A stretch of DNA of 64,000 bases. It comes from Bryobacterales bacterium. Its GTDB lineage: Bacteria > Acidobacteriota > Terriglobia > Bryobacterales > Bryobacteraceae. The position numbers and the translations under genes were made by a program. Of this stretch, positions 1 to 64,000 are shown piece after piece. The stretch covers positions 3,225,500 to 3,289,499 of the forward strand of contig CAVQTR010000003.1 in assembly GCA_963716685.1 (NCBI GenBank), given 5' to 3'. A model generated the notes under the pieces. It was not told the DNA's origin and made no database searches. It saw only the letters and a list, made by a program, of their open reading frames with translations. Numbering within the stretch: position 1 is the stretch's first letter; each line of letters starts with the position of its first letter.

Positions 1-393
1 GGAAGAGACCTCCAGCGCCGCGGACGAGCTCAGTCCCGCTCCATCCGGCACCGTGCTGTGGATCAGCAGCTTTCGGCCCTCGATGGGAAAGCCCGCGCGC
101 GCGAGTTGCTGCGCCACGCCGGCCACGTAATCGGTCCAGTGTTTTACCGGTTTCAGGTCCGCGATGGCGGCCACGGGCCAGTCCCATGTCTCGTTCTGCG
201 CTTCCGAACGAACATGCATATGGCCGTCAGCGGAGGGCGCGGAAGCCACCCAGGTCGCCAGATCGAGCGCAATCGGCAAAACAAAGCCAAAATTGTAGTC
301 GGTGTGCTCACCGATCAGGTTGACGCGGCCCGGCGCCCGGAATACGCGTAGTTCCGGCGCCGGGCCGAACTGCTTCTCAAACGCTTCCCTCAT
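1..393 (-). CDS. galK: galactokinase, N-terminal portion (gene continues past the window start)
   Basis: Minus-strand translation from the ATG at 393-391 reads MREAFEKQFGPAPELRVFRAPGRVNLIGEHTDYN..., the GHMP-kinase galactokinase N-terminal signature (PGRVNLIGEHTDYN). The reading frame runs off the window. The ATG overlaps the TGA of the upstream small ORF. Confidence 0.75.
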   Translation of the reverse strand, partial: MREAFEKQFGPAPELRVFRAPGRVNLIGEHTDYNFGFVLPIALDLATWVASAPSADGHMHVRSEAQNETWDWPVAAIADLKPVKHWTDYVAGVAQQLARAGFPIEGRKLLIHSTVPDGAGLSSSAALEVSS

Positions 394-584
394 GCGCGGC
401 GGCGAGCGCGAACAGCCAGCAGCAGCAGAAACGCTCCAAATGCAAGCATCACCAGACCGGCCCAGAGATTGATATTTAGAGGCGTAAGCGGCGCCCGTGC
501 CTCCGGTTCCAGCACGCCCAGCGCAACCAGAATGATGCCTGCGAGCGTAAAGAAGAGTCCCGAGGGAAGACGCAGATCTAGCAC
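390..584 (-). CDS. small two-helix membrane protein (DUF3311-like) coupled to the solute symporter
   Basis: 64-aa ORF, almost entirely hydrophobic with an RARRRA tail. It lies 4 nt after the stop of the SSS symporter, a typical small partner of Na+/solute symporters. Confidence 0.45.
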   Translation of the reverse strand: MLDLRLPSGLFFTLAGIILVALGVLEPEARAPLTPLNINLWAGLVMLAFGAFLLLLAVRARRRA

Positions 585-588
585 GGGG

Positions 589-2241
589 TCACCGGAACCA
601 TACGTTCAATAGTATGAGCACGACGCAGACCAGCCCGGCAAGCGGAATCGGTCTTCGATACCACGCAACGGTTCCGTCATGCGGGATTTTCGTGAGCCCG
701 TAGACCAGACCGGTCAGTTCCGAATGAGGCCGGGGCTTCGTCGCGAGGCTCACCACAATCGTGACCAGAAAACAGGTACTCCACGCGAAGATGGCAATCC
801 AAAAATTCTGGGCCATGGTCGAGGGAAACGAATAGAGCACCGTCCCGAGCCAGCCGCCTTTGCCTTCCGCGAGCGTCAGCCCGTGAACCAGAGCCGCAGC
901 AGTGGTTCCGCTCAGCAGCCCGGTAAAGGCCGCGTGCCCCGTGGTCCGCTTCCAGAACATGCCCAGCAGGAAGGTCGCAAACAGGGGGGCGTTCACGAAC
1001 CCGAACACCAGCTGCAGCAGGTCCATGATGTTGTTGTAGTGCTGGGCCAGGTAGGCGGTCATGATCGAGAGCGCGGTCCCCACCAGCGTGGTTACGCGAG
1101 CTACCGAGAGGTAATGCCGGTCGCTTTCACCCGGCCGGATGTAGCCCTGATAGATGTCGTACGTAAATACGGTGTTAAAGGCGGTCACATTGCCCGCCAT
1201 GCCGGACATAAAGGATGCCATGAGCGCTGTCAGCCCGATTCCCAGCATCCCGGCGGGATAAAACTGCGACATAAGGGTAGTCAGCACCTTGTCGTAATCC
1301 GGGCCGCCCGTCTTCATCGGCATCGCGTACCCGGTGCCCATCTGTGCCAGTGCAACCGCGGCCAGGCCCGGCACGATCACGATGAACGGCATAATCATCT
1401 TGGGGAACGCGGCCATCAGCGGCGTCCGGCGCGCGGCCGCCATGGAATCCGCGGCCATAGCGCGCTGCACCACCAGGAAATCAGTGCACCAATATCCGAA
1501 GGACAGCACAAACCCGAGTCCGGCAATCAGTCCAAAAGCCTCCACTCCCATCGGATTCATGCCGGAATTTCCCAGATACTGCCAGCTGTGCGTCATCACC
1601 GGAGCCAGATGGCTCTTCATTCCGCTCCAGCCGCCCGCGCGGTAAACGGCCATCATGGCCAGCGGCGAAAAGCCCAGCACGATCAGGAAAAACTGAAGCA
1701 CTTCGTTGTAGATGGCGCTCGTCAGCCCGCCCAGATAGGTATAAACCAGAACGATGGTTGCGGACAGAATGACGGAAGCGGTGAAACTCCAGCCCAGCAC
1801 CGCTTCGAACAAAATGCCCAGCGCATACATCGAGATGCCCGACGAGAAAATCGTCATGATGGCGAAGGTAATCGCGTTGAGCCCGCGCGTCTTTTCGTCG
1901 AACCGGAGCAGCAGGTATTCCGGCACGGAACGCGCGCGGCTGCCGTAGTAGAACGGCATCATGAACACTCCGATGAAGACCATCGCAGGCACCGCGCCAA
2001 CCCAGTAAAAGTGGGAGGTCATGATGCCGTATTTAGCGCCGGATGCACACATGCCGATCACTTCCTGCGCGCCGAGATTGGCCGCCAGAAACGCCAGGCT
2101 GGTGATCCACACCGGCATGGACCGCCCGCTCGTGAGAAACTCACCGCTGGACGTGGCCTGCCGGCGGAGCCGCCAGCCGATGCCGATTACGAAGAGGAAA
2201 TACAGGGCAAGGATGGAGTAATCAACAAGAGCAAGTTTCAA
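589..2241 (-). CDS. sodium:solute symporter (SSS family), likely sugar (galactose) uptake given the adjacent galK
   Basis: 550-aa ORF with about 13 predicted TM helices. The N-terminus (YFLFVIGIGW..R.........EFLTSGRS) is characteristic of SSS-family transporters. The start codon is TTG. Confidence 0.85.
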   Translation of the reverse strand: MKLALVDYSILALYFLFVIGIGWRLRRQATSSGEFLTSGRSMPVWITSLAFLAANLGAQEVIGMCASGAKYGIMTSHFYWVGAVPAMVFIGVFMMPFYYGSRARSVPEYLLLRFDEKTRGLNAITFAIMTIFSSGISMYALGILFEAVLGWSFTASVILSATIVLVYTYLGGLTSAIYNEVLQFFLIVLGFSPLAMMAVYRAGGWSGMKSHLAPVMTHSWQYLGNSGMNPMGVEAFGLIAGLGFVLSFGYWCTDFLVVQRAMAADSMAAARRTPLMAAFPKMIMPFIVIVPGLAAVALAQMGTGYAMPMKTGGPDYDKVLTTLMSQFYPAGMLGIGLTALMASFMSGMAGNVTAFNTVFTYDIYQGYIRPGESDRHYLSVARVTTLVGTALSIMTAYLAQHYNNIMDLLQLVFGFVNAPLFATFLLGMFWKRTTGHAAFTGLLSGTTAAALVHGLTLAEGKGGWLGTVLYSFPSTMAQNFWIAIFAWSTCFLVTIVVSLATKPRPHSELTGLVYGLTKIPHDGTVAWYRRPIPLAGLVCVVLILLNVWFR

Positions 2242-2282
2242 CTGTCAAACTATATATCATCGGGTTGATTTCCCGCCCGAGT

Positions 2283-4784
2283 TCACTGCGCTCCATCGGC
2301 CGCCGTGCGCACGGTCAGATAACGCCCGTCGCTGATCACCGTTTCGAGGCCTGATCGGTCGGTCCGCACGGTCCAGACATGCCGTTCCTCCAGGTTTTCC
2401 ACAGTCTGCCGGTGCGGATGCCCGTAGGAATTTTCAAAGCCGGCCGAGATCATCGCGAACGCCGGGTGCACCGCGTCGAGGAAGCCCGGCGTACTCGAAC
2501 TCCGGCTGCCGTGATGCCCCACTTTCAACACATCGGCACGTCGCACCAGATCGCCCGCCAGCAGTTCCTGCTCCACCTGCTTTTCCATGTCCCCGGTCAG
2601 CAGAAACGAGTGGCGGCCATACGCTAAACGAAGCACCAGCGAATCGTTGTTCTTCGGCGAATTCCCCGTCACGTAATCCGCAGAAGGAGCCAGCACCTGC
2701 ACGCTCGCCCCGCCGAAGGGAAACGGGCCTCCCCGCACCAGCGGCTTGACCTTTACTCCTCGGGCGCTCGCTTCCTCACGAAGCCGGTCCCAGGACGGAT
2801 ACGGCGGGGTCGCTCCGGTCCACAATTCCCGCACATCGAAATCCCGCAGGATTGCCGCAAGCCCGCCAATGTGATCTTCATGCGCGTGCGAAAGCGCCAC
2901 CACATCGATGTGCCGGATGGAGCGTGTCCACAGGTAAGGAGCCACCACGTCCTCCCCGACGTCCAGCCGGGTGTTCGCCGATTTTCCAAAACTCGGGATT
3001 CCCCCGCCATCCACCAGCATGATGCGGCCGTCCGGAAACGCGACCAGCAGGCTGTCGCCCTGCCCCACATCGATGGCCGTCACCTCCAGAGCGCGCGGCT
3101 GAATCACCGGCGGGAACGGATGAACCACCAGCACCACCAGCAACAGCAGCACTGCGGCTGCCGTGACCACCCGAACCGATACCCAGCGGAAGCGGATTGC
3201 CGCGGCCACCAGCGCGGCCGTAAATGCCAGTGCGAGCCACAGCGGCGGGTCCGGAATACGCCAGTTGGGCTCCCAGCGCGCATGCCACGCAACCGCTATC
3301 CGCGAAAGGTCCAGCAGCCACGCCGCAAGACCCGCGAGCAGCGTCGAGTTCGTAAAAACCGCAAGGAAGCCGACCGGCACCACGACACCCAGCAACGGCA
3401 CCGCAAACGCATTGGCCGAAAGACCCGAAAACGAGATGCGATGAAAGTAGATAGCCATCGGCAGCGCCAGCCCAATCTGAATCACCGCCGACGTCAGCAA
3501 CAGGTCGTAAAGATAGAATCCGAGGCGCATGGGCACCGTCACCGCCCACCTCGCCATCCGCGAGGGAAGCCGGGGCAGGAGCAGTTCCACGGTGTCCACC
3601 ACCAGCCGTAGTTCCAGACGGAAGTGGGCAACTCGCGGCGGCATCCGCAGGTCGCTTGTCTTGTCGCTCAGCTTGGCCAAACCAGCGGTGAGCGGCCCCG
3701 AAGTTTTCTCGATGATGGGAACCACCATCGCGGCGATCAGCGCCACCGAAAGAAAGGAAAGCTGGAAACCCGGATCAAACATCTGCTCGGGGTCGGCAAG
3801 GATAAAGATCAGCGCCACCGCCGCGATCACGTTGAGCATGCGGCCCTGACGGTAGAAGCATCGCCCGATCGCAAACAGAGTCATTCCCGCCGCTGAGCGC
3901 ACCACTGGCGCCTGCCAGCCCGTAACAAACGCGTATAGCCACCCCGCAATCAGGGTTGCCAAGGTGGCCCAGTCGCGCGGCACGAAGCAGATGCGCAGCA
4001 GGAACAGCAGGAAAGCCGCCAGTACCGCCACGTGACTGCCGGAGATCACCAGCGCATGAAAGGTCCCGGTGGATCGAAAGTCTTCCGTCCACACGCGCTC
4101 CATGCCGCTGGTCTCCCCAATCAGAACCGCCTGCATCATCGCGATGTTGTACGCGCTCGGCTGATAGAGTTCCTCGATGCGCGCGAGCGCGGCCATGCGA
4201 ATGGCGTAAATGGCCGCCCAAAATCGCGATCCGCATCGCCCAGGCAAAACCGTTGCCTGAGCGCCGGCCGGGGTCGAAGCGGTCCAGTAGATGTACTGTC
4301 GCGCCAGAAAATGCGTGTAGTCGAAAGCTCCGGGATTCCGGTAGTTGTGTGGAACGCGCGTTTTCGCCGGAAACTCCACCAGCTGCCCGTAACGAAACGC
4401 CGGGGCCGATTCACCCTCGCGCAGATACCAGTTCACCCGCGCGCGCGCCTGCGGCGCCATTTCCAGAGTGAACTGTTCGCGCTCGCGCGCCAGCACCGCC
4501 GGCTCCACCACGCAGCCCGAAAGCAGTACCTGTTCACCGTCGACTGTGTCGAGTTCCGGGGCCGCTTCAGGACGGTGCGCCAGCATCACCAAAGCCCCGC
4601 AGGAGAACATCGCAAGCAGCACACAGGCGCCTGCCAGACGCTGTGAAAATCGCAGCGCGACGAGGCCGAGCAGCGCAAACGCGGCCGTCACGCACCACAG
4701 CTCGCCCGACTGAAACGGCGCAACACGCGGCAGCAGAATGCCGCACGCCACAGCAGCCAAAGGCGCGATCAGCGGTTCCCGCAC
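2283..4784 (-). CDS. comEC: DNA internalization competence protein ComEC/Rec2 (polytopic membrane domain plus C-terminal metallo-beta-lactamase fold)
   Basis: 833-aa ORF. It has an N-terminal multi-TM region with a DUF4131/competence domain, and a C-terminal HxHxDH-type MBL motif (SHAHEDHIGG ... VGHHGS). Confidence 0.8.
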   Translation of the reverse strand: MREPLIAPLAAVACGILLPRVAPFQSGELWCVTAAFALLGLVALRFSQRLAGACVLLAMFSCGALVMLAHRPEAAPELDTVDGEQVLLSGCVVEPAVLAREREQFTLEMAPQARARVNWYLREGESAPAFRYGQLVEFPAKTRVPHNYRNPGAFDYTHFLARQYIYWTASTPAGAQATVLPGRCGSRFWAAIYAIRMAALARIEELYQPSAYNIAMMQAVLIGETSGMERVWTEDFRSTGTFHALVISGSHVAVLAAFLLFLLRICFVPRDWATLATLIAGWLYAFVTGWQAPVVRSAAGMTLFAIGRCFYRQGRMLNVIAAVALIFILADPEQMFDPGFQLSFLSVALIAAMVVPIIEKTSGPLTAGLAKLSDKTSDLRMPPRVAHFRLELRLVVDTVELLLPRLPSRMARWAVTVPMRLGFYLYDLLLTSAVIQIGLALPMAIYFHRISFSGLSANAFAVPLLGVVVPVGFLAVFTNSTLLAGLAAWLLDLSRIAVAWHARWEPNWRIPDPPLWLALAFTAALVAAAIRFRWVSVRVVTAAAVLLLLVVLVVHPFPPVIQPRALEVTAIDVGQGDSLLVAFPDGRIMLVDGGGIPSFGKSANTRLDVGEDVVAPYLWTRSIRHIDVVALSHAHEDHIGGLAAILRDFDVRELWTGATPPYPSWDRLREEASARGVKVKPLVRGGPFPFGGASVQVLAPSADYVTGNSPKNNDSLVLRLAYGRHSFLLTGDMEKQVEQELLAGDLVRRADVLKVGHHGSRSSSTPGFLDAVHPAFAMISAGFENSYGHPHRQTVENLEERHVWTVRTDRSGLETVISDGRYLTVRTAADGAQ

Positions 4785-4826
4785 TCCAGTTGGTGCCGCA
4801 GCCCGCGCCTTCTTCTCGCGCGCGCA

Positions 4827-4985
4827 CTATGCCATCGGCGGAGTCCAGTGGTTCAGCACCGGCAGCATCTCTTCCATTTCCGCCCCGCTATAGACCCGCG
4901 TCGTGCCGTCTTTGAACTTCACTTCCACGGCAGTCTGTCCCAGGTAATTCACCTCGCTGATGTTGTCCACATCGATGTTTTCCAT
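4827..4985 (-). CDS. small hypothetical protein (52 aa) upstream of comEC
   Basis: ATG at 4985 preceded by AGGA about 10 nt upstream. Product: MENIDVDNISEVNYLGQTAVEVKFKDGTTRVYSGAEMEEMLPVLNHWTPPMA. The listed 73-aa ORF uses an upstream TTG. I see no recognisable domain. Confidence 0.35.
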   Translation of the reverse strand: MENIDVDNISEVNYLGQTAVEVKFKDGTTRVYSGAEMEEMLPVLNHWTPPMA

Positions 4986-5042
4986 TGATTCTGATCCTAC
5001 ACGGATTATGAACTCCAAATTACTTTGTGGTATAAAGCTTGC

Positions 5043-5660
5043 ATGCAAGTCGGCGATCTTCTCTTCCTCGCGTCATTCCTGATGCTGCTGGTGTTGCTTG
5101 CTCGTTCCCTTTGGCTGGTGGTGCGCGGGAACGGGCTCGCCCTGCGCAACACCGCCCGCTTCACCGCCGGGTTTGTGGTCTGCTACGCAGCGGCTCTGCT
5201 GACCAGTTCCCTGGCGACACCGCGCCGCTACTTCCACCCCGGCCAGCGCCGCTGTTTTGACGACTGGTGCCTTGCGGTGAACTCGATCGAGCCGACAGCC
5301 GCACCCGGCGCATGGACGGTCACGGTCCGGATCGAAAGCGTCGCGAAGCGCGTGCGGCAGCGTGAACGGGGCGTGGCGCTCGCGCTCGAAGATCAGCAGG
5401 GCCACCGTTACCTCGCGGGCCCGGCGCTGGACCGCCCTGTAACGGATGAGGTGGGCCCCGGCGAATCGTTCACCACCACGATCCCGTTCCGTTTACCCGC
5501 GAACACCCGGCCATCCGGTATCGTCGTCCGGCATTCGCGCTTTCCCACTGCCTTCATCATCGGTGACGATAGCAGCCTGTTCCACGTACCCGCGCTTCAC
5601 CTGGTCAGGGTTGCGTCACCGCAAACTCTCGAAATTGTGCCGGCGAGCCATCCGTTGTAA
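5043..5660 (+). CDS. hypothetical membrane-anchored protein
   Basis: ATG at 5043. N-terminal TM segment (LLFLASFLMLLVLLARSLWLVV) followed by a soluble domain. No recognisable family. Confidence 0.4.
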   Translation: MQVGDLLFLASFLMLLVLLARSLWLVVRGNGLALRNTARFTAGFVVCYAAALLTSSLATPRRYFHPGQRRCFDDWCLAVNSIEPTAAPGAWTVTVRIESVAKRVRQRERGVALALEDQQGHRYLAGPALDRPVTDEVGPGESFTTTIPFRLPANTRPSGIVVRHSRFPTAFIIGDDSSLFHVPALHLVRVASPQTLEIVPASHPL

Positions 5661-7554
5661 TCCCGGGCATCCCATTCACCAGAGCAAACTCCGCCCGCAG
5701 CATCTCCGCGCCATCTATCAGAAACAAAAACCCGCTGCCCGCTTTCTCCGCTGTCAGCGCGTGCCACGCCCCGGCATCGAAGCCGGCGGGCAGCCCGGCA
5801 TTCTGCCAGGTACTGATTCCGTTCACAACGGCATGAACCCTTAGCAGACGCTGTGCCGCATCCAGCCACATGCTCACGTTATTATTGCGGTCGTCGTAAC
5901 ACGCCACCAATCCAACCCGGCCCTCGGAGCCGCCGCCCTTACGAACCTCCGCCCCAACGGTGTACGACTGCAGATTTGGGTTACCGCGATAAAGCGCCTG
6001 TGTTCCAGCGCCACGACTCTCCACCGCACGGGCATCCACAATCTGCCACAACCCCGGCGCGTCGCTCGCCCCTCCCTCCGCGGCGTCCCCATAGGGTCTG
6101 CCCCACCCGAAGGCATCGTCTATTAGGGTCACATTCCGAAACTGCGCGCCCGCGCCAGTCGAAAAGACGCCGATCTGTCCGCCTTCCAAGGCCGCGCTTC
6201 TTTGTTCGCGCACCACGCCATCGAGCACGAAGCTGAACGACTGCTCGGCCGACTTCCTCACCTCCAGATGATGCGCTGCCGCAAAATCGAACCCAATCGG
6301 CATCGCGGTCCAGTGAATCCCCTGATCGGCGCCCGCTACCGTCGCTCCCGTCCCCAGCACGCCAGCTGATCCATCCAGGAAGACCTCGACATGGTTCGCC
6401 TCATCGCGGTACAGCGCGTAAACTCCCGAGCGTCCCGTCCTGCCTGCCGCCACATCGGCGGATACGGTGTACGCCACCGATTCCGAACCATTGCGAAACG
6501 CGGTACCGCCAACGGGCCCGCTGTACACGTTGCCACTGCTGAGGTATGCCATCGCGCCCGCCGCCCGCGCGCCCTGTTTCGAATCTCCCCAGCCCGAAGC
6601 GGCCCCGGCATCGCCCGACGGCTGCTCCAGCCCAACCTGCGGATCCATGGGATAGCCCAGCAGCGGGACGCCCTCCGAATCCCACGCGATCTTCTGCATG
6701 CGAATGCTGCGGCATGCCCACTGCGCGCAGTTCAGCCGGTCATACGCGTGGTAAAGACTCCACGATTCCGTTCCGTCCGGCGAATTGATGAACACCACGC
6801 TTCCAGGACCATATACGTGCGAGTGTCCATCCAGCACCGGGCCATGTTTCTTCCAGGCACCTGGATTCAGCAGATCGCCCGAAGCATTGATCAGTACGCC
6901 CACGGCATAGTCCTTGGTCGTCCAGCTGGCGCTCGCCGAATACGTTAAATAGGTGGATCCCGCATGCACAAAACCCACCGGACCTTCCTGAATGGCGCCC
7001 GTGCGCGTTTCCCAGCTCTCCACCGGCGAACTGATCTGAACTGTGTCGCTGGCAACATGCACCGGGTCGCTCATCCGCGCGATGCAAAGGTTCTGGGGAA
7101 GTCTCCCGAATTCATCCCCGGTGCATGACCACGTCAGGTAGAGCTGGTTGTCGGCACCGAAGAACACGTCCGGATCGATGGCCCAGTTCCCCGTAGAATC
7201 CACAATCTGCCCCGCCAGTTTGTAAGGATCGAGCGGGTCGGACCCGCCCTCGAGCACAAACAGGCGATGCCGCGCGTCACTGTGGTGGTCGGCTGCGAAG
7301 TAGAGGTACCAGCGTCCGCCGATAAGGTGCAGCTCGGGAGCCCAGACATTCGCCAGCCCCCCGGATCCCGGCCGGGCGTTCCAAACCGGAATCGGCGCCT
7401 GCGAACTCAGCCCCGAAAGCGTGGGGGACCGGCGCAGATAAATACGGTCGGAGTCCGCGTCCGAATAATAGTAATTCCCTTGCCAACGAATCACATATGG
7501 ATCCTGGCTCGGGAACAGTGGGTTGGTAAATGTCTGAGCCACTACCACCCGCAA
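5605..7554 (-). CDS. glycoside hydrolase family 43 (beta-xylosidase/arabinofuranosidase-like) with two C-terminal jelly-roll lectin-like domains
   Basis: N-terminal DPYVIRWQGNYYY ... WAPELHLIGGRWYLYF ... is the GH43 five-bladed propeller signature. Two roughly 150-aa repeats follow (YTVSADV.., YTVGAEV..). The listed start at 7554 is a TTG. An in-frame signal-peptide-like extension lies upstream (see findings). Confidence 0.8.
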   Translation of the reverse strand: MRVVVAQTFTNPLFPSQDPYVIRWQGNYYYSDADSDRIYLRRSPTLSGLSSQAPIPVWNARPGSGGLANVWAPELHLIGGRWYLYFAADHHSDARHRLFVLEGGSDPLDPYKLAGQIVDSTGNWAIDPDVFFGADNQLYLTWSCTGDEFGRLPQNLCIARMSDPVHVASDTVQISSPVESWETRTGAIQEGPVGFVHAGSTYLTYSASASWTTKDYAVGVLINASGDLLNPGAWKKHGPVLDGHSHVYGPGSVVFINSPDGTESWSLYHAYDRLNCAQWACRSIRMQKIAWDSEGVPLLGYPMDPQVGLEQPSGDAGAASGWGDSKQGARAAGAMAYLSSGNVYSGPVGGTAFRNGSESVAYTVSADVAAGRTGRSGVYALYRDEANHVEVFLDGSAGVLGTGATVAGADQGIHWTAMPIGFDFAAAHHLEVRKSAEQSFSFVLDGVVREQRSAALEGGQIGVFSTGAGAQFRNVTLIDDAFGWGRPYGDAAEGGASDAPGLWQIVDARAVESRGAGTQALYRGNPNLQSYTVGAEVRKGGGSEGRVGLVACYDDRNNNVSMWLDAAQRLLRVHAVVNGISTWQNAGLPAGFDAGAWHALTAEKAGSGFLFLIDGAEMLRAEFALVNGMPGITTDGSPAQFREFAVTQP

Positions 7555-7588
7555 AGAGAGCAGAAACAGGAGATAAAGTCTGCTTGGT

Positions 7589-7610
7589 ATTTGTAATTAA
7601 TATCACAAAT
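7589..7610. promoter_or_regulatory. inverted repeat ATTTGT-N10-ACAAAT in the AT-rich region immediately 5' of the GH43 gene (candidate operator)
   Basis: Sequence atttgtaattaatatcacaaat. The arms are perfect 6-bp reverse complements. It sits in a conspicuously AT-rich 110-bp intergenic region (7555-7666). Confidence 0.3.
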
Positions 7611-7666
7611 AACCGAGAAAAGTAAATAGAAATTGAGTCAATGAAAAACAAACAATTGCGTTCAGC

Positions 7667-8551
7667 TCACACGCTATCAATCTCGGCCAGTTCCTCCGCG
7701 CTTAAATTCCATTCCGCTGCCCGAGCATTCGCCTCCACCTGTGCCGCCGATGTCGCGCCCGCGATCACGGAAGCGACCGCCTTCTGAGCCGCGAGCCAGG
7801 AAAACGCCAGCTCGAGCAAAGTGCGCCCATGCCGCTCGGCGAACCCGATCAGCTTCTCCACTTTTTCCAGATTCTCCGGCGTAAATACCTTCGGCCCAAA
7901 ACCCGCCTCGCCGCGGCTTCCTGCCGGAACCGGCTGTCCTTTGCGGTATTTGCCGGTCAACAGTCCGTTCGCCAGTGGAAAATACGGCAGGAACGCCATA
8001 CCCATTCGTTCGCATTCCGGCAGCACGTCAGCCTCCGGCGAGCGATGGAACAGACTGTATTCGTTCTGCACACTGGCAAATCCCGGCGTGTCCCGTAGCT
8101 GCTGCGCGGTGAAATTCGAGCATCCAATCTCGCGCACCTTGCCCGCTCTCACCAGCTGCTGCATCGCCCCGAGCGTATCGGCGAGCGGCACCTTCGGGTC
8201 CGGCCGGTGGTACTGATAAAGATCGATCCGGTCCGTTCCCAGACGCCTAAGACTTGCCTCCGCGGCCTGATGCACATATTCCGGCCGGCCACCCTCCAGT
8301 CCGTCACCCATCTTCATGCCAAACTTGGTGGCCACCACCACCTCGCTTCGCCGCGGGCCCAGCGCGCGCCCCAGGTACTCCTCGCTCTGCCCAGTGCCAT
8401 ACATGTCGGCGGTGTCGAAAAAGTTCACTCCGGCCGCAAGCGCAGCGTCTACCACCTTCTTCGTTGCCTCCGCATCGATGCGCCAGCCGAAGTTGTTGCA
8501 CCCCAGCCCCACCAGCGAAACGTCCAGCGATCCGATCCGTCTTCGTTCCAT
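7667..8551 (-). CDS. aldo/keto reductase
   Basis: The true start is the internal ATG at 8551 (MERRRIGSLDVSLVGLGCNNFG...). This gives a 294-aa protein with AKR motifs (GxGxxxFG, ...FFDTADMYG..., IGCSNF). The listed 552-aa ORF extends the N-terminus antisense to the GMC gene and is an artefact. Confidence 0.85.
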   Translation of the reverse strand: MERRRIGSLDVSLVGLGCNNFGWRIDAEATKKVVDAALAAGVNFFDTADMYGTGQSEEYLGRALGPRRSEVVVATKFGMKMGDGLEGGRPEYVHQAAEASLRRLGTDRIDLYQYHRPDPKVPLADTLGAMQQLVRAGKVREIGCSNFTAQQLRDTPGFASVQNEYSLFHRSPEADVLPECERMGMAFLPYFPLANGLLTGKYRKGQPVPAGSRGEAGFGPKVFTPENLEKVEKLIGFAERHGRTLLELAFSWLAAQKAVASVIAGATSAAQVEANARAAEWNLSAEELAEIDSV

Positions 8552-8587
8552 AGTGATATGATCCTCGAACAAAGCCGCTGACCGCGA

Positions 8588-10150
8588 ATGGCGACCAAAG
8601 TTTACGACGTGTGCATTGTGGGTTCCGGCGCCGCCGGGGGTGTCCTCTCGTCTCATCTCGCACGCGCGGGCGTGGATGTCGCCGTGGTGGAAGGCGGGCC
8701 CAAAGTGAACACCCGCACGGATTTCAACACCCACGCCCTTCCCTTCGATTTCCCCAACCGCCACATTCCCACGATGAAGCCCGGGCGTGAGGGTTTCGAT
8801 TCCGAACGCTCCCGCGGCGTCGGCGGCAAGACCATGCTCTGGAACGCGGTTGCGCTCCGCCTGAGCCCGCGCGATTTCAAGGGCCGCCGCTACGAAGGCG
8901 CGGGCGAAGACTGGCCGCTCGAATACGCCGATCTTGCGCCTTACTACGAACGCATTGAGCGCGAAGTGGGGGTGTGCGGCAACGCGGACCATCTGGAAGA
9001 TCTGCCCGATGGCGTTTTCCTTCCACCGGTTCCCCTCAAGCGCAGCGATCTGCTGATCCAGCGCGGCGCGGCAAAACTCGGCGTGAAAGTGATTCACGTC
9101 CGCAAGTCCACGCTCAGCGTTGCGTCGAAGACCCGGCCCGCCTGCCACTTCTGCGGCAATTGCATGTCTGGCTGCGACGTGGCCGCGAAATATAATTCCG
9201 CAGACGTCCACATGAACCCGGCGCTGGCCACCGGCAAACTGGACATCTTCCCCAACTCGATTGTGCGCGAAGTGGCCGTCTCGAACGAGAACCGCGTCAC
9301 TGGCGTCCGCTTCCTCGACCGGCACAGCAAAGCCGAAGGCGAGATCCGCGCGCGTTCGGTGGTGGTCTCCTGCGCCTGCGTGCAGAGTGTCGCGCTGCTA
9401 CTCATGTCGAAGTCGCGCCTCTATCCCACGGGTCTTGGCAACTCGTCCGGCGAACTCGGGAAGAACTTCATCCCGCACTTTACCGGCGGAGTGGAGATCT
9501 TTCTTCACGACCTGATTGGTCAGCCGGTCACCAATGACGAAGGCTTCCTGGACCACGCCTACCTGCCTTCGTTCATGCATGGCCGCCGGCGAGAATATGC
9601 GCGCAGTTTCGGCATGCAATTCAATTATCAAAATCATCGGACGGTGGGATGGGCGCGGTCGCTGCCGGGGTTCGGTGCTTCTTACAAAGCCGCCGTAAAA
9701 GCCCGGTATCCCGCCTATGTCGTCATGTCCCCGTATGGCGAAATGCTGCCGCACGCCGGCAGTTTCATCGATCTTGATCCCAAAGAGAAGGATGGCTTCG
9801 GGCTCCCCGTCGCGCGCCGCACATTGACTTACAGCGAGAATGACCGCCGCCTGTTCCGCGATATGACGGATTGGGCGCGCCGCGTTTCGGAGTCCGCCGG
9901 CGCGGAAATTCTTTCGGTCAGCCCCGATCCCAAACCGAACCACGAAATTGGCGGCGCGCGCATGGGCGAAGATCCGCGCCGCAGCGTGCTCAACTCGTTC
10001 TGCCGCTCTCACGACGTTCCCAACCTTTACGTTGTGGATGCCAGCGTCTTCCCGTCGTCTTCGGAGAAGAATCCGACCCATACGATCATGGCGCTGGCCG
10101 CCCGCACGGCCGACCACATTGCCGATCGGCTGCGCAAAGGAGACATGTGA
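8588..10150 (+). CDS. GMC family FAD-dependent oxidoreductase (gluconate 2-dehydrogenase flavoprotein-like)
   Basis: N-terminal Rossmann FAD motif (DVCIVGSGAAGGVLSSHLARAG) and C-terminal GMC signature (...HEIGGARMG...NLYVVDASVFPSS...). 520 aa. Confidence 0.85.
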   Translation: MATKVYDVCIVGSGAAGGVLSSHLARAGVDVAVVEGGPKVNTRTDFNTHALPFDFPNRHIPTMKPGREGFDSERSRGVGGKTMLWNAVALRLSPRDFKGRRYEGAGEDWPLEYADLAPYYERIEREVGVCGNADHLEDLPDGVFLPPVPLKRSDLLIQRGAAKLGVKVIHVRKSTLSVASKTRPACHFCGNCMSGCDVAAKYNSADVHMNPALATGKLDIFPNSIVREVAVSNENRVTGVRFLDRHSKAEGEIRARSVVVSCACVQSVALLLMSKSRLYPTGLGNSSGELGKNFIPHFTGGVEIFLHDLIGQPVTNDEGFLDHAYLPSFMHGRRREYARSFGMQFNYQNHRTVGWARSLPGFGASYKAAVKARYPAYVVMSPYGEMLPHAGSFIDLDPKEKDGFGLPVARRTLTYSENDRRLFRDMTDWARRVSESAGAEILSVSPDPKPNHEIGGARMGEDPRRSVLNSFCRSHDVPNLYVVDASVFPSSSEKNPTHTIMALAARTADHIADRLRKGDM

Positions 10151-10719
10151 GCTTTCCCGACGAAACGCGCCGCGAAGCCCTGAAGATCATGGGTGCGATC
10201 GGCGGAACCTGCGCGTTTCCCTTCGCTTCCAATGAGCTCTACGGTCAGGATGCGCCGCCGCAGCAGGTGCACCAGCATGCCGGACCGCCACAGCGTCCGC
10301 CCGTGATAGCCGGACCTGTCAGGCCCGGCTACTTTTCCGAGAACGACTTCGCCGTCATCAGCCGCATGGCCGAGCTGATCATTCCGAAAACCGATACGCC
10401 CGGCGCCATCGAAGCGGGCGTTCCTCTGTATATCGATGCGGTGGTGGGTGCGAGCAAACCGCTGCAGCAGCTGTGCCAGGCAGCCCTCACTTCAGACGAT
10501 CTCGCGGGCTTCGGCGGCTTGAGCGAGTCCCGGCAAATCGCGGTGCTCACCAAGCTCGATACAGCGTACGATACCGAACCCGCCAGGTTCTTTCACCTGA
10601 TCAAGAGCCTGACCGCCGATGGCTACTACACCTCCTATACTGGCCTGATCGAGGAGCTTGGTTACAGCGGCAACACCGTGCTGGCGCGGTTCCCGGTCTC
10701 GGAGCTCCCCGAACACTGA
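10147..10719 (+). CDS. gluconate 2-dehydrogenase subunit 3-like protein with twin-arginine (Tat) signal
   Basis: GTG at 10147 overlaps the GMC stop (ATGTGA). It gives SFPDETRREALKIMGAIGGTCAFPFAS (RRxxLK Tat motif) followed by a roughly 160-aa domain. The listed ORF 9871-10719 is in the same frame, but its N-terminus lies inside the GMC gene. Confidence 0.65.
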   Translation: MSFPDETRREALKIMGAIGGTCAFPFASNELYGQDAPPQQVHQHAGPPQRPPVIAGPVRPGYFSENDFAVISRMAELIIPKTDTPGAIEAGVPLYIDAVVGASKPLQQLCQAALTSDDLAGFGGLSESRQIAVLTKLDTAYDTEPARFFHLIKSLTADGYYTSYTGLIEELGYSGNTVLARFPVSELPEH

Positions 10720-11840
10720 TGCGCCTGAACCGTCTCGCTCTGCTGCTGACCGCTGCTGTTTTCGCTGCCACGCGCCCGCCGGATATTCCGTTTGAGAAGA
10801 TCACGCTCGATCTGGGCGCCAGCGAGAGCGCCGCCGTTGCCGACATCAATGGCGATGGCCGGCTCGACGTTGTCTCCGGCGAGAACTGGTATGAAGCCCC
10901 GAAGTGGACCAAACACCACTTCCGCGACCTGCCTTACACCAATTACTACATCGACAATTTCAGCGATCTGCCGCTCGATGTGAACGGCGATGGCGCCATC
11001 GACATCGTGGGCTGTTCCTGGTTTGGCAAGCGGCTGATCTGGTTTGAAAACCCCGGCAAAAAGGGTGGCCCGTGGAAAGAGCACCCCATCGATTCCGGGT
11101 TTAACATCGAGTTCGCGTTCCTTGTGGACATCGCAAGAAAGGGAGACCGGCGCGACGTTCTGCCGCAACCTGGCAATCAGGACTCGCCTCTCGCCTGGTA
11201 TGAAGCGCGCGACGGCGGCTTCACCAAACACATCGTCAGCAATCGCAGTTACGGCCACGGCATCGGCGCAGGCGACGTCAATAACGACGGCCGCACCGAC
11301 ATCCTGACCTCGAAAGGCTGGCTGGAAGCACCGGCCGACCCGCGCTCCCCCGCCGAATGGAAGTGGCACCCCGACTGGGACCTCGGCCAGACCGGTTTTC
11401 TCTTCGTCAACGATGTGAATGGGGACGGCCGCATGGACATCGTCACCTCATTGGCGCACGACTACGGCATTTTCTGGCTCGAACAGACCGCCGACGGCAA
11501 GTGGACCAAACACATGATCGACGACAGCTGGTCACAGGCGCACGCGGTCACCATGGTCGATCTGAACGGGGATGGCCGAATGGATTTCGTGACGGGCAAA
11601 CGCTTCTGGGCGCACAACGGCCATGATCCCGGAGGGCACGAACCGCTGGGCGTCTACTGGTACGAACACACCGCGGGCACGCCCATGGAGTGGGTTCGCC
11701 ATGTGGTGGATTACGGCACCCGCACCGGTGGGGGTATGCAAATCCCGGTGGCCGACCTGAACGGCGACGGCAAACCCGACTTCGTGGTCGCCGGCAAAGG
11801 CGGCCTGTTTCTGTTTCTCAACGAGCGGCCGAATCGCTGA
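10719..11840 (+). CDS. secreted FG-GAP/VCBS repeat beta-propeller protein
   Basis: ATG at 10719 overlaps the preceding TGA. Signal peptide MRLNRLALLLTAAVFAA. Repeated DxNGDGxxD(I/V)V motifs (DINGDGRLDVV, DVNGDGAIDIV, DVNNDGRTDIL, DVNGDGRMDIV, DLNGDGRMDFV, DLNGDGKPDFV). Confidence 0.7.
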   Translation: MRLNRLALLLTAAVFAATRPPDIPFEKITLDLGASESAAVADINGDGRLDVVSGENWYEAPKWTKHHFRDLPYTNYYIDNFSDLPLDVNGDGAIDIVGCSWFGKRLIWFENPGKKGGPWKEHPIDSGFNIEFAFLVDIARKGDRRDVLPQPGNQDSPLAWYEARDGGFTKHIVSNRSYGHGIGAGDVNNDGRTDILTSKGWLEAPADPRSPAEWKWHPDWDLGQTGFLFVNDVNGDGRMDIVTSLAHDYGIFWLEQTADGKWTKHMIDDSWSQAHAVTMVDLNGDGRMDFVTGKRFWAHNGHDPGGHEPLGVYWYEHTAGTPMEWVRHVVDYGTRTGGGMQIPVADLNGDGKPDFVVAGKGGLFLFLNERPNR

Positions 11841-11855
11841 CGGCCGGAAATCTCA

Positions 11856-13450
11856 TTACCCGGGCAGCAGAGCCCGAATCGTCTCGATGGTATCCGCTTC
11901 CGTGGCCGGTTTATCGAGCCGCCATCGCGCCATCCGGGGAAAGCGCACCGCAATGCCCGACCGGTGCCGCGGACTCTTCTGGATGCCTTCAAACGCCAGC
12001 TCAAAAACCAACTCCGGCTTCACCGACCGCACCGGCCCGAACTTCTCGATCGTGTTTCGTCTGACGAACGCATCCACCTTGCGAATCTCTTCGTCGGTCA
12101 GCCCCGAATAGGCTTTGGCGAAGGGCACCAGCGTGTCGCCGTCCCACACCCCAAACGTGTAATCGGTGAACAGACTGGCGCGGCGTCCACTTCCTGGCTG
12201 CGCATAGAGCAACACCGCATCGATCGAGAACGGTTCGATCTTCCACTTCCACCAATCGCCGCGGCGGCGCCCCACACGATAAGGCGATCCGCGGCGCTTC
12301 AGCATGAACCCTTCCACCCGGCGCTCGCGCGACTGCGGCGCGCAACTCCATCAGGCGCTCCCAGGATTCCGCCTCCACCACCGGCGAGAGCACCAGCCGG
12401 CCGCTGTCGCGCATCGACTCCACCAGCCCGGCGAGTTTCCCGCGGCGCTCTTCAATGGGCTCCTCGCGAATGTCGCGGCCTTCCCACTCCAGCAGATCGT
12501 AAGCCAGAATCACCACGGGCACATCCGCCAGAATCTTCGGCCCCAGCACTTTGCGCCCGATGCGCCGCTGCATCTGCGCAAACGGCAGCGGCTGTCCAGC
12601 CACCCACGGCAGAATTTCGCCATCGATCACCGTGCCCTCGGGCAGCAGCGCACCCATAGCCTCCAGTTCCGGGAAAGCGCTCCGTCACCAGTTCCTCGCC
12701 GCGCGACCAGATGAACGTCCGCCAGTTCCGCCGGATCAGCTGCGATCGGATGCCATCCCATTTCCATTCGATCTGCCACTCCGCGATGTCGCCCAGCTGC
12801 GCGATCTCGCCTTCGATCGGATAAGCGAGGAAGAACGGATAGGGCCGGCTCACATCCGCATCTTCGGCTTCGCTTCGCGATCAGCTGGGCGTAAAACTCG
12901 GGCGAAGGATGCCAGTCGCCCATCAACCGGTGAGAAATCACCGGAGCCGCGATGCCGCTCACCTGCGCCAGAGCGCGCACCACCAGACTTTGCGACACCC
13001 CCACGCGAAACGCGCCGGTGATCAGCTTGTTCCAGACGAACCGCTGCGGCTCGTCCATCTCCCGCCATGCATTTACGAGTGAATCGCGGCGCAGATCGTC
13101 GTTCCACCTCGCCAGCGGAAGCAGCCGCTCTTCCACCCAGTAATGCAGCGGCAGATCGGTGGTCTTCTCCGCGTCCGGCAGCAGCAGGGCAATCGTCTCC
13201 GCCAGGTCGCCCACCGCCTGATAGCACTCATCGAACATCCACCCCGGCACCTGCGGATTCTTCGATGGCCCACTCCACCAGCTTGCGGGTTTCGATCAGC
13301 CGCTTCGGGCGCCGCCCAATCAGAAAATGAATGGCCCAGACGGCGTCCTCCGGAGGAGCCGCGCTGAAGTAGGCCGTCAGAGCGTCGGTCTTCAGATTGG
13401 TTTTGGTGGTCTCGTCGAGCGCGGTGTACAGGTCCGCAAAAAGCCTTCAT
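11856..13450 (-). pseudogene. ATP-dependent DNA ligase (LigC-type, ligase-associated DNA damage response), reading frame broken at least 4 times
   Basis: Fragments spread over several frames: ligase N-terminal region (MKAF.ADLYTALDETT...), adenylation motif I (EWKWDGIR), the adenylation/OB domains, and the C-terminal motif (EGFMLKRRGSPY..GRR.GDWWKWK). One break is at an A5 run at 13439-13443, where A4 is expected. Confidence 0.7.
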
Positions 13451-13452
13451 GG

Positions 13453-14496
13453 CCGCCCGCCGCTAGTCCGTTTCCTCTTCGTTTTCAAAGCGCGTCTCGA
13501 GCGCGCGCGAGGCCAGGCCCTGCTCACTCAGCCACCGCACCAGCGGCGCGCGATAGCCATGCGTCACCAGCACTTGCTTCCGCTCCGGTTTCGGTCAATG
13601 GCGCGCAGCAGTCCCGGCCAGTCCGCATGATCCGAAAGCGCAAACCCGCGGTCGAGCGACTGGCGCCGGCGCGTTCCCCGTACCCGCATCCACCCCGATG
13701 CAAACCCTGTGGACACCGCGCCAAATTTCCGCATCCACGCGACTCCCATTGCAGGAAGGCGGTGCGACGATCAGCGACCGGCTCCAGTCGATACCCGCGC
13801 TCCACGTCGCCCGCGTACAGCGTCTCCGGCAAATCGATGCCGGACTCGCGATAGACCTGGTTCAATTTCTGCACGGCGCCGTGGCAAAAGATCGGCCCAA
13901 TCGCAGGGTCCACGCCGGCAATCAGCCGCTGCGCCTTGCCGAGCGAATATGCAAAGAGCACGCTCGCCTTCCCGGCCTGCTGATTCGCGCGCCACCAGGC
14001 GTCGATCTGCGCGAAGACCTCCGGCTGCGGGACGCCAGCGGTAGATCGGCAGTCCGAAGGTGCGATTCGGTGATGAAGGTATGGCAGCGTACCGGCTCGA
14101 ACGCGTCGCACGTGCGGTCTGTTGTCGATCTTGTAATCGCCCGAAACCACCCACACGTCGGCCAGCGGCTTCAATGCGCACCTGCGACGAACCCAGGACG
14201 TGTCCGGCGGGATGTAAGGAAACACGCACGCCACCCATGGCGATCGTCTCGCCGTACACGGCCGTCTCGATGCAGGCGTCTGTGCCGATACGGGCGCGCA
14301 GTATCCCGGCTCCCGCCGCCGATGTAAGATATCGCTTGGAACCCGAACGTGCGTGGTCGGAATGGGCGTGGGTAATAACAGCGCGGTCTACCGGACACCA
14401 CGGGTCCACGTAGAAGTCTCCCTGCTCACAGTAGAGACCGTTGGGAGTGACATCTAAAATAGCGTTCCACAGGCTCAGAGCCGCATCCTGTTTTCC
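13453..14496 (-). pseudogene. ligase-associated DNA damage response exonuclease (metallo-beta-lactamase fold), frameshifted
   Basis: LYCEQGDFYVDPWCPVDRAVITHAHSDHARSGS ... FGLPIYRWRP ... RGFALSDHADWPGLL is the typical partner of LigC-type ligases. The start ATG at 14496 is separated from the body by a homopolymer break (T4 at 14489-14492; reading 5 restores MEKQDAALSLWNAILDVT...). At least 2 more breaks lie further in. Confidence 0.65.
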
Positions 14497-14534
14497 ATGA
14501 TAGAGTGATGACTCAGATCGCGGGGGGGACCACC

Positions 14535-17500
14535 ATGAAGGTTTTTCCGATCTTATTTTTACTTACCACCGGCTTTCTGACCGGAGTTTCTCAAGCGGCA
14601 AGCGCAAGCCTTGACCGCGCGCTGGAATACGAAAGACAAGGCAATCCTGCTGCCGCGCGCAGCGTCCTGGTCAAAGGCCGTCCAGTCTTCGCCCCACGAT
14701 GCCCAAAGCCTAATCGATTACGCCCAGTTTCTGGACCGGTACGGCGACGCCAATGCCCGCGCCGTTTACCGGCAGGCTGCCGCCGAGTCCAAAAACCTTC
14801 CCGTTCTGAAGCGTATCGTGCTGCTGGACCTGTCGCCGGAGATCGGGCATCCGCCGCGAAAGACCTGGCCGCTTATCGAAGCGGCAGGCGGCACCGATTG
14901 GAAGCTCCGCGAAGTTCAGCTCGGCCGACACCGTGGCGGAAAAACGGCAGTACATCAAGATTCCCGGCCCGCTGCGTTCCTTCGGGCGCATGGCCGCGAT
15001 TTCGCCCGAAAGCGATCCGAACGAAGTGCTGGTCTCGCTGGCCCGCAACGTGGTCACCAACGGCTATCAGGCGTCGCACAGCAACGACGCTCTGGAACAA
15101 ACCGAATATCTGAAGCTGGTCAATCGCTATCTTTCGCAGGCGCGTGAACTGGAAAAGCTGGCCGGCGCCGATCACATGATCCACATCGCCAACTGCGATT
15201 CCACCGAGACCGGCGATCTGCTGCGGGTGCTCGGCTTCCGCATGCGCGGCGGCTGCGGCAGCGAAGTGGTGCTCGAAACCGTCAATGCCACCCGCGCCTT
15301 CCTGAGCACCGATTCCGGCTTTCCCATGGCGGAACTGGAACAGGCCCTGCGCACCAACAAGCCCTTTCGTCTACGATTATTCACCCAGCCGACGTCCCGG
15401 TTCTTTACGGCCCCGATTACTGGATCACCGCAGAAGGAAAAGAGCGACGGCGAATTCATCGACGCGTTCCTTGGCGATCCCGTCGCTCTGCCGTTTTTAT
15501 CTCGGCATGGCCAAGCTCGACCGCGCAGACTGCCGACGCGCTGAAGGAAGGACATTCCCGCTCCGCGGCTGCGCGCGTATGCTCACGTGCTCGATTTCTT
15601 CGGCGGCATGTTCGAGATCCGCGACGGCAAAGCGGTTGTTCCCGGCGGTCAGCGTTCCGCCGCGGCGTGGGCCGAACTGGCTGGGCGTCGAGTCCCGATA
15701 AGGGCGCTGCGTTCTTTGAAAAGCTGATGGCCAAAGACGATGGCTGGCTGGCCAGCCAGTTCGACGCGCTTTGCCCGCATTCACGGTCCCGTCCAGGAAT
15801 ACCTGACCGACCCGGCCCGCATGAAGCGGTTTTACTCCGCGATCCGCGGCAAAGTCACCAGCCCGGTCCGGCGCGCCCGGTATTCCGCGCCAATGCGGAT
15901 ATGATGCTGCTCACCACGCGGCTGCGCATGGACCCCAACGGTCAGGCCCACATCCCCGGCAGCATTGAGATCTGGAAGAATCTCTTCATCAACCATCCGC
16001 ACGGGAAGTACGACGCCAAGCTGACGCACGCGGCGCCCGGCTGGAAGGATTCCGATGACGTTCTCGAAGCGCTGTTCGGGCTGTCCCGCAAGTCCGTGGA
16101 AAACGAGCCGCTTAAGATTTTCATGGCGCTCAGCGATCTGGACCGCAACCGCGCGCAGCCGCTGAAGGCCGCCACAGTCGACCGGCTGGCCCGATCTTTC
16201 AAGGAATACGGAGCGCAGTACGCGATCTTCAACGACGCGCCCACGTCTGAAAGATCCCACCATCATCGCCTTTCTGGATACAGCCGCGAGGCATCGATAA
16301 GATCCGCGACACCGCGCTGCGTCAGAATGCAGCCGGAACCATGCAGGCGCTCATCGGCATGTGGCAGATCTTCTGCCGCCAGGGCCTGGTGGCGCAAGGC
16401 AGAGAAGACCAGACACTTGCCGGTATCCTGCAGCACTTCGACCAAGTGCGATAACGAAGCCGCATCTGTTCGATGGCGGCCGCGCCGGCGTGAAAGTGCT
16501 GCTGGCGGCCACGGGCCCGGTGCCCGCGGAAGGCGAAACCGCAGGAGCGCATGCTCGGGCTGCTGGCCGGCGTCAACAATCCTGTCCGACACCGACGTTC
16601 GCGACCAGCTGGTGACTGAGATGCAGCGCGTGCTCGAAGCGCAGCGCATACTCTCTCTCGACATCATCCTGCAGCTGGCCGACAATCTGGAAGGCGTTTC
16701 GCAAAGGTCAGAAGCTCAACGCTGCTCTGGCCGCGAAACTGGCCGCGCGCGTATCGGAAATTCAGCTCCCGCGCAACTCGCTTACCGGCGCGGAGAAGAA
16801 CGCGCTGGCGTTCGGCTACTGGACTGAGACGCCACATCGACGATGGAGCGCAAGACTCAACATGCGCGCGCTCATCGATAAGGCGCAGAAGGATCCGGAA
16901 AAGCTGAAGGAAATCCGCGGCCTGCTGGCGCCGTTCCTGCGCGACACGCTGGTGGCTTACAACTACGTCCACTATGCCCCGCCGGGCGCGCAGATTCTGT
17001 ATACCAATCCGCTGTTCGTCCGCGGCCACGATTTCATCGGAATGCAGGGCTCGAACCACACCTGGAAGGCCACCGAAATGTTCGGCACCGGCTGGCCTTC
17101 GAATGGCGGCGGCCGCCTGGTGGGCTCGCTGTCGGACCTGCCTTACGCGCTGGCCGAAGCCGAACAGAACTTCCTGATTCCCACGCAGACGCAGGCGCTG
17201 ATCTGGGGCGATCTGGTTCCGCAGATGATTCTGAGCGCCAAGATCCCGCGCTGGTGGAACGTGACCCCGGCGCAGATGCACTGGGTCGGACTGCACATGC
17301 GCTACGGCCAGTCGCTGCTGGCTGAGGCCGCTGCTCGATCCGAAGCTCCGGCCATGCCGTGCTGGATGCGCTCGAACTTGCAGGCGGCTCCGGCGCGCCG
17401 CGTCAGCGTCGAGCGATTCCCTGGCGGCCGGTGATGTCCGGCAGGCCATCGACAAGCTGACTCCCTCCGAACTCTACGGCATGGCGTGCGAGATGTCGTC

Positions 17501-17935
17501 GCACGGCTTCACCGATGCCGGCCCGGAAGCCGCCGAACTCACGCGGCTGAAGAACGACAACGCCGCACAGGTGAGCGATGCGGCGATTTCGCGGCCTTCG
17601 GAACGCCCAAGCCGACGCTCGCGAATTCCTACAGCCGGAACTGCTGAAGCTGCGCACCTTCCCTACGCTGATGGGCTATTCCAGCCGCATCATGGCGGAG
17701 AGCTGGGAATCGAATATGCTCTACTGGGCCGCGCTGGCCGACCAGCTGCAGATTTCGCCGGCGCAGCTGAACGTGCTGATTCCGGAGTGGACGCAAAAAG
17801 TGGTGGAACGGATCTTCGCCTCGCATCTGGAAGACTGGCCGGCGTTGTTGAAATCGCTGCGGCTGGTGGGCGAAGACGTTCGAGCTACAGGCATTGAAAA
17901 ACAGCGGTGGAGACCAAAAGGCGGCTTTGATTCAG
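14535..17935 (+). pseudogene. large hypothetical secreted protein (about 1100 aa), reading frame broken at least 5 times
   Basis: Six consecutive same-strand ORFs in alternating frames (14505, 14611, 14933, 15667, 16862, 17578). All have protein-like composition. The first carries a signal peptide (MKVFPILFLLTTGFLTGVSQA). No family recognised. Confidence 0.35.
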
Positions 17936-17937
17936 TG

Positions 17938-18953
17938 ATGAAGCGAATGTGGAAAGTGGCGGCGCGTCTCGCCGCTTGTCGTCGGCGGCGGCATCTGGTT
18001 GTGGGCGCAGGATCCAGTGGGCGCCGGACCGCTCCGCCGTATTCAAATCCAAAGTGGATCTGGTGGTGCTGAGCTTCACGGTGACGGATAGCAAGGGCCG
18101 CTACATCAACGGTCTGAAGCCAAGCGATTTCCGCATCACCGAAGACGGCATCACGGAGAAACTCACCACGTTCGCCGAAGGCACGCAGCCCGGCGATGGA
18201 GGTGCTGCCCGACGGCACGCTGCGGCCGATGGTCAAGGCCGAAGACGAGGTCGGCGAAACCGGGACAGGGCGCGCCGACGCTTTCGTCGGCACCAACGTG
18301 TTCGTTCTCTTCGACACCAGCAACTTCATGTACAAAGGCTTCGTCTACGCGGAGGACGCCATCGCCGATTTCGTGCGCGGCCTCGATAAAGCCGATTCCG
18401 TCGCGGTCTATACCTTCAGCCGCAATCTGTCGCGCGCCGCGTACGCTGACCGCGCGACCGCAACGACGCCATCATGGGCCTGCGCAAAGCCGTGGCCGGA
18501 GACGATACCGCGCTTTACAATGGCCTGCTGCTGTCACTGCGCGATGCCGCGAAGGTGCCGGGCCGCAAGGTGGTCATCGTGTTCTCGAACGGGCCGGATA
18601 ACGCCAGCATGGTGGCTCCCGACGATGTCCGCGCCGTCGCCGAAGACGAAGGGATTCCGATCTACGTCATCTCGACCAACGAGGTGAACAAGGACTCCAT
18701 CTCGAGCAGCGTCTTCCGCCGCATCACGTCGCGCACCGGCGGCAAAGCCTACTGGGCCAAGACCTGGCAGAAACAGGTGGAAGCCTTCGAGAGCATCCGC
18801 GAGGATCTCGGCAACTCCTACACCGTCACGTACTATCCGCAGCCGAATCCCAACGAAGGGTTCCGCAAGATCAACGTCGAAATTACCAGTGACGCCGGCA
18901 AGAAGTACCGGGTCCGGTCGCGGCCCGGCTACCGCCCGCGCGCGGCTTGTTAG
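17938..18953 (+). pseudogene. VWA (von Willebrand factor A) domain protein, frameshifted (3 frames)
   Basis: MKRMWKVAARLA.. signal. Then ...VDLVVLSFTVTDSKGRYINGLKPSDFRITEDG ... VFVLFDTSNFM ... VVIVFSNGPDNASM ... IPIYVISTN ... YTVTYYP, the architecture of acidobacterial VWA proteins. Confidence 0.6.
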
Positions 18954-21312
18954 ACTCCGGCGCCATCCAGCAATCCGGATCTGACCTTCTTCTTCCTTCT
19001 GGGTTTGTCTTCCAGCGCCGCCTGGCATTCTCGCGTGGCGCTCGCCTTATCGCCCTTTTGCACCAGCGCCATCGCGTAGTGATAGTGATAAGTCGGGTTG
19101 TCCGGCACCTTGCGCCACCAGGTCTTTAAAGATCTCGACCGCGTTGTTGTACAGGTTCTTCTTCAGGTAAATCCAGCCGATGGTATCTGAAACCTCGGCG
19201 AGGCTCGGCAGCTTCTGTTTGGCGCGAGTAGCCAGGGTCAGCGCCTCGTCCAAGTTGCCGCCGGTCTCCGCCATCAGGTAGGCCAGAGTTGTTCAGCGCT
19301 TCCGGATTGTTGGGATCGCGTTTGATGGAAAGCTCGTACACTGAGCGAGCTTCGGCGTGCTGCCCGGTGTTATCCAGTAGGATCGCCAGATTGTTTAGAA
19401 CGATGGTATTTTCCGGAATCAGATCCTTGGCTTTCTTGTAGCCCTCAATCGATTTCGGAGTATCTTTCATATCGTAATATGTCGCGGCAAGGCGCGCCCA
19501 CACTTCGCCCTCGGCCGCGGGTTGTTCTTATAGCGGCCCAGCAGATCCTGGTAAACGGTCGCTGCCATCGGGTACTGGCCGGTGCGCAGTTCGAAATCGC
19601 CGAGATCGCGTTTCAGATCGAGGCGGTCCGGAAAGCGCTCGGTTCGGTCTTAATCAGTTTGACCGCCTCTGCCGGCTGACGCATCATAAGTGTAGCTTCC
19701 GCCTGGCCCAGAAGGCCTCGTGGGTTGGAAGGGTCGGCATCGTAGGCGTGCCGGAAAGAAGCGGCGGCGTCCTGATATTTCTTCTCCATCAGATCCAGCA
19801 CGCCCATTTCCAGCAGCGTGTCGGGCTGTTTTGCATTAGCAGCGAGCAGTTGGTTCAGGGTGGCCCGCGCCTCCGTCAAACTTCTGCATGCGCATCAGCG
19901 CCGCCGATTGCAGCAGCCGTGCGGCACCGCTCTTCGGATTCTGTTTTAACCCGTCCTGCGCATACTGCAGCGCGCCATTAGCATCGCCGCGGGAAAGCGC
20001 GACCTGTGCCAGCGCCAGACGCGGAGGCAGATAATCGGGACGGAGCTCAATGGCTTTCTGGAACTGCTGCCGGGCCTGCTCATACTCGCCTTTGGCGAAG
20101 TGGGCGCGGCCCAGATGGAAGCGCGCCACGAAGTTATCGGGACGCGCGGTGACCACCGCCTGCAGCTCGTTAATGGCCTGCTTGATGTCGCCCTTATCCA
20201 GAAGGAAACTGGCTTTTAAGCCGCGCGCTTCAGGGTCCTTCGGATTGGCTTTCAGGATCTCCTGATTCTTCTCATACGCCTGCGCCACTTTCCCCTCGTG
20301 AATCAAAGCCTGGATAATCAGCTTCTGGTACTCCAGCTTGCGTCCGGAATCCTTATCAATGCCCTCTTCGTACTGCTTGATCGCTGTAGGGCTGTCGTTC
20401 AGACGCAGATAGAAGTCGCCGGCGGTGAAGAACGCATTGGGGAAGTTCTTGTAATCCCGCTTCATGCTCCTCCAGCATCCCGACGGCATCGGGACGCCGG
20501 TTGTTGTTGAAGTAAAACGCCGCCAGCAGGGTCTTGTAGTTGTAATCCTTGGGATTGGCCGCAATGGCTTTCTTCAGCAGGGCTTCGGCTTCCGCCGTTT
20601 TCCTCTCGCCCATGTAAAGCCGATAGAGCTCGATGTAACCCAGCGTGCCGTTCTTGCCCTGATCGATGACGCCGCGATAAAGCTGCTCCGCTTCCGCCGG
20701 CTGGCCGTAAAGCGTCAGCGTGCGCGCCAGTGAGAGCATCACCTGCGGCTGGCCCGGCCGTATTTCCAGAGTACTGCGGTAACCCGCAATAGCGTCCTCA
20801 ATGGACTTCTTGGAATCGATTAGATTATTGCGCTTGTACTGGCCCACAGCGCGCGTAAATGCCAGATCGGCCTTCAGTTTATGACCTTCGAACGAACGCG
20901 GATTGCGCTGCAGGAATCCGTCGGCAATCTGGTCCACTTCCGTAATCAGCGGAAGATCGCGATTCGGCTGATCGGACTGCTGCACTGCCTGCAGCAGAAT
21001 TTCCGCCAGATCCAGGCTGCTTTCGTCGTATTCCTTCGACCCTTTGGGAAGCAGTTCCATCGCCCGGCGAAGTGCGGGAACGGAGTTGGCAACCTGTCCC
21101 TGCCTGAGGCTGGTCTGCGCCAGATGGTAATACGCATCCCCGTACTTGCCGTCCACCGAAAGGGCGCGGCGGTACATGATGGATGCTTCTTTGTAATGTC
21201 CCTTCTCGAAATAGGCATTGCCACGATCGAGATACCGCTTCCTGACGACCTTCGGGTCGCGGCTGCAACTGACTAATGCAATAGATATAAGAACGAGAGC
21301 AACGGCGCGCAT
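18950..21312 (-). pseudogene. TPR-repeat lipoprotein (about 785 aa), frameshifted at least 4 times
   Basis: Lipoprotein signal MRAVALVLISIALVSCS, then continuous TPR repeats across ORFs 20356-21345, 19836-20564, 19613-19879, 19126-19503 and 19047-19274. The stop overlaps the VWA stop convergently (18950-18953). Confidence 0.6.
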
Positions 21313-21352
21313 AGAAACCTTCAGCAGCCCGTGCCTTTTCGGCACAAACGAC

Positions 21353-24300
21353 CTATTCTACCGCGACAGTTGGCGCAGCCGGTCCTGTGGTAGTACTACT
21401 CACGCTGCCGATCTTGATGGTGACCGGCAAGGTGTCGCCGTTCATATGTACGCCTGGAACCGTGACATTGATTTGATTGACACCCACCAGACCGGGAACC
21501 AGACCGCTGAAATTCACAATCACCGGAGCCTGGCTGTAGCCCTGCGGGCCGAAGAAGACCTGCACCGGCGCGGTAACTGCCAGCGGACTGGTCGGCGCCG
21601 CGTTGCCAGCCGTCACTGCCCCTCCGGTAGTCACGCCGAGACCAGTAGCGTAAATGACCAGTTTCTGATCGCGCGTAGTCGGATTGTCCTTCGTCACCGG
21701 TTTGCCGTCCGCATGATAGATGGCAGCCTGCCCCGTGGAACTCACGAAGATTGCGGGCGCATACTGCGTCACGGTGATGGGAGCCGCAACCTGGGACGCA
21801 GCCTGATTCGCGATCGAGCGGACGGTCAGCGAATACCGACCGGCCGTCAGCGTGGGAGGCAGCTGCGCGTTGATTTGTCCGGAAGTGGTAGCGATCAGCG
21901 GCAGTGCCGTGGTACCCAGCGTCACGCAGGTGCCGCCGAGGACCGTAGGAAGCGGAGTCGCGGAAGCAGTGGCCACCGCCGCAAGGTTCTGTCCAAAGAT
22001 GCCAATCAGGCTGCCCGGAGCCACGGCCGTTTGATAACTGCCGAGGTTCACCACGCCGCCCTGACTCACCTGGGGCCGAGCGGACGCCGGTACAGGCGTT
22101 AGTGGAATGATCGATAGACCGCTCATGGTGAGAATGTACGCCGTGTTCGAAACCGAATCGATCGCGAGCGTACGGCCGGCGGTAACCACCGCTCGTGTTC
22201 CGGTCACCGTGGAAGCCTGCCCTTCGAGCGCATTCGTCACCCCCATAGCCGTACCGGTGGTCGCATTATCCATTTCGATCTGGCCCGCATCGGAAGGGGT
22301 CGCCGTGGCAGTGGCCGTCACCGGCTGCGTGAAGCGCGCGAAGGTTGTGGCACTGACCGCCACGGCCGCCCAGGTGGGCCGCACGGTTGTAGTGGTCGTG
22401 GTGGTGGAAGTTCCGGGCAGATTCTGCGGCGTCAGCGCCGAATTCAGCAGAGTTCCGTTTACTACGTAGTACTGTCCTTTGGGCCCGGCGGCGACCGGAC
22501 CAAGGAAGCCGGAGAGCGTCGTAAAAATCTGGCGCGCAATCGTGTAATCGTCAACGCTGGCGTCGTAAAGGTAAACGTACCCTGCGCCGGTGGCCAGGAT
22601 CACGTATTCTCCGCCGGGAGTGGCCGCCATGGTGCGCGAGGTGTTCTGAGTGGTGCCGCCGGAAACGGTTTTCACCGTGGTGGTGTTCGAGCCGCCGAAA
22701 ATGGCCGGATTCAGCGTGCGTGGAATTGCCTGGTTGCCATCGATTTTCCACAGGCTGCCGTCGCTCATCACAAACTGCGGCCCGCGCTCACTTGACGCGA
22801 TCGAAACCGGATAAGCAAGCGTAACGGCAACATTCGTGGGAATGGCGGGAAAGATTACCTGTCCCACTGTCTGGCCCTTATTCAAATCCACCATGCTGAT
22901 GGATTCGCCGCCGGTATTCGCAACATAGAGCGTCACGCCATCGTTGCCCATCGCCATCGAGTGCGGCAGCTGGCCAACCTTGATCGGCGTCCCGAACTTC
23001 TGGGTCGCCAAATCGAACACCTCCACCTCATTGAGGCCGGAGTTCGCCATGTAGAGCTTGCGGCGGCTGGAGTCCAGCATGATGTCCACCAGGGTTTCCG
23101 CCGGACTGATATTCTGCGCAACGGGGATAATCGTGCCGCGCGCATCGGCATCGCGGTTGTTCTCGTAAACGCGCACGCTCGCCGGAATGTTGACGGCTTC
23201 CGGCGACTGCACCAGGAAATCGTTGGGGCCGACCGTGCCGGGTTTGGTGGCTGCCCGGGAATTGTATTTAAAGGTGAGAGTCGCGCCGTTCTGAGAAGAG
23301 GTTTGCTGCACAATCGGAACGGTTCCGGTGGCAGTCGTGGTCGTCGTCGTCGTCGTCGTCGTGGTTCCGCCTCCGCCCGCTCCGCCGTTTCCGCCGCCGC
23401 CAACCGGCGTAAGACCCCCGCCGCCGATGATGCCAATAATTCCGCCGATGCCGCCACCGGGGAAGATGACTCCGCCGCCCGCGCCGCCAAAGCCGCCGAG
23501 CCCGTTTACCCCGGTGGTAGGGATGGTGTAAGACTGAACGTTCACGCTCAGGCGGCCGGCGCCCGTATTGGTAACCGGGTCAGCGAGGGAACTCTGGCTT
23601 GAGGTGACGCCGCATTGATCGTTGGCCAGCAGAACCGTCTGCGTGGCAACCTGCGCGAGTGGGCTCTGTGCCAGGGACCCGATTGGCAGGGTGACGAACC
23701 CCGACTGCGAGAGGCCGTAAATGGTGTTGCCGGCAGCGTTGATTACCATCCTGCCGGACAGGCTCTCCGGCAGCTGCAGGCCCAGCCGGATCAGCAGATT
23801 ATCCGGATCGTTCACCAGCAGACGGGTAACATTGGCGTTGGCCGGCGGGTTCTGAATTGGCGCAAAATTGAAAGCCGCGTAAAGCACCGAGCCATCCGGC
23901 GAGAACACGCTGCCGCCCTGGTTGGTCTGGGTGTTGAAGTTGGCTCCGGAAGGAAAAGCGAATGGCGCGTTGGCCACATTCTCCTGGGCGCGAATGGAAA
24001 GCGTCTGCGTATCAAAGAGAGAGGAGCCCGCCATGAACTTCGTCCCGTCCGGCGAAACCGAGAGAACGTTCGAGAGATTGGTGACCACGCGGCTCTGCAG
24101 CACCGTTCCGGAAGCTACCTGATAGAGGAAAACCACGCGGTTGTTGGTGGTTGCCGAGCTGGTGACGTTGGCGCCGATGATCATGGTTCCGTCCGAAGTC
24201 GTCAGCAGCTTGCTGTGATACGAAGCGTATGTGTCTCCAGATGGCGCCGGGAGAGTCGGCGGAGTCGGCGCGGCGGGAGTAATGGCGACGTTGGTTAGCC

Positions 24301-24793
24301 GGCTGGAGGAAGGCGCGGAAGGATCATAGATCAGCAGGATATTCGAGCCGGAACTGCCGACAGTCGAGATGAGCACGCGGCCATCACCGCCCGCGGCCAC
24401 CCCTTCGGGACTAGCGGGAAGGCTCACCCGATTAGTGACGGAGAGAGTGCTCTTAGTGAGATCGACGATATCGAGCGTGCCTCCGGTATACGCAGTCACG
24501 TAGAGGGTCGGCGAAGCCGCGGATCCCGCCGCCGGCGCCAGGGCAACAGAAACCGGTTGCGAATCGACCGTGATAGAGGCAAGAAAAGTTTTCTGCTGGA
24601 TTGAATAAACGTCAACCCGGTTGCCGGAGCTGTCGCACAGGTAGAGCCTCTGGCGGGGCTCGTCGAGAACAACGTCGGAATACGAGCCTCCCCCGGGAGC
24701 GGGGACAACCGTCCCAAACGTGGCGGAGAAGCCTGGCAATGCGGCGAGCGCGGAAAATACTAAGAATAACGCGGGACGCATGGGTACTCCCAT
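21353..24793 (-). CDS. secreted YVTN/NHL-type beta-propeller repeat protein with Gly/Thr-rich linkers and C-terminal TIGR03437 (Solibacter C-terminal) domain
   Basis: 1146 aa. Signal peptide MRPALFLVFSALAALPGFSA. Repeated propeller blades. Low-complexity GGFGGAGGG...TTTTTTTTTTT. The C-terminal segment ...YAPAIFVSSTGQAAIYHADGKPV...GLVPGLVGVNQINVTVP... matches the TIGR03437 pattern. Confidence 0.75.
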   Translation of the reverse strand: MGVPMRPALFLVFSALAALPGFSATFGTVVPAPGGGSYSDVVLDEPRQRLYLCDSSGNRVDVYSIQQKTFLASITVDSQPVSVALAPAAGSAASPTLYVTAYTGGTLDIVDLTKSTLSVTNRVSLPASPEGVAAGGDGRVLISTVGSSGSNILLIYDPSAPSSSRLTNVAITPAAPTPPTLPAPSGDTYASYHSKLLTTSDGTMIIGANVTSSATTNNRVVFLYQVASGTVLQSRVVTNLSNVLSVSPDGTKFMAGSSLFDTQTLSIRAQENVANAPFAFPSGANFNTQTNQGGSVFSPDGSVLYAAFNFAPIQNPPANANVTRLLVNDPDNLLIRLGLQLPESLSGRMVINAAGNTIYGLSQSGFVTLPIGSLAQSPLAQVATQTVLLANDQCGVTSSQSSLADPVTNTGAGRLSVNVQSYTIPTTGVNGLGGFGGAGGGVIFPGGGIGGIIGIIGGGGLTPVGGGGNGGAGGGGTTTTTTTTTTTATGTVPIVQQTSSQNGATLTFKYNSRAATKPGTVGPNDFLVQSPEAVNIPASVRVYENNRDADARGTIIPVAQNISPAETLVDIMLDSSRRKLYMANSGLNEVEVFDLATQKFGTPIKVGQLPHSMAMGNDGVTLYVANTGGESISMVDLNKGQTVGQVIFPAIPTNVAVTLAYPVSIASSERGPQFVMSDGSLWKIDGNQAIPRTLNPAIFGGSNTTTVKTVSGGTTQNTSRTMAATPGGEYVILATGAGYVYLYDASVDDYTIARQIFTTLSGFLGPVAAGPKGQYYVVNGTLLNSALTPQNLPGTSTTTTTTTVRPTWAAVAVSATTFARFTQPVTATATATPSDAGQIEMDNATTGTAMGVTNALEGQASTVTGTRAVVTAGRTLAIDSVSNTAYILTMSGLSIIPLTPVPASARPQVSQGGVVNLGSYQTAVAPGSLIGIFGQNLAAVATASATPLPTVLGGTCVTLGTTALPLIATTSGQINAQLPPTLTAGRYSLTVRSIANQAASQVAAPITVTQYAPAIFVSSTGQAAIYHADGKPVTKDNPTTRDQKLVIYATGLGVTTGGAVTAGNAAPTSPLAVTAPVQVFFGPQGYSQAPVIVNFSGLVPGLVGVNQINVTVPGVHMNGDTLPVTIKIGSVSSTTTGPAAPTVAVE
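23333..23363 (-). repeat. (GTC)n/(GGT)n microsatellite inside a CDS, encoding a poly-Thr run
   Basis: gtcgtggtcgtcgtcgtcgtcgtcgtcgtgg read on the minus strand gives TTTTTTTTTTT. It is coding low complexity, not a CRISPR array. Confidence 0.6.
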
Positions 24794-24830
24794 AGTAACC
24801 CCCGCCCGTCGCCGAAGTTCCAGAACCGGA

Positions 24831-25244
24831 CTAGATCACCCAGCGGAGCGATTCGCCGCCAGGCGACGGCGACCAGTCTCCAAACGACATGTTATGCACC
24901 CGCACAGCCAGCTGCCACCGGGAGAATCCGGTTTGCATAATCCGCACAAGCGATGCTTCGCAATCCATGGTTTTCCGGCCAAAGCTGTGATTGGCCGGCA
25001 ACATCACACGGACATGAACCGTTTCTCCGAGAGCAGGGAGATCGTTCCCAATAGAACTCAGATCACATCCAATCAAAATTCCGTTTCGGTGAAGGTTCGC
25101 AGTGACACCTTCCAGCGGAAGCAACCAAAGCTTCGGAAAGAGAACTTCACAGGGAAGTTTCATTTCGATGCGATCATCCGCACGCCTGTTCATACCAGCT
25201 TGCCCCTCCGGCCGAGCCGTGAGCCCAGTAGGAATCATTTCCAA
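24831..25244 (-). CDS. PilZ domain protein (c-di-GMP receptor family)
   Basis: RRADDR (RxxxR) and DLSSIG (DxSxxG) motifs at PilZ spacing. 137-aa ORF; the true start may be the internal MNRRADDR. Confidence 0.55.
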   Translation of the reverse strand: MEMIPTGLTARPEGQAGMNRRADDRIEMKLPCEVLFPKLWLLPLEGVTANLHRNGILIGCDLSSIGNDLPALGETVHVRVMLPANHSFGRKTMDCEASLVRIMQTGFSRWQLAVRVHNMSFGDWSPSPGGESLRWVI

Positions 25245-25315
25245 TTATAAAAAGAATAGGACTCTGATTAGCTCAGCTCTTCAGCTAGTTTTATACCAGA
25301 TTCATGACAGTTTCG

Positions 25316-28300
25316 CTAGAAGGCGAAGCGAAGCTGAAGATCAATTCGGCGATTATTGGTGCTTCCGCCCGGCGGCCCGAAACCGCCGCCCCCCAGAGCA
25401 TTGGCCACTCCAAAGAATGGAGACGTGAGATCGCCGTTGTAGTTCGCCGGGTTCACATGGTTCAACAGGTTCCGCGCGTTGGCCGAAATGGTCAGGTTGT
25501 AGCGCTTGTTGGTGACACCGCCGCCACCGCCGCCCATGCCGCCCATCATGCCGGGCATCCCGCCGCCGCGTCCACCGCCACCGCCACCGCCCCCGCGTCC
25601 GCCGCCGCCGCCCATACCACCGCCACCGCCGCCGCCCCCGGTGTTGGGACGGGCAGCGCCCTCACCAAAGCCCCATGTCTTCGAAATGCGAAGGTTCACG
25701 GTGAACGTCCCGGGGCCCTGACCATAGTTGCGGGGAATCAGCGCGGAGCCGGGCACGGGATTCAGATAAAAATCCCCGTAAGCCGTGCATTTTACGTTGT
25801 TTGTGCCGCAGGCAGAAGCCGGCGCAAACGACGGGCGTCCGTTAAAGAGAGTGGTGCCGTAGACGTCGTGTCCCACTGTAATGTTGAACGGCGGTCCCGT
25901 CTGCATCGTGATGAACGGGCTGAAGCGGACGTTGTACTTCGCGTTGAACGATCCGCTAATGATGCCGCGATGGCGAATGTCCTGTGAGGAACGGCCGTAA
26001 TCCTGAGACAGATTGTACTGGTCGGCCGGAAAGGAACCGGCACCGTCCGTGTTGCTGTGTGCGTGAGCGAACACGTAATACCCGAATACGGATAGATTCG
26101 CGTTAATCCGGGAATTTACATTGGTAATCAATTGATTCTGATTAAATGTTCCGTTGGATTCATATTGGAACAGGTTGCCTGCGGCCGCGCCGTACGGGAA
26201 CGCGCCGCCGACGACGCTTCCGCGGTTATTGAAGATCGCGGTGCCGTCGAGGGGGGCATTAATGTCGCGGGAGAGAAACTGATGCGTGGTGTGCGACATC
26301 ATGTAGTTCACCGCGATCGTCGTGTTGTAAGGAAGGCCGCGTTCCACGCCGATCGCTCCCTGATAGGTAGCGGGCGCGTGAAGGTTGGGGTCCAGCGTGT
26401 AAATGGTGCTGGCGGAAGATCCACTCTGGCCCGCCAGGGCCTGAATAGTGGCGATGGAGGGGACGTTAGGGAAGAAGTTCGGCGACGTGATGATGTAGGA
26501 ATGCTGCAGGCTGCCGTTAAAGCGCTCGGTCTGCAACACGTTCGACACGTTGAAGCGGTCGTAGAAAATACCCGCGCCGCCGCGGACCACCGTCTTCGAT
26601 TTGCCGGCCTGACCGGGCGACCAGGCAAAGCCAAGACGCGGGGCCACATCGGAATGGTCGTGGATATTGGTCTGATACTCGTACCGGATACCGCCGCTCA
26701 GGGTCAGGTTGGGGCGGACGCGCCAGTCGTCCAGAAGGAAGACGCCGACATCGGTTTGGTTCAGCCCAATATAAGGACTACCGGTCGCGATGGAGAACTG
26801 CGTGGCTCCGGCCCCGGCAGCGGTGAGCTGAGTAGGGGTATAGCCAAGCGCCTGCAGCTGGAGGGTGCGCTGATAGAGCTGCAGCGAGGTCAGCTGCACG
26901 CACGTAGTGGTGACGCTCTGCGAAGGCGAACAGCCAGGCAGCGGATTGTTGTTGGCATCGAGCGCCGGGGCAAGCGCGCTCGCGAACTGGAAGGAGCCGC
27001 CGAAATTCTGCGCGGAGGAGTTGTTTACGAAGTACGAACGCAGGCGGAACCCGGCTTTGATCGAGTGTGCACCCTGCGCCAGCGAGGTATAGTTCTGCAG
27101 TTCGGCATGATGCTCCTTGTCATACGACCGTCCCACCTGGCTGCCGCCGCCGCTGAAGGACTGCAGCACGTTGATGGAAGGAAGCGAGTTGTCGCCCGTC
27201 TGGACGCTGTTGGTCATCAGGTACTGGAACCGGGTTTCGTTAATGACTTTGGTGCTCAGAACGGCGGTTTCCGTGATGCGCACGCTCTGTTCGGTGTTTT
27301 CGGTGTTGTAGGCCTGCGAAGGCAGAGTAAACTGCCCGAGACCCGCATCGCTCTGCTTCTGCTGCTGGAAGGAGTAGCGCATCACGATGGTGTTATTACC
27401 GTTGATCTGATAATCCAGCCGCGGGCTGATCTCGTTGCGCGAATTCGGCGTGGGAACCGAAGTGCTGAACGGGGCCGGCTGCAGAGCGCTGTTCAGGGTG
27501 TAGGCATTAATAATTGCGTTGTCGTTGATGGCGCGGCGCTGCAGGTCGAGAAAGAACGAAGCCCGCTTGCTGAGCGGGCCGCTCAGATTGCCCTCATACA
27601 GTTTGGATTGGAAGGTGGGGCTGAAATTGTTGGTCGCAACGGTCCCCGGGCTCAAACCCGTAACCGCCGCGCCGGGCTGCTGTGAGGCCACCAGAAACGG
27701 GTTGCGCGAGTTGAAAACCGAATCGCTGTCGTTGAACATCACCGAGCCGCGGAACTTGTCCGTACCCGGCTTGGTCAAAATTTCAATGCGGCCAAAGCCG
27801 ATGTGATCGTATTCGGCCGAGAAGGGATTCTGGTTGATGCGGATTTCACGGATGGAAGACTTGGGAGGCAGGTTGCCGCCGGTGAATCCATCGATATAGA
27901 TCTGGCCCCCGTTGGGACCGGCGGAAGGACCGGCAAGCGCCTGAAGATCGGCTGCCAGATCGTCGGGATCGTCGGGGAGAGCTTCGAGGTCGCTGCCCTT
28001 CAGAACCAACTGGCCGGCGTTGGCCACCGGATCCACGCTAACAGTGCCGACAGCGTCGGAACTGACCGTGACTTCCTGCTTATTGGCCTGGAGGTCGAGC
28101 GGGATGCTAAGGGTCTGAGTCCTGCCGGCCGCGATCGAGATTGGCTTTGAATTGTACGGAGCGAAGCCAAACTTGGTGATCTGGACGGTGTAGTTACCGG
28201 GCGCCAGGGCAGCGGCAGTAAACGAACCGGTCTCGTCTGTGGAGAGCGTCTTCGACGTGCCCCTTCCGGCCACAATCACGGCGGCTCCGGGGATGGCCGA

Positions 28301-28423
28301 ACCCGTTACATCCGTCACCTGACCTTTCAGGGTGCCGCCGGGAGCAGGCTGCGCATCGGCCCCGGGGGCCAGTATGCCCAGGCAAAGAAGGAAAAGGGAA
28401 AGACAGGTTCGATTTCGAGACAT
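25316..28423 (-). CDS. TonB-dependent receptor with N-terminal carboxypeptidase-regulatory-like domain, and a Gly-rich insert near the C-terminus
   Basis: The start is the ATG at 28423 (MSRNRTCLSLFLLCLGILAPGADAQ). A CarbopepD_reg-like domain follows (GTLKGQVTDVTGSAIPGAAVIV..), then the plug and barrel. (G)n run: GGGGGGGGMGGGGGRGGGGGGGGRGGGMPGMMGGMGGGGGG. Terminal aromatic residue F. Confidence 0.85.
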   Translation of the reverse strand: MSRNRTCLSLFLLCLGILAPGADAQPAPGGTLKGQVTDVTGSAIPGAAVIVAGRGTSKTLSTDETGSFTAAALAPGNYTVQITKFGFAPYNSKPISIAAGRTQTLSIPLDLQANKQEVTVSSDAVGTVSVDPVANAGQLVLKGSDLEALPDDPDDLAADLQALAGPSAGPNGGQIYIDGFTGGNLPPKSSIREIRINQNPFSAEYDHIGFGRIEILTKPGTDKFRGSVMFNDSDSVFNSRNPFLVASQQPGAAVTGLSPGTVATNNFSPTFQSKLYEGNLSGPLSKRASFFLDLQRRAINDNAIINAYTLNSALQPAPFSTSVPTPNSRNEISPRLDYQINGNNTIVMRYSFQQQKQSDAGLGQFTLPSQAYNTENTEQSVRITETAVLSTKVINETRFQYLMTNSVQTGDNSLPSINVLQSFSGGGSQVGRSYDKEHHAELQNYTSLAQGAHSIKAGFRLRSYFVNNSSAQNFGGSFQFASALAPALDANNNPLPGCSPSQSVTTTCVQLTSLQLYQRTLQLQALGYTPTQLTAAGAGATQFSIATGSPYIGLNQTDVGVFLLDDWRVRPNLTLSGGIRYEYQTNIHDHSDVAPRLGFAWSPGQAGKSKTVVRGGAGIFYDRFNVSNVLQTERFNGSLQHSYIITSPNFFPNVPSIATIQALAGQSGSSASTIYTLDPNLHAPATYQGAIGVERGLPYNTTIAVNYMMSHTTHQFLSRDINAPLDGTAIFNNRGSVVGGAFPYGAAAGNLFQYESNGTFNQNQLITNVNSRINANLSVFGYYVFAHAHSNTDGAGSFPADQYNLSQDYGRSSQDIRHRGIISGSFNAKYNVRFSPFITMQTGPPFNITVGHDVYGTTLFNGRPSFAPASACGTNNVKCTAYGDFYLNPVPGSALIPRNYGQGPGTFTVNLRISKTWGFGEGAARPNTGGGGGGGGMGGGGGRGGGGGGGGRGGGMPGMMGGMGGGGGGVTNKRYNLTISANARNLLNHVNPANYNGDLTSPFFGVANALGGGGFGPPGGSTNNRRIDLQLRFAF

Positions 28424-28466
28424 AGGGTAGTTACAGGTAAGTTCCGGTTCGTTGGATTTCCCCACG

Positions 28467-29732
28467 TTACTGTGGGATGGACATTTCAAAGTTCCAGCCG
28501 CCATCGACAGCCGAGCGGCCGCCGCCTTTGGTAGGAGCGGTAAGCAGCGGCTCCACGCCGGCTACCAGGCTGATTGCCGTCACGCTGGTGGGATCGCCGC
28601 CACCGGAGCTCGAAACCATAATGGCATCGCCCGGTTTCAGATCGGCAAGGGTAATCGTCGGGGCATTTTCAAGGACGCGTGCGGGGTCGAAGCGACGTCC
28701 GCCGCCAAAGCCGCCGCCACCCGGACCACCGCCGCCCGGACCGCCGGGTCCGCCAGCGCGGGGCTGGCCATCACCGGAACCATACGCGGGACGTCCCTCG
28801 GCTCCGGCAGGACGGCCCTGACCACCGCCAGGACCACCGGCGCCGCCTGGACCACCCGCTCCGGGAGCGCCACCCCCGGCTGCCGCGCCTGCCTGCTGCC
28901 GCGCCATCATGGCCGCCAGCATGGCAGGCAGTTTCTTCACGGTCGTGCTGTCATTGACCTTAACGGTCACGGGCTTCTTCGTGGCGAGATCGGTCATGCG
29001 CACCGTTTTGGCCGCCGCGTCCACCGAAATGATGGTGCCCGCCTGCCGGACGAACGTTCCATACACAATCTCTTCCGGCTTCACCCGCAGGCCGTCTTCC
29101 GACTTTTGCCCCAGCACGCGAATGGTATCGCCCGCTTTGATTTCGGAAAGGCTGCTTGGCTTGGCGTCGGAAAACTTGACGGAATCCGCCGCGTAGCGAT
29201 GCACTTCGGCTTTATCGACGGGCTCCACCACAATCTGCCTGGGATCGGTGCCGATGGTCTTGAAGGTAATCTCCTTCGTAGCGGGATTGACCAGCGTCAC
29301 CGTCCCGGCGAGGCCGCGCTTCTGCCACTCTTCCTGGCCGGCCTGCTGGTGTTTCGCCAATTCGGCCTTGGTCATCACCACCATCGTGGTCGCGGGGCTG
29401 AAGCTGCCGTTGTCCAGCTTGCGCACCCGGGCAAGAGCGCGATCGCCAACGCCCAGATCACCTTCTTTCACTTCGGTTGCTTTTTTCAGGTCTTTTTCGC
29501 CGGGCGCGAGTTTCAGAAAGTGTGTCTTATCGTCAAACGTGACAGTCGAGGAAGTGCCGTTATCGGCTTTGATGGTCACCTGTTTGGTGGCACTGTCCAG
29601 CGCGGTCACTTCGCCCAGGATGCTCGCAAAGGCCGATGGTTTTGACGCCGGCGCCGTGGCCGCGTCCTGCCCCACAGCCGGAAACGATGCGGCTGTAAGA
29701 CAGATGATGCTCAAAACAGAGAACTTCCACAT
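28467..29732 (-). CDS. secreted repeat protein (four roughly 70-aa beta-rich repeats, DUF5666-like) with a Gly/Pro-rich linker
   Basis: ATG at 29732 gives MWKFSVLSIICLTAASFPAVGQ. Internal repeats have the form T(V/I)T..D..T....V.V.....(K/V)..L..L..GD.I.V. Linker: GGGAPGAGGPGGAGGPGGGQGRPAG...GGPGGPGGGGPGGGGFGGG. Confidence 0.5.
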   Translation of the reverse strand: MWKFSVLSIICLTAASFPAVGQDAATAPASKPSAFASILGEVTALDSATKQVTIKADNGTSSTVTFDDKTHFLKLAPGEKDLKKATEVKEGDLGVGDRALARVRKLDNGSFSPATTMVVMTKAELAKHQQAGQEEWQKRGLAGTVTLVNPATKEITFKTIGTDPRQIVVEPVDKAEVHRYAADSVKFSDAKPSSLSEIKAGDTIRVLGQKSEDGLRVKPEEIVYGTFVRQAGTIISVDAAAKTVRMTDLATKKPVTVKVNDSTTVKKLPAMLAAMMARQQAGAAAGGGAPGAGGPGGAGGPGGGQGRPAGAEGRPAYGSGDGQPRAGGPGGPGGGGPGGGGFGGGRRFDPARVLENAPTITLADLKPGDAIMVSSSGGGDPTSVTAISLVAGVEPLLTAPTKGGGRSAVDGGWNFEMSIPQ

Positions 29733-29843
29733 GTAAGCTAGTATGGCGCGGCTTCCAGGCAAAAGGTAACAACGGAGTTCCCCTAAATTCCGGTTTTACA
29801 TCCGCTTAACGTTTCACCTCAGCTTCAAGAAAGGGCAGGGTTT

Positions 29844-31160
29844 ATGCAGCTGGCACGGAGACTGGGACTGGCGGATGCCACCAACATCACAGTCGGCGTG
29901 GTAATCGGCTCGGCTATCTTCCTGGTGCCGGGGGAAATTGCACGCAGCCTGGGAACGCCGGCGCGGATGCTCGCTGTTTGGGTGTTCACCGGGATCCTCT
30001 CGTATTTCGGAGCGCTGGCCTACGCGGAATTGGGCGCGATGATGCCGGACACCGGAGGGCAGTACGTGTTCCTGCGCGAGGCTTACGGCCCCATGTGCGG
30101 CTTTCTGTTCGGTTGGTCCATGTTCATGGTCGCCGAATCAGGTGGGGTGGCGAGCCTCGCCGCTGGCTTCGCAATCTACCTCGGTTACTTCGTGCCAATG
30201 GGCCCGGTCTCGGCGAAATGCGCAGCCGCGGCAGTCATCGCGTTGTTCGCATGGGCCAACTACCGCGGTGTCCGGGCCGGGGCCTGGACGCAAAACCTGC
30301 TCACCGCGTTGAAAGTGGCAGGCCTGCTGGTGCTGATCGGCGCGGCATTCGCGGCACCGGCCGGGCATGGAACCTCCGGTACCGCGGCAATCCCGTTTTC
30401 CTTCCGCGCGTTCGGGGCGCCGGTGGTGGCCTGCCTGTGGGCTTACGAGGGCTGGAACAGTGTCAGCTATGTAGCGGGCGAGGTGCAACGGCCGCAGCGC
30501 AATCTGCCGCTGGCGGCGGGCGTCGGCATGGCGGTCGTCGTGGTTCTTTATTTAATGGCCAATCTGGCATACGTGCGCGTTCTGCCCATGGCCGAAATTG
30601 CCGCCAGCGAACGGGCTGCGGCACTGGTGGCCGACCGGACGCTGGGACGCGTGGGTGGCATGCTCTTCGCGCTCACGATCCTGATCTCCATGGCGGGGTC
30701 GCTGAACGGCAGCATCATGACGGCGCCGCGCAGCTATTTCGCCCAGGCCCGCGACGGACTCTTCTTCCGCAGTTTCGGGCGAGTGCATCCGCGTTTTGGC
30801 ACGCCGGGTATCTCGATTGCGCTCAGTTCGGTCTGGGCCGCCGTGCTGGCGCTTTCCGGGTCGTACGAAGTGCTGTATTCCTACGTGATCTTCACCGCGT
30901 GGATCTTCTACGGGCTCACCGTGCTCGCGGTAGTGGTGCTGCGGCGTAAAATGCCGGACCGGGAGCGGCCTTACCGGATGCACGGCTATCCCTGGACGCC
31001 GGTCATTTTCGCAGCCGTGAGCTTTTGGTTTGTACTCAATACGCTGATCAGCGAGCCGCGGAGTTCCTTAATCGGACTGGCGCTGGTAGTGGCAGGCGCG
31101 CCAATTTACTGGTTCTGGCGGCGGGCAAACCCGAATCGTGCCATCGGCGCGGCGGGTTGA
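29844..31160 (+). CDS. APC superfamily amino acid permease
   Basis: 438 aa, 12 TM helices, with an N-terminal APC consensus-like region (ITVGVVIGSAIFLVPGEIARSLG). Confidence 0.85.
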   Translation: MQLARRLGLADATNITVGVVIGSAIFLVPGEIARSLGTPARMLAVWVFTGILSYFGALAYAELGAMMPDTGGQYVFLREAYGPMCGFLFGWSMFMVAESGGVASLAAGFAIYLGYFVPMGPVSAKCAAAAVIALFAWANYRGVRAGAWTQNLLTALKVAGLLVLIGAAFAAPAGHGTSGTAAIPFSFRAFGAPVVACLWAYEGWNSVSYVAGEVQRPQRNLPLAAGVGMAVVVVLYLMANLAYVRVLPMAEIAASERAAALVADRTLGRVGGMLFALTILISMAGSLNGSIMTAPRSYFAQARDGLFFRSFGRVHPRFGTPGISIALSSVWAAVLALSGSYEVLYSYVIFTAWIFYGLTVLAVVVLRRKMPDRERPYRMHGYPWTPVIFAAVSFWFVLNTLISEPRSSLIGLALVVAGAPIYWFWRRANPNRAIGAAG

Positions 31161-31179
31161 ACGTGGTCGCGGGGTGAGT

Positions 31180-31254
31180 TGGAGCGGGAGACGAGAATCG
31201 AACTCGCAACCAACAGCTTGGAAGGCTGTGACTCTACCATTGAGTTACTCCCGC
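31180..31254 (-). tRNA. tRNA-Gly (anticodon TCC), 3' CCA encoded
   Basis: Minus-strand sequence: GCGGGAGTAACTCAATGGTAGAGTCACAGCCTTCCAAGCTGTTGGTTGCGAGTTCGATTCTCGTCTCCCGCTCCA. It has a 7-bp acceptor stem, an anticodon loop CTTCCAA and a T-loop GTTCGATTC. Confidence 0.8.
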
Positions 31255-31328
31255 GCCCGTCCCTATCCTACGAAAATCGAACCCTGGCGGTCAATTCAGC
31301 GTTATAGTCTTTAGGGAAACCAGCCGAC

Positions 31329-32326
31329 ATGAGCCTCCGAACCTTTCTGGGCAAGCAGTTTATCGATGTAATCGACTTTACCGAGCCGGAGGATGGCATC
31401 CTGGCCTACCGCTATCCGATGCAGGACCGCGAAATCCAGAACGGCGGCAAGCTCACCGTGCGCGATTCGCAAATGGCCGTCTTCGTCAACGAAGGCAAGA
31501 TCGCGGACGTGTTCGGCCCCGGTCTCTACACCCTGAACACCCAGACCCTGCCGATCCTTACCTACCTGATGAACTGGGACAAGGCGTTCCAATCGCCTTT
31601 CAAGAGCGACGTCTATTTCTTCTCGACGCGCATCCAGACCAACCAGCGCTGGGGCACCCCGAACCCGATCACCATCCGCGATAAGGATTTCGGCGTTATT
31701 CGCCTGCGCGGCTTCGGCATCTTCTCGTATCACGTCAGCGATCCCAAAACCTTCTACAGCAAGGTCAGCGGCACTCGCGATATCTATCATGTTGCCGATC
31801 TCGATGGCCAGCTCCGCAACACCATCGTCGGCCGCATGTCCGATTCGTTTGCCGCCAGCAACGTGCCGTTTCTTGACATGGCCGCCAATCAGATGATGCT
31901 GGGCAACAAAATCGCAGGATTCCTGAAACCGGTATTCGTCGATCTGGGCCTGACGCTCGATTCGTTCGTCGTCGAAAACCTCTCGCTGCCGGAAGAACTG
32001 CAGAAGATTCTCGATCAGCGCATCGGCATGAACATGCTGGGCGATATGAACCGGTACACCCAGTATCAGGTGGCCAACTCGCTCCCCATCGCGGCCGCTA
32101 ATGAAGGCGGACTGGCGGGGGCCGGAGCTGGCCTCGGCGCCGGTTTCGCCATGGCGCAGACGCTGGGCAACGCGCTGCGTCCCCAGCAGCCGCCGCCTGC
32201 TCCGGCTCCGGAAGCGTGCCGCTCCGGCCACTCCCTCCACCGAAACCAAGTTCTGCATCGACCTGCGGCAAGCCCATCCCGAAAGGCGCCAAATTCTGTC
32301 CGGAGTGCGGCGGTCCTCAGCAATAA
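31329..32326 (+). pseudogene. SPFH/band-7 family protein with C-terminal zinc ribbon (COG4260, virion-core-like); two frameshifts in the zinc-ribbon tail
   Basis: N-terminal SPFH domain (MSLRTFLGKQFIDVIDFTEPEDGILAYRYP...) and a Pro-rich linker. The zinc ribbon (T.TKFCIDCGKPIPKGAKFCPECGGPQQ*) is split across three frames within about 80 nt (32200-32326). The listed 447-aa ORF is a read-through chimera with the next gene. Confidence 0.65.
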
Positions 32327-32327
32327 C

Positions 32328-32672
32328 ATGTCCGGCTGCGAGTGGCTCATCGAAGCCCACGGTTGCAGCGCCGGCGTGCTGGCGGATGGCGAGGCGCTGC
32401 GCGAGCTCTTCGCCCAGGTCATCGCCGCCCTGGATCTGCACCCGGTGGCGGAAACCAAGTGGCACCAGTTCCCTGCTCCCGGCGGCATCACCGGCCTGTG
32501 CCTGCTTTCTGAAAGCCACCTGGCGTGCCACACCTTTCCGGAATTCGGCTCGCTGTGCCTCAATGTCTTCTGCTGCCGCGAGCGGCCCGACTGGGCGTTC
32601 GACGACTGCCTGCGTGCGCTCTTCGGCGCTACCCGCGTGATGGTGCGCAAAGTCGAGCGCCCCTATCAATGA
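32328..32672 (+). CDS. S-adenosylmethionine decarboxylase-like pyruvoyl-dependent proenzyme (SpeH/AdoMetDC family)
   Basis: ATG at 32328, two nt after the TAA of the zinc-ribbon frame. Contains LLSESHLACHTFPE, the ES|S self-cleavage site of bacterial AdoMetDC-type proenzymes. 114 aa. Confidence 0.7.
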   Translation: MSGCEWLIEAHGCSAGVLADGEALRELFAQVIAALDLHPVAETKWHQFPAPGGITGLCLLSESHLACHTFPEFGSLCLNVFCCRERPDWAFDDCLRALFGATRVMVRKVERPYQ

Positions 32673-33307
32673 CATCACGCCAATTGCCCGAACTGCGGCG
32701 CGCCGGTGCAGCTGCTGTGGTCGGGCGCCGTCCAGACCACCTGCCCTTTCTGCAAGTCGATACTGGTTCGGCGCGACGTCAATCTGGAGAAAGTCGGGCG
32801 TGGTGGCCGATCTTCCGCCCGACAGCTCGCCCATCCAGATCGCGACCGAGGGAAGCTGGGGCGGCAAGACCTTCGTCGTAGTCGGCCGCATCCTTTATGA
32901 ATACGATCAGGGCGGCTGGAACGAGTGGCACATCATCTTCAGTGATGGCGCGAGCGGCTGGCTTTCGGACGCGCAGGATGAATTTGCCGTCTCATTCCTG
33001 ACACCCGCGCCCGCGCCGATGCCATCCGCCAGCGCCCTGCAGCGCGGCGGAAGCTTCACCTGGGGCGGCACGCGCTATGAGATCACCGTGATCACGCCCG
33101 CGCATTACAAAGGCGTGGAAGGCGAGATGCCCTTTCAATACGTGGGACAAACACGAAGCGCTCTTCGCCGATCTGCGCACCTACGACGCGCGCTTCGGCA
33201 CCATCGATTACAGCGGCGAACCGCCGGTTCTCTATCTGGGAGCGGCTGCCGAATTCGACGACCTCGCGCTCCGCAATCTGCGCCAGTTTGAAGGTTGGGA
33301 TTCATGA
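32669..33307 (+). pseudogene. DUF4178 domain protein with N-terminal zinc ribbon, frameshifted
   Basis: ATGA overlap with the previous gene. Pieces in three frames: CPNCGAPVQ..TTCPFCKSILVRRDVNLEKVG / VADLPPDSSPIQIATEGSWGGKTFVVVGRILYEYDQGGWNEWHIIF / ...TKEALFADLRTYDARFGTIDYSGEPPVLYLGAAAEFDDL*. Confidence 0.55.
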
Positions 33308-34477
33308 TCCCGAAGCTTTCCGGCCTTAATTGTCCCAGTTGCGGCGCGGCGCTCGAGATCCGTTCGTTCGGCAACGCTCTGAACGTCGTCTGCCCAAACT
33401 GCCTTTCGGTGCTCGACGCCAAAGATCCCAACCTGCGCATCCTGCAGGAGGCGAAAGGCGCGGGAGAAAGTGGCGCCGCTGATTCCGCTGGGCACGCGCG
33501 GCACGCTGGGCGGCGTGATATACGAAGCCATCGGATTCCAGGTTCGCACTGTTACCGAGGAAGACGGATCGTACGCCTGGCAGGAATATCTGCTCTTCAA
33601 CCCGTATCGCGGCTTCCGCTACCTGACGCAGTACCACGGCCACTGGAACCTCGTTCGCACCCTGCAGTCGCTGCCAGAACCGGTCTCCGGGCGCGCGGTG
33701 CGCTGGAACGGCGAAACCTACCGGCGATTCTCCAGCGCTCAGGCCGCCACCTCTTACGTTGTCGGCGAATTTCCCTGGCAGGTGCGCGTCGGTGAAACCG
33801 CTCAGGTGGCCGATTACGTTCACGTGCCCCGCGGCATCTTCAGCGAATCCACCGCGGACGAAACCGTCTGGTCGCTCGGCGAGTACATCACCGGCGAAGA
33901 GGTTTGGAAAGCCTTCGCTCTGCCGGGCGCGCCGCCCGCCCGCTTCGGCGTATTTGAGAACCAGCCATCGCCCTACACGGACACCGTCGCCGCCATGTGG
34001 ATGCAGGGTTTGAAACTGCTGGCTGCTGCCGTGGTGGTGGCCTTTCTCTTCTCCGCTGTTTCCGGCCGCCAGGTGTATCGGCAGAGCATCCAGGTCAGTG
34101 CCGGCGAGGTGCTCACGCCGCCGTTCGCTGTCGGCGGTCACCTCTCAAACCTGCAAATCGTCACCCACAATCAGACCGGCGAGCGCGTCTTCGTCACCTA
34201 TTCGTTAATCGATCAGCGCGGCGGTCCGGCGCACACATTTTCCCGCGACGTGAACCGTGAGGACAAAGCAACCATTTCATCCATCGCTGATGGCACCTAT
34301 CGCCTGCGTGTGCAGCCCGGCCGCTATCCCGCGCAGCTCGATCTGCAGGTTCGCCGCGGTGTTCCCTCCATGAGCTTCTTCTGGTTTACCGTGGTGCTTC
34401 TTCTCTTACCGCCGCTGCTGCGCACCATGCGCCGCTATTCATTTGAACGCGAGCGCTGGCAGGAGAGCGGCGGCTAG
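33304..34477 (+). pseudogene. DUF4178 domain protein paralogue (zinc ribbon, DUF4178 domain, C-terminal TM region), one frameshift near 33470
   Basis: MIPKLSGLNCPSCGAALEIRSFGNALNVVCPNCLSVLDAKDPNLRILQEAKG, then a frame change, then APLIPLGTRGTLGGVIYEAIGFQVRTVTEEDGSYAWQEYLLFNPYRGFRYL... This parallels the upstream paralogue. Confidence 0.55.
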
Positions 34478-34479
34478 CC

Positions 34480-34665
34480 ATGCGCCACCCTTTTTACACA
34501 ATTTACGGCATTGCGCTCATCGGTCTTATGGGCTTCGCGCAGTTCCGGGGCTGGACGCTCAACTCGCTGAATCAGGAGCCTTCCTCACCGCGCTCCGTGC
34601 GCGACAATCCCGGCGCGTATCGCTCCACTTACGGCGGCTATTCTCGATATACAGGAGGAAAGTGA
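34480..34665 (+). CDS. small membrane protein
   Basis: 61-aa ORF with one TM helix (IYGIALIGLMGFAQF), tightly packed between the DUF4178 and DUF350 genes. Confidence 0.35.
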   Translation: MRHPFYTIYGIALIGLMGFAQFRGWTLNSLNQEPSSPRSVRDNPGAYRSTYGGYSRYTGGK

Positions 34666-34878
34666 ATGGAACAGTTCAGTATCGGCAATCTGGTGAACGC
34701 TTTGATTTACTCAGCGCTGGGCATTCTGATATTCGTGTTGACCTTCGTGCTGATCGATAAGCTGACGCCGTACCATCTTTGGAATGAGATCGTGCGCGAG
34801 CACAACACGGCTCTCGCGATTCTAATCGGCGCGATGTCCATCGGCATGTGCATCATCATCGCCGCGGCCGTACATTAG
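34666..34878 (+). CDS. DUF350 family small membrane protein
   Basis: 70 aa with two TM helices (LIYSALGILIFVLTFVLIDKLTPYHLWNEIVREHNTALAILIGAMSIGMCIIIA), as in YjfL/DUF350. Confidence 0.55.
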   Translation: MEQFSIGNLVNALIYSALGILIFVLTFVLIDKLTPYHLWNEIVREHNTALAILIGAMSIGMCIIIAAAVH

Positions 34879-34879
34879 C

Positions 34880-36380
34880 TTGAACCTGCTTCTCTTCCTT
34901 TCCGTCCTCCTGATCGCCGCGTGCGGGCTGATCTATGAGCTGGTCGCCGGCACGCTCGCCAGCTATTTGCTGGGCGACAGCGTGCTTCAGTTTTCCACGG
35001 TCATCGGCAGCTACCTGTTCGCCATGGGCATCGGCAGTTGGCTCTCGCGCTTCCTGCACCGCGGCCTCGTGGCCCGCTTCGTCTCCGTCGAACTGATGGT
35101 CGGTCTGGTCGGCGGCTTCTCCTCTTCCCTGCTCTTCCTCGCCTTCGCGTGGACGCAGAGTTTCCGCCTGGTGCTGTATCTGGTCGTCGATCGCCATTGG
35201 AGTGCTGGTGGGCCTCGAAATCCCGCTGCTGATGCGCATCCTCAAAAACCGGCTGGAGTTCCGCGAACTCGTCGCGCAATGTCCTCACGTTCGATTACCT
35301 CGGCGCGCTGGGCGCCTCGCTGCTGTTTCCGCTGCTGCTTGTGCCGCACCTCGGTATGGTGCGGTCCGCGCTGCTGTTTCGGCATGGTGAACGCCGGCGT
35401 TGCGCTCTGGTCCACGTTTCTCTTCCGCCAGGAAATTCCACGCGTCGCGATGCTGCGCGCCGGCTGTATCGCCGTGCTGCTCGCCCTGGCCGGCGGCATG
35501 GCTCAGGCCGACTGGATTTCTTCAGCCGCCGACAATCAGCTCTTCGCCGATCAGGTGATCTTCTCCAAACAAACCCGATACCAGCGCATCGTCCTCACGC
35601 GTTGGAAAGATGATCTGCGCCTTTTCCTCAGTTCGCATCTGCAGTTCAGTTCACGCGATGAATATCGCTACCACGAGGCGCTGGTCCATCCCGGTTTGTC
35701 CGCCGTTCCCGCACGCGCGTCGCGTCCTCGTGCTGGGCGGCGGCGACGGCCTTGCCGTTCGCGAAATCCTAAAATACCGCGGCGTCGAAGCCATCACACT
35801 GGTCGATCTCGATCCGGAGATGACCAAGCTGTTCTCCACAAACGCGATGCTTACCGCTCTGAACCTGCATTCGCTTACGAACGCCCGCGTGCACGTCATC
35901 AACGCCGATGCCTTCGTCTGGCTCGACGAACATCCGGATATGTTCGATTTCGTGGTCGTCGATTTTCCCGATCCCACCAACTACTCGCTCGGCAAGCTCT
36001 ACACCACGGCTTTCTATCGGCTGCTCGGCAAGCATCTCAGCGCACGCGGCCTTGCGGTCGTCCAGAGCACGTCGCCCATGTTCGCGCGCCAGTCTTACTG
36101 GTGCATCGAAACAACCCTGCGGCAGGCCGGCCTGCGCACGTGGCCCTACCATGTCTACGTTCCCTCTTTCGGCGAGTGGGGTTACATGCTTGCCGGGAAC
36201 GGCGACTGGGAGCCGCCGGCGACCCTTCCCGCCAACCTGCGCTTCCTTTCCGCGCAGACTCTGCCCACCATGTTTCAGTTCCCGGCCGACATGCAACCGG
36301 TTCCCGCCGAAGCCAATCGCCTGAACGATCAGGTGCTGGTGCGATACTACGAGCGCGATTGGAATGACATCGCGCATTAG
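34880..36380 (+). pseudogene. spermidine synthase-like polyamine aminopropyltransferase with N-terminal multi-TM domain, frameshifted at least 3 times
   Basis: N-terminal TM domain (MNLLLFLSVLLIAACGLIYELVAGTLASYLLGDS...). The C-terminal SpeE fold (VLVLGGGDGLAVREILKY...VDLDPEMT...VVVDFPDP) lies in another frame, with two short intermediate frames between. Confidence 0.65.
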
Positions 36381-37848
36381 CCGCCGCGAAGTACTCAGCG
36401 CCGGTCTGGCCGGCCTGACTCGCAAGACCGACCGGCCCGTAGCCGGTTCCTTCGTGAATGACGACTTCGTCCGCGGCCATCAGCTGCGCGATCGCGCGCG
36501 CTTTTCCACGCCGTCGCGAACCGTCAAAGTGCCGGCAGTTATCGTCGGTGGCGGCATCGCCGGCCTCTCCGCCGCGTGGCGCTTCTCAAAACGCGGCTTT
36601 CACGATTACGTGCTCCTCGAAATGGAGAAGCAGCCTGGCGGCAACTCCCGCAGCGGCAGCAACGCGGTATCCGCTTACCCGTGGGGCGCGCATTACGTTC
36701 CCGTACCCAGCCACAAATCCGCCCTCGTTCGCGAACTGTTCGCAGAGCTCGGCCTGGTTCGCGACGGCGTCTGGGATGAGCGCCAGCTCTGCTTCTCGCC
36801 GCAGGAGCGGCTGTTCCTCAACGGACAGTGGCAGGAAGACATCGAGCCGCACGACGGCCTGAGCGCGCGCGACCGCGACCAGATGAAACGCTTCGGCGAA
36901 CGGATGCGCGCCTTCCACGCCACCGGAAAGTTCACCATTCCCATGGCGGAAGGTGCGAGCCCCTCCGAGCTGGATTCGCTCAACATGACCGAATGGCTGC
37001 GGCGCGAGCGCTTCGATTCGCCCTACCTGCACTGGTATGTCAACTACGCCTGCCGCGACGATTACGGCGCGCTCGCCCGCGACACCTCGGCGTGGGCCGG
37101 CATCCACTACTTCGCCGCGCGCGAGGCCGACGACAAAGGTCCGCTCACCTGGCCGGAAGGTAACGGCTTTCTGGTGAAGCAGCTGCTCGAGCGCGTTGCG
37201 TCTCATGTTCGCACAGACGCCATGGTGCATCGCATCCGTCAGGACGGCGCGTTCTGGCGGGTAGCCGCCGCCGACACGGAATATCTGACTCGCACCGTGA
37301 TCTTCGCCGCGCCCACGTTTCTTGCTCCTTACGTGATCGACCCCGCGCCGCTGGTGCCGGAGCGCGAATATTCGCCGTGGATGACAGCCAATCTCACGCT
37401 CGACCGCCTGCCCAAAGAAGGCGGCGCCGAACTCGCCTGGGACAACGTGATTTACGATTCGCCGGCGCTTGGCTACGTTGTCGCCACCCATCAATCGCTG
37501 CGCACGCAGGAAGAGCGCTCCGTCTGGACTTATTACTGGTCGCTCGCCGAAGGTTCACCCGCTCAGAATCGCAGACTGCTGATCGAGAAGGACTGGGCTT
37601 ACTGGCGCGATTCCATCCTCAACGATCTGGCACGCGCCCATCCCGATATCCGGCAGTGCGTTTCGCGCATCGACGTCATGCGTTTTGGCCACGCCATGGC
37701 GCGGCCCACGCCGGGATTTCTTAGCATGCGCGCGCCGGTCGCCCCGCGGCTTCACTTCGCCAACTCCGATCTCAGCGGGTTCTCTATCTTCGAAGAGGCG
37801 CAGTACCGCGGCGTGACGGCAGCCGACCAGGCACTTCGCGATCTCTGA
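36364..37848 (+). CDS. FAD-dependent amine-oxidase-like oxidoreductase with Tat signal
   Basis: SRREVLSAGLAGL Tat motif and a Rossmann FAD motif (VIVGGGIAGLSAAWRF), with an amine-oxidase-like fold. 494 aa, intact. It overlaps the SpeE-like gene by 17 nt. Confidence 0.75.
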   Translation: MTSRISRREVLSAGLAGLTRKTDRPVAGSFVNDDFVRGHQLRDRARFSTPSRTVKVPAVIVGGGIAGLSAAWRFSKRGFHDYVLLEMEKQPGGNSRSGSNAVSAYPWGAHYVPVPSHKSALVRELFAELGLVRDGVWDERQLCFSPQERLFLNGQWQEDIEPHDGLSARDRDQMKRFGERMRAFHATGKFTIPMAEGASPSELDSLNMTEWLRRERFDSPYLHWYVNYACRDDYGALARDTSAWAGIHYFAAREADDKGPLTWPEGNGFLVKQLLERVASHVRTDAMVHRIRQDGAFWRVAAADTEYLTRTVIFAAPTFLAPYVIDPAPLVPEREYSPWMTANLTLDRLPKEGGAELAWDNVIYDSPALGYVVATHQSLRTQEERSVWTYYWSLAEGSPAQNRRLLIEKDWAYWRDSILNDLARAHPDIRQCVSRIDVMRFGHAMARPTPGFLSMRAPVAPRLHFANSDLSGFSIFEEAQYRGVTAADQALRDL

Positions 37849-39153
37849 TTACAGCGGCGGCTCCATCGGCAGCGCGAGCGGCGGCTCTTTCAGGAAATCC
37901 AGCCGCGACATCTCTTCCACCGCTTCGCACATCGCGCTCTCAGAGGTCATCTCCGTCGTGATCACGAACGGCAGATCGTGTTTCGTTTCGCAGGGTCGCT
38001 GCAGCACCGCTTCCAGACCGATATGCTTCGCCGCCAGAATACCCGCCAGCGCCGCCGTGATGCCCGGCCGGTCTTCCACGCGGAACCGCAGGTAATAAGG
38101 ACGCCTCTGCAGCCGGACCGAGACGGGCTGATACTCGCCAAGGCGCTCGTGCGCAAAAGGCGAAACGCGCTCCGGACTGCCGGAACGGATCTCGCGCGCG
38201 ACGCGCATCAGATCGCTGACTACCGCGACACCCGTGGGATTGGGACCGGCGCCGCGCCCGTAGTAAAAAGTGTCCTGCCCGTAATGGCCCTTCACCCAGA
38301 CCGCGTTGTACGCGCCCTGCACGCCGGCCAGAATAGTCGATTGCGCAATCAGCGCCGGCCGCACCGAAAGAATCAGCCCGTCATGCGTCTGGTCGGCGGA
38401 ACACACCAGCCGGATAGTGTGGCCCAACTGATGCGCGTATTCAAAATCAAGCGGCGTGATGCGGCGGATGCCTTCCACGAAGATGTCCGTCGGCGTGATG
38501 CGTTCCCCGAACGCCAGCGCCGCCAGTATCGCCAGCTTGGAGCGCGCGTCGTAGCCATCGACATCCGCGCTCGGGTCGGCTTCGGCATACCCCAGACGCT
38601 GCGCTTCGGCGAGCACCTTCTCCAGCGGCTCGCCGTGCTTCTCCATCTCCGTCAGGATGAAGTTACTGGTTCCGTTGAGAATCCCCTTGAGCGCCACCAC
38701 GCGGTCGCCGGAGATACCTTCGCGCAGCACGGCGTGAATCGGAATGCCGCCGGCGACGCTCGCCTCCATCGCCAGATTGATACCGGCCTGAATCGCGCGA
38801 TCCCAGATCTCCGAGCCGCACAGCGCCATCAACTCTTTGTTCGCGGTCACGACCGATTTGCCATGCGCGATGGCTCCGTCGATAATCTCTCGGGCCACGC
38901 CGGTTCCGCCGACCAACTCCGCCACCACATCCACCTGAGGCAGCGCCACCAGCTGCCGCCAGTCGGCCGTCCGGAACACACCGTTCAACTCGGCCGGCAG
39001 CGCCGCCGCGGCCACCGAACGGCTGCACACGGCAACCACTTTCAGCTGGAAACCGAGCTTCAACGCGATCTGCTCCGCGTTGCCCGTCAGGATGGAAATC
39101 GCCCCGGTTCCCACGTTCCCCAGGCCCACGATCCCCACGTTCACTTCACGCAT
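37849..39153 (-). CDS. hom: homoserine dehydrogenase
   Basis: N-terminal NAD-binding region (VGIVGLGNVGTG), a central catalytic domain, and a C-terminal ACT domain. 434 aa. Confidence 0.9.
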   Translation of the reverse strand: MREVNVGIVGLGNVGTGAISILTGNAEQIALKLGFQLKVVAVCSRSVAAAALPAELNGVFRTADWRQLVALPQVDVVAELVGGTGVAREIIDGAIAHGKSVVTANKELMALCGSEIWDRAIQAGINLAMEASVAGGIPIHAVLREGISGDRVVALKGILNGTSNFILTEMEKHGEPLEKVLAEAQRLGYAEADPSADVDGYDARSKLAILAALAFGERITPTDIFVEGIRRITPLDFEYAHQLGHTIRLVCSADQTHDGLILSVRPALIAQSTILAGVQGAYNAVWVKGHYGQDTFYYGRGAGPNPTGVAVVSDLMRVAREIRSGSPERVSPFAHERLGEYQPVSVRLQRRPYYLRFRVEDRPGITAALAGILAAKHIGLEAVLQRPCETKHDLPFVITTEMTSESAMCEAVEEMSRLDFLKEPPLALPMEPPL

Positions 39154-39179
39154 GTTGAGTATGATAGCAACAGCAATTT

Positions 39180-39500
39180 ATGCGGCTTTTTTTGGTAATC
39201 CCGCTGTTGTTTCTGGGTCTGAGCGCGGCCCAGGATCCGATGGAAATCCGACCGCCCAGCCTGCACGACAAGGAACCGGAAAAGCGGCTCCCCAACGGCA
39301 AACTGCAGAGCGACGAGATCCTGAAACAGGATTACCAGAACAGCATTAAGGACGTCCATCAGCTGGTGACCCTGACGCAGCAGCTGGAGTCCGACATGCA
39401 AAGGGAAACCGGACAGGTGCTGTCCCTGGGCGATTTGAAGAGGCTCGATGAAATCGAAAGGATTGCAAAGAGAATTCGCGGACGCATGCGGCGATTCTGA
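39180..39500 (+). CDS. small secreted coiled-coil protein (hypothetical)
   Basis: Signal peptide MRLFLVIPLLFLGLSAAQ, then a charged helical region. 106 aa. It fills the hom-pyrR intergenic space. Confidence 0.35.
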   Translation: MRLFLVIPLLFLGLSAAQDPMEIRPPSLHDKEPEKRLPNGKLQSDEILKQDYQNSIKDVHQLVTLTQQLESDMQRETGQVLSLGDLKRLDEIERIAKRIRGRMRRF

Positions 39501-39521
39501 TACCCTGAACGAAACGTCCGC

Positions 39522-40071
39522 ATGGCACTTACCCGCGAAAAAAGTCAACTCATGAGTGCGTCCGAAATCGACCGGACGCTGGTGCGCCTCGCGCACGAGA
39601 TCCTCGAACGCAGCCACGATCTGGATCAGCTTGCCTTCATCGGAATCCGGCGGCGCGGAGTACCGCTGGCGCAGAGGCTGGCGCAAAAGATTTCGGCGCT
39701 TGAGAAGCGTACAATTCCGGTCGGGATTCTGGATATCAATCTGTATCGCGACGACCTCTCCACGGTGGGTGCGAAACCCGTGATTGGCACCACGGAGATT
39801 CCCTTTCCCGTACAGGGCAAGGACATCATTCTGATGGACGACGTGCTCTACACCGGCCGCACCATTCGCGGCGCGCTGGATGCGCTGTTCGAGCACGGCC
39901 GCCCGGCGCGCGTGCAGTTGCTGGTGCTCATCGATCGCGGGTCATCGCGAACTGCCGATCGAAGCCCGTTTCATCGGCCGCACCGTGCAGACCAGCGACC
40001 GCGAGATCATCGAAGTGAAGTTTCAGGAAATCGACGGCATGGAAAAGGTGCTGCTGGTCGAGAAGGTCTGA
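39522..40071 (+). pseudogene. pyrR: bifunctional pyrimidine operon regulator/uracil phosphoribosyltransferase PyrR, one frameshift near 39945
   Basis: The PRPP-binding motif (IILMDDVLYTGRTIRGALDAL) is in the listed ORF. The C-terminus (HRELPIEARFIGRTVQTSDREIIEVKF...) is in another frame (ORF 39880-40071). Confidence 0.75.
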
Positions 40072-40074
40072 CGC

Positions 40075-40985
40075 GTGGCGAACGGGCTGCTCGGCATCGA
40101 ACACCTGGAGCGCGCGGAAATCGAAGCCATTCTGAAGCGGGCCAGGGATTTCCAGCCCGCGCAGAACGAACCCTTCCAACGTTTCGAAACGTCTGCGCGG
40201 CAAAATGATCGTGAACCTGTTTTTCGAGGCCTCCACTCGCACGCGGACCAGCTTTGAAATTGCCGCGAAGCGGCTGGGCGCGGAAGCACTTTCCATCACG
40301 GCCAGCGGTTCCAGTGTTTCGAAAGGCGAATCTCTGGTGGACACGCTGAACACCCTTGCCGCCATGCGGCCGCAGGCAATCGTGATGCGACATTCCGCCT
40401 CCGGAGCCCCTCAGTTTCTCGCTCGCTACCTGCCGATTCCCATCATCAACGCCGGGGACGGAACGCATGAGCATCCCACGCAGGCTTTGCTGGACGCGCG
40501 AACCATTTTGGATCGGCGCGAGTCGCTGGAAGGGCTGCGCGTCGCGATCATCGGCGACATTGCGCACAGCCGCGTAGCTCGCTCGAACGTGCATCTGCTC
40601 TCGAAGTTTGGCGCCAACATCGTGCTGTGCGGACCGGCCAATCTGCTGCCGCGCGAACTGGCCGCAGCTGGCGCCGGGCGTCACCCTGACCAACGACATT
40701 CAGGAAGCCATTCAGGACGCCGACGTGGTGATGATGCTGCGCGTGCAGCTGGAGCGTCAGCATGAAATCCCCATGTCCGCGGGCGAATACTTCCAGTTCT
40801 TCGGCCTGCGTCTGGAACATCTGGCTCTCGCCAAACCCGATGCCATCGTGATGCATCCGGGGCCGATCAACCGCGGCCGCGAGCTTTCAAGCGAAGTGGC
40901 AGACAGCCAGCGTTCGGTGATCTTAAACCAGGTAGAGAATGGAATCGCGGTGCGCATGGCAGTGCTCGAGCGGGTGGTGGGATGA
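40075..40985 (+). pseudogene. pyrB: aspartate carbamoyltransferase catalytic subunit, two frameshifts
   Basis: Pieces at 40075-40257, 40205-40765 ([15 protein letters not shown], the carbamoyl-phosphate binding STRTR motif) and 40608-40985 (HPGPINRG). Confidence 0.8.
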
Positions 40986-42275
40986 AGACTCTGCACATCC
41001 GGAACGGCCGGGTGATCGATCCCGCTTCGCAGTTTGATGGCGTGACCGACATCTGGATTGTCGAGGGGAAGATCAGCCGTGAGCGGCCGTCCGGCGACGG
41101 CTGGGATGTGTTCGATGCCGCGGGCATGGTGGTGGCGCCAGGCTTCATCGATATGCACGTGCACCTGCGGGAGCCCGGGCTCGAGCATGCGGAGACCATC
41201 GAAAGCGGTTCGCGCGCGGCGGCAGCGGGCGGCTTTACCACCATTTGCTGCATGCCCAACACCAAGCCGGTGAATGACAGCGCCACCGTGACGAGTTACA
41301 TCATCGAGCGCGCGCGACGAGCCGCCGTGGTGAATGTGCTGCCCATCGGCGCGATCACCAAGGGCAGCGCCGGCGAGGAACTGGCGGCGATCGGATCGAT
41401 GAAGAAGGCCGGCATTGTGGCGATTTCCGACGATGGCCGCCCGGTGATGAACTCGCGCGTGATGCGCCGCGCCATGGAGTTTGCGCGCTCGCTCGATCTG
41501 CCGGTGATTGATCATTGCGAGGATCTGAATCTGAGCGCGGGCGGCGATATGCACGAAGGCGTGGTCTCGACGCGTCTGGGCCTGCGCGGGATTCCGTCGA
41601 GTTCCGAAGACGTGATGGTGGCGCGCGATATTCTGCTGGCCGATGCCACCGGCGCGCGTTTTCATGTGGCTCATATTTCCACCCGTCATTCCGTTGCCAT
41701 GGTGGCGTTTGCAAAAAGCAAAGGCCTGCCCGTCACCTGTGAAACCACGCCGCACCATTTCGCGCTGACCGATGCCGGGGTCGCCGCTTACGACAGCAAC
41801 TACAAAATGAAGCCGCCGCTGCGCTGCGATCATGACGTGGACGCGGTCATCGAGGGCATTGTTTCGGGCGCCATCGACGTGATTGCCACTGACCATGCGC
41901 CCCATGCCGGCAGCGAGAAGATGCAGGAGTTCGAGCGCTGCCCGTTCGGGATTACCGGCCTTGAAACAGCCATCGGTCTAACCACTGGAACGGCTGGTGC
42001 ATACCGGCAAAATCTCCCTCCCACGCATGGTGGAACTGTTCACCACCGGTCCGGCGCGGGTGCTGCGGCTCGACCGGGGAACCCTGGCGCACGGCGCGCC
42101 GGGAGATGTGACCATCTTCGATCCGGAGCTGGCGTGGACCTACGACGTCAATCGTTCATTCTCGAAGAGCCGGAACTCGCCGTTCGACGGACACCGATTT
42201 CGCGGGGGCCCGGTGGCTGCGATCGTCAATGGAGCGATCGTCTGGTCCCGTCAGAACCCGGGAACTTTGGCGTAA
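40982..42275 (+). pseudogene. pyrC: dihydroorotase, one frameshift near 42000
   Basis: Metal-binding motifs ([10 protein letters not shown], ...HVAHIST.., ATDHAPH) in 40982-42000. The C-terminal part ([20 protein letters not shown]...) is in another frame (41997-42275). Confidence 0.8.
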
Positions 42276-42340
42276 ACGGCTGACAACGGCAAGGTGCCCG
42301 GGATGCTCGCTGGCTGACAGACGCCATCGGGCATAGCTGT

Positions 42341-44713
42341 TTAGTTCATCAACAGTGCCATCATCGCACCGGCAATCTCTTTGCCGCGCTCGCCCACTTC
42401 GCCAATGGGGCCCACGCATGACGGGCAGCCGGTCTCGCACGGGCAGTTCGATACCAGCTCCCGCGTGCGCCGCACCAGCTCTTCGCCCATGCGGAACAGC
42501 GGTGCGCTTTGGCCCACTCCGCCGGGATAGCTGTCGTACAGGTACAGATTCGGCTCCCAGTTCGCCACCGAGCCTTCCGCGTTCTCCGTAACGGCGAGGC
42601 CCAGATCGCGCGGATCGCACATCAGCAGCAGCGACGCGACGGTGCGCAGCGCATTGCCCAGGCCCGTCAGACCGTTCTGTTTTTCCACCGGCTGTAAAGG
42701 GCAAGCTGTGCCAGAAACGCCGCCGGGAAATGCAGCCAGAAAGACGTGGTGTGCATTTCCTGTTCCGGCATGGAGAGCTTCCCGGCCCCCACGTTTTCCA
42801 GCGTGTAAAACTTGATCTTCTTGAACCCGACAATCTGCCGGTTTACGCGCACGTCGCCGTGCGCCTTTTCCGCCTGCCCGGCCGGCGCCGCTTCGAACTC
42901 GCGCAGCACTTTCACCTGCGTGTAATCGATCGCGTCGGTATAGTAGTCGCAATCCACGCGCCTCACATAGGCTTTGCGCTCCTTGTAATCGAAATGCTCC
43001 ACATGGAACTGCTTCGCCTCATGCAGATAAATCGCTTTCTCATGCAGCGTGGTGAGCGCCGTGGTGAAGCAGACGTCCGCGATGACTTTCGGCTCACCCG
43101 TGATATCGACCACCACGAAGTTATCGCTGGACACGGCGCGCAGCGAGACGGCATCGGCCGGATACGTGTCCGAAGTCCAGTGCCAGTTATCGCCGGACTG
43201 GTGCAGAAAGCCCGATTCGGCCAGGAACACGACAAAGTTCACGAGTGTCGTGACGGCCGAACTGTTCGCCGTCGCGCAGCGGCAGTTCGAACGCCGCGCA
43301 CTTCAGATGATTGAGCAGGATTTCCAGGTTATCCGCATTCACCTGCGCATGCTCGGGCGAGCTGCCGAAGAAGTATTCCGGATGCTCGACGATGTACTGA
43401 TCGAGCGGCGCGCTGGAGGCAACCAGAACCGCGGCGGAAGGCGTCTGGCGGCGTCCCGCGCGACCGGCCCGCTGCCAGGTGGAAGCGATGGTTCCGGGAT
43501 AGCCGGCCATCACCACCGCATCGAGCGAGCCAATGTCGATACCCAGTTCCAGCGCATTGGTGGCAACCACGGCGCGGATATCGCCAGCGCGCAGACGGCG
43601 TTCGATCTCCCGGCGTTCGCGCGGCAGGTAGCCGCCGCGATAGCCGCGCACCGTTTCGGTGGGGATGCGGCCGTTGTCGCAGGCGTCCTTGAGATAGGTC
43701 ACCAGCACTTCCATGGCGAGTCGGTTGTTGGCGAAGACCAGCGTCTGCTGTTCGCGGTCGATGAACTCAAGCGCGATGCGGCGGGTCTCATTGATGTAAC
43801 TGCGCCGGATGCCCAGCTGGCGGTTGACCACCGGCGGATTGTAGAAGACGAAATACTTCTCGCCGGACGGCGCGCCGCTGCGATCCACCATTTCAAAGGG
43901 CGCGCCGGTCAGCGTTTGCGCCAGTTCGCGCGGGTTCGCAATGGTGGCCGAACAGCAGATGAACACCGGCTTCGATTGGTAGAACTCGCAAATGCGCGCC
44001 AGACGCCGCAGCACATTCGCCATGTGGCTGCCGTAAACGCCGCGGTAGTAGTGCAGCTCATCGATGACGATGTACTGCAGGTTCTCGAACAGCTTCGCCC
44101 ATTTGGTGTGGTGCGGCAGAATGCCGCTGTGCAGCATGTCCGGATTCGTGAACACCACGTTGGCGCGCTGGCGAATGGCTCGTCGCGCATCCTGCGGCGT
44201 GTCGCCGTCGTACGTGAAGGCGCGAATGTCCGAGCCCATTTCCTCCACGATTTCGTGGAACTCATGCAGCTGATCTTCGGCCAGCGCCTTGGTGGGAAAC
44301 AGGTACATGGCGCGCGCGCCGGGATCGCGCATCAGCAGATCGAGCACCGGCAGGTTGTAGCAAAGCGTTTTACCGCTGGCGGTGGGCGTGACGATCACCA
44401 GATTCCTGCCCGCGGTGACCACCTCGAACGATTCGGCCTGATGGCTGTACAGCCGTTCGATGCCGCGGGCCTTCAGGACATCGCGCAGCGCTGGCTGGAT
44501 GCTTTCGGGCACGGGCGCGAACGAACCCTCGCTCGCGGGCCGGTGATGGATGGCGCGTACGGGACCTTCGGGCTGCGCGGCCAGCGCCTCAAATTTGGAA
44601 ATGACCGCGGCCAGATTCGGGCTGAGCGCGCGCTGCAGCTGGTTCGCCATCGCGGGCGTGAAGTCCGGTTCCTGGAAGAGGGATGGCTGCGGCGCGCCGG
44701 GGGAAAGCTCCAT
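42341..44713 (-). pseudogene. DEAD/DEAH-box helicase with C-terminal DUF1998 four-Cys domain (MrfA/YprA-like DNA repair helicase), frameshifted at least 2 times
   Basis: Walker A (TPTASGKT), DEAH-like box (IVIDELHYY) and helicase C domains in 43187-44713. The DUF1998 region, with CPCETGCPSCV, is in ORFs 42667-43242 and 42341-42952. Confidence 0.7.
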
Positions 44714-45030
44714 TACTCGGGTTTGGGCCGGACGAACTTGTGCTTATCGATGGTGGCGGTTACCAGAAACGGCATCTCGGCATCGCCTGGGACGGCTTCG
44801 ATGCGCAGCACTTTTCCGGTGCAGTGAATGCGCACCGGCATTTCGCCATCGGCAAGAGTAATCTCGTATTCGATTTTGCCGCCGAGTTTCACTTCTTTGG
44901 CCGAGGGAAAAGAAACGCCGCCGGAACTGACATTAGCGGTTTTGGTGGTACGCGAAACGCGTTTGCCACCCAGAACCGAGATCTGGACCGGAAGGTTGAT
45001 CTCGAAGCGATGCGACTGCCGCTTGTTCAA
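44713..45030 (-). CDS. PilZ domain protein
   Basis: TTG start at 45030 preceded by AGGAGGG. RQSHRF (RxxxR) ... NVSSGG (DxSxxG-like). 105 aa. Stop/start overlap with the helicase gene (TAATG). Confidence 0.55.
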   Translation of the reverse strand: MNKRQSHRFEINLPVQISVLGGKRVSRTTKTANVSSGGVSFPSAKEVKLGGKIEYEITLADGEMPVRIHCTGKVLRIEAVPGDAEMPFLVTATIDKHKFVRPKPE

Positions 45031-45041
45031 ATTGGTCCCTC

Positions 45042-46037
45042 CTATGCGACCGAGGCGTGCGCGGCCACTCCGCGAACGATACCGGCCAGCACGGTTTCGG
45101 GCGTCTGCCCATCGGCATGCGCGTCGAAATTCAGAATCACGCGATGACGCAGGACGGCGGCGGCAACGCTGCGCACATCTTCCACGCTCAGGTGGAATCG
45201 TCCCCGCATCAACGCTACCACGCGGCCGCATTCCACCAGCGCCTGCGCGCCGCGCGGAGAGCTGCCGTAGCGAATGTATTTCCGGGCAAGTTCGGGCGCA
45301 TCCTTCTCGCCGGGCTGAGTGGCCATCACCAGCTCGATAGCGAAATCCTGAACATGCGGGGCAACCAGAACCTCGCGGCAGACCGAGCGGACTTCGAGGA
45401 TGGATTCGGCATCCAGCGCGGGGTTCACATGCGCTTCCTCGCGGGCAATGGTGCGCTCCACAATTCGGCCCAGTTCGGCACGCGACGGATACGTCACAAG
45501 AATCTTCATCAGGAAGCGATCCAGCTGCGCTTCGGGCAGCGGATACGTCCCTTCCATTTCGATGGGGTTCTGCGTCGCCATCACCAGAAACGGAGCCTCC
45601 AGCTGATGGGTGGTGGTGCCGCTGGTGACAGTGCGCTCCTGCATGGCTTCCAGCAGCGCGGATTGCGTCTTCGGCGTGGCGCGATTGATTTCATCCGCCA
45701 GCACCAGGTTGGCGAAAATGGGGCCGGGCTGGAAGCGCAGCACCTTGGAGCCGTGCTCGTCGTTCTCCATGATCATGCTGCCCACGATATCGGCGGGCAT
45801 CAGATCCGGCGTGAACTGGATGCGGGAATACTTCAACTGCAGAGCGCGGGCAAGGGTTCGCAGCAGCGTGGTCTTGCCGAGGCCGGGAACTCCCTCGAGC
45901 AGGACGTGACCGGAAGCGATCAGGCAGACCAGGACGCCCTCCACCACGTCGTCCTGCCCCACAATTACCTTGGCTATCTCGCTTCGTACCTGATTAAGTC
46001 GGGAAACCGCCTGCTGCAGGGATGCTTCGCTCGCCAC
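45042..46037 (-). CDS. MoxR family AAA+ ATPase
   Basis: Walker A (GVPGLGKT), Walker B (LLADEINRA), sensor 1/2 regions. 331 aa, the typical MoxR length. Confidence 0.85.
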   Translation of the reverse strand: MASEASLQQAVSRLNQVRSEIAKVIVGQDDVVEGVLVCLIASGHVLLEGVPGLGKTTLLRTLARALQLKYSRIQFTPDLMPADIVGSMIMENDEHGSKVLRFQPGPIFANLVLADEINRATPKTQSALLEAMQERTVTSGTTTHQLEAPFLVMATQNPIEMEGTYPLPEAQLDRFLMKILVTYPSRAELGRIVERTIAREEAHVNPALDAESILEVRSVCREVLVAPHVQDFAIELVMATQPGEKDAPELARKYIRYGSSPRGAQALVECGRVVALMRGRFHLSVEDVRSVAAAVLRHRVILNFDAHADGQTPETVLAGIVRGVAAHASVA

Positions 46038-46064
46038 TTCGACATTGTACTGTATTGCGTTCTG

Positions 46065-47612
46065 CTATTCGGTTCGCATGACCCGTTTCATCTGGTTGAC
46101 CAGCTGTGCCGCAGTGTACGGCTTCTGCAGGAAGCCGGCGACGCCTTCACCGAAGCGCCGCCGCGTGGCAGTCTCGTCGTAACCGCTGGACGCGACGACG
46201 GGAATGCCGGGACGAATCTGGACGATCTGCCGGAATGCCTCTTCGCCGTTCATCACCGGCATCGCCATATCGAGCAGGACGACGGCGATGCGGTCGGACT
46301 GCTGGCGGAAGAACTCCACGCCTTCGAGTCCGTTCCTGGCCAGCAGCACCGTAAAGCCGTGGCGTTCGAGAGCCATCCTGGCGGTGCGCCGAATGGTGTC
46401 CTCGTCATCGACAACCAGCACCAGACCTTTGCCGCTCTGTGCAGCGGCGGGCGCAGCCGGGCGATGATCGTCAACTTCGGACGGCGGAAAGAAGACGCGG
46501 AAGACCGTTCCGGCAAGCGGCTGACTTTGCAGCTGAATGGCGCCTTTGTGTCCGCGCACAATGCCGAGCACGGCGGCAAGGCCCAGGCCGCGACCGGCGA
46601 ATTTGGTAGTGAAGAAGGGGTCGAAGACGCGCGCCTGCGTCGCCGGGTCCATGCCGTGACCGTTATCGCGGACTTCGAGGACCACGTAGTCGCCGGAACC
46701 CAGCTCGCGGCCTTCCACATCCGGAACGTGACGGTCGCGCAGGTGCGCAAGACGGGTGCTGAGCGTCACGGAGCCGCCTTCGGCGCTGCAGGCTTCGGCG
46801 GCGTTCATCACCAGATTCAGGATGAGCTGCCGCAGCTGCGCGGAATCGGCTTCCACGGGCGGCAGATCGTCGCAGAGCTCCAGAACCAGCGCCACGTTGT
46901 TCGGTACCGTAGCCTGCAGCAGCGGCAGCAGTTCCTTGACACGGCGCGAGAGCGCGACGGGCTCCACGACGAGGCGGCCGCGTCCGGAATAAGCCAGCAT
47001 CTGACGCGTGAGCTGCGCGGCGGTTTCGGCGGCCAGCATGACGCTGCGGACGCACTCGCGGTTTTCCTCGCTGAGCTGTTCATCTTCCAGGACGAGCGAG
47101 GAATGGCCCAAAATTCCGGTCAGCAGGTTGTTGAAGTCGTGGGCAATGCCGCCGGCCAGAAGGCCCATGCTTTCGAGCTTCTGGCGGTTACGGGCGAGTT
47201 CGTCGGCCATGCGGCGCGCGGTGATATCCTGCGCAACGCCGACAAAGCGCGACGGATCGAGAACGCGGCCGCGCGCCGAGATCCAGCGCGGGTTTTCGTC
47301 GGGACAGACGATGCGGAACTCGCCATCGAACTCCGCGGCGTAGTCGAGCGACGCAGCGAGCATACCGGCAACGCGCTCGCGATCTTCCGGCGCAATGCGG
47401 GCCAGCCACACATCGAGATCGAACGCATCGTCAGGCATTCCGAACAGGGAGCGGAAGCGCGGCGAGGCGGTGACGGTGCGCGACGGAATTTCGACATGCC
47501 ACAGCGCGAGATCCGCGGCGTCGATGGCATCGGCGGGCGTCAGACCTGAACTGTTGAGAGCCGACACTGTTCCCATTTTAGGGTGAACCGCCGCCAGCAC
47601 AATGAGGCCCAA
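46065..47612 (-). CDS. hybrid sensor histidine kinase/response regulator (PAS, HisKA, HATPase_c, REC)
   Basis: H-box (GIAHDFNNLL), N/G boxes (LVMNAAEA, DNGHGM, GRGLGLAAV), and a C-terminal receiver (LVVDDEDTIR ... DMAMPVMNG). No TM segments, so probably cytoplasmic. Confidence 0.8.
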   Translation of the reverse strand: MGLIVLAAVHPKMGTVSALNSSGLTPADAIDAADLALWHVEIPSRTVTASPRFRSLFGMPDDAFDLDVWLARIAPEDRERVAGMLAASLDYAAEFDGEFRIVCPDENPRWISARGRVLDPSRFVGVAQDITARRMADELARNRQKLESMGLLAGGIAHDFNNLLTGILGHSSLVLEDEQLSEENRECVRSVMLAAETAAQLTRQMLAYSGRGRLVVEPVALSRRVKELLPLLQATVPNNVALVLELCDDLPPVEADSAQLRQLILNLVMNAAEACSAEGGSVTLSTRLAHLRDRHVPDVEGRELGSGDYVVLEVRDNGHGMDPATQARVFDPFFTTKFAGRGLGLAAVLGIVRGHKGAIQLQSQPLAGTVFRVFFPPSEVDDHRPAAPAAAQSGKGLVLVVDDEDTIRRTARMALERHGFTVLLARNGLEGVEFFRQQSDRIAVVLLDMAMPVMNGEEAFRQIVQIRPGIPVVASSGYDETATRRRFGEGVAGFLQKPYTAAQLVNQMKRVMRTE

Positions 47613-47631
47613 AGATATACTGGCAGCTGGT

Positions 47632-48975
47632 ATGAAGAAACTCTTGCTCCTGCTGAGTCTGGCAGCGGCCGGCGCGCAGGCGGCGGATGTGACGATCCCG
47701 ATCGATAAGTATAAACTGCCAAACGGGATGCGCGTGATTCTGTCGAAGGATAACGCCGTTCCGGTGGTTGCGGTCTACGTGATGTACAACGTGGGCTCGC
47801 GATCGGAGGAAAAAGGCCGCACGGGCTTCGCGCATCTGTTCGAGCACATGATGTTCGAGGGATCGGCGAATGCGCCGAAGGGCATGCACTCGAAGCTGAT
47901 TACGTCCAACGGCGGCGCGGACAACGGCTCGACGCATCCGGATTACACGGATTACTTCGAGACGCTGCCATCGAACAAGCTGGCGGTTGGGCTTTGGCTG
48001 GAATCGGACCGCATGCGCAGCCTGGCGATTACGGCGGAGAACCTGACGAACCAGAAGGAAGCGGTGAAGCAGGAGCGGCGGCTTTCCTTCGATAACCGTC
48101 CGTATGCCACGGCGATTGTGGACAAGTGGCCGGCACTGGCGTACAGCAACTGGCAGAGCTCGCATTCGCTGATCGGGTCGTTCGAGGATCTGAACGCGGC
48201 GTCGCTCGATGACGTGTCGAAGTTCTTCCGGACTTACTACGCGCCGAACAATGCCGTGCTGGTGATTGCCGGGGACTTTCAGACCGCCGCGGCGAAGAAG
48301 CTGGTGAGCGACTACTTCGGGGACATTCCGGCGCAGGCGGCGGCGAAGCGTCCGGACATGACGGAGATGACGCGGACGGAAGGCCGAACCGAGAAGTACA
48401 GCGACAAGCTGGCGCAGGTTCCCGGCGTGGTGGTGGGATTTCCGGGACCGGCGCGGCGCTCGCCGGATTACTATGCGCTGGGCATGCTGGACGTGCTGCT
48501 GACGGGCGGCGAGAGCTCGCGGCTGCAGCTGGATCTGGTGAAGGGAAAGCAATCGGTGGTGCAGTTCGAGGCGAATCCGGGCTGGCCGTTTGCGGACTTG
48601 TCGGACTATCGCGATCCGGGCGTTTACGCGTTCTTCCTGCTCTACAAGCCGAACTTCCAGGCGAGCGAGATTGTGGGACAGCTGCAGGATGAGATTGCGC
48701 GGGTGCAGAAAGACGGCGTGGAGACGAAGGAACTGGAGCGCATGCGGACATTCTTCCGGGCGCAGCGAATTACCAGTCTGCAGAGCGCGCTGACGCGGGC
48801 GCAGCTGCTGGCGAAGTACCAGACGCTGGACGACAAACCGGAATGGATCAACCTGGAAATGGACCGGTTTCTGGCGGTGACGCCGGCGGAGATTCAGGCA
48901 GTGGCGAAGAAGTACCTGACGGCGCAGAAGCGGGACGTGCTGGAGATTCAGCCGGTTGGCGAGGAGAAGAAATGA
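47632..48975 (+). CDS. M16 family zinc peptidase (pitrilysin-like), active-type subunit
   Basis: Signal peptide MKKLLLLLSLAAAGAQA. Inverted zinc motif HLFEHMMFEG (HxxEH). Confidence 0.85.
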   Translation: MKKLLLLLSLAAAGAQAADVTIPIDKYKLPNGMRVILSKDNAVPVVAVYVMYNVGSRSEEKGRTGFAHLFEHMMFEGSANAPKGMHSKLITSNGGADNGSTHPDYTDYFETLPSNKLAVGLWLESDRMRSLAITAENLTNQKEAVKQERRLSFDNRPYATAIVDKWPALAYSNWQSSHSLIGSFEDLNAASLDDVSKFFRTYYAPNNAVLVIAGDFQTAAAKKLVSDYFGDIPAQAAAKRPDMTEMTRTEGRTEKYSDKLAQVPGVVVGFPGPARRSPDYYALGMLDVLLTGGESSRLQLDLVKGKQSVVQFEANPGWPFADLSDYRDPGVYAFFLLYKPNFQASEIVGQLQDEIARVQKDGVETKELERMRTFFRAQRITSLQSALTRAQLLAKYQTLDDKPEWINLEMDRFLAVTPAEIQAVAKKYLTAQKRDVLEIQPVGEEKK

Positions 48976-50366
48976 GAAGCGCGGTGATCACGATCCTGCT
49001 GAGCGCGGGCGCGCTGGCGCAGACGTTCGACCGGACGAAGCCGCCGCAGACGCCGCCGATTCCGGCGTACAAGCTGCCGCCGGTTTACGAGACGAAGCTG
49101 GCAAACGGATTGGCCGTGGTGCTGGTGGACGACGCGCGCTTTCCGCTGGTGACCGTGCGGCTGGCGATTCAGGCGGGCGCGAAGTTCGATCCGGCGAATT
49201 TGCCGGGCGCATCGGACGCGGTTGCGGCCCTGCTGACGCAGGGAACGAAGACGCGCACATCGCGCCAGATTGCGGAGCAGCTGGCGGAGATGGGCGGCTC
49301 GCTGAACGGGCAATCCACGGCGGACTCACTGATGCTGGCGGGCAGCGCGCTGGCGGAGAATGCGCCGCGGCTGCTCGCGCTGCTGGGCGATGTGGTGCTG
49401 AACGCGAGCTTCCCTGAAAGCGAAGTCGCGCTGCAGATGCAGAATCGCAGGCAGGTGCTCATGGCGGAGCGTTCCGAGGCCAGCTTCCTGATGAACGAGA
49501 AGTTCCGCTCGGTGGTATTCGGCAGCCATCCGTACGCGCACGCAGGACCGACGCTGGCGTCGCTCGATCATCTGGATCGAAAGGCGCTGATGGCGTTTCG
49601 GGATTCGTATGTGACGCCGAACCGAGCGTCGCTGATTGTGCTGGGACGCCTGCCGGCGCGGGCGCAGATGATGAAGACGATTCAGGAGCAGCTCGGTGCA
49701 TGGGCGGCGAATACGGCTCCGGCATATTCGCCGGCGGCGCCGCCGGCGCCGAAGAGACAGATCGTGCTGGTGGATCGGCCGGGCTCGGCGCAGGCGGATA
49801 TCCGAGTCGGGCGGCTTACATCGACGTATGGGTCGCCGGATTTCTTCCCGCTTACAGTGGCTTCGGCGATTCTGGGCGGGAGCGCGGATTCGCGGCTGTT
49901 CAACGATATCCGCGAGAAGCGCGGTTACGCTTATGACGTGCATACCGAACCGAGCCGCAGCCAGGAAGCAGGCACGTTCGCGGCAGTAACGCAGGTGCGC
50001 AACGATGTGGTGGAACCGGCGATGCAGGCGCTGCTGGACGACATGGCGCAGATGGGCAGCGAGCGCGTGGGCGCGGAGGAACTGAGCGCCAACAAGAATT
50101 ACCTGAGCGGCCGATACCTATTAAGGATGGAGATGCAGTCCGGCCTTGCCGAGCAGCTGGCGACGGTGAAAGTAATGGGGCTGCCGAACGACTACATCGA
50201 GACGTATACAACACATGTGCGGTCGACGGAGCCGGATCAGATCGAGGCGGCGGCGAAGAAGTACATTGTGCCGGGCGATTCGGCGATCGTGGTGGTAGGC
50301 GACGCGGCGAAGATCCAGAAGGCGCTGGAGAAGTTCGGCACGGTGACGCTGGCAAAGCCGGAATAG
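48972..50366 (+). CDS. M16 family peptidase, second (non-catalytic-type) subunit
   Basis: ATGA overlap with the preceding M16 gene. Signal peptide MRSAVITILLSAGALAQ. M16 fold without HxxEH. Confidence 0.75.
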   Translation: MRSAVITILLSAGALAQTFDRTKPPQTPPIPAYKLPPVYETKLANGLAVVLVDDARFPLVTVRLAIQAGAKFDPANLPGASDAVAALLTQGTKTRTSRQIAEQLAEMGGSLNGQSTADSLMLAGSALAENAPRLLALLGDVVLNASFPESEVALQMQNRRQVLMAERSEASFLMNEKFRSVVFGSHPYAHAGPTLASLDHLDRKALMAFRDSYVTPNRASLIVLGRLPARAQMMKTIQEQLGAWAANTAPAYSPAAPPAPKRQIVLVDRPGSAQADIRVGRLTSTYGSPDFFPLTVASAILGGSADSRLFNDIREKRGYAYDVHTEPSRSQEAGTFAAVTQVRNDVVEPAMQALLDDMAQMGSERVGAEELSANKNYLSGRYLLRMEMQSGLAEQLATVKVMGLPNDYIETYTTHVRSTEPDQIEAAAKKYIVPGDSAIVVVGDAAKIQKALEKFGTVTLAKPE

Positions 50367-50367
50367 T

Positions 50368-51279
50368 TCAGAGCTGGAGCGTGCCGGTGAGCGAGCGGAC
50401 ATCGGAAATGCGCTGCCGGGCCAGGAACGCAGCAAGTTCCTGAGCGATGCGGCGCGGCGCGGCGGGATCCCAAAACGTGGCGGTGCCGACTTCGACGGCG
50501 GTGGCGCCGGCGATGAGGAACTCGGCGGCATCTTCGCCGGAGGCGATGCCGCCCATGCCGATGACGGGAATGCGGACGGCTTTGGCGGCCTGATAGACCA
50601 TCCGCAAAGCGATGGGCTTGATGGCCGGGCCGGAAAGTCCGCCAAAGCCGGCGCCGATGCGGGGTTTGCGCGTGCGGGCGTCAACCGCGAGCGAGATAAA
50701 CGTGTTGACGAGCGAAACGGCGTCGGCGCCGGACTGCTCGGCGGCCAGCGCGAGCGGTTCGATGCGGGCGACGTTGGGCGAGAGCTTCACGATGACCGGG
50801 CGTCGCGCAATCACTTTTACCGACGCGACGAGACCGGAAAGCGCGTCGGCGTCGTTTGAAAAGAAGATGCCGCCGTGTTTCGTATTCGGGCAGGACACGT
50901 TGAGTTCATAGCCGGCGAGACCTTCGGCATCTTCAAGGACGCGTACAACTTCCACATAGTCCTCGGCGGCGTAGCCGAAGACGTTGGCGAAAACGGGCGT
51001 GCCGACGGAGCGCAGCGCGGGCAGTTTTTCGCGGACGAAAGCGCGGACGCCGATGTTCTGGAGGCCGACGGAATTGATCATGCCCTGTTCGGCTTCCCAG
51101 AGGCGCGGCGCGGGATTGCCCTCAATGGGATCCTTCGACAGGCCTTTGACCACGATGCCGCCGAGCGCGCGGAGGTTGACGAGATCCTGAAATTCCAGGC
51201 CGTACCCGAATGTGCCGGACGCCGCGATTACCGGGTTCGCGAGCGGGATGCCACAAATGGAGACGGCCAGGCCATGCAT
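50368..51279 (-). CDS. pyrD: dihydroorotate dehydrogenase (class 1, catalytic subunit)
   Basis: Motifs NPVIAASGTFGYG, ...GGIVVKG..., ...VIGMGGI.... 303 aa. It is separated from pyrRBC by about 8 kb. Confidence 0.85.
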   Translation of the reverse strand: MHGLAVSICGIPLANPVIAASGTFGYGLEFQDLVNLRALGGIVVKGLSKDPIEGNPAPRLWEAEQGMINSVGLQNIGVRAFVREKLPALRSVGTPVFANVFGYAAEDYVEVVRVLEDAEGLAGYELNVSCPNTKHGGIFFSNDADALSGLVASVKVIARRPVIVKLSPNVARIEPLALAAEQSGADAVSLVNTFISLAVDARTRKPRIGAGFGGLSGPAIKPIALRMVYQAAKAVRIPVIGMGGIASGEDAAEFLIAGATAVEVGTATFWDPAAPRRIAQELAAFLARQRISDVRSLTGTLQL

Positions 51280-51281
51280 TC

Positions 51282-52112
51282 CTCAGGCAGTGTAGCAGGC
51301 AAGATCGGTAAAGGCTTCGGAACGGCGATCGGCACTCAGGACGACTTCCACCGACATCTCCTTATGATTACGGACGACGGTGAGGGTGACGGATTTGGCA
51401 GCGTTGGGCGGGAGGATTTTCATGGTGATGTCGCCAGGGCTGCGAATGGCATCGCCGCTGACGCGGGTGATTACGTCGCCGGCTTTCAGACCGGCCCGCT
51501 CGGCGGCGGAATTTTTCGAAACGAACCGAATCAGGACTCCTTCGTGAACGCCGAAGTAATCGGCAAGCTGGGAATTGAGGGCTTCGCTTTCAATTCCGAG
51601 GCGGGGGAAGCGAGCGGAATCTCCGGCATATTGGGCATATTGGGCATGGCAGGCATCACTGGCATCGCCGGCAGGGCGGAGAGATTCGGCATGGTGAAAG
51701 AGAAGCCACCGCGTCCGGAGCGGGCTTCGATAGTGACTGGAAGCGTTTGGAGCGAGCCGTTGCGGCTGATCTGGAGGGAGACTTTGCGGCCGGACGGCGT
51801 TTCCGAGACCATTCGGATGAACTGGTTGATGCCTTCAATGCGCTGGCCGTTGTAATCGAGAACGACGTCGCCCTCTTTCAGTCCGGCTTTGGCAGCCGGG
51901 CTGTTTTCATCGACATACTTGATCTCGACACCACGCTCTTCCTTTAGTTTTAAGGCTTTGGCCCGATCGGAATCGATTTCGACGACGGCGACGCCGAGGT
52001 AACTGCCGGGCTGCGCGACGAGGCTGGTGACGGAACGCGCACGCGGCGCGGGGGCCGGCGCCTGCGCCATCAGGGCAAACAGCGCTGTGCATTGTGCAAG
52101 ATTGTGCATCAT
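51282..52112 (-). pseudogene. periplasmic PDZ-domain protein (two PDZ domains, MPxMP repeat linker), one frameshift near 51530-51580
   Basis: First PDZ in ORF 51531-52112 (GVEIKYVDENSPAAKAGLKEGDVVLDYNGQRI). Second PDZ in another frame (GVLIRFVSKNSAAERAGLKAGDVITRVSGDAI). Linker PAMPVMPAMPNMPNMPEIP. Confidence 0.55.
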
Positions 52113-52120
52113 TGTGCCTA
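52091..52120. repeat. three tandem 10-bp direct repeats ATTGTGCANN overlapping the start of the PDZ gene
   Basis: attgtgcaag attgtgcatc attgtgccta. The same 10-bp unit recurs at 53883-53920. Confidence 0.7.
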
Positions 52121-52975
52121 TTTCTTCCTTATATAGATGAAGCCGCCATTGGCGGAAATGCGCAGCAGCGGGCCTCCGCCATTGATGGCTCCTTCGGCGA
52201 GAACGGAGCTGCGGACCGATCTTACGCGGATGGCGGAAAAATCCGAAACGATGGACCGGCGGTCCGCCGAACCGGTATTTTGCGCCCGGATGCTGACATG
52301 GAGATTAGACGCAAGGTGGACGGTTATGTCACCGGCAGCGGTGGAGAGCATGGAATCCATGAGCATGAGGCCGGGGAAGAAGGTGGCGAAGATGCTGCCG
52401 CCGCCGGTCCACGCGCGGACGGGGCCGGTGGATTTCTGAATCACGATGTCGCCGCCGGCGGTTTGGAAGACAGCGCCGGAGTGAAGGGTGTCGGCACGGA
52501 TGGCGCCGCCGCCGGAGGAGCAGTGGATTTCGCCGCCGATGGAGCCAAGGGACGTGGGTCCGCCGGCGGAGTGGATTTCGACGCTGCCGCCGATGCGGCC
52601 GAGGGCGATGCGGCCGGCGGCCTGGGCGACGAGCGAGCCATTGAGATCGGCGACATCGAGATCGCCGCCGGGCGTATGGATGTTCAGGCGTTCAAGGGTG
52701 CGGGGCGCGGTGACTTCGAGCGAGTCGGCAGCAGGGGCCTGGAGAATGGTGAGATTTCCCTGACGGGTGAAAGAGATACGGGAATCACTGCCCGCGCGCC
52801 AGGTAAGCCGGGAGGAAGAGGTGCCTCGGAATTTGATGTTGCCGGGACAGAAGATCTGGAGGGCGCCGGCAGGGTCGATGGGTTCAGAGGACTGAGGGGA
52901 AAAGGCGTACAGGGGGGCAGTGCAGGCCAGGGCGAGAAGGGGCCAACGGAACTTAGAAAGTGCCGACGGACGCAT
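52118..52975 (-). CDS. DUF4097-type beta-helix repeat protein (putative adhesin family often encoded with anti-sigma factors)
   Basis: Signal peptide MRPSALSKFRWPLLALACTAPLYA. Repeated G(G/D)(D/S)I.. beta-strand motifs (TPGGDLDVAD, RIGGSVEIHS, SIGGEIHCSS, TAGGDIVIQK, AAGDITVHLAS). Confidence 0.55.
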   Translation of the reverse strand: MRPSALSKFRWPLLALACTAPLYAFSPQSSEPIDPAGALQIFCPGNIKFRGTSSSRLTWRAGSDSRISFTRQGNLTILQAPAADSLEVTAPRTLERLNIHTPGGDLDVADLNGSLVAQAAGRIALGRIGGSVEIHSAGGPTSLGSIGGEIHCSSGGGAIRADTLHSGAVFQTAGGDIVIQKSTGPVRAWTGGGSIFATFFPGLMLMDSMLSTAAGDITVHLASNLHVSIRAQNTGSADRRSIVSDFSAIRVRSVRSSVLAEGAINGGGPLLRISANGGFIYIRKK

Positions 52976-53852
52976 TCATCTCCTGCAACGCGCGCTGCAG
53001 GCGAACGCGAACATTGCTGTTGTCTTCCTTGCGAACCAGATTCTGGAGGACGCCGACCATGGAATCGTCGTGATGGGATACGAGCAAATCAATGACCTGG
53101 ATGCGGACGCCGGGGTTGGAATCGTTGAGGAGAACCTGGCTGAGGGCCTTGCGGACTTCGGCATTCGAGGCGAACTGACGGAGGCCGTCGAGGGCTTTGA
53201 GGCGGACGCCGGGATTGGGATCGTGCTCGACCGCATCGAGGAGGGCGCCGCGGACGTCTTCGGAGGACGCCATGTTTTTGAGAAGATCGACGGATTCGAC
53301 GCGAACGCCGGGATTGCTTTCCTCGCGGACGGCGGTGAGGAGGAGCTGGCGAATTTTCTGATCGTCGACGCCGCCTGAGACGACGCGGCGGTGAACGTCA
53401 TCGACCGAGATGCGGACGCGGCCGGAGGAATCGGGCTGAACGGAGCGGACGGTGGAGACGATGCCGCTTTCGAGCGCGCCGGAGGGGAGGAGGTCCGGGG
53501 TTAGGCGGGCGCCGAAATAGCCGATGGCGACGAGCGCGAGAGCGCCGGCGGGAATGCGGAGGGAGATGTGGGCATCCTGGAAAATCCGCTGCCAGAACGG
53601 CAGGCGGGGTTCGGGGAGGGATTCGCCGGCGCGGATCCGCGTGGCCAGGATCTGGCGGCATTCGACGAGCAGGTCGAGCGACGGCTCAAGTTCGGATTCG
53701 TTGAGGGCGGTGGAGAACATACGGAATTGGTCACATGAGGACTGGCAGGCGAGGCAAGCGGCGCAGTGGGCTTCGATGAGTTCTTCGGTTTCCGGCGGCA
53801 GTTCGCCATAGAAATAAAGGGGAACGGACTTCCGGACCTGGTCGCAGGTCAT
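52953..53852 (-). CDS. anti-sigma factor (N-terminal zinc-finger anti-sigma domain, predicted TM helix, C-terminal HEAT-like repeats)
   Basis: Start at the ATG at 53852 (MTCDQVRKSVPLYFYGELPPETEELIEAHCAACLACQ, zf-HC2-like). TM segment ALALVAIGYF. Repeats of ..NPGVR...D.L. The listed longer ORF begins inside the upstream tandem repeat and is not believable. Confidence 0.6.
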   Translation of the reverse strand: MTCDQVRKSVPLYFYGELPPETEELIEAHCAACLACQSSCDQFRMFSTALNESELEPSLDLLVECRQILATRIRAGESLPEPRLPFWQRIFQDAHISLRIPAGALALVAIGYFGARLTPDLLPSGALESGIVSTVRSVQPDSSGRVRISVDDVHRRVVSGGVDDQKIRQLLLTAVREESNPGVRVESVDLLKNMASSEDVRGALLDAVEHDPNPGVRLKALDGLRQFASNAEVRKALSQVLLNDSNPGVRIQVIDLLVSHHDDSMVGVLQNLVRKEDNSNVRVRLQRALQEMNASVGTF

Positions 53853-53882
53853 GACCGGGCACTCCTTTCCCGGGAGGCCGGC

Positions 53883-53920
53883 GTTGTGCAGGATTGTGCA
53901 GGATTGTGCAGAATTGTGCA
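53883..53920. repeat. four tandem 10-bp direct repeats (G/A)ATTGTGCAG in the 70-bp spacer between the ECF sigma and anti-sigma genes
   Basis: gttgtgcagg attgtgcagg attgtgcaga attgtgcaca. Same unit as at 52091-52120. Confidence 0.7.
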
Positions 53921-53923
53921 CAT

Positions 53924-54553
53924 TTAGGCAAGATCTCCCAGGACTGTGCGCATTTTTTGGGTGGCGCGGAACAGGCAGTTTTTGGCGGCTTCTTCGCTGG
54001 TGCCCAGCACTTCCCCGATATTCCGGAGGCGCAGGCCTTGAAAATGGCGCAATTCGAAGACAACGCGTTCGCGCGGGGTGAGGGCAGCGAGGGCGGCTTC
54101 AATGCGGACGCCGAGCTGGCGGCTAAACATGGTGCGCTCGGGATCGGCATGAGCGGCTTCTTCTTCCACGCGTTCCATGCGGTCGACAGGACCCTCTCCG
54201 GTTTCGATGACGGAGGATTCCTCCCGGCGCACTTTTCGTTTGCGCAGATGGTCGAGGCAGATATTGGTCACTATGCGATAGAGCCAGGTGTGAAAGCTGC
54301 AATCGAAGCGGAACGAGTGGAGGTTGCGGTAGACGCGGAGAAATGCCTCCTGATAGACGTCGCGGGCGTCTTCGGGGGACCGGAGGAGGTTGAGCGCGAT
54401 CCGGAGAACGCTCTGGTCGTAGGTGCGGACGAGGCGCTCGAACGCCTCCTGATCGCCGTTTTGGGCAGCGCGGATGAGGTCGCTTTCGACGGAGGCGGTT
54501 TTTTCGATGGCGGGCGCGAGGCGGATGGTGAGGGTTCCGGCGGCGTCGAGCAT
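53924..54553 (-). CDS. RNA polymerase ECF-type sigma-70 factor
   Basis: Start at the ATG at 54553 (MLDAAG..). Region 2 (YDQSVLRIALNLLRSPEDARDVYQEAFLRVY) and region 4 (LTPRERVVFELRHFQGLRLRNIGEVLGTSEEAAKNCLFRA). Confidence 0.8.
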   Translation of the reverse strand: MLDAAGTLTIRLAPAIEKTASVESDLIRAAQNGDQEAFERLVRTYDQSVLRIALNLLRSPEDARDVYQEAFLRVYRNLHSFRFDCSFHTWLYRIVTNICLDHLRKRKVRREESSVIETGEGPVDRMERVEEEAAHADPERTMFSRQLGVRIEAALAALTPRERVVFELRHFQGLRLRNIGEVLGTSEEAAKNCLFRATQKMRTVLGDLA

Positions 54554-54837
54554 CGTTACGGGTTTTGGACGGATTGAAACCGGAAACGTCACGCGCTTTT
54601 CCGGCCGAAGCACAGCCGCGGAACGAAGCCAATTGTGACAGGAATGGCGGCGCGGCGCATGAGGTTTTCAGTTCGAGGATACAACGGCGGGCGGAAGTCG
54701 AGTAGATAAGTCGTTGATTCCGTTGAGTGATATGAGAGTTACCGGGCGTGGCGAGGGGCATCGGCGCGGGGAGGTGAAACGGGAAGCGGGCGGCCCGCAC
54801 TACTCACCGACGCCCAAGGGGGCGCAGAGGAGATTCC

Positions 54838-55419
54838 ATGCAAGCTACGCAGACGCAACAGTCTTTCGCGATCACTCCGGCACGGATGGTTGCCCTGGTC
54901 GACTCGGTTTTGGAACGATCACCGACACTTCCGCTGCCTCCGCCCCGGCGGTTCGACAGCCTGATCCGCCAGGCCATTGCCCAAGTGGTGGGGCAGGCGG
55001 CGGAGCCGTGGCATTTGTTCGCGGCGGGGAGCCAGCCCAGGCTGAACCCGCAGCCACTGCCGCCGGGCGTCCGGTTTTTCCACGCAGTGGTGGATGTGAT
55101 GGTGAGCCGGGCGGAGATGCTGGACGAGTTTTCCCGCGCGATCACGGAAGAGGAGCGAGGCATTATCATCGTCGGCGGATATGTGAGTGAGTTTTCCGAT
55201 GACTTCTGCGGGAACGGGTTCCGACTGGTTTGGCCGTATCCGGGTCCGCCGCCGCCGTGGTTTACGAGTGAGCTGGACGGAGGCGATCTGCTGGTGATGG
55301 CGGGCCAGCTTTCGCGTTCCGCCGGCGAGGCGTTCGGCGTGGGATTGCGGGACGCGCTTTCGGGCGCCGCGAACCAGTTTGCGCGAACGGGATTTGCGCG
55401 CCTGCAGAACGCGGGGTAG
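54838..55419 (+). CDS. hypothetical protein
   Basis: ATG preceded by GGAGA 7 nt upstream. 193 aa of ordinary composition. The overlapping 220-aa minus-strand ORF is Pro/Ser-rich, antisense-like junk. Confidence 0.45.
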   Translation: MQATQTQQSFAITPARMVALVDSVLERSPTLPLPPPRRFDSLIRQAIAQVVGQAAEPWHLFAAGSQPRLNPQPLPPGVRFFHAVVDVMVSRAEMLDEFSRAITEEERGIIIVGGYVSEFSDDFCGNGFRLVWPYPGPPPPWFTSELDGGDLLVMAGQLSRSAGEAFGVGLRDALSGAANQFARTGFARLQNAG

Positions 55420-55486
55420 TTTGGGGCGGTTTCTTTTGGGGAAGGAAGGGCGCGTTTCTTCCCCACGGACGAGCTGGATGAGTTCG

Positions 55487-55750
55487 TTATTTGCCGGGCT
55501 GGAGGAACTTCTTCGTCGCTTCGGACGGCGTCAGGATTTCGCCATCGATCAGCATGCGTCCGGTATAGCCGCCTCCCGCTTCAAACTCCCAGGCCACGTC
55601 GTGGCCTTCGCGGGCGAGCTTTGCCCATTTGGTGCGCTTGGCCGAATTCTGTTCCAGCCAGAAATTGCCGTCCGCTGTGGCTAAAGAGCGGAGTCTGGCG
55701 TGGCCGGTGCGGTTGGTCCACGTTTTCATGTCGTGGAGGTTGGGTGGCAC
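55487..55750 (-). CDS. small hypothetical protein
   Basis: 87-aa ORF (..MKTWTNRTGHARLRSLATADGNFWLEQNSAKRTKWAKLAREGHDVAWEFEAGGGYTGRMLIDGEIL..) directly upstream of arsM on the same strand. No recognised domain. Confidence 0.35.
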   Translation of the reverse strand: MPPNLHDMKTWTNRTGHARLRSLATADGNFWLEQNSAKRTKWAKLAREGHDVAWEFEAGGGYTGRMLIDGEILTPSEATKKFLQPGK

Positions 55751-56592
55751 TACTGACAGAGTAACGGCTGGGTGGGGCAGCAGCCCGCAGGCTTCGTGGC
55801 GCGAATGAAGGCGCTGAAGAACCTGCCTTCGACAGCCGGAGCCATGGCGTCGACGTCAACGCCCTGCCCGCTAAGAAAGGTTCTTGCATCTTCGATGCTG
55901 TAAACCCGGGTCGGTTCGATTTCGACAGCATCAAAACCCGCTCCGGCCAGTTTGGCGACATACTCATCCTGGCCGAGCGCCCCGGCAATGCAGCCGACCC
56001 ACAGCAGCATGTTCCTGCGCACTTCGGCAGGGACTTCGCCGCGTGTGACAACATCCGACACGGCGAAACGCCCACCCGGTTTCAGGACGCGGAACGCCTC
56101 ACGGAGCACGCGATCTTTATCGGCGGACAGGTTAATCACGCAATTGCTGATGACCACATCGACCGAGTTGTCCGGCAGCGGGATCTGCTCGATCTCCCCT
56201 TTCAGGAATTCGACATTCTCCACCCCGGCTTTGCGCTGGTTCTCGCGGGCAAGGGCCAGCATTTCATCGGTCATATCGAGGCCCCAGGCTTTGCCAGCCG
56301 GGCCGACACGGCGGGCTGACAGCAACACGTCGATGCCGCCGCCGGAGCCGAGATCGAGCACGGTTTCGCCAGCTTTCAATTCGGCGAGGGCCGTGGGGTT
56401 GCCACAGCCGAGTGACGCCAGCACCGCTGCTTCCGGGACCGTGCCGGTTTGCGTGGCATCGTACAGGTTTGCGGTGATCGGGTCACAGCAGTTATCGAGA
56501 GCGGCCCCCGCGCCACAGCAGGAGCTGCCGCCCGTGTTGACACGCAGCGCCGCCTGACCGTATTTCTCTTTGACGATGTCTTTGAGTTCCAT
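55750..56592 (-). CDS. arsM: arsenite S-adenosylmethionine methyltransferase
   Basis: Start at the internal ATG at 56592 (MELKDIVKEKYGQAALRV...). Conserved Cys pairs (SSCCG...CC), SAM motif VLDLGSGGGID, ..VISNCVINL... 280 aa. Confidence 0.8.
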   Translation of the reverse strand: MELKDIVKEKYGQAALRVNTGGSSCCGAGAALDNCCDPITANLYDATQTGTVPEAAVLASLGCGNPTALAELKAGETVLDLGSGGGIDVLLSARRVGPAGKAWGLDMTDEMLALARENQRKAGVENVEFLKGEIEQIPLPDNSVDVVISNCVINLSADKDRVLREAFRVLKPGGRFAVSDVVTRGEVPAEVRRNMLLWVGCIAGALGQDEYVAKLAGAGFDAVEIEPTRVYSIEDARTFLSGQGVDVDAMAPAVEGRFFSAFIRATKPAGCCPTQPLLCQ

Positions 56593-56600
56593 CTCTTTAT

Positions 56601-56948
56601 TTACTGACACAGGCGAAAAATCGCTTTTGGCTGAATCGCTTTGTTTCGGGTGCAGCACTCGGCATAGAGGAAGCCCAAAAGCACCTGCAAGGCTTCGGCA
56701 TTCGCCGAGTACCAAAGATACGTTCCTTCGCGGCGCACTTTCACGAGGTCTTCGTTTTTCAACTTGTCCAGGTGATGCGAGAGCGTCGAGCCAGGGATAC
56801 TGAGTTCCGTCCCGATTTCGTTGACGACCATGCCCTCGGGATGCGCTGAGAGCAGCACCCGCATGATACGCAGGCGCGGGCCGGTTCCCATGGCGGAGAA
56901 CATATCCGCAAAACGGATGATTTCGTCTTCGGTTGGTTTCGCAGGCAC
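56601..56948 (-). CDS. arsR: ArsR family metalloregulator
   Basis: HTH region (RLRIMRVLLSAHPEGMVVNEIGTELSIPGSTLSHHLDKLKNEDLV) and a C-terminal CC pair. It lies 8 nt upstream of arsM. Confidence 0.8.
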   Translation of the reverse strand: MPAKPTEDEIIRFADMFSAMGTGPRLRIMRVLLSAHPEGMVVNEIGTELSIPGSTLSHHLDKLKNEDLVKVRREGTYLWYSANAEALQVLLGFLYAECCTRNKAIQPKAIFRLCQ

Positions 56949-57048
56949 GCTTCGTTGATTCTACCTCTATCGAAATATCGAAGCAAGCCTTTTCCGCGTT
57001 CCACAAGCGAAGGCAGCGCGTTGCCGCGGAGTGGAATAATCAGGGGAT

Positions 57049-58011
57049 ATGCGCGGACAAACTGTTTGGGCTCTGATGGTTTGCTGCACGACGCTGCTGG
57101 CGGAGACGCCCGCCATGTTCTGGAGCGATTCGTCGCGGCTGGGACGGCCGTTCGCGAAAGATCCGTCCGTGATTCGTTTTCAGGGGCGCTATCTGCTCTA
57201 TTACTCGATGCCGGCGGGCGGGGCGGCGAAGGGCTGGTCTGTGGGGATTGCGGAAAGCCGCAACCTGACGGATTGGACCAAGGTGGGGGAGATTCTTTCG
57301 GAAGCGGATTACGAGAAGCTGGGGCTTTGCGCTCCGTTTGCGAAGGTGATCGACGGCGAGGTTCACCTGTTCTACCAGACCTACGGGAACAAGGAGAAGG
57401 ACGCGATCTGCCATGCGAGTTCGAAGGATGGCCTGCACTTTACGCGGGATGCGAGCAATCCGGTGTTCCACCCGACCGGGAACTGGAATGCGGGACGGGC
57501 GATTGATGCCGAGGTAGCGGAGTTTCATGACCGCTGGCTGCTCTATGCGGCCACGCGCGACCCGCAGATGAAGGTGCAGATGATTGTGGGCGCCTATGCC
57601 GAAAAGGGAAAAGGTTTCGGACGGGATGCGTGGAAGATGCTGGCCGACGCGCCGGTTCTGAAGCCCGAGCTGCCGTGGGAGCGCGATTGCGTGGAGGCGC
57701 CGTCGATCGTTCGGCGCGGTGACGTTCTGTTTATGTTCTATGCCGGAGCCTATAACAATGCGCCCCAGCAAATTGGGTGCGCGAGGAGCAGGGATGGGAT
57801 TCACTGGGAACGGATATCGAAGGAGCCGTTTTTGGCGAATGGGCGCGAGGGTGAATGGAATTCGTCTGAGTCGGGGCATCCGGGGGTGTTTACGGATCAG
57901 GATGGGAAGGGTTATTTGTTTTACCAGGGGAATGCGGATCAGGGGCGGACCTGGTATTTGTCTTTTGTGAAGCTGGGGTGGCGGGATGGGCTGCCGAGGA
58001 TTGAGCGGTAG
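57049..58011 (+). CDS. GH43/GH130-like five-bladed beta-propeller glycosidase (DUF377-like)
   Basis: Signal-like N-terminus. Motifs DPSVIRFQGRYLLYYS, WSVGIAES.NL.DW, ...YAGAYNN..QQIGCARSRDGIHW. 320 aa. Confidence 0.65.
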   Translation: MRGQTVWALMVCCTTLLAETPAMFWSDSSRLGRPFAKDPSVIRFQGRYLLYYSMPAGGAAKGWSVGIAESRNLTDWTKVGEILSEADYEKLGLCAPFAKVIDGEVHLFYQTYGNKEKDAICHASSKDGLHFTRDASNPVFHPTGNWNAGRAIDAEVAEFHDRWLLYAATRDPQMKVQMIVGAYAEKGKGFGRDAWKMLADAPVLKPELPWERDCVEAPSIVRRGDVLFMFYAGAYNNAPQQIGCARSRDGIHWERISKEPFLANGREGEWNSSESGHPGVFTDQDGKGYLFYQGNADQGRTWYLSFVKLGWRDGLPRIER

Positions 58012-58574
58012 GGGGGATAGTGAACGCTGTGAGGTTGATCGCGGGTTTGAGCGCCGCATAGCAAGTTTCCGGTAACGCCGTTTTGCGTTCTCAATTCCGA
58101 TCACGGCTAGCGACCATCCGGCCACAAAAGTGTTCCGCTCGCGTGCAGTGCCGCCCAGTTCGAATCTATGACGGGGAGCCATCCGGAGTGGATTACGCGT
58201 TCTTCGGAGCCTCAAACTCAGAAGGCCGATTCTCGACGTTCCTGCAAAGTCCCGTTACCGGAAACTGACCCACCACACGTTATTCCGGCCGGTGCAAAAC
58301 CCTGTGTAGTCGCGAAGTATAGATCTACCCTTCGCCCTGATCGGGGCACAGCCTGGTCCTTCCGCTATGGATTTGTACCAGAGGCGCTCCGCCGACTCGG
58401 GCAATCAACAGTGCCGATTGCGTCGCGCAGAGATAAAGCATCTCACGAAACTTCGGAGTGAAGTCCGCGAACGACACGGACGCCAGAGCTAAAGGAGAGT
58501 GCCCCGCCGGTCTGCACTAGCTGAAGGTTTCATCAAATTGATCTCTCCAGTAGTTCTTTGGGGTAGCGTTGATT

Positions 58575-59018
58575 TCAGCCGGCTGCCGCGAATATCTTCG
58601 CCAATCTCTGTTGGCCGCCACGGCCGAGAATGTCCGCAAGAGTATAGCGGTTCAGAGAGGCGATAAACGCATCAAGTGCTTCCTTCAGCATTCCTCTAAG
58701 CGCGCAGACCGGCGCGATCTTACATGTGTTGGTTTTGTGGTCGAAGCACTCCACCAAACGCATGTTGGGTTCAGCGGTTCGAACCACCTCACCCAATCGG
58801 ACCAGAGCCGGTTCACGAAGCAGTGTAATGCCTCCGGAACGTCCCGGGTGGATTTTAACGTATTCGTGTTCGGCCAGCGTCTGGACCACCCGCACCAGGT
58901 GATGCTTCGAAATCTGATACGCTTCGCTGACGTCCTGCGTTCGGACTACGCGATTTGGATGGGCGCCCAGATAGACCAGCACGCGAAGCGCGTAATCTGC
59001 ATGTAAGCTTAACTGCAT
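58575..59018 (-). CDS. Rrf2 family transcriptional regulator (NsrR/IscR-like, three-Cys cluster ligands)
   Basis: MQLSLHADYALRVLVYLG HTH. Cys at CFDHKTNTCKIAPVC, the Fe-S ligand pattern of NsrR/IscR. Confidence 0.8.
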   Translation of the reverse strand: MQLSLHADYALRVLVYLGAHPNRVVRTQDVSEAYQISKHHLVRVVQTLAEHEYVKIHPGRSGGITLLREPALVRLGEVVRTAEPNMRLVECFDHKTNTCKIAPVCALRGMLKEALDAFIASLNRYTLADILGRGGQQRLAKIFAAAG

Positions 59019-59027
59019 TGCATCATG

Positions 59028-59983
59028 TTAAACCGAGGGCACAAAAGCATCGGCATAGATATCGCGTGATGCCGCCCCGGCCAGAAAGATCCTTTTGCGG
59101 AGGAGCTTGACGATCTCAGGATCGCCATACACAAAGGCGCGCCATCCGCTGAGCTGAGGCAGCCGTTCCAGCAGCACCTTTTCGATTGAGCCGGACGCAA
59201 TCTCTCCATCGCTGTTCTTCAGAACGCATGGTGTGTACTCCACATTCGGATAACGGGCCGCAATATCCCGAAGTTCTTCCCGCAGGTACAGGCCGCCCTC
59301 ATCCACTGCCCCATGAAACAGCGAGATCGGACCCGTATGACCCTGCCTAAGTGCGTCAAGCAGGATTCCATAGAGAGGCGCAAGACCGGTACCCGTGCCA
59401 GCCAGAAGCAGCGGCTGGTCCGGGCTGCCCGGCAGGTAAAAACAATCGCCCGAGGGTCCCTGGATCTGAACTCTGTCGCCTACCCGCGCGATGTCATGAA
59501 GCCAGCCGCTCATTTTACCCCCGGCGATGCGACGCACATGGATCTGGATTTCGAACCCGCCCGGCAAATTGGCAATCGAGTAACTACGGGCCAGCGTTCC
59601 GTCCAGCAGCAGCGTTATATATTGACCCGCCCGGAAATCGACCCTGGCGTCGCATCGGAGCCATACTGCGAGCACGCCTGCGCTCAACTGCTCGAAGGCT
59701 GTAATCGTCGCGCCGAACCGTGCGTCCGTTCCAACGCGGGCAACAGTCAAGTCTGAATCCGGCGTGCACACGCACGGTAGAAAATAGCCCTGCGCCGCCC
59801 ATGAAGGCTTAAGCCCGGCCTGGGCTTTTGCGGGCACGATTCCCTCGACCGCTCGCATCATGCACGAACCGCAAGTGCCGGCCATGCATGAATGCGGCGC
59901 CTCTACACCTCCGCCAAGCAGCACATCGAGAACAGACCTTCCAGGCGCGATTGAGTAAGAGCGCCCGTCAAAATCGCGGTCAT
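59028..59983 (-). CDS. 2Fe-2S ferredoxin domain fused to FAD/NAD(P) reductase (FNR-like), 5' homopolymer frameshift
   Basis: Cx4CxxC...C (CMAGTCGSC...LPCVC), then an FNR module (RSYSIAN, GTGLAP). The listed ORF starts at GTG 59924 with only 12 residues before the first Cys. The ATG at 59983 (MTAI) joins the ferredoxin N-terminus (FDGRSYSIAPGRSVLDVLLGG) if the T4 run at 59970-59973 is read as T5. Confidence 0.7.
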
Positions 59984-59991
59984 AAAATCAG

Positions 59992-60375
59992 TCAGCGGTT
60001 CAGGACGTCTGCGCGGGTGGATTTGGCAATCGCGGCAACCTGCGCGATCAGGTTCGCGGGAACGTTCAAGTCAGTGAGGCTTTGACCGAGCAGTTCCACC
60101 ACAGCGTCGAAATGTGAATCGTTCAGGCCCATCGCCACGAGACGTGCATGGGCCGCTCGCATGTCCTTGCCGGTATAGGACACAGGACCTCCAAACGCCA
60201 TCGTTAGAAAACCTTTTTGCTTCGCGATCTGGCGGTCCATATCGACATCGTCAAAGAATCTGCTGATACGGTCGTCCGCAAGTACCTTTCGATAGAAGAC
60301 GTCAACCGCGGCGTTCACTGCCGCTTCACCGCCGATTTGTTCGTAGAGAGATTGAGTGAACGCCATAATATGCAT
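59992..60375 (-). CDS. truncated haemoglobin, group I (trHbN-like 2/2 globin)
   Basis: 127 aa. SLYEQIGGEAAVNAAVDVFYRKVLADDRISRFF ... AHARL proximal-His region, typical of 2/2 Hb. It is 8 nt upstream of the reductase gene. Confidence 0.8.
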   Translation of the reverse strand: MHIMAFTQSLYEQIGGEAAVNAAVDVFYRKVLADDRISRFFDDVDMDRQIAKQKGFLTMAFGGPVSYTGKDMRAAHARLVAMGLNDSHFDAVVELLGQSLTDLNVPANLIAQVAAIAKSTRADVLNR

Positions 60376-60411
60376 TCAGAATGCATCTTTTTAGCGGAGC
60401 TGTCAAGCTCG

Positions 60412-62226
60412 TCACGCTTCCTGATTCGCCGATACCTTGCGCGCCGATCGGGAAAACGGAAACCGCAACTCAAGCACCCTTTCGCGATCGCGTTCCTCCT
60501 GGAGATTCCGAATACGCGCGCCCAGCAAATCCCCCAGAGCTACGACGCCTTCCAGCAGTCCGGTGTTCCGATCCACAACCGGCATCCGGGTCAAACCCGT
60601 TTCGGCCATGCGCATGACCACAACACGCAAGGGCTCATCCGGATGCGCGGTCACGGCCTCCCGAACCACTGCGCCCAGACTTTGACTTCCCGCATCGCCG
60701 TCGATAATTTCGCGCAGTTGCCCGCGCGTCACCACACCGATGAGTTTCTTCTTGTCGTCTACTACCGGGTATAAATGTTGTCCGTGTTTCGTCTGCCGCT
60801 GCAGCACAACAGGCCGCAGTTCCTCTACCGTCGTCTGCGCGGGGAGCACAGCAACCTTCGTTCGCATTACCTCACGAACAAACATAATCTCCAGCGGGTC
60901 GATGGCGTACTCACGCGTGAGGTGAAATCCTCGCCGTGCCACCTTCTCAGTAAGAATAGACCGTTTCAGCAGCAAGACTGTCGTTCCGTGGGCCAGCATG
61001 GCGGCGACCAGCAGGGGCAGCAGCACGTTGATGTCGTGTGTCAGTTCAAGCGCGAACAGCACTGCGGTAAATGGTGCGCGCATTGTACCGCCCAACATGG
61101 CGCCCATACTGACCAGAGGCCAGAACCCTGCCCCTTCCTGTGGCAGAAAGGCTGCTTCCATTCCGCCCAGAGCAGCGCCCATCATGAGTAATGGCGCCAG
61201 CACACCGCCCGACGTTCCCGACCCCAGCGAGATGATCCAGATTGTTGATTTCACCAGGAGTACACCTGCAATCACGGTCGCTGCGACATTTCCCTGCAAT
61301 AACTCTCGAATCGTGTCGTATCCGACTCCGAGCGCCTGGGGGAAAATCATACCGCCCAGTCCAACGAACAACGCACCGATTGACGGCCACCACATCCAGT
61401 GGATGGGCAATTTCATGAACCCATCCTCGGCCGCATAGACGCCCCATGTCAGTAATGCTGAGAGTGCACCGGCCAGCAGGCCCGCAATCGCGCAGCCCAG
61501 GAGTCCCTCGGGTCCAATGAAGATCGCATGGTGGGGTACCGGGAACAAAGGCCCGAGGCCGAGAATGTAACGCCGGCCCGCGCCTGCAGCCGCGCTCGCC
61601 AGAGCCACCGGGATGGCGCTCCGCGGCTTCCACTCGAACAACAGCAGTTCAACCGCGAGCATAACTGCGGCGACAGGTGTCGCGAAGGTTGCCGACATTC
61701 CCGCAGCCGCTCCCGCTACGAGTAGAGTTTTTCGTTCCGATGCCGTCAGATGGAAGAACTGCGCGACGATCGAGCCAATCGCGCCGCCGGTCATGATGAT
61801 CGGACCTTCCGCACCGAACGGTCCGCCCGAGCCGATCGATATCGCCGCTGACAGTGGTTTCAGGATCGCCAGCCGTGGCTGCACCCTGCTTCCGTGAATC
61901 AGGATTGATTCCAGTGCCTCGGGAATCCCGTGGCCGCGAATCCGCTCAGAACCGTACCGCGCCATAAACCCGATGGCAAGTGCTCCGCCCACCGGCACAA
62001 GAACCGCCCACCAGCCCAAATGGTTTCCCGCCGGAGAGTTGAGCACAGTGCTGATCGTTCCGAAGTAGAAGAGGTTCGTGAAGAACGCAATCAGCCGCAA
62101 GAGTGCCCATGCGACGCAGGTAGCGATCAGGCCGATCACGATTGCCAGCATCGAAATCGGGATCACGCGCGCCGTGGTCGTGAAATCCCCTAAGCCTGCA
62201 GCACGGTCTTTATAATTGTGTTTCAT
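60412..62226 (-). CDS. ClC family chloride channel/H+-Cl- exchanger with C-terminal CBS pair
   Basis: GSGIP-like (GHGIPEA), GKEGP-like (GAEGPII) and GxFxP (GGMIFP) selectivity motifs. Two CBS domains at the C-terminus. 604 aa. Confidence 0.85.
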   Translation of the reverse strand: MKHNYKDRAAGLGDFTTTARVIPISMLAIVIGLIATCVAWALLRLIAFFTNLFYFGTISTVLNSPAGNHLGWWAVLVPVGGALAIGFMARYGSERIRGHGIPEALESILIHGSRVQPRLAILKPLSAAISIGSGGPFGAEGPIIMTGGAIGSIVAQFFHLTASERKTLLVAGAAAGMSATFATPVAAVMLAVELLLFEWKPRSAIPVALASAAAGAGRRYILGLGPLFPVPHHAIFIGPEGLLGCAIAGLLAGALSALLTWGVYAAEDGFMKLPIHWMWWPSIGALFVGLGGMIFPQALGVGYDTIRELLQGNVAATVIAGVLLVKSTIWIISLGSGTSGGVLAPLLMMGAALGGMEAAFLPQEGAGFWPLVSMGAMLGGTMRAPFTAVLFALELTHDINVLLPLLVAAMLAHGTTVLLLKRSILTEKVARRGFHLTREYAIDPLEIMFVREVMRTKVAVLPAQTTVEELRPVVLQRQTKHGQHLYPVVDDKKKLIGVVTRGQLREIIDGDAGSQSLGAVVREAVTAHPDEPLRVVVMRMAETGLTRMPVVDRNTGLLEGVVALGDLLGARIRNLQEERDRERVLELRFPFSRSARKVSANQEA

Positions 62227-62666
62227 GCGCGGTGGCCTTTCCGGCTGTGTCGCAGCATGGACTGAAGTGCTCTCGCCACCTCCGGGCCAGAGCGTTCCAG
62301 TTCCTCACGGTGAGCTACAGCCAATTTGCGGAGAATTGTCTTTCCCTCCGGCGTGAGCCGAATCCACACTTCGCGTCTGTCTTCCGGACCCGGGCTGCGG
62401 GCTATGGCGCCGGCGGACTCAAGCCGATTCACCAACTCGACAGTGCTGTGGTGCTGAATAAAGAGCCTCGATGCCAGTTCGCCGATCGTAGGCTTGACTT
62501 CGGCCGGCAGCCCCTGCACCGCCAGCAATAGTTGATGCTGTTGCGGTTCGATGCCGACACTCTTTGCGGCCGCCTCGCTGAAATGAAGAAACTGACGGAT
62601 CTGCCGCCGGAACTCCGCCAGATCCCTATACTGCTCCGGAGTCAAATCAATGTTCTCATCGACCAC
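62223..62666 (-). CDS. MarR family transcriptional regulator
   Basis: Winged-helix region (QHQLLLAVQGLPAEVKPTIGELASRLFIQHHSTVELVNRLESAGAIAR). 4-nt overlap with the ClC gene. Divergent from the TIR/NB-ARC gene. Confidence 0.8.
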   Translation of the reverse strand: MVDENIDLTPEQYRDLAEFRRQIRQFLHFSEAAAKSVGIEPQQHQLLLAVQGLPAEVKPTIGELASRLFIQHHSTVELVNRLESAGAIARSPGPEDRREVWIRLTPEGKTILRKLAVAHREELERSGPEVARALQSMLRHSRKGHRA

Positions 62667-62882
62667 AAATACATCGTATCACGACATATCTACTGGCAGA
62701 GCCGGCCGCCATCCATCGGGACCTCTGCGTGAGGCGGCAACCTGGTGGACGGCAGTACACCGCGGATCGGATTTCGAGGTTTCGGATGACCGTGTCTACG
62801 TTGAACCAGTCCGCACCGTAATTACAACGCCTACCGGGCCACCTTTGACTGATATTCTGTAGCTCCAAGCTAATGTCCCGGT

Positions 62883-64000
62883 ATGCCCGCTGCTGACTAC
62901 GACCTTTTCCTGAGTCATGCGTGGGCGGATGGGGACCGCCCAGGGCAGATCGCCGATGCGCTAAGGACGGCTGGGCTCCGGGTGTGGTTCGACGCGAACG
63001 AGATCAACGACTTCGACAGCATAACTCGCGCCGTCAACACCGGCCTCGCGAAGGCTAAGGCCCTGCTGGCCTACTTTTCCAAAACCTACCCCACCAGGCG
63101 CGCGTGCCAGTGGGAACTTACGGCCGCCTTCCTCGCCGGGCAAGCCGAGGGCGACCCTCGACGCAGGGTGTTGGTAATCAACCCGGAAACGACTTCCGCC
63201 CACATCCATCCCGTTCAGCTCCGCGACGCGAAGTTCCGCCCGGTGCCCAGGGACGATGCCGATCTCAGGGAATTGGTGCAGGCCGTCGTCAGCCACCTGG
63301 AGGGACTCGAGGGGCCGTTGGCCAACATCCAATCCGTGTCCGCCCCCCAGTGGCACCCTTTGAGCCCGGCGGGTTCCACCCGCTTCGTAGGCCGCATCGA
63401 GAAAATGTGGGAGCTGCACTCCGTGCTGAGTGCCGGCGACGTGGCGCAAGTTACCGGTGCCGCCGCTGCCACCGGAGGCATCGGGCAGGTTCACGGACTC
63501 GCCGGCGTGGGCAAGTCGCTCCTCGCCGAAGAGTACGCCTTGCGTTTCGGCTCGGCTTACCCCGGCGGCATCTTTTGGCTCCGAGCGTATGGTAACGACG
63601 CCACCTCGGCCGCCGGCGATGAAGCGCGCGAGGCACAGCGTGCGGCCCAGGTACGGCAGATTGCGGAAAGGGTCATACCTGCGGAAAGGCTCGGACTTCC
63701 CATTCACGCGCTGACGACAGACCAGATTGAAGGAGCGCTCGGCCGCGAGTTGGCGAAAAGGGAAAAGCGCTGCCTTTGGGTGGTCGACGACGTCCCGGAT
63801 GGCCTCGAACCTCAGGCCCTCCGCCGCTGGTTAGCGCCCGACACCATCGCCCGCACGCTCATAACGACCCGCAGTCGCGCGTACGGCACTCTCGCGCGGC
63901 CGGTGGACCTCTCCGTTCTGCACCCCGATGAGGCCTTCCAACTGCTCACTTCACGGCGGCCCCCGGCTAACAACCAAGAAGAAGATGCGGCACGCGCACT
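62883..64000 (+). CDS. TIR domain / NB-ARC (STAND NTPase) protein, N-terminal 372 aa only; gene continues beyond the window end (absent from the supplied ORF list because no stop is reached)
   Basis: ATG at 62883 after an in-frame TAA at 62871. TIR motifs DYDLFLSHAWADG ... RVWFD ... RACQWELTAAF. P-loop GLAGVGKSLLAEEYA. Walker B CLWVVDDV. LITTRSRAY is the hhhTTR/RNBS-B motif of NB-ARC. Confidence 0.75.
   Translation, partial: MPAADYDLFLSHAWADGDRPGQIADALRTAGLRVWFDANEINDFDSITRAVNTGLAKAKALLAYFSKTYPTRRACQWELTAAFLAGQAEGDPRRRVLVINPETTSAHIHPVQLRDAKFRPVPRDDADLRELVQAVVSHLEGLEGPLANIQSVSAPQWHPLSPAGSTRFVGRIEKMWELHSVLSAGDVAQVTGAAAATGGIGQVHGLAGVGKSLLAEEYALRFGSAYPGGIFWLRAYGNDATSAAGDEAREAQRAAQVRQIAERVIPAERLGLPIHALTTDQIEGALGRELAKREKRCLWVVDDVPDGLEPQALRRWLAPDTIARTLITTRSRAYGTLARPVDLSVLHPDEAFQLLTSRRPPANNQEEDAARA

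Follow-up and report, generated by a model that had tools for sequence, protein, structure and literature searches.

An acidobacterial copy of a widespread cassette of a truncated haemoglobin, a probable reductase and an NsrR-like repressor

Introduction

Do the genes for a small haemoglobin, a flavin-dependent reductase and a regulator that lie together in an acidobacterium form an operon for the detoxification of nitric oxide (NO), and does the reductase supply the haemoglobin with electrons? When truncated haemoglobins dioxygenate NO, the limiting step is the return of the ferric haem to its reduced state, and for HbN of Mycobacterium tuberculosis, the best-studied case, we know of no cognate reductase. 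The locus studied here lies in a stretch of 64,000 nucleotides from a Bryobacterales bacterium (the window). The original prediction, made from the letters of this stretch, read the globin and the reductase as a functional equivalent of the flavohaemoglobin Hmp under a nitrosative-stress repressor, and conserved synteny, the Fe-S ligands of the regulator and an operator now support such a reading. We consider it likely that the trio is an NsrR-controlled glbN-reductase-nsrR operon for NO detoxification, served by one promoter and acting like Hmp. The trio is an acidobacterial copy of a widespread cassette consisting of a small haemoglobin, a probable reductase, and a predicted NO-sensing repressor with its operator. 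As a kind, the cassette is not new; the same arrangement was predicted for Legionella in 2005, and the novelty implied by the original prediction was therefore overstated.

Results

The three genes lie on one strand, as had been predicted, in the following order of transcription:

59992-60366, minus strand: glbN, group-1 truncated haemoglobin (PF01152)
59028-59983, minus strand: reductase with 2Fe-2S, FAD and NAD domains (PF00111, PF00970, PF00175)
58575-59018, minus strand: nsrR-like Rrf2 repressor, 147 aa (PF02082)

The first gene encodes a globin whose predicted place among the group-I 2/2 haemoglobins is borne out by the Pfam profile search (PF01152, E=1e-18, 68 bits against a cut-off of 21) and by the PDB matches. 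The top 20 of these are all group-1 truncated haemoglobins, and group-2-type entries are weaker (E ~1e-9 or worse). GlbN of Synechocystis and of Synechococcus match best (1e-33), and Tetrahymena trHbN, Chlamydomonas THB1 and M. tuberculosis HbN are also among the best matches. The protein has 124 aa when read from ATG 60366, the form adopted by the source genome annotation (P0122), and would have 127 aa from the alternative ATG 60375. Residues Y25(B10), F38(CD1), Q46(E7), K49(E10), Q50(E11) and H73(F8) are present in the window globin and invariant in 78 linked globins. Both Gly-Gly hinges are conserved, with G59-G60 invariant in the 78 aligned globins and G12-G13 kept in 74-75 of them. Taken together, the profile match, the hinges, HisF8, TyrB10, PheCD1 and the polar residues at E7 and E11 argue for a group-1 truncated haemoglobin.

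The regulator gene starts 9 nt after the reductase stop codon, and its product is a clear member of the Rrf2 family (PF02082, E=2.4e-32, 112 bits against a cut-off of 30; Pfam profile search). The predicted three-cysteine pattern is found as Cys91, Cys99 and Cys105. Residues D8, R12, C91, C99 and C105 align with D8, R12, C93, C99 and C105 of S. coelicolor NsrR (ScNsrR), and the spacing of the cysteines is C-x7-C-x5-C in the window and C-x5-C-x5-C in ScNsrR. An accurate alignment might have left the protein without Fe-S ligands; this is not the case, as all four ligands of ScNsrR are kept. The [4Fe-4S] ligands and the residues of the D8-R12 salt bridge are retained in 69 of 70 linked Rrf2 homologues. 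The best NCBIfam match is NsrR (NF008240) at 105 bits against a cut-off of 182, and RirA (NF008886) is nearly equal at 103 bits. Because the protein lies below the NsrR equivalog threshold, we call it NsrR-like rather than a proven equivalog.

The reductase contains PF00111, PF00970 and PF00175 in that order (Pfam profile search), in agreement with the predicted ferredoxin-FNR fusion. It carries the cofactor motifs C-x4-C-x2-C...C, RxYS and GTGxAP, and C33, C38, C41, C71/C73, R133-x-Y135-S136 and G196-TGTGLAP are invariant in the alignment of reductase homologues. The domain order (N-terminal 2Fe-2S, FAD, NAD(P)H) and these motifs point to a reductase of the BenC/GcoB type. With its reading frame restored (see below), the protein matches homologues of 320-329 aa end to end, aligns over its full length with GcoB (5ogx, E=1.3e-39) and over most of its length with BenC (1krh), and its FAD/NAD half matches Hmp (1gvh, E=2e-18). 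Its Fer2 domain is N-terminal like those of BenC and GcoB; in phthalate-dioxygenase reductase, Fer2 lies at the C-terminus. The protein falls into none of the named equivalogs considered (PRK05713, BenC, MmoC, Hcr), the best match being NF004317 with 169.5 bits against a cut-off of 338 and every other match likewise below its threshold. The reductase represents a distinct subfamily, which is set apart by being linked to the globin. In databases it bears the label 'CDP-6-deoxyglucose reductase' (E3).

The linkage of globin and reductase is conserved far beyond the window. The cassette recurs in more than 550 genome loci, and a sample of 80 loci, retrieved through the reductase alone and holding no Legionella sequence, covers at least five phyla (Acidobacteriota, Myxococcota, Proteobacteria, Planctomycetota, and Hydrogenedentota). 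The globin gene is directly upstream of the reductase gene in 77 of the 80 loci, two of the three exceptions being contig ends, and 72 of these 77 have the two genes 2-33 nt apart; intergenic gaps within the cassette are mostly below 35 nt. Given this synteny and the N-terminal Fer2 domain, the doubt that the reductase might be a generic one with no conserved linkage to the globin does not apply. An Rrf2 gene is present in 69 of the 80 loci, on the same strand in 64 (nearly all directly downstream) and on the opposite strand in 5. Clustering of the flanking ORFs of the 80 loci revealed no further conserved neighbour beyond the three genes. Neighbouring genes for ATP synthase, cytochrome bd and ADP-ribosylglycohydrolase are specific to Myxococcota, and the upstream MarR and CLC genes are common only to the window and its closest relative (L087) and thus lie outside the module. 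As for Rosetta-stone evidence, no fusion of globin and reductase occurs among the top 120 matches of a concatenated query. That query instead returned proteins of ~400 aa with three tandem globin domains.

The original prediction pointed to the region upstream of position 60375 as the place for an NsrR-like operator, and a palindrome was found there at 60367-60389, together with candidate promoter elements:

60401..60406, minus strand: -35-like hexamer TTGACA, read directly, 5 nt beyond the stop of the CLC gene upstream
60378..60383, minus strand: putative -10 element CATTCT, within the operator and spaced 17 nt from the -35 hexamer
60367..60389, minus strand: NsrR-type operator of 23 bp, an 11-1-11 inverted repeat AAGATGCATTC-T-GAATGCATATT, from palindrome and consensus match

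The operator, AAGATGCATTCTGAATGCATATT when read from 60389 to 60367, ends 1 nt ahead of ATG 60366 of the globin gene and also takes in the alternative ATG 60375; none of 100 shuffled controls matched. Its core (60369-60387) agrees at all but one of the specified positions with the NsrR consensus gATGyAT-N5-ATrCATc published by Rodionov et al. (2005, PMC1274295), and a similar, NsrR-like sequence, AAGATGTATTTTAAATACATCT, has been reported ahead of the haemoglobin gene that NsrR represses in A. baumannii. With at most five mismatches, sites upstream of the globin gene occur in 58 of 75 related loci and in none of 3750 shuffled controls, and with at most three mismatches, all 37 operator sites found in 864 kb of loci sit upstream of the globin. 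The operator (at most five mismatches) is present in 56 of 66 loci that have an Rrf2 gene and in 2 of 9 that lack one (Fisher p = 2.7e-4, a statistic that ignores phylogeny). As most of the nine loci without a nearby Rrf2 gene also lack the operator, regulation varies between lineages.

Promoter function of the two hexamers is suggested by their position. The putative -10 element agrees with TATAAT at three of six positions, and a consensus scan of the minus strand detected neither a sigma-70 promoter nor a terminator, so that the proposed promoter is based on the conserved register of -35 hexamer and operator. Of the 41 sites in relatives that come with a TTGACA-like hexamer, 35 have it 11-12 nt upstream of the 23-mer.

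It is very improbable that the adjacency of the three genes is meaningless, the reductase serving an aromatic or alkane oxygenase or a sugar deoxygenation and the Rrf2 protein being an iron or Fe-S regulator of the RirA or IscR type. Source annotations do bear names of this sort, such as 'CDP-6-deoxyglucose reductase E3', and the NCBIfam matches to BenC, MmoC and RirA are comparable to the best ones, all of them below their cut-offs. However, the globin synteny in 77 of the 80 loci across phyla already contradicts this idea, and no oxygenase or other gene recurs as a neighbour in these loci. In addition, the operator co-occurs with the Rrf2 gene and fits the NsrR consensus, whereas the IRO box of RirA is TGA-N9-TCA.

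One element of the original prediction, an intact reductase ORF beginning 8 nt after the globin gene, was not borne out. ATG 59983 is out of frame with the body of the reductase because the window lacks 4 nt that are present in all intact relatives:

59969..59974, minus strand: site of the 4-nt deletion, at ATTTTG, from DNA alignment with relatives

The frame of ATG 59983 translates as MTAILTGALTQSRLEGLFSMCCLAEV, followed by a stop, and ends after 26 codons, the deletion lying after codon 4 and breaking the frame at codon 5. The frame of the reductase body reads *FYDRDFDGRSYSIAPGRSVLDV ahead of its first possible start, GTG 59924, and the largest intact ORF runs from there to 59028 (298 aa). 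No uninterrupted frame in the window leads from the start codon across the ferredoxin domain. In the DNA alignment, the window reads GCGATTT----TGACGGG and L087 (~91% identical) reads GCGATTTACTATGACGGG; the 4 nt are also present in L083, L085 and L086. For reads around 59960-59985, the window form is ATTTTGAC, and the frame-intact form is ATTTACTATGAC or ATTTCTTTTGAG.

The source genome annotation of the reductase lists only a 277-aa product without the Fer2 domain (P0001). Gene callers often pick an internal Met as the start of the reductase, by which the Fe-S domain is lost. Three short entries (P0006, P0110, and P0118; 278-279 aa, no Fer2) raised the suspicion of a shared truncation or a programmed frameshift, which was rejected; in L081, the full 320-aa reductase ORF is intact, and an internal Met was merely chosen by the gene caller.

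A remnant of a nitrate gene lies downstream of the regulator gene:

58400..58510, minus strand: relic of the N-terminus of a NarK-family nitrate/nitrite transporter, no intact ORF, from tblastn with the L083 MFS protein

The tblastn match covers 47 residues at 55% identity (E=1.7e-6). In L083 and L084, the globin-reductase pair is directly followed by intact narK-like and nasC-like genes, and the contig holding P0006 has the same layout by its Pfam domains. The narK-like and nasC-like genes are limited to a few loci and the closest relatives. NO is known to arise from assimilatory nitrate reductase (PMC4724949).

With the frame broken in codon 5 of the reductase, the cassette of this genome may be impaired, or there may be an assembly error at this point. 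We give somewhat less than an even chance to a cassette in decay, in which a real 4-nt deletion would have turned the reductase into a pseudogene or crippled it by removal of the first ferredoxin strands, with the globin and NsrR remaining and the nitrate transporter lost. The frameshift is present in the window alone and absent from all relatives checked, and the narK-like relic would fit such decay. Many long intact ORFs in the window, up to 1146 aa, argue that the assembly is not generally riddled with indels, and a 4-nt deletion is unlike a simple one-base homopolymer error. However, the remaining 298 reductase codons are free of stops, and the window reductase retains every residue that is near-invariant in 112 homologues, so any inactivation would be very recent. 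The assembly of L087 has several obvious indels within the same 600 nt, which indicates that such data are error-prone.

Discussion

Gene order, domain content, ligand and operator conservation, and the joint occurrence of operator and regulator gene are observed; NO responsiveness, a direction of electron flow, NO dioxygenase chemistry and a leaderless transcript we infer in the following scheme. Without NO, a dimer of the [4Fe-4S] Rrf2 protein would occupy the 23-bp palindrome. Since the palindrome spans the -10 region, the likely transcription start and the start codon, we propose that the bound repressor blocks RNA polymerase; with nsrR as the last gene of the operon, the repressor would control its own synthesis as well. 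NO would nitrosylate the cluster, the repressor would leave the DNA, and an mRNA with almost no leader would be made. The oxy-ferrous globin, its ligand held by TyrB10, GlnE7 and GlnE11, would convert NO to nitrate and be left with ferric haem, which the reductase would re-reduce by passing electrons from NAD(P)H to FAD, to its own 2Fe-2S centre and on to the haem. The two proteins would jointly do the job of the single-chain flavohaemoglobin. Both the NO dioxygenase activity and the partnership of globin and reductase are predicted from gene context.

The pair may be induced by NO and yet carry out other chemistry, such as anaerobic reduction of NO or nitrite, scavenging of peroxynitrite or peroxide, or O2 supply to an oxidase; this we regard as unlikely. 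A nasC-like assimilatory nitrate reductase is linked to the pair in close relatives and cytochrome bd genes in 11 Myxococcota loci, and the haemoglobin of A. baumannii has both NO dioxygenase and NO reductase activities according to the literature. The invariant LysE10 may also make the haem six-coordinate. However, the TyrB10/GlnE7/GlnE11 triad is equally invariant, and the literature describes the nearest homologues that have been characterised, namely Tetrahymena trHbN, THB1 and M. tuberculosis HbN, as NO dioxygenases. Moreover, turnover of an NO dioxygenase calls for precisely such a one-electron donor driven by NADH.

The cassette supplies an obvious candidate partner for the re-reduction of a truncated haemoglobin. 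On balance, we lean slightly towards a broader proposal, in which the globin-linked 2Fe-2S/FAD/NAD protein would be the dedicated physiological reductase of LysE10-type group-1 truncated haemoglobins. The pair would then form a distinct two-component class of NO dioxygenase, encoded in a conserved cassette with promoter, operator and a leaderless start codon, and would take the place of Hmp in many bacteria of soil and fresh water (Acidobacteriota, Myxococcota, some Proteobacteria, Planctomycetota, and Hydrogenedentota). If true, the pair could serve as a convenient system in which to study how trHbN is re-reduced in vivo, a question of long standing. With more than 550 loci, invariant active-site residues and a conserved operator, the candidate partner is no curiosity of Legionella. 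Since the idea is twenty years old and has appeared in a major review, the locus is one more example, possibly a damaged one, and evidence of breadth rather than a discovery.

Comparison with known systems

M. tuberculosis HbN belongs to the same globin group as the window globin (1idr, E=9e-19) and shares TyrB10 and GlnE11 with it. Unlike the window globin, HbN has a pre-A extension and LeuE7. To our knowledge, no reductase is encoded beside its gene, and its physiological electron donor is still debated. Chlamydomonas THB1, which goes with nitrate reductase, has LysE10 in common with the window globin; in THB1, this lysine acts as a ligand.

The best full-length solved homologue of the reductase is GcoB of the GcoAB system (PDB 5OGX; PMC6021390), whose 2Fe-2S (N-terminal), FAD and NADH domains follow one another as in the window reductase and which directly reduces a separate haem protein, the P450 GcoA. 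In contrast to the window pair, its partner is a P450 O-demethylase instead of a globin, and GcoB lacks NO-responsive regulation.

A separate globin and flavoprotein reductase also occur beside the assimilatory nitrate reductase genes in the nas cluster of Bradyrhizobium japonicum, where Bjgb-Flp removes NO made by the assimilatory nitrate reductase (PMC4724949). This neighbourhood is seen in close relatives of the locus as well, and the window keeps only the narK relic. Bjgb differs from the window globin in being a single-domain 3-on-3 globin, and Flp has no 2Fe-2S domain. Bjgb-Flp is regulated by NasS-NasT, not by NsrR.

In L. pneumophila, glbN-lpg2536 with a divergent nsrR was predicted, on computational grounds only, to be an NsrR-controlled substitute for Hmp (Rodionov et al. 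2005, PMC1274295), and the prediction was restated by Gardner 2012 (PMC3820574). Our literature search on lpg2536 or a cognate truncated-globin reductase returned only the 2005 prediction and reviews, and no biochemical test of the pair was found. In both loci, a ferredoxin-reductase gene follows the gene for a truncated haemoglobin of the cyanoglobin type, a lone NsrR palindrome abuts the start codon (position -2 in Legionella, GATGTATTTcAAATACATC; ending 1 nt ahead of the ATG in the window), and oxidation of NO in the manner of Hmp is proposed. They differ in that nsrR is divergent there and the third gene of the operon here, the divergent layout being found in 5 surveyed loci, and in the host, here an acidobacterium of Bryobacteraceae type. 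By its order of glbN and ferredoxin-reductase gene, its NsrR site at the start codon and its neighbouring nsrR, the window locus can be read as one of the Legionella type.

Hmp of E. coli, Bacillus and Streptomyces likewise combines a globin with an FNR-type FAD/NAD(P)H module and is repressed by NsrR through an ATGCAT-type palindrome. In contrast, Hmp consists of one polypeptide, in which the globin has the 3-on-3 fold and an Fe-S domain is lacking, whereas the window has separate genes, a 2-on-2 globin, and a 2Fe-2S domain between flavin and haem. The locus would work like Hmp, yet by its sequence it is no member of the flavohaemoglobins.

Organisation of the cassette

As the original prediction had it, a truncated haemoglobin (glbN), a 2Fe-2S/FAD/NAD reductase and an NsrR-like Rrf2 regulator are encoded close together on the minus strand, and a Pfam search agrees on their domains. 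Synteny, a putative operator and cluster ligands together support reading the cassette as a likely equivalent of Hmp in NO detoxification.

Features of the cassette and its surroundings (window positions)
62666..62223, minus: MarR gene, upstream of the cassette
62226..60412, minus: CLC/CBS channel gene, directly upstream of the cassette
60406..60401, minus: TTGACA hexamer in the CLC-globin intergenic gap
60389..60367, minus: 11-1-11 inverted repeat AAGATGCATTC-T-GAATGCATATT, 11 nt past TTGACA
60366..59992, minus: globin, 124 aa (Bac_globin)
59924..59028, minus: reductase body, largest ORF from GTG (Fer2, FAD_binding_6, NAD_binding_1)
59018..58575, minus: Rrf2 protein, 147 aa (Rrf2)
58400-58510, minus: NarK-family nitrate/nitrite transporter relic, 47 residues matching the intact copy in the related locus L083 at 55% identity

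An alternative in-frame globin start (ATG 60375) adds three residues. The CLC/CBS channel (60412-62226, minus) has GHGIPE in place of the GSGIPE of E. coli ClC-ec1, which would replace the central Ser of the selectivity filter by His. At 55750-56948 (minus), an ArsR-type HTH regulator gene (56948..56601) precedes a SAM-dependent methyltransferase gene (Methyltransf_31/11), judged ArsM-like by this arrangement; neither is related to the cassette.

Frameshifted reductase gene

The reductase is not the single intact gene that had been proposed. An ATG does stand at 59983, the predicted start 8 nt past the globin, but it opens a frame that ends after 26 codons. The reductase body lies in another frame with no start codon ahead of GTG 59924, and the Fer2 match therefore begins only at profile position 27 of 77. 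Homologues share the N-terminus M-[TPA]-A-I-x-[YF]-[ED]-G-R-S-Y, which is split in the window between a frame encoding MTAI and a second one encoding FDGRSYSIAPGRSVLDVLL. Aligned at the DNA level, the window is 4 nt short of the homologous loci L083, L085, L086 and L081 and of the 91%-identical L087 (window GCGATTT----TGACGGG, L087 GCGATTTACTATGACGGG), and the source annotation correspondingly gives a 277-aa product (P0001) that lacks the Fe-S domain. The deletion may be genuine in this genome: at 4 nt it is not a homopolymer slip, and many long ORFs elsewhere in the window are intact. It may also be an assembly error, as no conserved residue is lost in the remainder of the gene and L087, from a related assembly, has several indels in the same region. 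These fall inside 600 nt (L087 4440-5010) and break the globin N-terminus, the CLC gene and the reductase Cys motif, suggesting that the L087 assembly is noisy and probably long-read.

The frame-restored reductase gives a full-length alignment with GcoB (5ogx, E=1.3e-39), which has the 2Fe-2S/FAD/NADH make-up and is the direct reductant of the haem in the P450 GcoA (PMC6021390). BenC aligns with the reductase as well, Hmp matches its FAD/NAD half, and an NCBIfam profile search placed it in no named equivalog. Residue 286 (restored numbering; window 59175-59177) in the NAD-binding domain is Tyr (FVYGDP). Among 24 aligned homologues, at least 90% have Cys here (YVCGDP) and one has Ala, so the position is not strictly invariant. 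Short reductase entries elsewhere (P0110) were considered as true truncations and rejected, their ORFs being intact and the short products gene-calling artefacts. Gene callers repeatedly pick an internal 'MMRA' Met, even over a full intact ORF (L081 458-1420; entries P0006, P0110 and P0118), so that the database proteins lack the 2Fe-2S domain. Names in the source records, 'CDP-4-dehydro-6-deoxyglucose reductase' among them, probably mislead.

Conservation of the linkage and of key residues

An alignment of reductase homologues, scanned against one genome per species, yielded 553 confirmed relatives. The 80 best loci were retained and span Acidobacteriota, Myxococcota, Beta-, Gamma- and Zetaproteobacteria, Planctomycetota and Hydrogenedentota. 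In 77 of these best 80, tblastn with the window proteins placed a globin directly upstream of the reductase, and two of the other three loci are contig ends. A generic reductase without conserved globin linkage, the outcome set against the original prediction, therefore does not hold. The globin-reductase gap is 2-33 nt in 72 of the 77. An Rrf2 gene is present in 69 of the 80 loci, on the same strand as the reductase in 64 (nearly always directly 3' of it) and on the opposite strand in five. Comparison of flanking genes found no further gene family recurring across the 80 loci; the CLC and MarR genes are common only to the window and its closest relative, L087.

The best solved relatives of the globin are cyanobacterial GlbNs (E ~1e-33), Tetrahymena trHbN, Chlamydomonas THB1 and M. 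tuberculosis HbN, and all 78 linked globins have TyrB10, PheCD1, GlnE7, LysE10, GlnE11 and HisF8 without exception. In a sizeable protein family (P0241-P0284, ~390-425 aa), three group-1 truncated-globin domains stand in tandem, Pfam marking three Bac_globin stretches in P0241, and two-domain versions also occur (P0121 and P0149, ~200-211 aa); these tandem-globin proteins are 60-75% identical per domain to the window globin.

Residues 1-132 of the Rrf2 protein align with S. coelicolor NsrR. Absence of Fe-S ligands from the regulator had been named as a finding that would speak against the prediction, yet D8, C91, C99 and C105 align with the cluster ligands Asp8, Cys93, Cys99 and Cys105, and R12 with the salt-bridge partner Arg12; all five are kept in 69 of 70 homologues. 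The protein scores below the NCBIfam NsrR cut-off, with the RirA model almost equal, so we call it NsrR-like from its ligands, operator and context.

Candidate operator and putative promoter

The NsrR-like operator sought upstream of the globin is present as a candidate site. The inverted repeat, ending one base ahead of ATG 60366, has one mismatch to the NsrR consensus gATGyAT-N5-ATrCATc of Rodionov et al. (PMC1274295) and is the sole good match in 64 kb. A similar NsrR-like sequence has been reported ahead of the A. baumannii haemoglobin gene, which NsrR represses. Across 864 kb of related loci, all 37 sites with at most three mismatches lie within 130 nt upstream of a globin. At five mismatches or fewer, sites occur in 58 of the 75 upstream regions and in none of 3750 shuffles; they are present in 56 of 66 loci with an Rrf2 gene against two of nine without.

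A consensus promoter scan of the window called no promoter. The -35-like TTGACA hexamer lies 5 nt from the CLC stop codon; in relatives, 35 of the 41 sites preceded by a similar hexamer have it at a distance of 11-12 nt, and the next ATG follows 0-1 nt past the site in 24 of 58. From this register we infer a -10 element (CATTCT) inside the operator, a leaderless or nearly leaderless transcript and a repressor that would act by promoter blocking. Whereas in Acidobacteriota one site stands directly against the ATG, the Archangium and Vitiosangium loci L012, L015, L018, L022, L027 and L033 (Myxococcota) have two tandem NsrR-type palindromes upstream of the globin and a leader of ~50-75 nt with a Shine-Dalgarno-like GGAG.

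Nitrate-related neighbours and proposed mechanism

In L083 and L084, among the closest relatives, genes for a NarK-family transporter and a NasC-like nitrate reductase directly follow the globin/reductase pair, with Fe-S and Rieske genes next in L083; by Pfam domains, the contig of reductase entry P0006 has a like layout. The NarK relic lies just downstream of nsrR in the window, and MFS ORFs are fragmented at this position in L085 and L086. Nitrate assimilation is a likely NO source in this clade, for which Bradyrhizobium Bjgb-Flp is a documented parallel (PMC4724949). Past its nitrate genes, L083 carries at 14693-16966 hemerythrin, Crp/Fnr-family regulator and ScdA/YtfE-like (ScdA_N plus hemerythrin domains) genes, which are further genes of nitrosative-stress type. 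In 11 Myxococcota loci, the cassette is followed at 3-5 kb by cytochrome bd genes (CydA and CydB by Pfam; e.g., L015 10046-11377, L027 11475-12515); since bd oxidases are NO-tolerant, this association may be functionally meaningful.

In the proposed mechanism, NO would destroy the [4Fe-4S] cluster of the repressor and allow transcription of the operon, and the oxy-ferrous globin would dioxygenate NO to nitrate. The reductase would regenerate ferrous haem with electrons drawn from NAD(P)H and relayed by FAD and its own 2Fe-2S cluster. Because nsrR is the last gene, the cassette would be self-regulating.

Comparison with known systems

Rodionov et al. (2005) predicted that the glbN-lpg2536 operon of L. 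pneumophila, in which lpg2536 is the ferredoxin-reductase gene, is the sole NsrR target there and oxidises NO as Hmp does, with the NsrR site at -2 and nsrR divergent (PMC1274295). Gardner's 2012 review restates this prediction as evidence for FNR-like reduction of truncated globins (PMC3820574), and our literature searches found no experimental follow-up of it. The novelty of the cassette is low to moderate. The idea of a cognate reductase of trHbN is not new, and what is usefully added is the breadth of the cassette, the invariant residues and the fixed promoter-operator-start architecture, which make that idea directly testable. Likened to the Legionella operon by its published description, the locus adds an acidobacterial case to a kind of operon that had been predicted before, differing in that nsrR is downstream and predicted to be co-transcribed rather than divergent, and in that its reductase is frameshifted.

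Follow-up and report, generated by a model that had tools for sequence, protein, structure and literature searches.

TIR, NB-ARC and TPR domains follow one another in a single chain in all-in-one NLR-like proteins of bacteria and fungi, an architecture that is already described in bacteria (bioRxiv 10.1101/2020.01.06.895854; PMC9806590; PMC9153377). As reported by Dyrka et al., Johanndrees et al. and Lapin et al., these proteins carry internally conserved TPR units of 42 residues that vary in copy number. Repeat reshuffling is a pattern of NLR sensors, and a role in regulated cell death or conflict has been proposed for NLR-like proteins in prokaryotes that are multicellular or form aggregates (bioRxiv 10.1101/2020.01.06.895854). 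The plant TNPs (formerly XTNX), compared here by description only, have the full TIR-NB-ARC-TPR order, and resemble the bacterial proteins in the nucleotide-binding domain alone (PMC9806590). The same logic is found in the Avs/AVAST systems, in which an NAD+-degrading effector (the SIR2 NADase of Avs5, the NIR NADase of Avs2), a STAND module and a TPR-type sensor are encoded by one gene; in Avs with N-terminal NADase effectors, NAD+ is depleted once the C-terminal repeats sense a phage protein (PMC12931631; bioRxiv 10.64898/2026.09.04.749371). NAD+ depletion is the effector function attributed to TIR domains, both within Avs and as standalone proteins (bioRxiv 10.64898/2025.12.03.692087). In the literature searched, no bacterial TIR-NB-ARC-TPR protein turned up that had been tested experimentally, and we found no papers on 'TIR-STAND' together with phage.

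The window analysed here, a stretch of 64,000 nucleotides, was confirmed to terminate within a genuine gene that encodes a bacterial NLR-like protein (Table 1). The DNA probably comes from a soil bacterium of the Acidobacteriaceae type. An ATG at 62883-62885, with an in-frame TAA four codons upstream, starts a frame with no stop in its 372 codons, which reach base 63998 of 64000. A stop-free run of this length has a chance probability of 1.4e-5 (stop frequency 0.0296 per codon from the window base composition), and the GC content by codon position, 0.70/0.51/0.76, is coding-like. The ORF is missing from the program-made list because ORFs running off the source DNA were not listed; an earlier note on this DNA had stated that nothing is reported after 62883 because the frame meets no stop. 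The visible codons are estimated to make up 30-55% of the full gene, given that intact close relatives measure 693-1174 aa (n=23); the C-terminal 500-800 residues fall past base 64000. The appropriate annotation is a partial CDS from 62883 to beyond 64000, "TIR domain-containing NB-ARC/STAND NTPase".

Table 1. Features of the TIR-NB-ARC locus, in window coordinates.
Feature	Position	Strand	Basis or remark
Partial TIR-NB-ARC(-TPR) STAND/NLR-like gene, 5' part	62883..64000	+	372 codons, no stop before window end
TIR domain, aa 4-140 (Pfam TIR_2 match aa 9-131)	62892..63302	+	TIR_2 profile, PDB sequence matches, Foldseek
DYDLFLSHAW, aa 5-14	62895-62924	+	TIR motif
RVWFD, aa 33-37	62979-62993	+	TIR motif
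CQWEL, aa 75-79	63105-63119	+	TIR motif
Glu78 codon, predicted catalytic glutamate of TIR NADase site, within CQWEL	63114..63116	+	Invariant in 44 family members
NB-ARC NTPase, N-terminal part, aa 166-372 (Pfam match aa 202-365)	63378..64000	+	PF00931, Foldseek
FVGRIE, aa 168-173, just upstream of P-loop	63384..63401	+	F168 invariant; V169, G170, R171 at least 90% conserved
Walker A/P-loop GLAGVGKS, aa 205-212	63495-63518	+	G208, G210, K211 invariant
Walker B CLWVVDD, aa 297-303	63771-63791	+	L298, W299, D302, D303 invariant
LITTRS, aa 326-331, RNBS-B/sensor-1 TTR (hhhToR) motif	63858-63875	+	L326, T328, R330 invariant
MarR gene	62223-62666	-	Divergent from TIR-NB-ARC gene
ClC channel gene with CBS domains	60412-62226	-	4-nt overlap with MarR gene
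216-bp spacer between MarR and TIR-NB-ARC genes	62667..62882		Presumed promoter region of both

The earlier note had read this end of the window as a TIR and NB-ARC (STAND) NLR-like gene cut by the edge. Profile searches, the structure model and conservation in 44 relatives agree with that reading and support the assignment of the predicted product as a TIR-NB-ARC (STAND) NLR-like protein; the label 'candidate immune/abortive-infection sensor' may reasonably be given to the gene. The AlphaFold (AF2) model of the fragment has a pLDDT of 88 and a pTM of 0.86. Its best structural match spanning both domains is the resistosome of the plant TIR-NLR RPP1 (Foldseek, E 1.7e-8), with NRC4, ZAR1 and CED-4 next. 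RPP1 and Roq1 have the catalytic Glu, the P-loop, Walker B and the TTR motif in common with the window gene, but sequence identity between RPP1 and the fragment is only 14-17%, and the repeats of both plant proteins are LRRs rather than the TPRs found in relatives of the window gene. The fragment aligns end to end with its closest homologues at up to 70% identity (E 2.4e-165), and the top identity was 68-70% across a search of 5.8 billion proteins, a scan of GTDB genomes and a scan of JGI metagenomes.

The Pfam TIR_2 profile (PF13676) matches the N-terminal region with 61.7 bits against a cutoff of 28 (E 1.3e-16, aa 9-131, profile positions 2-121 of 122), so that the TIR profile search proposed in the earlier note came out far above the Pfam cutoff; the TIR motifs that it had named, RVWFD and CQWEL among them, were all located in the translation. 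The AF2 model has a pLDDT of mostly 86-98 across aa 1-110, and Foldseek aligns the TIR part with PdTIR, AbTir, TcpB and RUN1 (probability 1.0, target-normalised TM 0.6-0.77). By sequence, the domain is nearer bacterial TIRs (PdTIR, AbTir, TcpB) than plant TIRs, and the closest solved structures among the PDB sequence matches are PdTIR (3h16), AbTir (7uwg/7uxu), BtTir (7uxr) and TcpB/BtpA (E 7e-9 to 2e-5). Glu78 lines up in the sequence alignment with the Glu of the AbTir 'WTNYE' motif and with the conserved Glu of PdTIR and BtTir, a residue known from the literature to be catalytic (PMC9806590). The Trp of the AbTir 'WxxxE' motif is replaced by Ala74, and a Trp instead adjoins the Glu (W77-E78). 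The alignment suggests that the TIR domain cleaves NAD+. Bacterial TIR NADases and ThsB are TIR-only or coiled-coil-TIR proteins or belong to two-gene systems, whereas the TIR domain of the window gene is fused to a STAND switch.

NAD+ cleavage could also serve signalling. The TIR domain would then produce a messenger of the cyclic ADP-ribose type, and this would activate a distinct effector encoded elsewhere, as in Thoeris and plant TIR signalling. With the same catalytic Glu, TIR domains from different kingdoms are able to produce signalling nucleotides (PMC9806590; bioRxiv 10.64898/2025.12.03.692087), and the TIR part of the fragment matches ThsB models weakly (E 1e-6 to 6e-6). However, a survey of Thoeris leaves out TIRs that are embedded in Avs or stand alone, regarding them as NAD+ depleters (bioRxiv 10.64898/2025.12.03.692087), and there is no conserved neighbour in 80 related loci and none recurring in 12 profile-scanned loci. 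We consider a signal-generating TIR distinctly unlikely. Membership of Thoeris itself found no support, as neither the 80 genome loci nor the 12 profile-scanned ones contain a conserved adjacent effector gene.

The visible NB-ARC portion comprises the first two thirds of the domain; the ARC and winged-helix subdomains would follow past base 64000. The search with the NB-ARC profile (PF00931), also proposed in the earlier note, gave a marginal pass (24.6 bits against a cutoff of 23.5, E 1.8e-5); five of six full-length relatives are above the cutoff (24.0-28.9 bits) and the sixth, L008, is just under it (23.1 bits). The GVGKS P-loop, of the GxxxxGK[ST] pattern, the hhhhDD Walker B and the TTR motif, all named in the note, are present, and their key residues are mostly invariant across the 44 relatives in which residue conservation was scored. 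Upstream of the P-loop, FVGRIE is what we take to be the hhGRExE-type motif typical of STAND NTPases (Leipe et al. 2004). The Foldseek matches of the NTPase core are RPP1, NRC4, ZAR1 and CED-4 (E 1.7e-8 to 1.3e-4), and Apaf-1 gave weak PDB sequence matches to the NB-ARC part. Past the position of the window end, the family consensus contains 'LGYHALALDV' and 'VHTLVSR', which we read as putative equivalents of the GLPL-type motif and of the MHD-type winged-helix histidine. The TTR motif is also counted among the NB-ARC motifs of plant TNPs (PMC9806590).

In all 23 intact relatives examined, the C-terminus is a tandem array of 2-13 near-identical 42-residue TPR units that starts at ~residue 600. 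In six close relatives scanned with Pfam, the TIR-NB-ARC part precedes TPR_10/TPR_12 repeats, which number from four to seven or more. At the DNA level the units are 126 bp tandem copies, 72-83% identical, and match the reshuffling pattern known for NLR sensors (bioRxiv 10.1101/2020.01.06.895854). Judging from the intact relatives, the window gene probably has a C-terminal TPR array as well. The family, with 624 clusters at 50% identity (E <= 1e-30), is large and occurs in Streptomyces, Solirubrobacterales, Acidobacteriaceae and aggregate-forming ANME/Methanoperedens archaea. These taxa overlap with those of the all-in-one NLR-like proteins (actinobacteria, aggregate-forming archaea), from which the present family shows no substantive difference; the window gene is an ordinary further member of a large, already described family. 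The word 'Acidobacteria' has no occurrence in the text of bioRxiv 10.1101/2020.01.06.895854, and the present data mark Acidobacteriaceae as carriers of TIR-NB-ARC-TPR NLR-like genes.

Many close relatives do not have an intact reading frame, and the window copy might likewise be decayed or truncated, interrupted past base 64000 and non-functional. Interrupted frames were found in genome loci L011, L014, L017, L029, L034, L069, L080, L009 and L010, and in short-read metagenome contigs that include L105, L106, L132/L134 and L145. The interrupted genome loci are mostly from MAGs, whose frameshifts may plausibly stem from errors in assembly or sequencing, and among 28 short-read contigs 14 are intact (693-1174 aa), 8 are open at the contig end and ~5 are clearly interrupted. 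In the window copy, all 372 codons are intact, the alignment with relatives runs from end to end and every invariant residue is kept, which makes decay very unlikely. In the interrupted relatives, coding continues in another frame.

The NB-ARC and TPR portion of the family is collinear with the NCBI equivalog model NF040586, whose name denotes a TPR protein that takes part in the maturation of FxSxx-COOH peptides. Against a cutoff of 300 bits, the model gives 356.7 bits for the relative L003, 286.3 bits for L002 and 104 bits for L053; the fragment reaches only 61 bits because just the first 173 of 830 profile positions are available. A role in peptide maturation is nevertheless exceedingly improbable: a shared NB-ARC-TPR module explains the match, the TIR fusion makes the protein self-contained, and no FxsA/FxsB-type (radical SAM) neighbour recurs (80 neighbours/12 loci, top 25 of 168 families), a scope that may hide occurrences at a single locus. 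The 10 ORFs around the Streptomyces relative L053 include neither a precursor nor a radical SAM/SPASM maturase. Membership of the FxSxx-COOH system was rejected, as partner genes appeared neither among the families listed for the 12 loci nor around L053.

The divergent MarR gene and the nearby ClC transporter gene are both present as the earlier note had described them; look-ups of their exact protein sequences gave no match. The spacer that separates the MarR gene from the TIR-NB-ARC gene has no match to the sigma-70 consensus, and its repeats are short and at chance level only. No tRNA was found near the TIR-NB-ARC gene, and no paralogue within the window. When eight window genes (MarR, ClC, globin, reductase, Rrf2, GH43, methyltransferase and the TIR-NB-ARC gene) were used as tblastn queries against 80 related loci, only the TIR-NB-ARC gene itself matched. 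The relatives thus lack shared synteny, with flanks that are mostly housekeeping and include some IS elements. The view that a non-defence context is unusual for this gene therefore does not hold, since the neighbourhoods of relatives vary and are mostly housekeeping.

All-against-all clustering of the flank ORFs from the 80 genome loci identified no partner gene conserved across taxa, and recurrent flank ORFs are confined to mutually syntenic Streptomyces loci. The absence of conserved neighbours fits a single-gene, self-contained sensor and effector. In Streptomyces, the relatives occupy a fixed core-chromosome site near coaE and uvrB, which is atypical for mobile defence genes. A scan for defence genes (PADLOC, Pfam and NCBIfam; 80 neighbours, 12 Acidobacteriaceae-type loci) found no enrichment around the relatives, with isolated single-member matches to AbiEi, HNH, SIR2-like and PDC models.

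The earlier note had pointed to the bNACHT and Avs catalogues for comparison, and no Avs or NACHT-type model was matched. Neither the fragment (E up to 1) nor four full-length relatives (1e-3) matched an Avs model of PADLOC-DB v2, and membership of Avs was rejected; the PADLOC matches of fragment and relatives are confined to the TIR part. The STAND module of Avs5 is an nSTAND3 subdomain (PMC12931631), whereas that of the window gene is an NB-ARC, which belongs to another clade, and unlike Avs the relatives of the window gene are not embedded in defence islands. Membership of bNACHT was also rejected: Pfam gives NB-ARC, AAA_16 and AAA_22 only, and the PADLOC listings contain no NACHT-type model.

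The mechanism that we favour, and consider somewhat more probable than all else taken together, is that of a single-chain TIR-NB-ARC-TPR NLR-like protein in which ligand-triggered oligomerisation leads to NAD+ cleavage by the TIR domain and to abortive infection. The resting protein would be a monomer, kept off by the nucleotide-bound NB-ARC and the C-terminal repeats. The array of near-identical 42-residue TPR units would be bound by a ligand, for which a protein from an invading phage or from some other mobile element is the likeliest candidate. The NB-ARC would then exchange or bind nucleotide (Walker A K211, Walker B D302/D303, sensor R330) and oligomerise, gathering the N-terminal TIR domains into composite active sites around Glu78. 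Cleavage of NAD+ by the TIR domains would cause the cell to arrest or die before the invader spreads. The ORF, both domains, the conserved motifs, the fold and the TPR array of relatives are what the analysis shows; for the window gene product, the TPR array, NADase activity, oligomerisation, trigger and immune role are what we infer. Several observations count against this mechanism: the lack of an Avs model match, the lack of defence-gene enrichment, the Streptomyces core locus and the marginal NB-ARC score.

The same protein and switch might respond to a trigger other than phage, as a cell-death or conflict sensor of an endogenous, developmental, stress or inter-bacterial cue. The housekeeping flanks of most relatives, in place of defence islands, favour such a trigger, as do the conserved core locus near coaE and uvrB in Streptomyces and the failure to match any known antiphage STAND model; the taxa of the family are also of the kind highlighted in bioRxiv 10.1101/2020.01.06.895854. 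On the other hand, a variable number of near-identical TPR units points to a fast-diversifying sensor of the non-self type, and the Acidobacteriaceae copies lack synteny and lie close to IS elements. Moreover, the experimentally studied bacterial effector-STAND-repeat proteins that we found in the literature are all antiviral (PMC12931631; bioRxiv 10.64898/2026.09.04.749371). We regard a non-phage trigger as possible but rather unlikely.

A more specific reading, which we consider unlikely, is that of a chromosomally resident TIR-NLR, not of the Avs type, whose reshuffling 42-residue TPR array would sense a non-viral cue, for example an inter-bacterial toxin, a peptide ligand or an endogenous stress signal. 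It derives from the sharing of this clade by soil Acidobacteriaceae, Streptomyces (at a fixed core site) and ANME/Methanoperedens, together with the missing match to antiphage STAND models. If true, such a non-viral TIR-NLR would be, among prokaryotes, the nearest functional equivalent of the conserved plant TNPs. A tractable representative of the family could connect STAND immunity in bacteria with the biology of plant TIR-NLRs and TNPs.

Finally, IS110 and IS4 transposases recur close to relatives, and the TIR-NB-ARC gene, with a GC content of 0.657 where the window as a whole has 0.617, ranks at the 99th percentile of the window in this respect. The IS elements near relatives and the high GC of the gene fit a mobile accessory gene. 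At the locus itself, the raised GC is the sole hint of foreign origin.

The reading frame that opens with the ATG at position 62883 is preceded by an in-frame TAA four codons upstream and runs without a stop to the window end (see table). At the base composition of the window, stops should come about once in 34 codons, and the probability of an open run of this length arising by chance is 1.4e-5. GC contents of 0.70, 0.51 and 0.76 at codon positions 1, 2 and 3 are coding-like. The open frame proposed in the earlier note is thus borne out, and all of the motifs quoted there were found where the note had placed them. The gene is missing from the ORF listing for the sole reason that the listing omits ORFs running off the source. 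One or more frame interruptions, with similarity resuming in another frame, occur in many close relatives from genomes (L011, L014, L017, L029, L034, L069, L080, L009, L010) and in short-read metagenome contigs (L105, L106, L132/L134, L145), and account for the many database 'proteins' of this family that are only 270-650 residues long. Such breaks may be genuine pseudogenes or artefacts of assembly or sequencing; in the genome MAGs, most may stem from assembly. For the window copy, whose frame is open throughout the part seen, we consider decay improbable.

Features of the TIR-NB-ARC gene, its relatives and its neighbourhood (aa, residues counted from the ATG)
Feature	Location	Strand	Remarks
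TIR-NB-ARC gene, 5' part	62883 to window end	+	ATG, 372 open codons
TIR domain (Pfam TIR_2)	aa 9-131		E 1.3e-16
NB-ARC domain (Pfam)	aa 202-365		24.6 bits, just above the 23.5-bit cutoff
126-bp tandem array, relative L003	11808-12726		7.3 copies, 83% matches
126-bp tandem array, relative L081	2659-3875		9.7 copies, 72% matches
NF040586 match, relative L003	10001-12916		356.7 bits, cutoff 300
Rrf2 regulator, 2Fe-2S/FAD/NAD reductase and truncated globin	58575-60375	-	
418-aa ORF	55750-57006	-	SAM-methyltransferase domain begins at aa 206
ArsR-type HTH gene	56601-56948		overlaps 5' part of 418-aa ORF

The identification of the product as a TIR plus NB-ARC protein is solid, as Pfam profiles, matches to solved structures, invariant residues and structure prediction all agree; the domain assignment in the earlier note is supported. 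The nearest solved structures by sequence are the bacterial TIR domains PdTIR, BtTir, TcpB/BtpA and the NADase AbTir, and the P-loop region shows a weak match to Apaf-1. In an alignment with 43 database relatives, S11, D37 and E78 of the TIR domain are invariant, as are Walker A residues G208, G210 and K211, Walker B residues D302 and D303, and T328 and R330 of the TTR/sensor-1 motif. A hhGRExE-like motif precedes the P-loop, with F168 invariant and V169-G170-R171 at least 90% conserved. The counterpart of E78 in AbTir, PdTIR and BtTir is a conserved glutamate, identified in the literature as the catalytic residue of TIR NADases (PMC9806590). The relatives' alignment yielded a confident AlphaFold2 model (pLDDT 88, pTM 0.86). 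Its top Foldseek match spanning both domains is the resistosome of the plant TIR-NLR RPP1 (E 1.7e-8); the NTPase part matches NRC4, ZAR1 and CED-4, and the TIR part matches PdTIR, RUN1, TcpB and AbTir.

Identity peaks at only 68-70% among relatives in the protein collection, the GTDB species-representative genomes and the JGI metagenomes. Intact close relatives have 693-1174 residues, and those scanned with Pfam show strong TPR_10/TPR_12 matches past the NB-ARC domain (E down to 3e-119). The DNA of this region consists of 126-bp (42-residue) units repeated in tandem, with 72-83% matches between copies. With a profile made from one 42-residue unit, each of 23 intact relatives (loci L002-L102) was found to hold 2-13 units, and the array starts at about residue 600 in almost every case. 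Unit number rises with protein length, and its variation explains the range of lengths. These arrays are of the 'highly internally conserved' TPR type known from fungal and bacterial NLRs and tied to fast diversification of the sensor (bioRxiv 10.1101/2020.01.06.895854). If the relatives are a guide, the window gene should run 300-800 codons further, with its array expected ~0.7 kb beyond the window end. Of 28 short-read metagenome contigs examined, eight run out before the gene's frame closes, in many cases at a length that places the break in or close to the repeats.

Searched exhaustively with HMMER, 1.84 billion cluster representatives yielded 624 clusters at E <= 1e-30; nearly all of the best 150 match the full span 1-371 and they are typically 840-1400 residues long. 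Close relatives come mostly from Acidobacteriaceae MAGs, and distant ones from Solirubrobacterales, proteobacterial and other MAGs, Streptomyces and ANME/Methanoperedens-type archaea. The archaeal MAG copies (Methanoperedens, Argoarchaeum, Methanosarcinales and Methanogaster; L012, L015, L020, L021, L037) are 44-50% identical and thus closer than the Streptomyces copies (~40-44%), which suggests that the gene may have passed between bacteria and archaea. Johanndrees et al. (PMC9806590) and Lapin et al. (PMC9153377) explicitly describe TIR-NB-TPR proteins of bacteria and fungi, and in the account of Dyrka et al. (bioRxiv 10.1101/2020.01.06.895854) bacterial NLRs of the 'all-in-one' type can carry a TIR at the N-terminus. 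The window gene is a further, partial member of this family. Our literature search found no paper reporting an experimental test of a bacterial TIR-NB-TPR member.

By the tests run, the protein does not belong to the Avs, bNACHT, Thoeris or FxS systems. PADLOC models match only the TIR part (PDC-S66, ThsB). The comparison with Avs/bNACHT catalogues suggested in the earlier note came out negative: no Avs model matched the fragment or any of the four full-length relatives scanned, and the Pfam and PADLOC listings contain no NACHT-type module. Relatives L002, L003 and L053 align through their NB-ARC-TPR module with NF040586, NCBIfam's model for the TPR protein of the FxSxx-COOH system, and L003 alone scores above its cutoff. 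FxS partner genes were absent from the listed matches (the top 25 of 168 NCBIfam families) for 80 neighbours of 12 relatives and from 10 ORFs around L053, so this looks like a shared module; a role as an FxS component is very improbable, and automatic annotation may be mis-naming family proteins accordingly.

The model we favour with moderate confidence, in which the parts are shown and activity, trigger and role are inferred, is a self-contained sensor and executioner whose switch can be likened, as a working analogy, to those of Avs-type and plant TNL-type proteins. A ligand binding to the TPR array would release the NB-ARC domain, nucleotide-dependent oligomerisation would cluster the TIR domains, and E78-dependent NAD+ cleavage would lead to cell arrest or death. 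Avs5 (SIR2 NADase) and Avs2 (NIR NADase) offer precedents (PMC12931631; 10.64898/2026.09.04.749371), and in a recent TIR survey both Avs-embedded and standalone TIRs count as NAD+ depleters (10.64898/2025.12.03.692087). It is unlikely that the TIR domain instead signals to a remote effector. A gene for a macro-domain/O-acetyl-ADP-ribose deacetylase was seen a single time, less than 5 kb from the relative in one of 12 related loci; enzymes that process ADP-ribose are relevant to TIR products.

The earlier note regarded the location beside MarR and ClC genes, away from an obvious defence island, as unusual. This view did not hold up. The 80 flanking ORFs in the 12 Acidobacteriaceae-type loci are mostly housekeeping genes (metK, kdpA, tpiA, kdsA, phoH and others), so the apparently odd location is the family norm and not distinguishing. 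They include three IS110 and two IS4 transposases, and defence matches are isolated single-member ones (AbiEi, HNH, SIR2-like and PDC candidate models). Homologues of seven tested window neighbours are absent within 10 kb in 80 of 80 related genome loci, no neighbour gene conserved across taxa was found, and no paralogue occurs in the window. In Streptomyces, shared flanks including dephospho-CoA kinase (coaE) and uvrB (L053, L056, L057, L059, L061, L067 and others) place the gene at a fixed core-chromosome position; the Acidobacteriaceae copies, in contrast, are scattered. The main competing explanation, which keeps the same mechanism and replaces the phage trigger by a non-viral cue, draws on the housekeeping surroundings, the constant site in Streptomyces and the kinds of taxa that carry the gene; we think this possible, if clearly less probable than a phage-triggered sensor and executioner.

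In the window, a 216-bp spacer separates the gene from the divergent MarR gene; no sigma-70 consensus match or meaningful repeats were found in it, and no tRNA near the gene. The MarR gene overlaps the ClC/CBS channel gene by 4 nt, and the two therefore probably form a single operon. With a GC content of 0.657, the TIR-NB-ARC gene ranks at the 99th percentile of windows of its size (mean 0.617, sd 0.022), which hints weakly at a foreign origin. GC across most of the adjoining MarR/ClC/globin stretch falls below the mean (0.55-0.60). The genes further upstream encode a truncated globin, a Fer2-FAD-NAD reductase and an Rrf2 regulator, a cluster resembling a module against nitrosative or oxidative stress, as well as a GH43-like hydrolase and an ArsR/methyltransferase pair. 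The 418-residue ORF of this pair is probably over-extended, the real methyltransferase (putatively ArsM-like) starting downstream of the ArsR gene.
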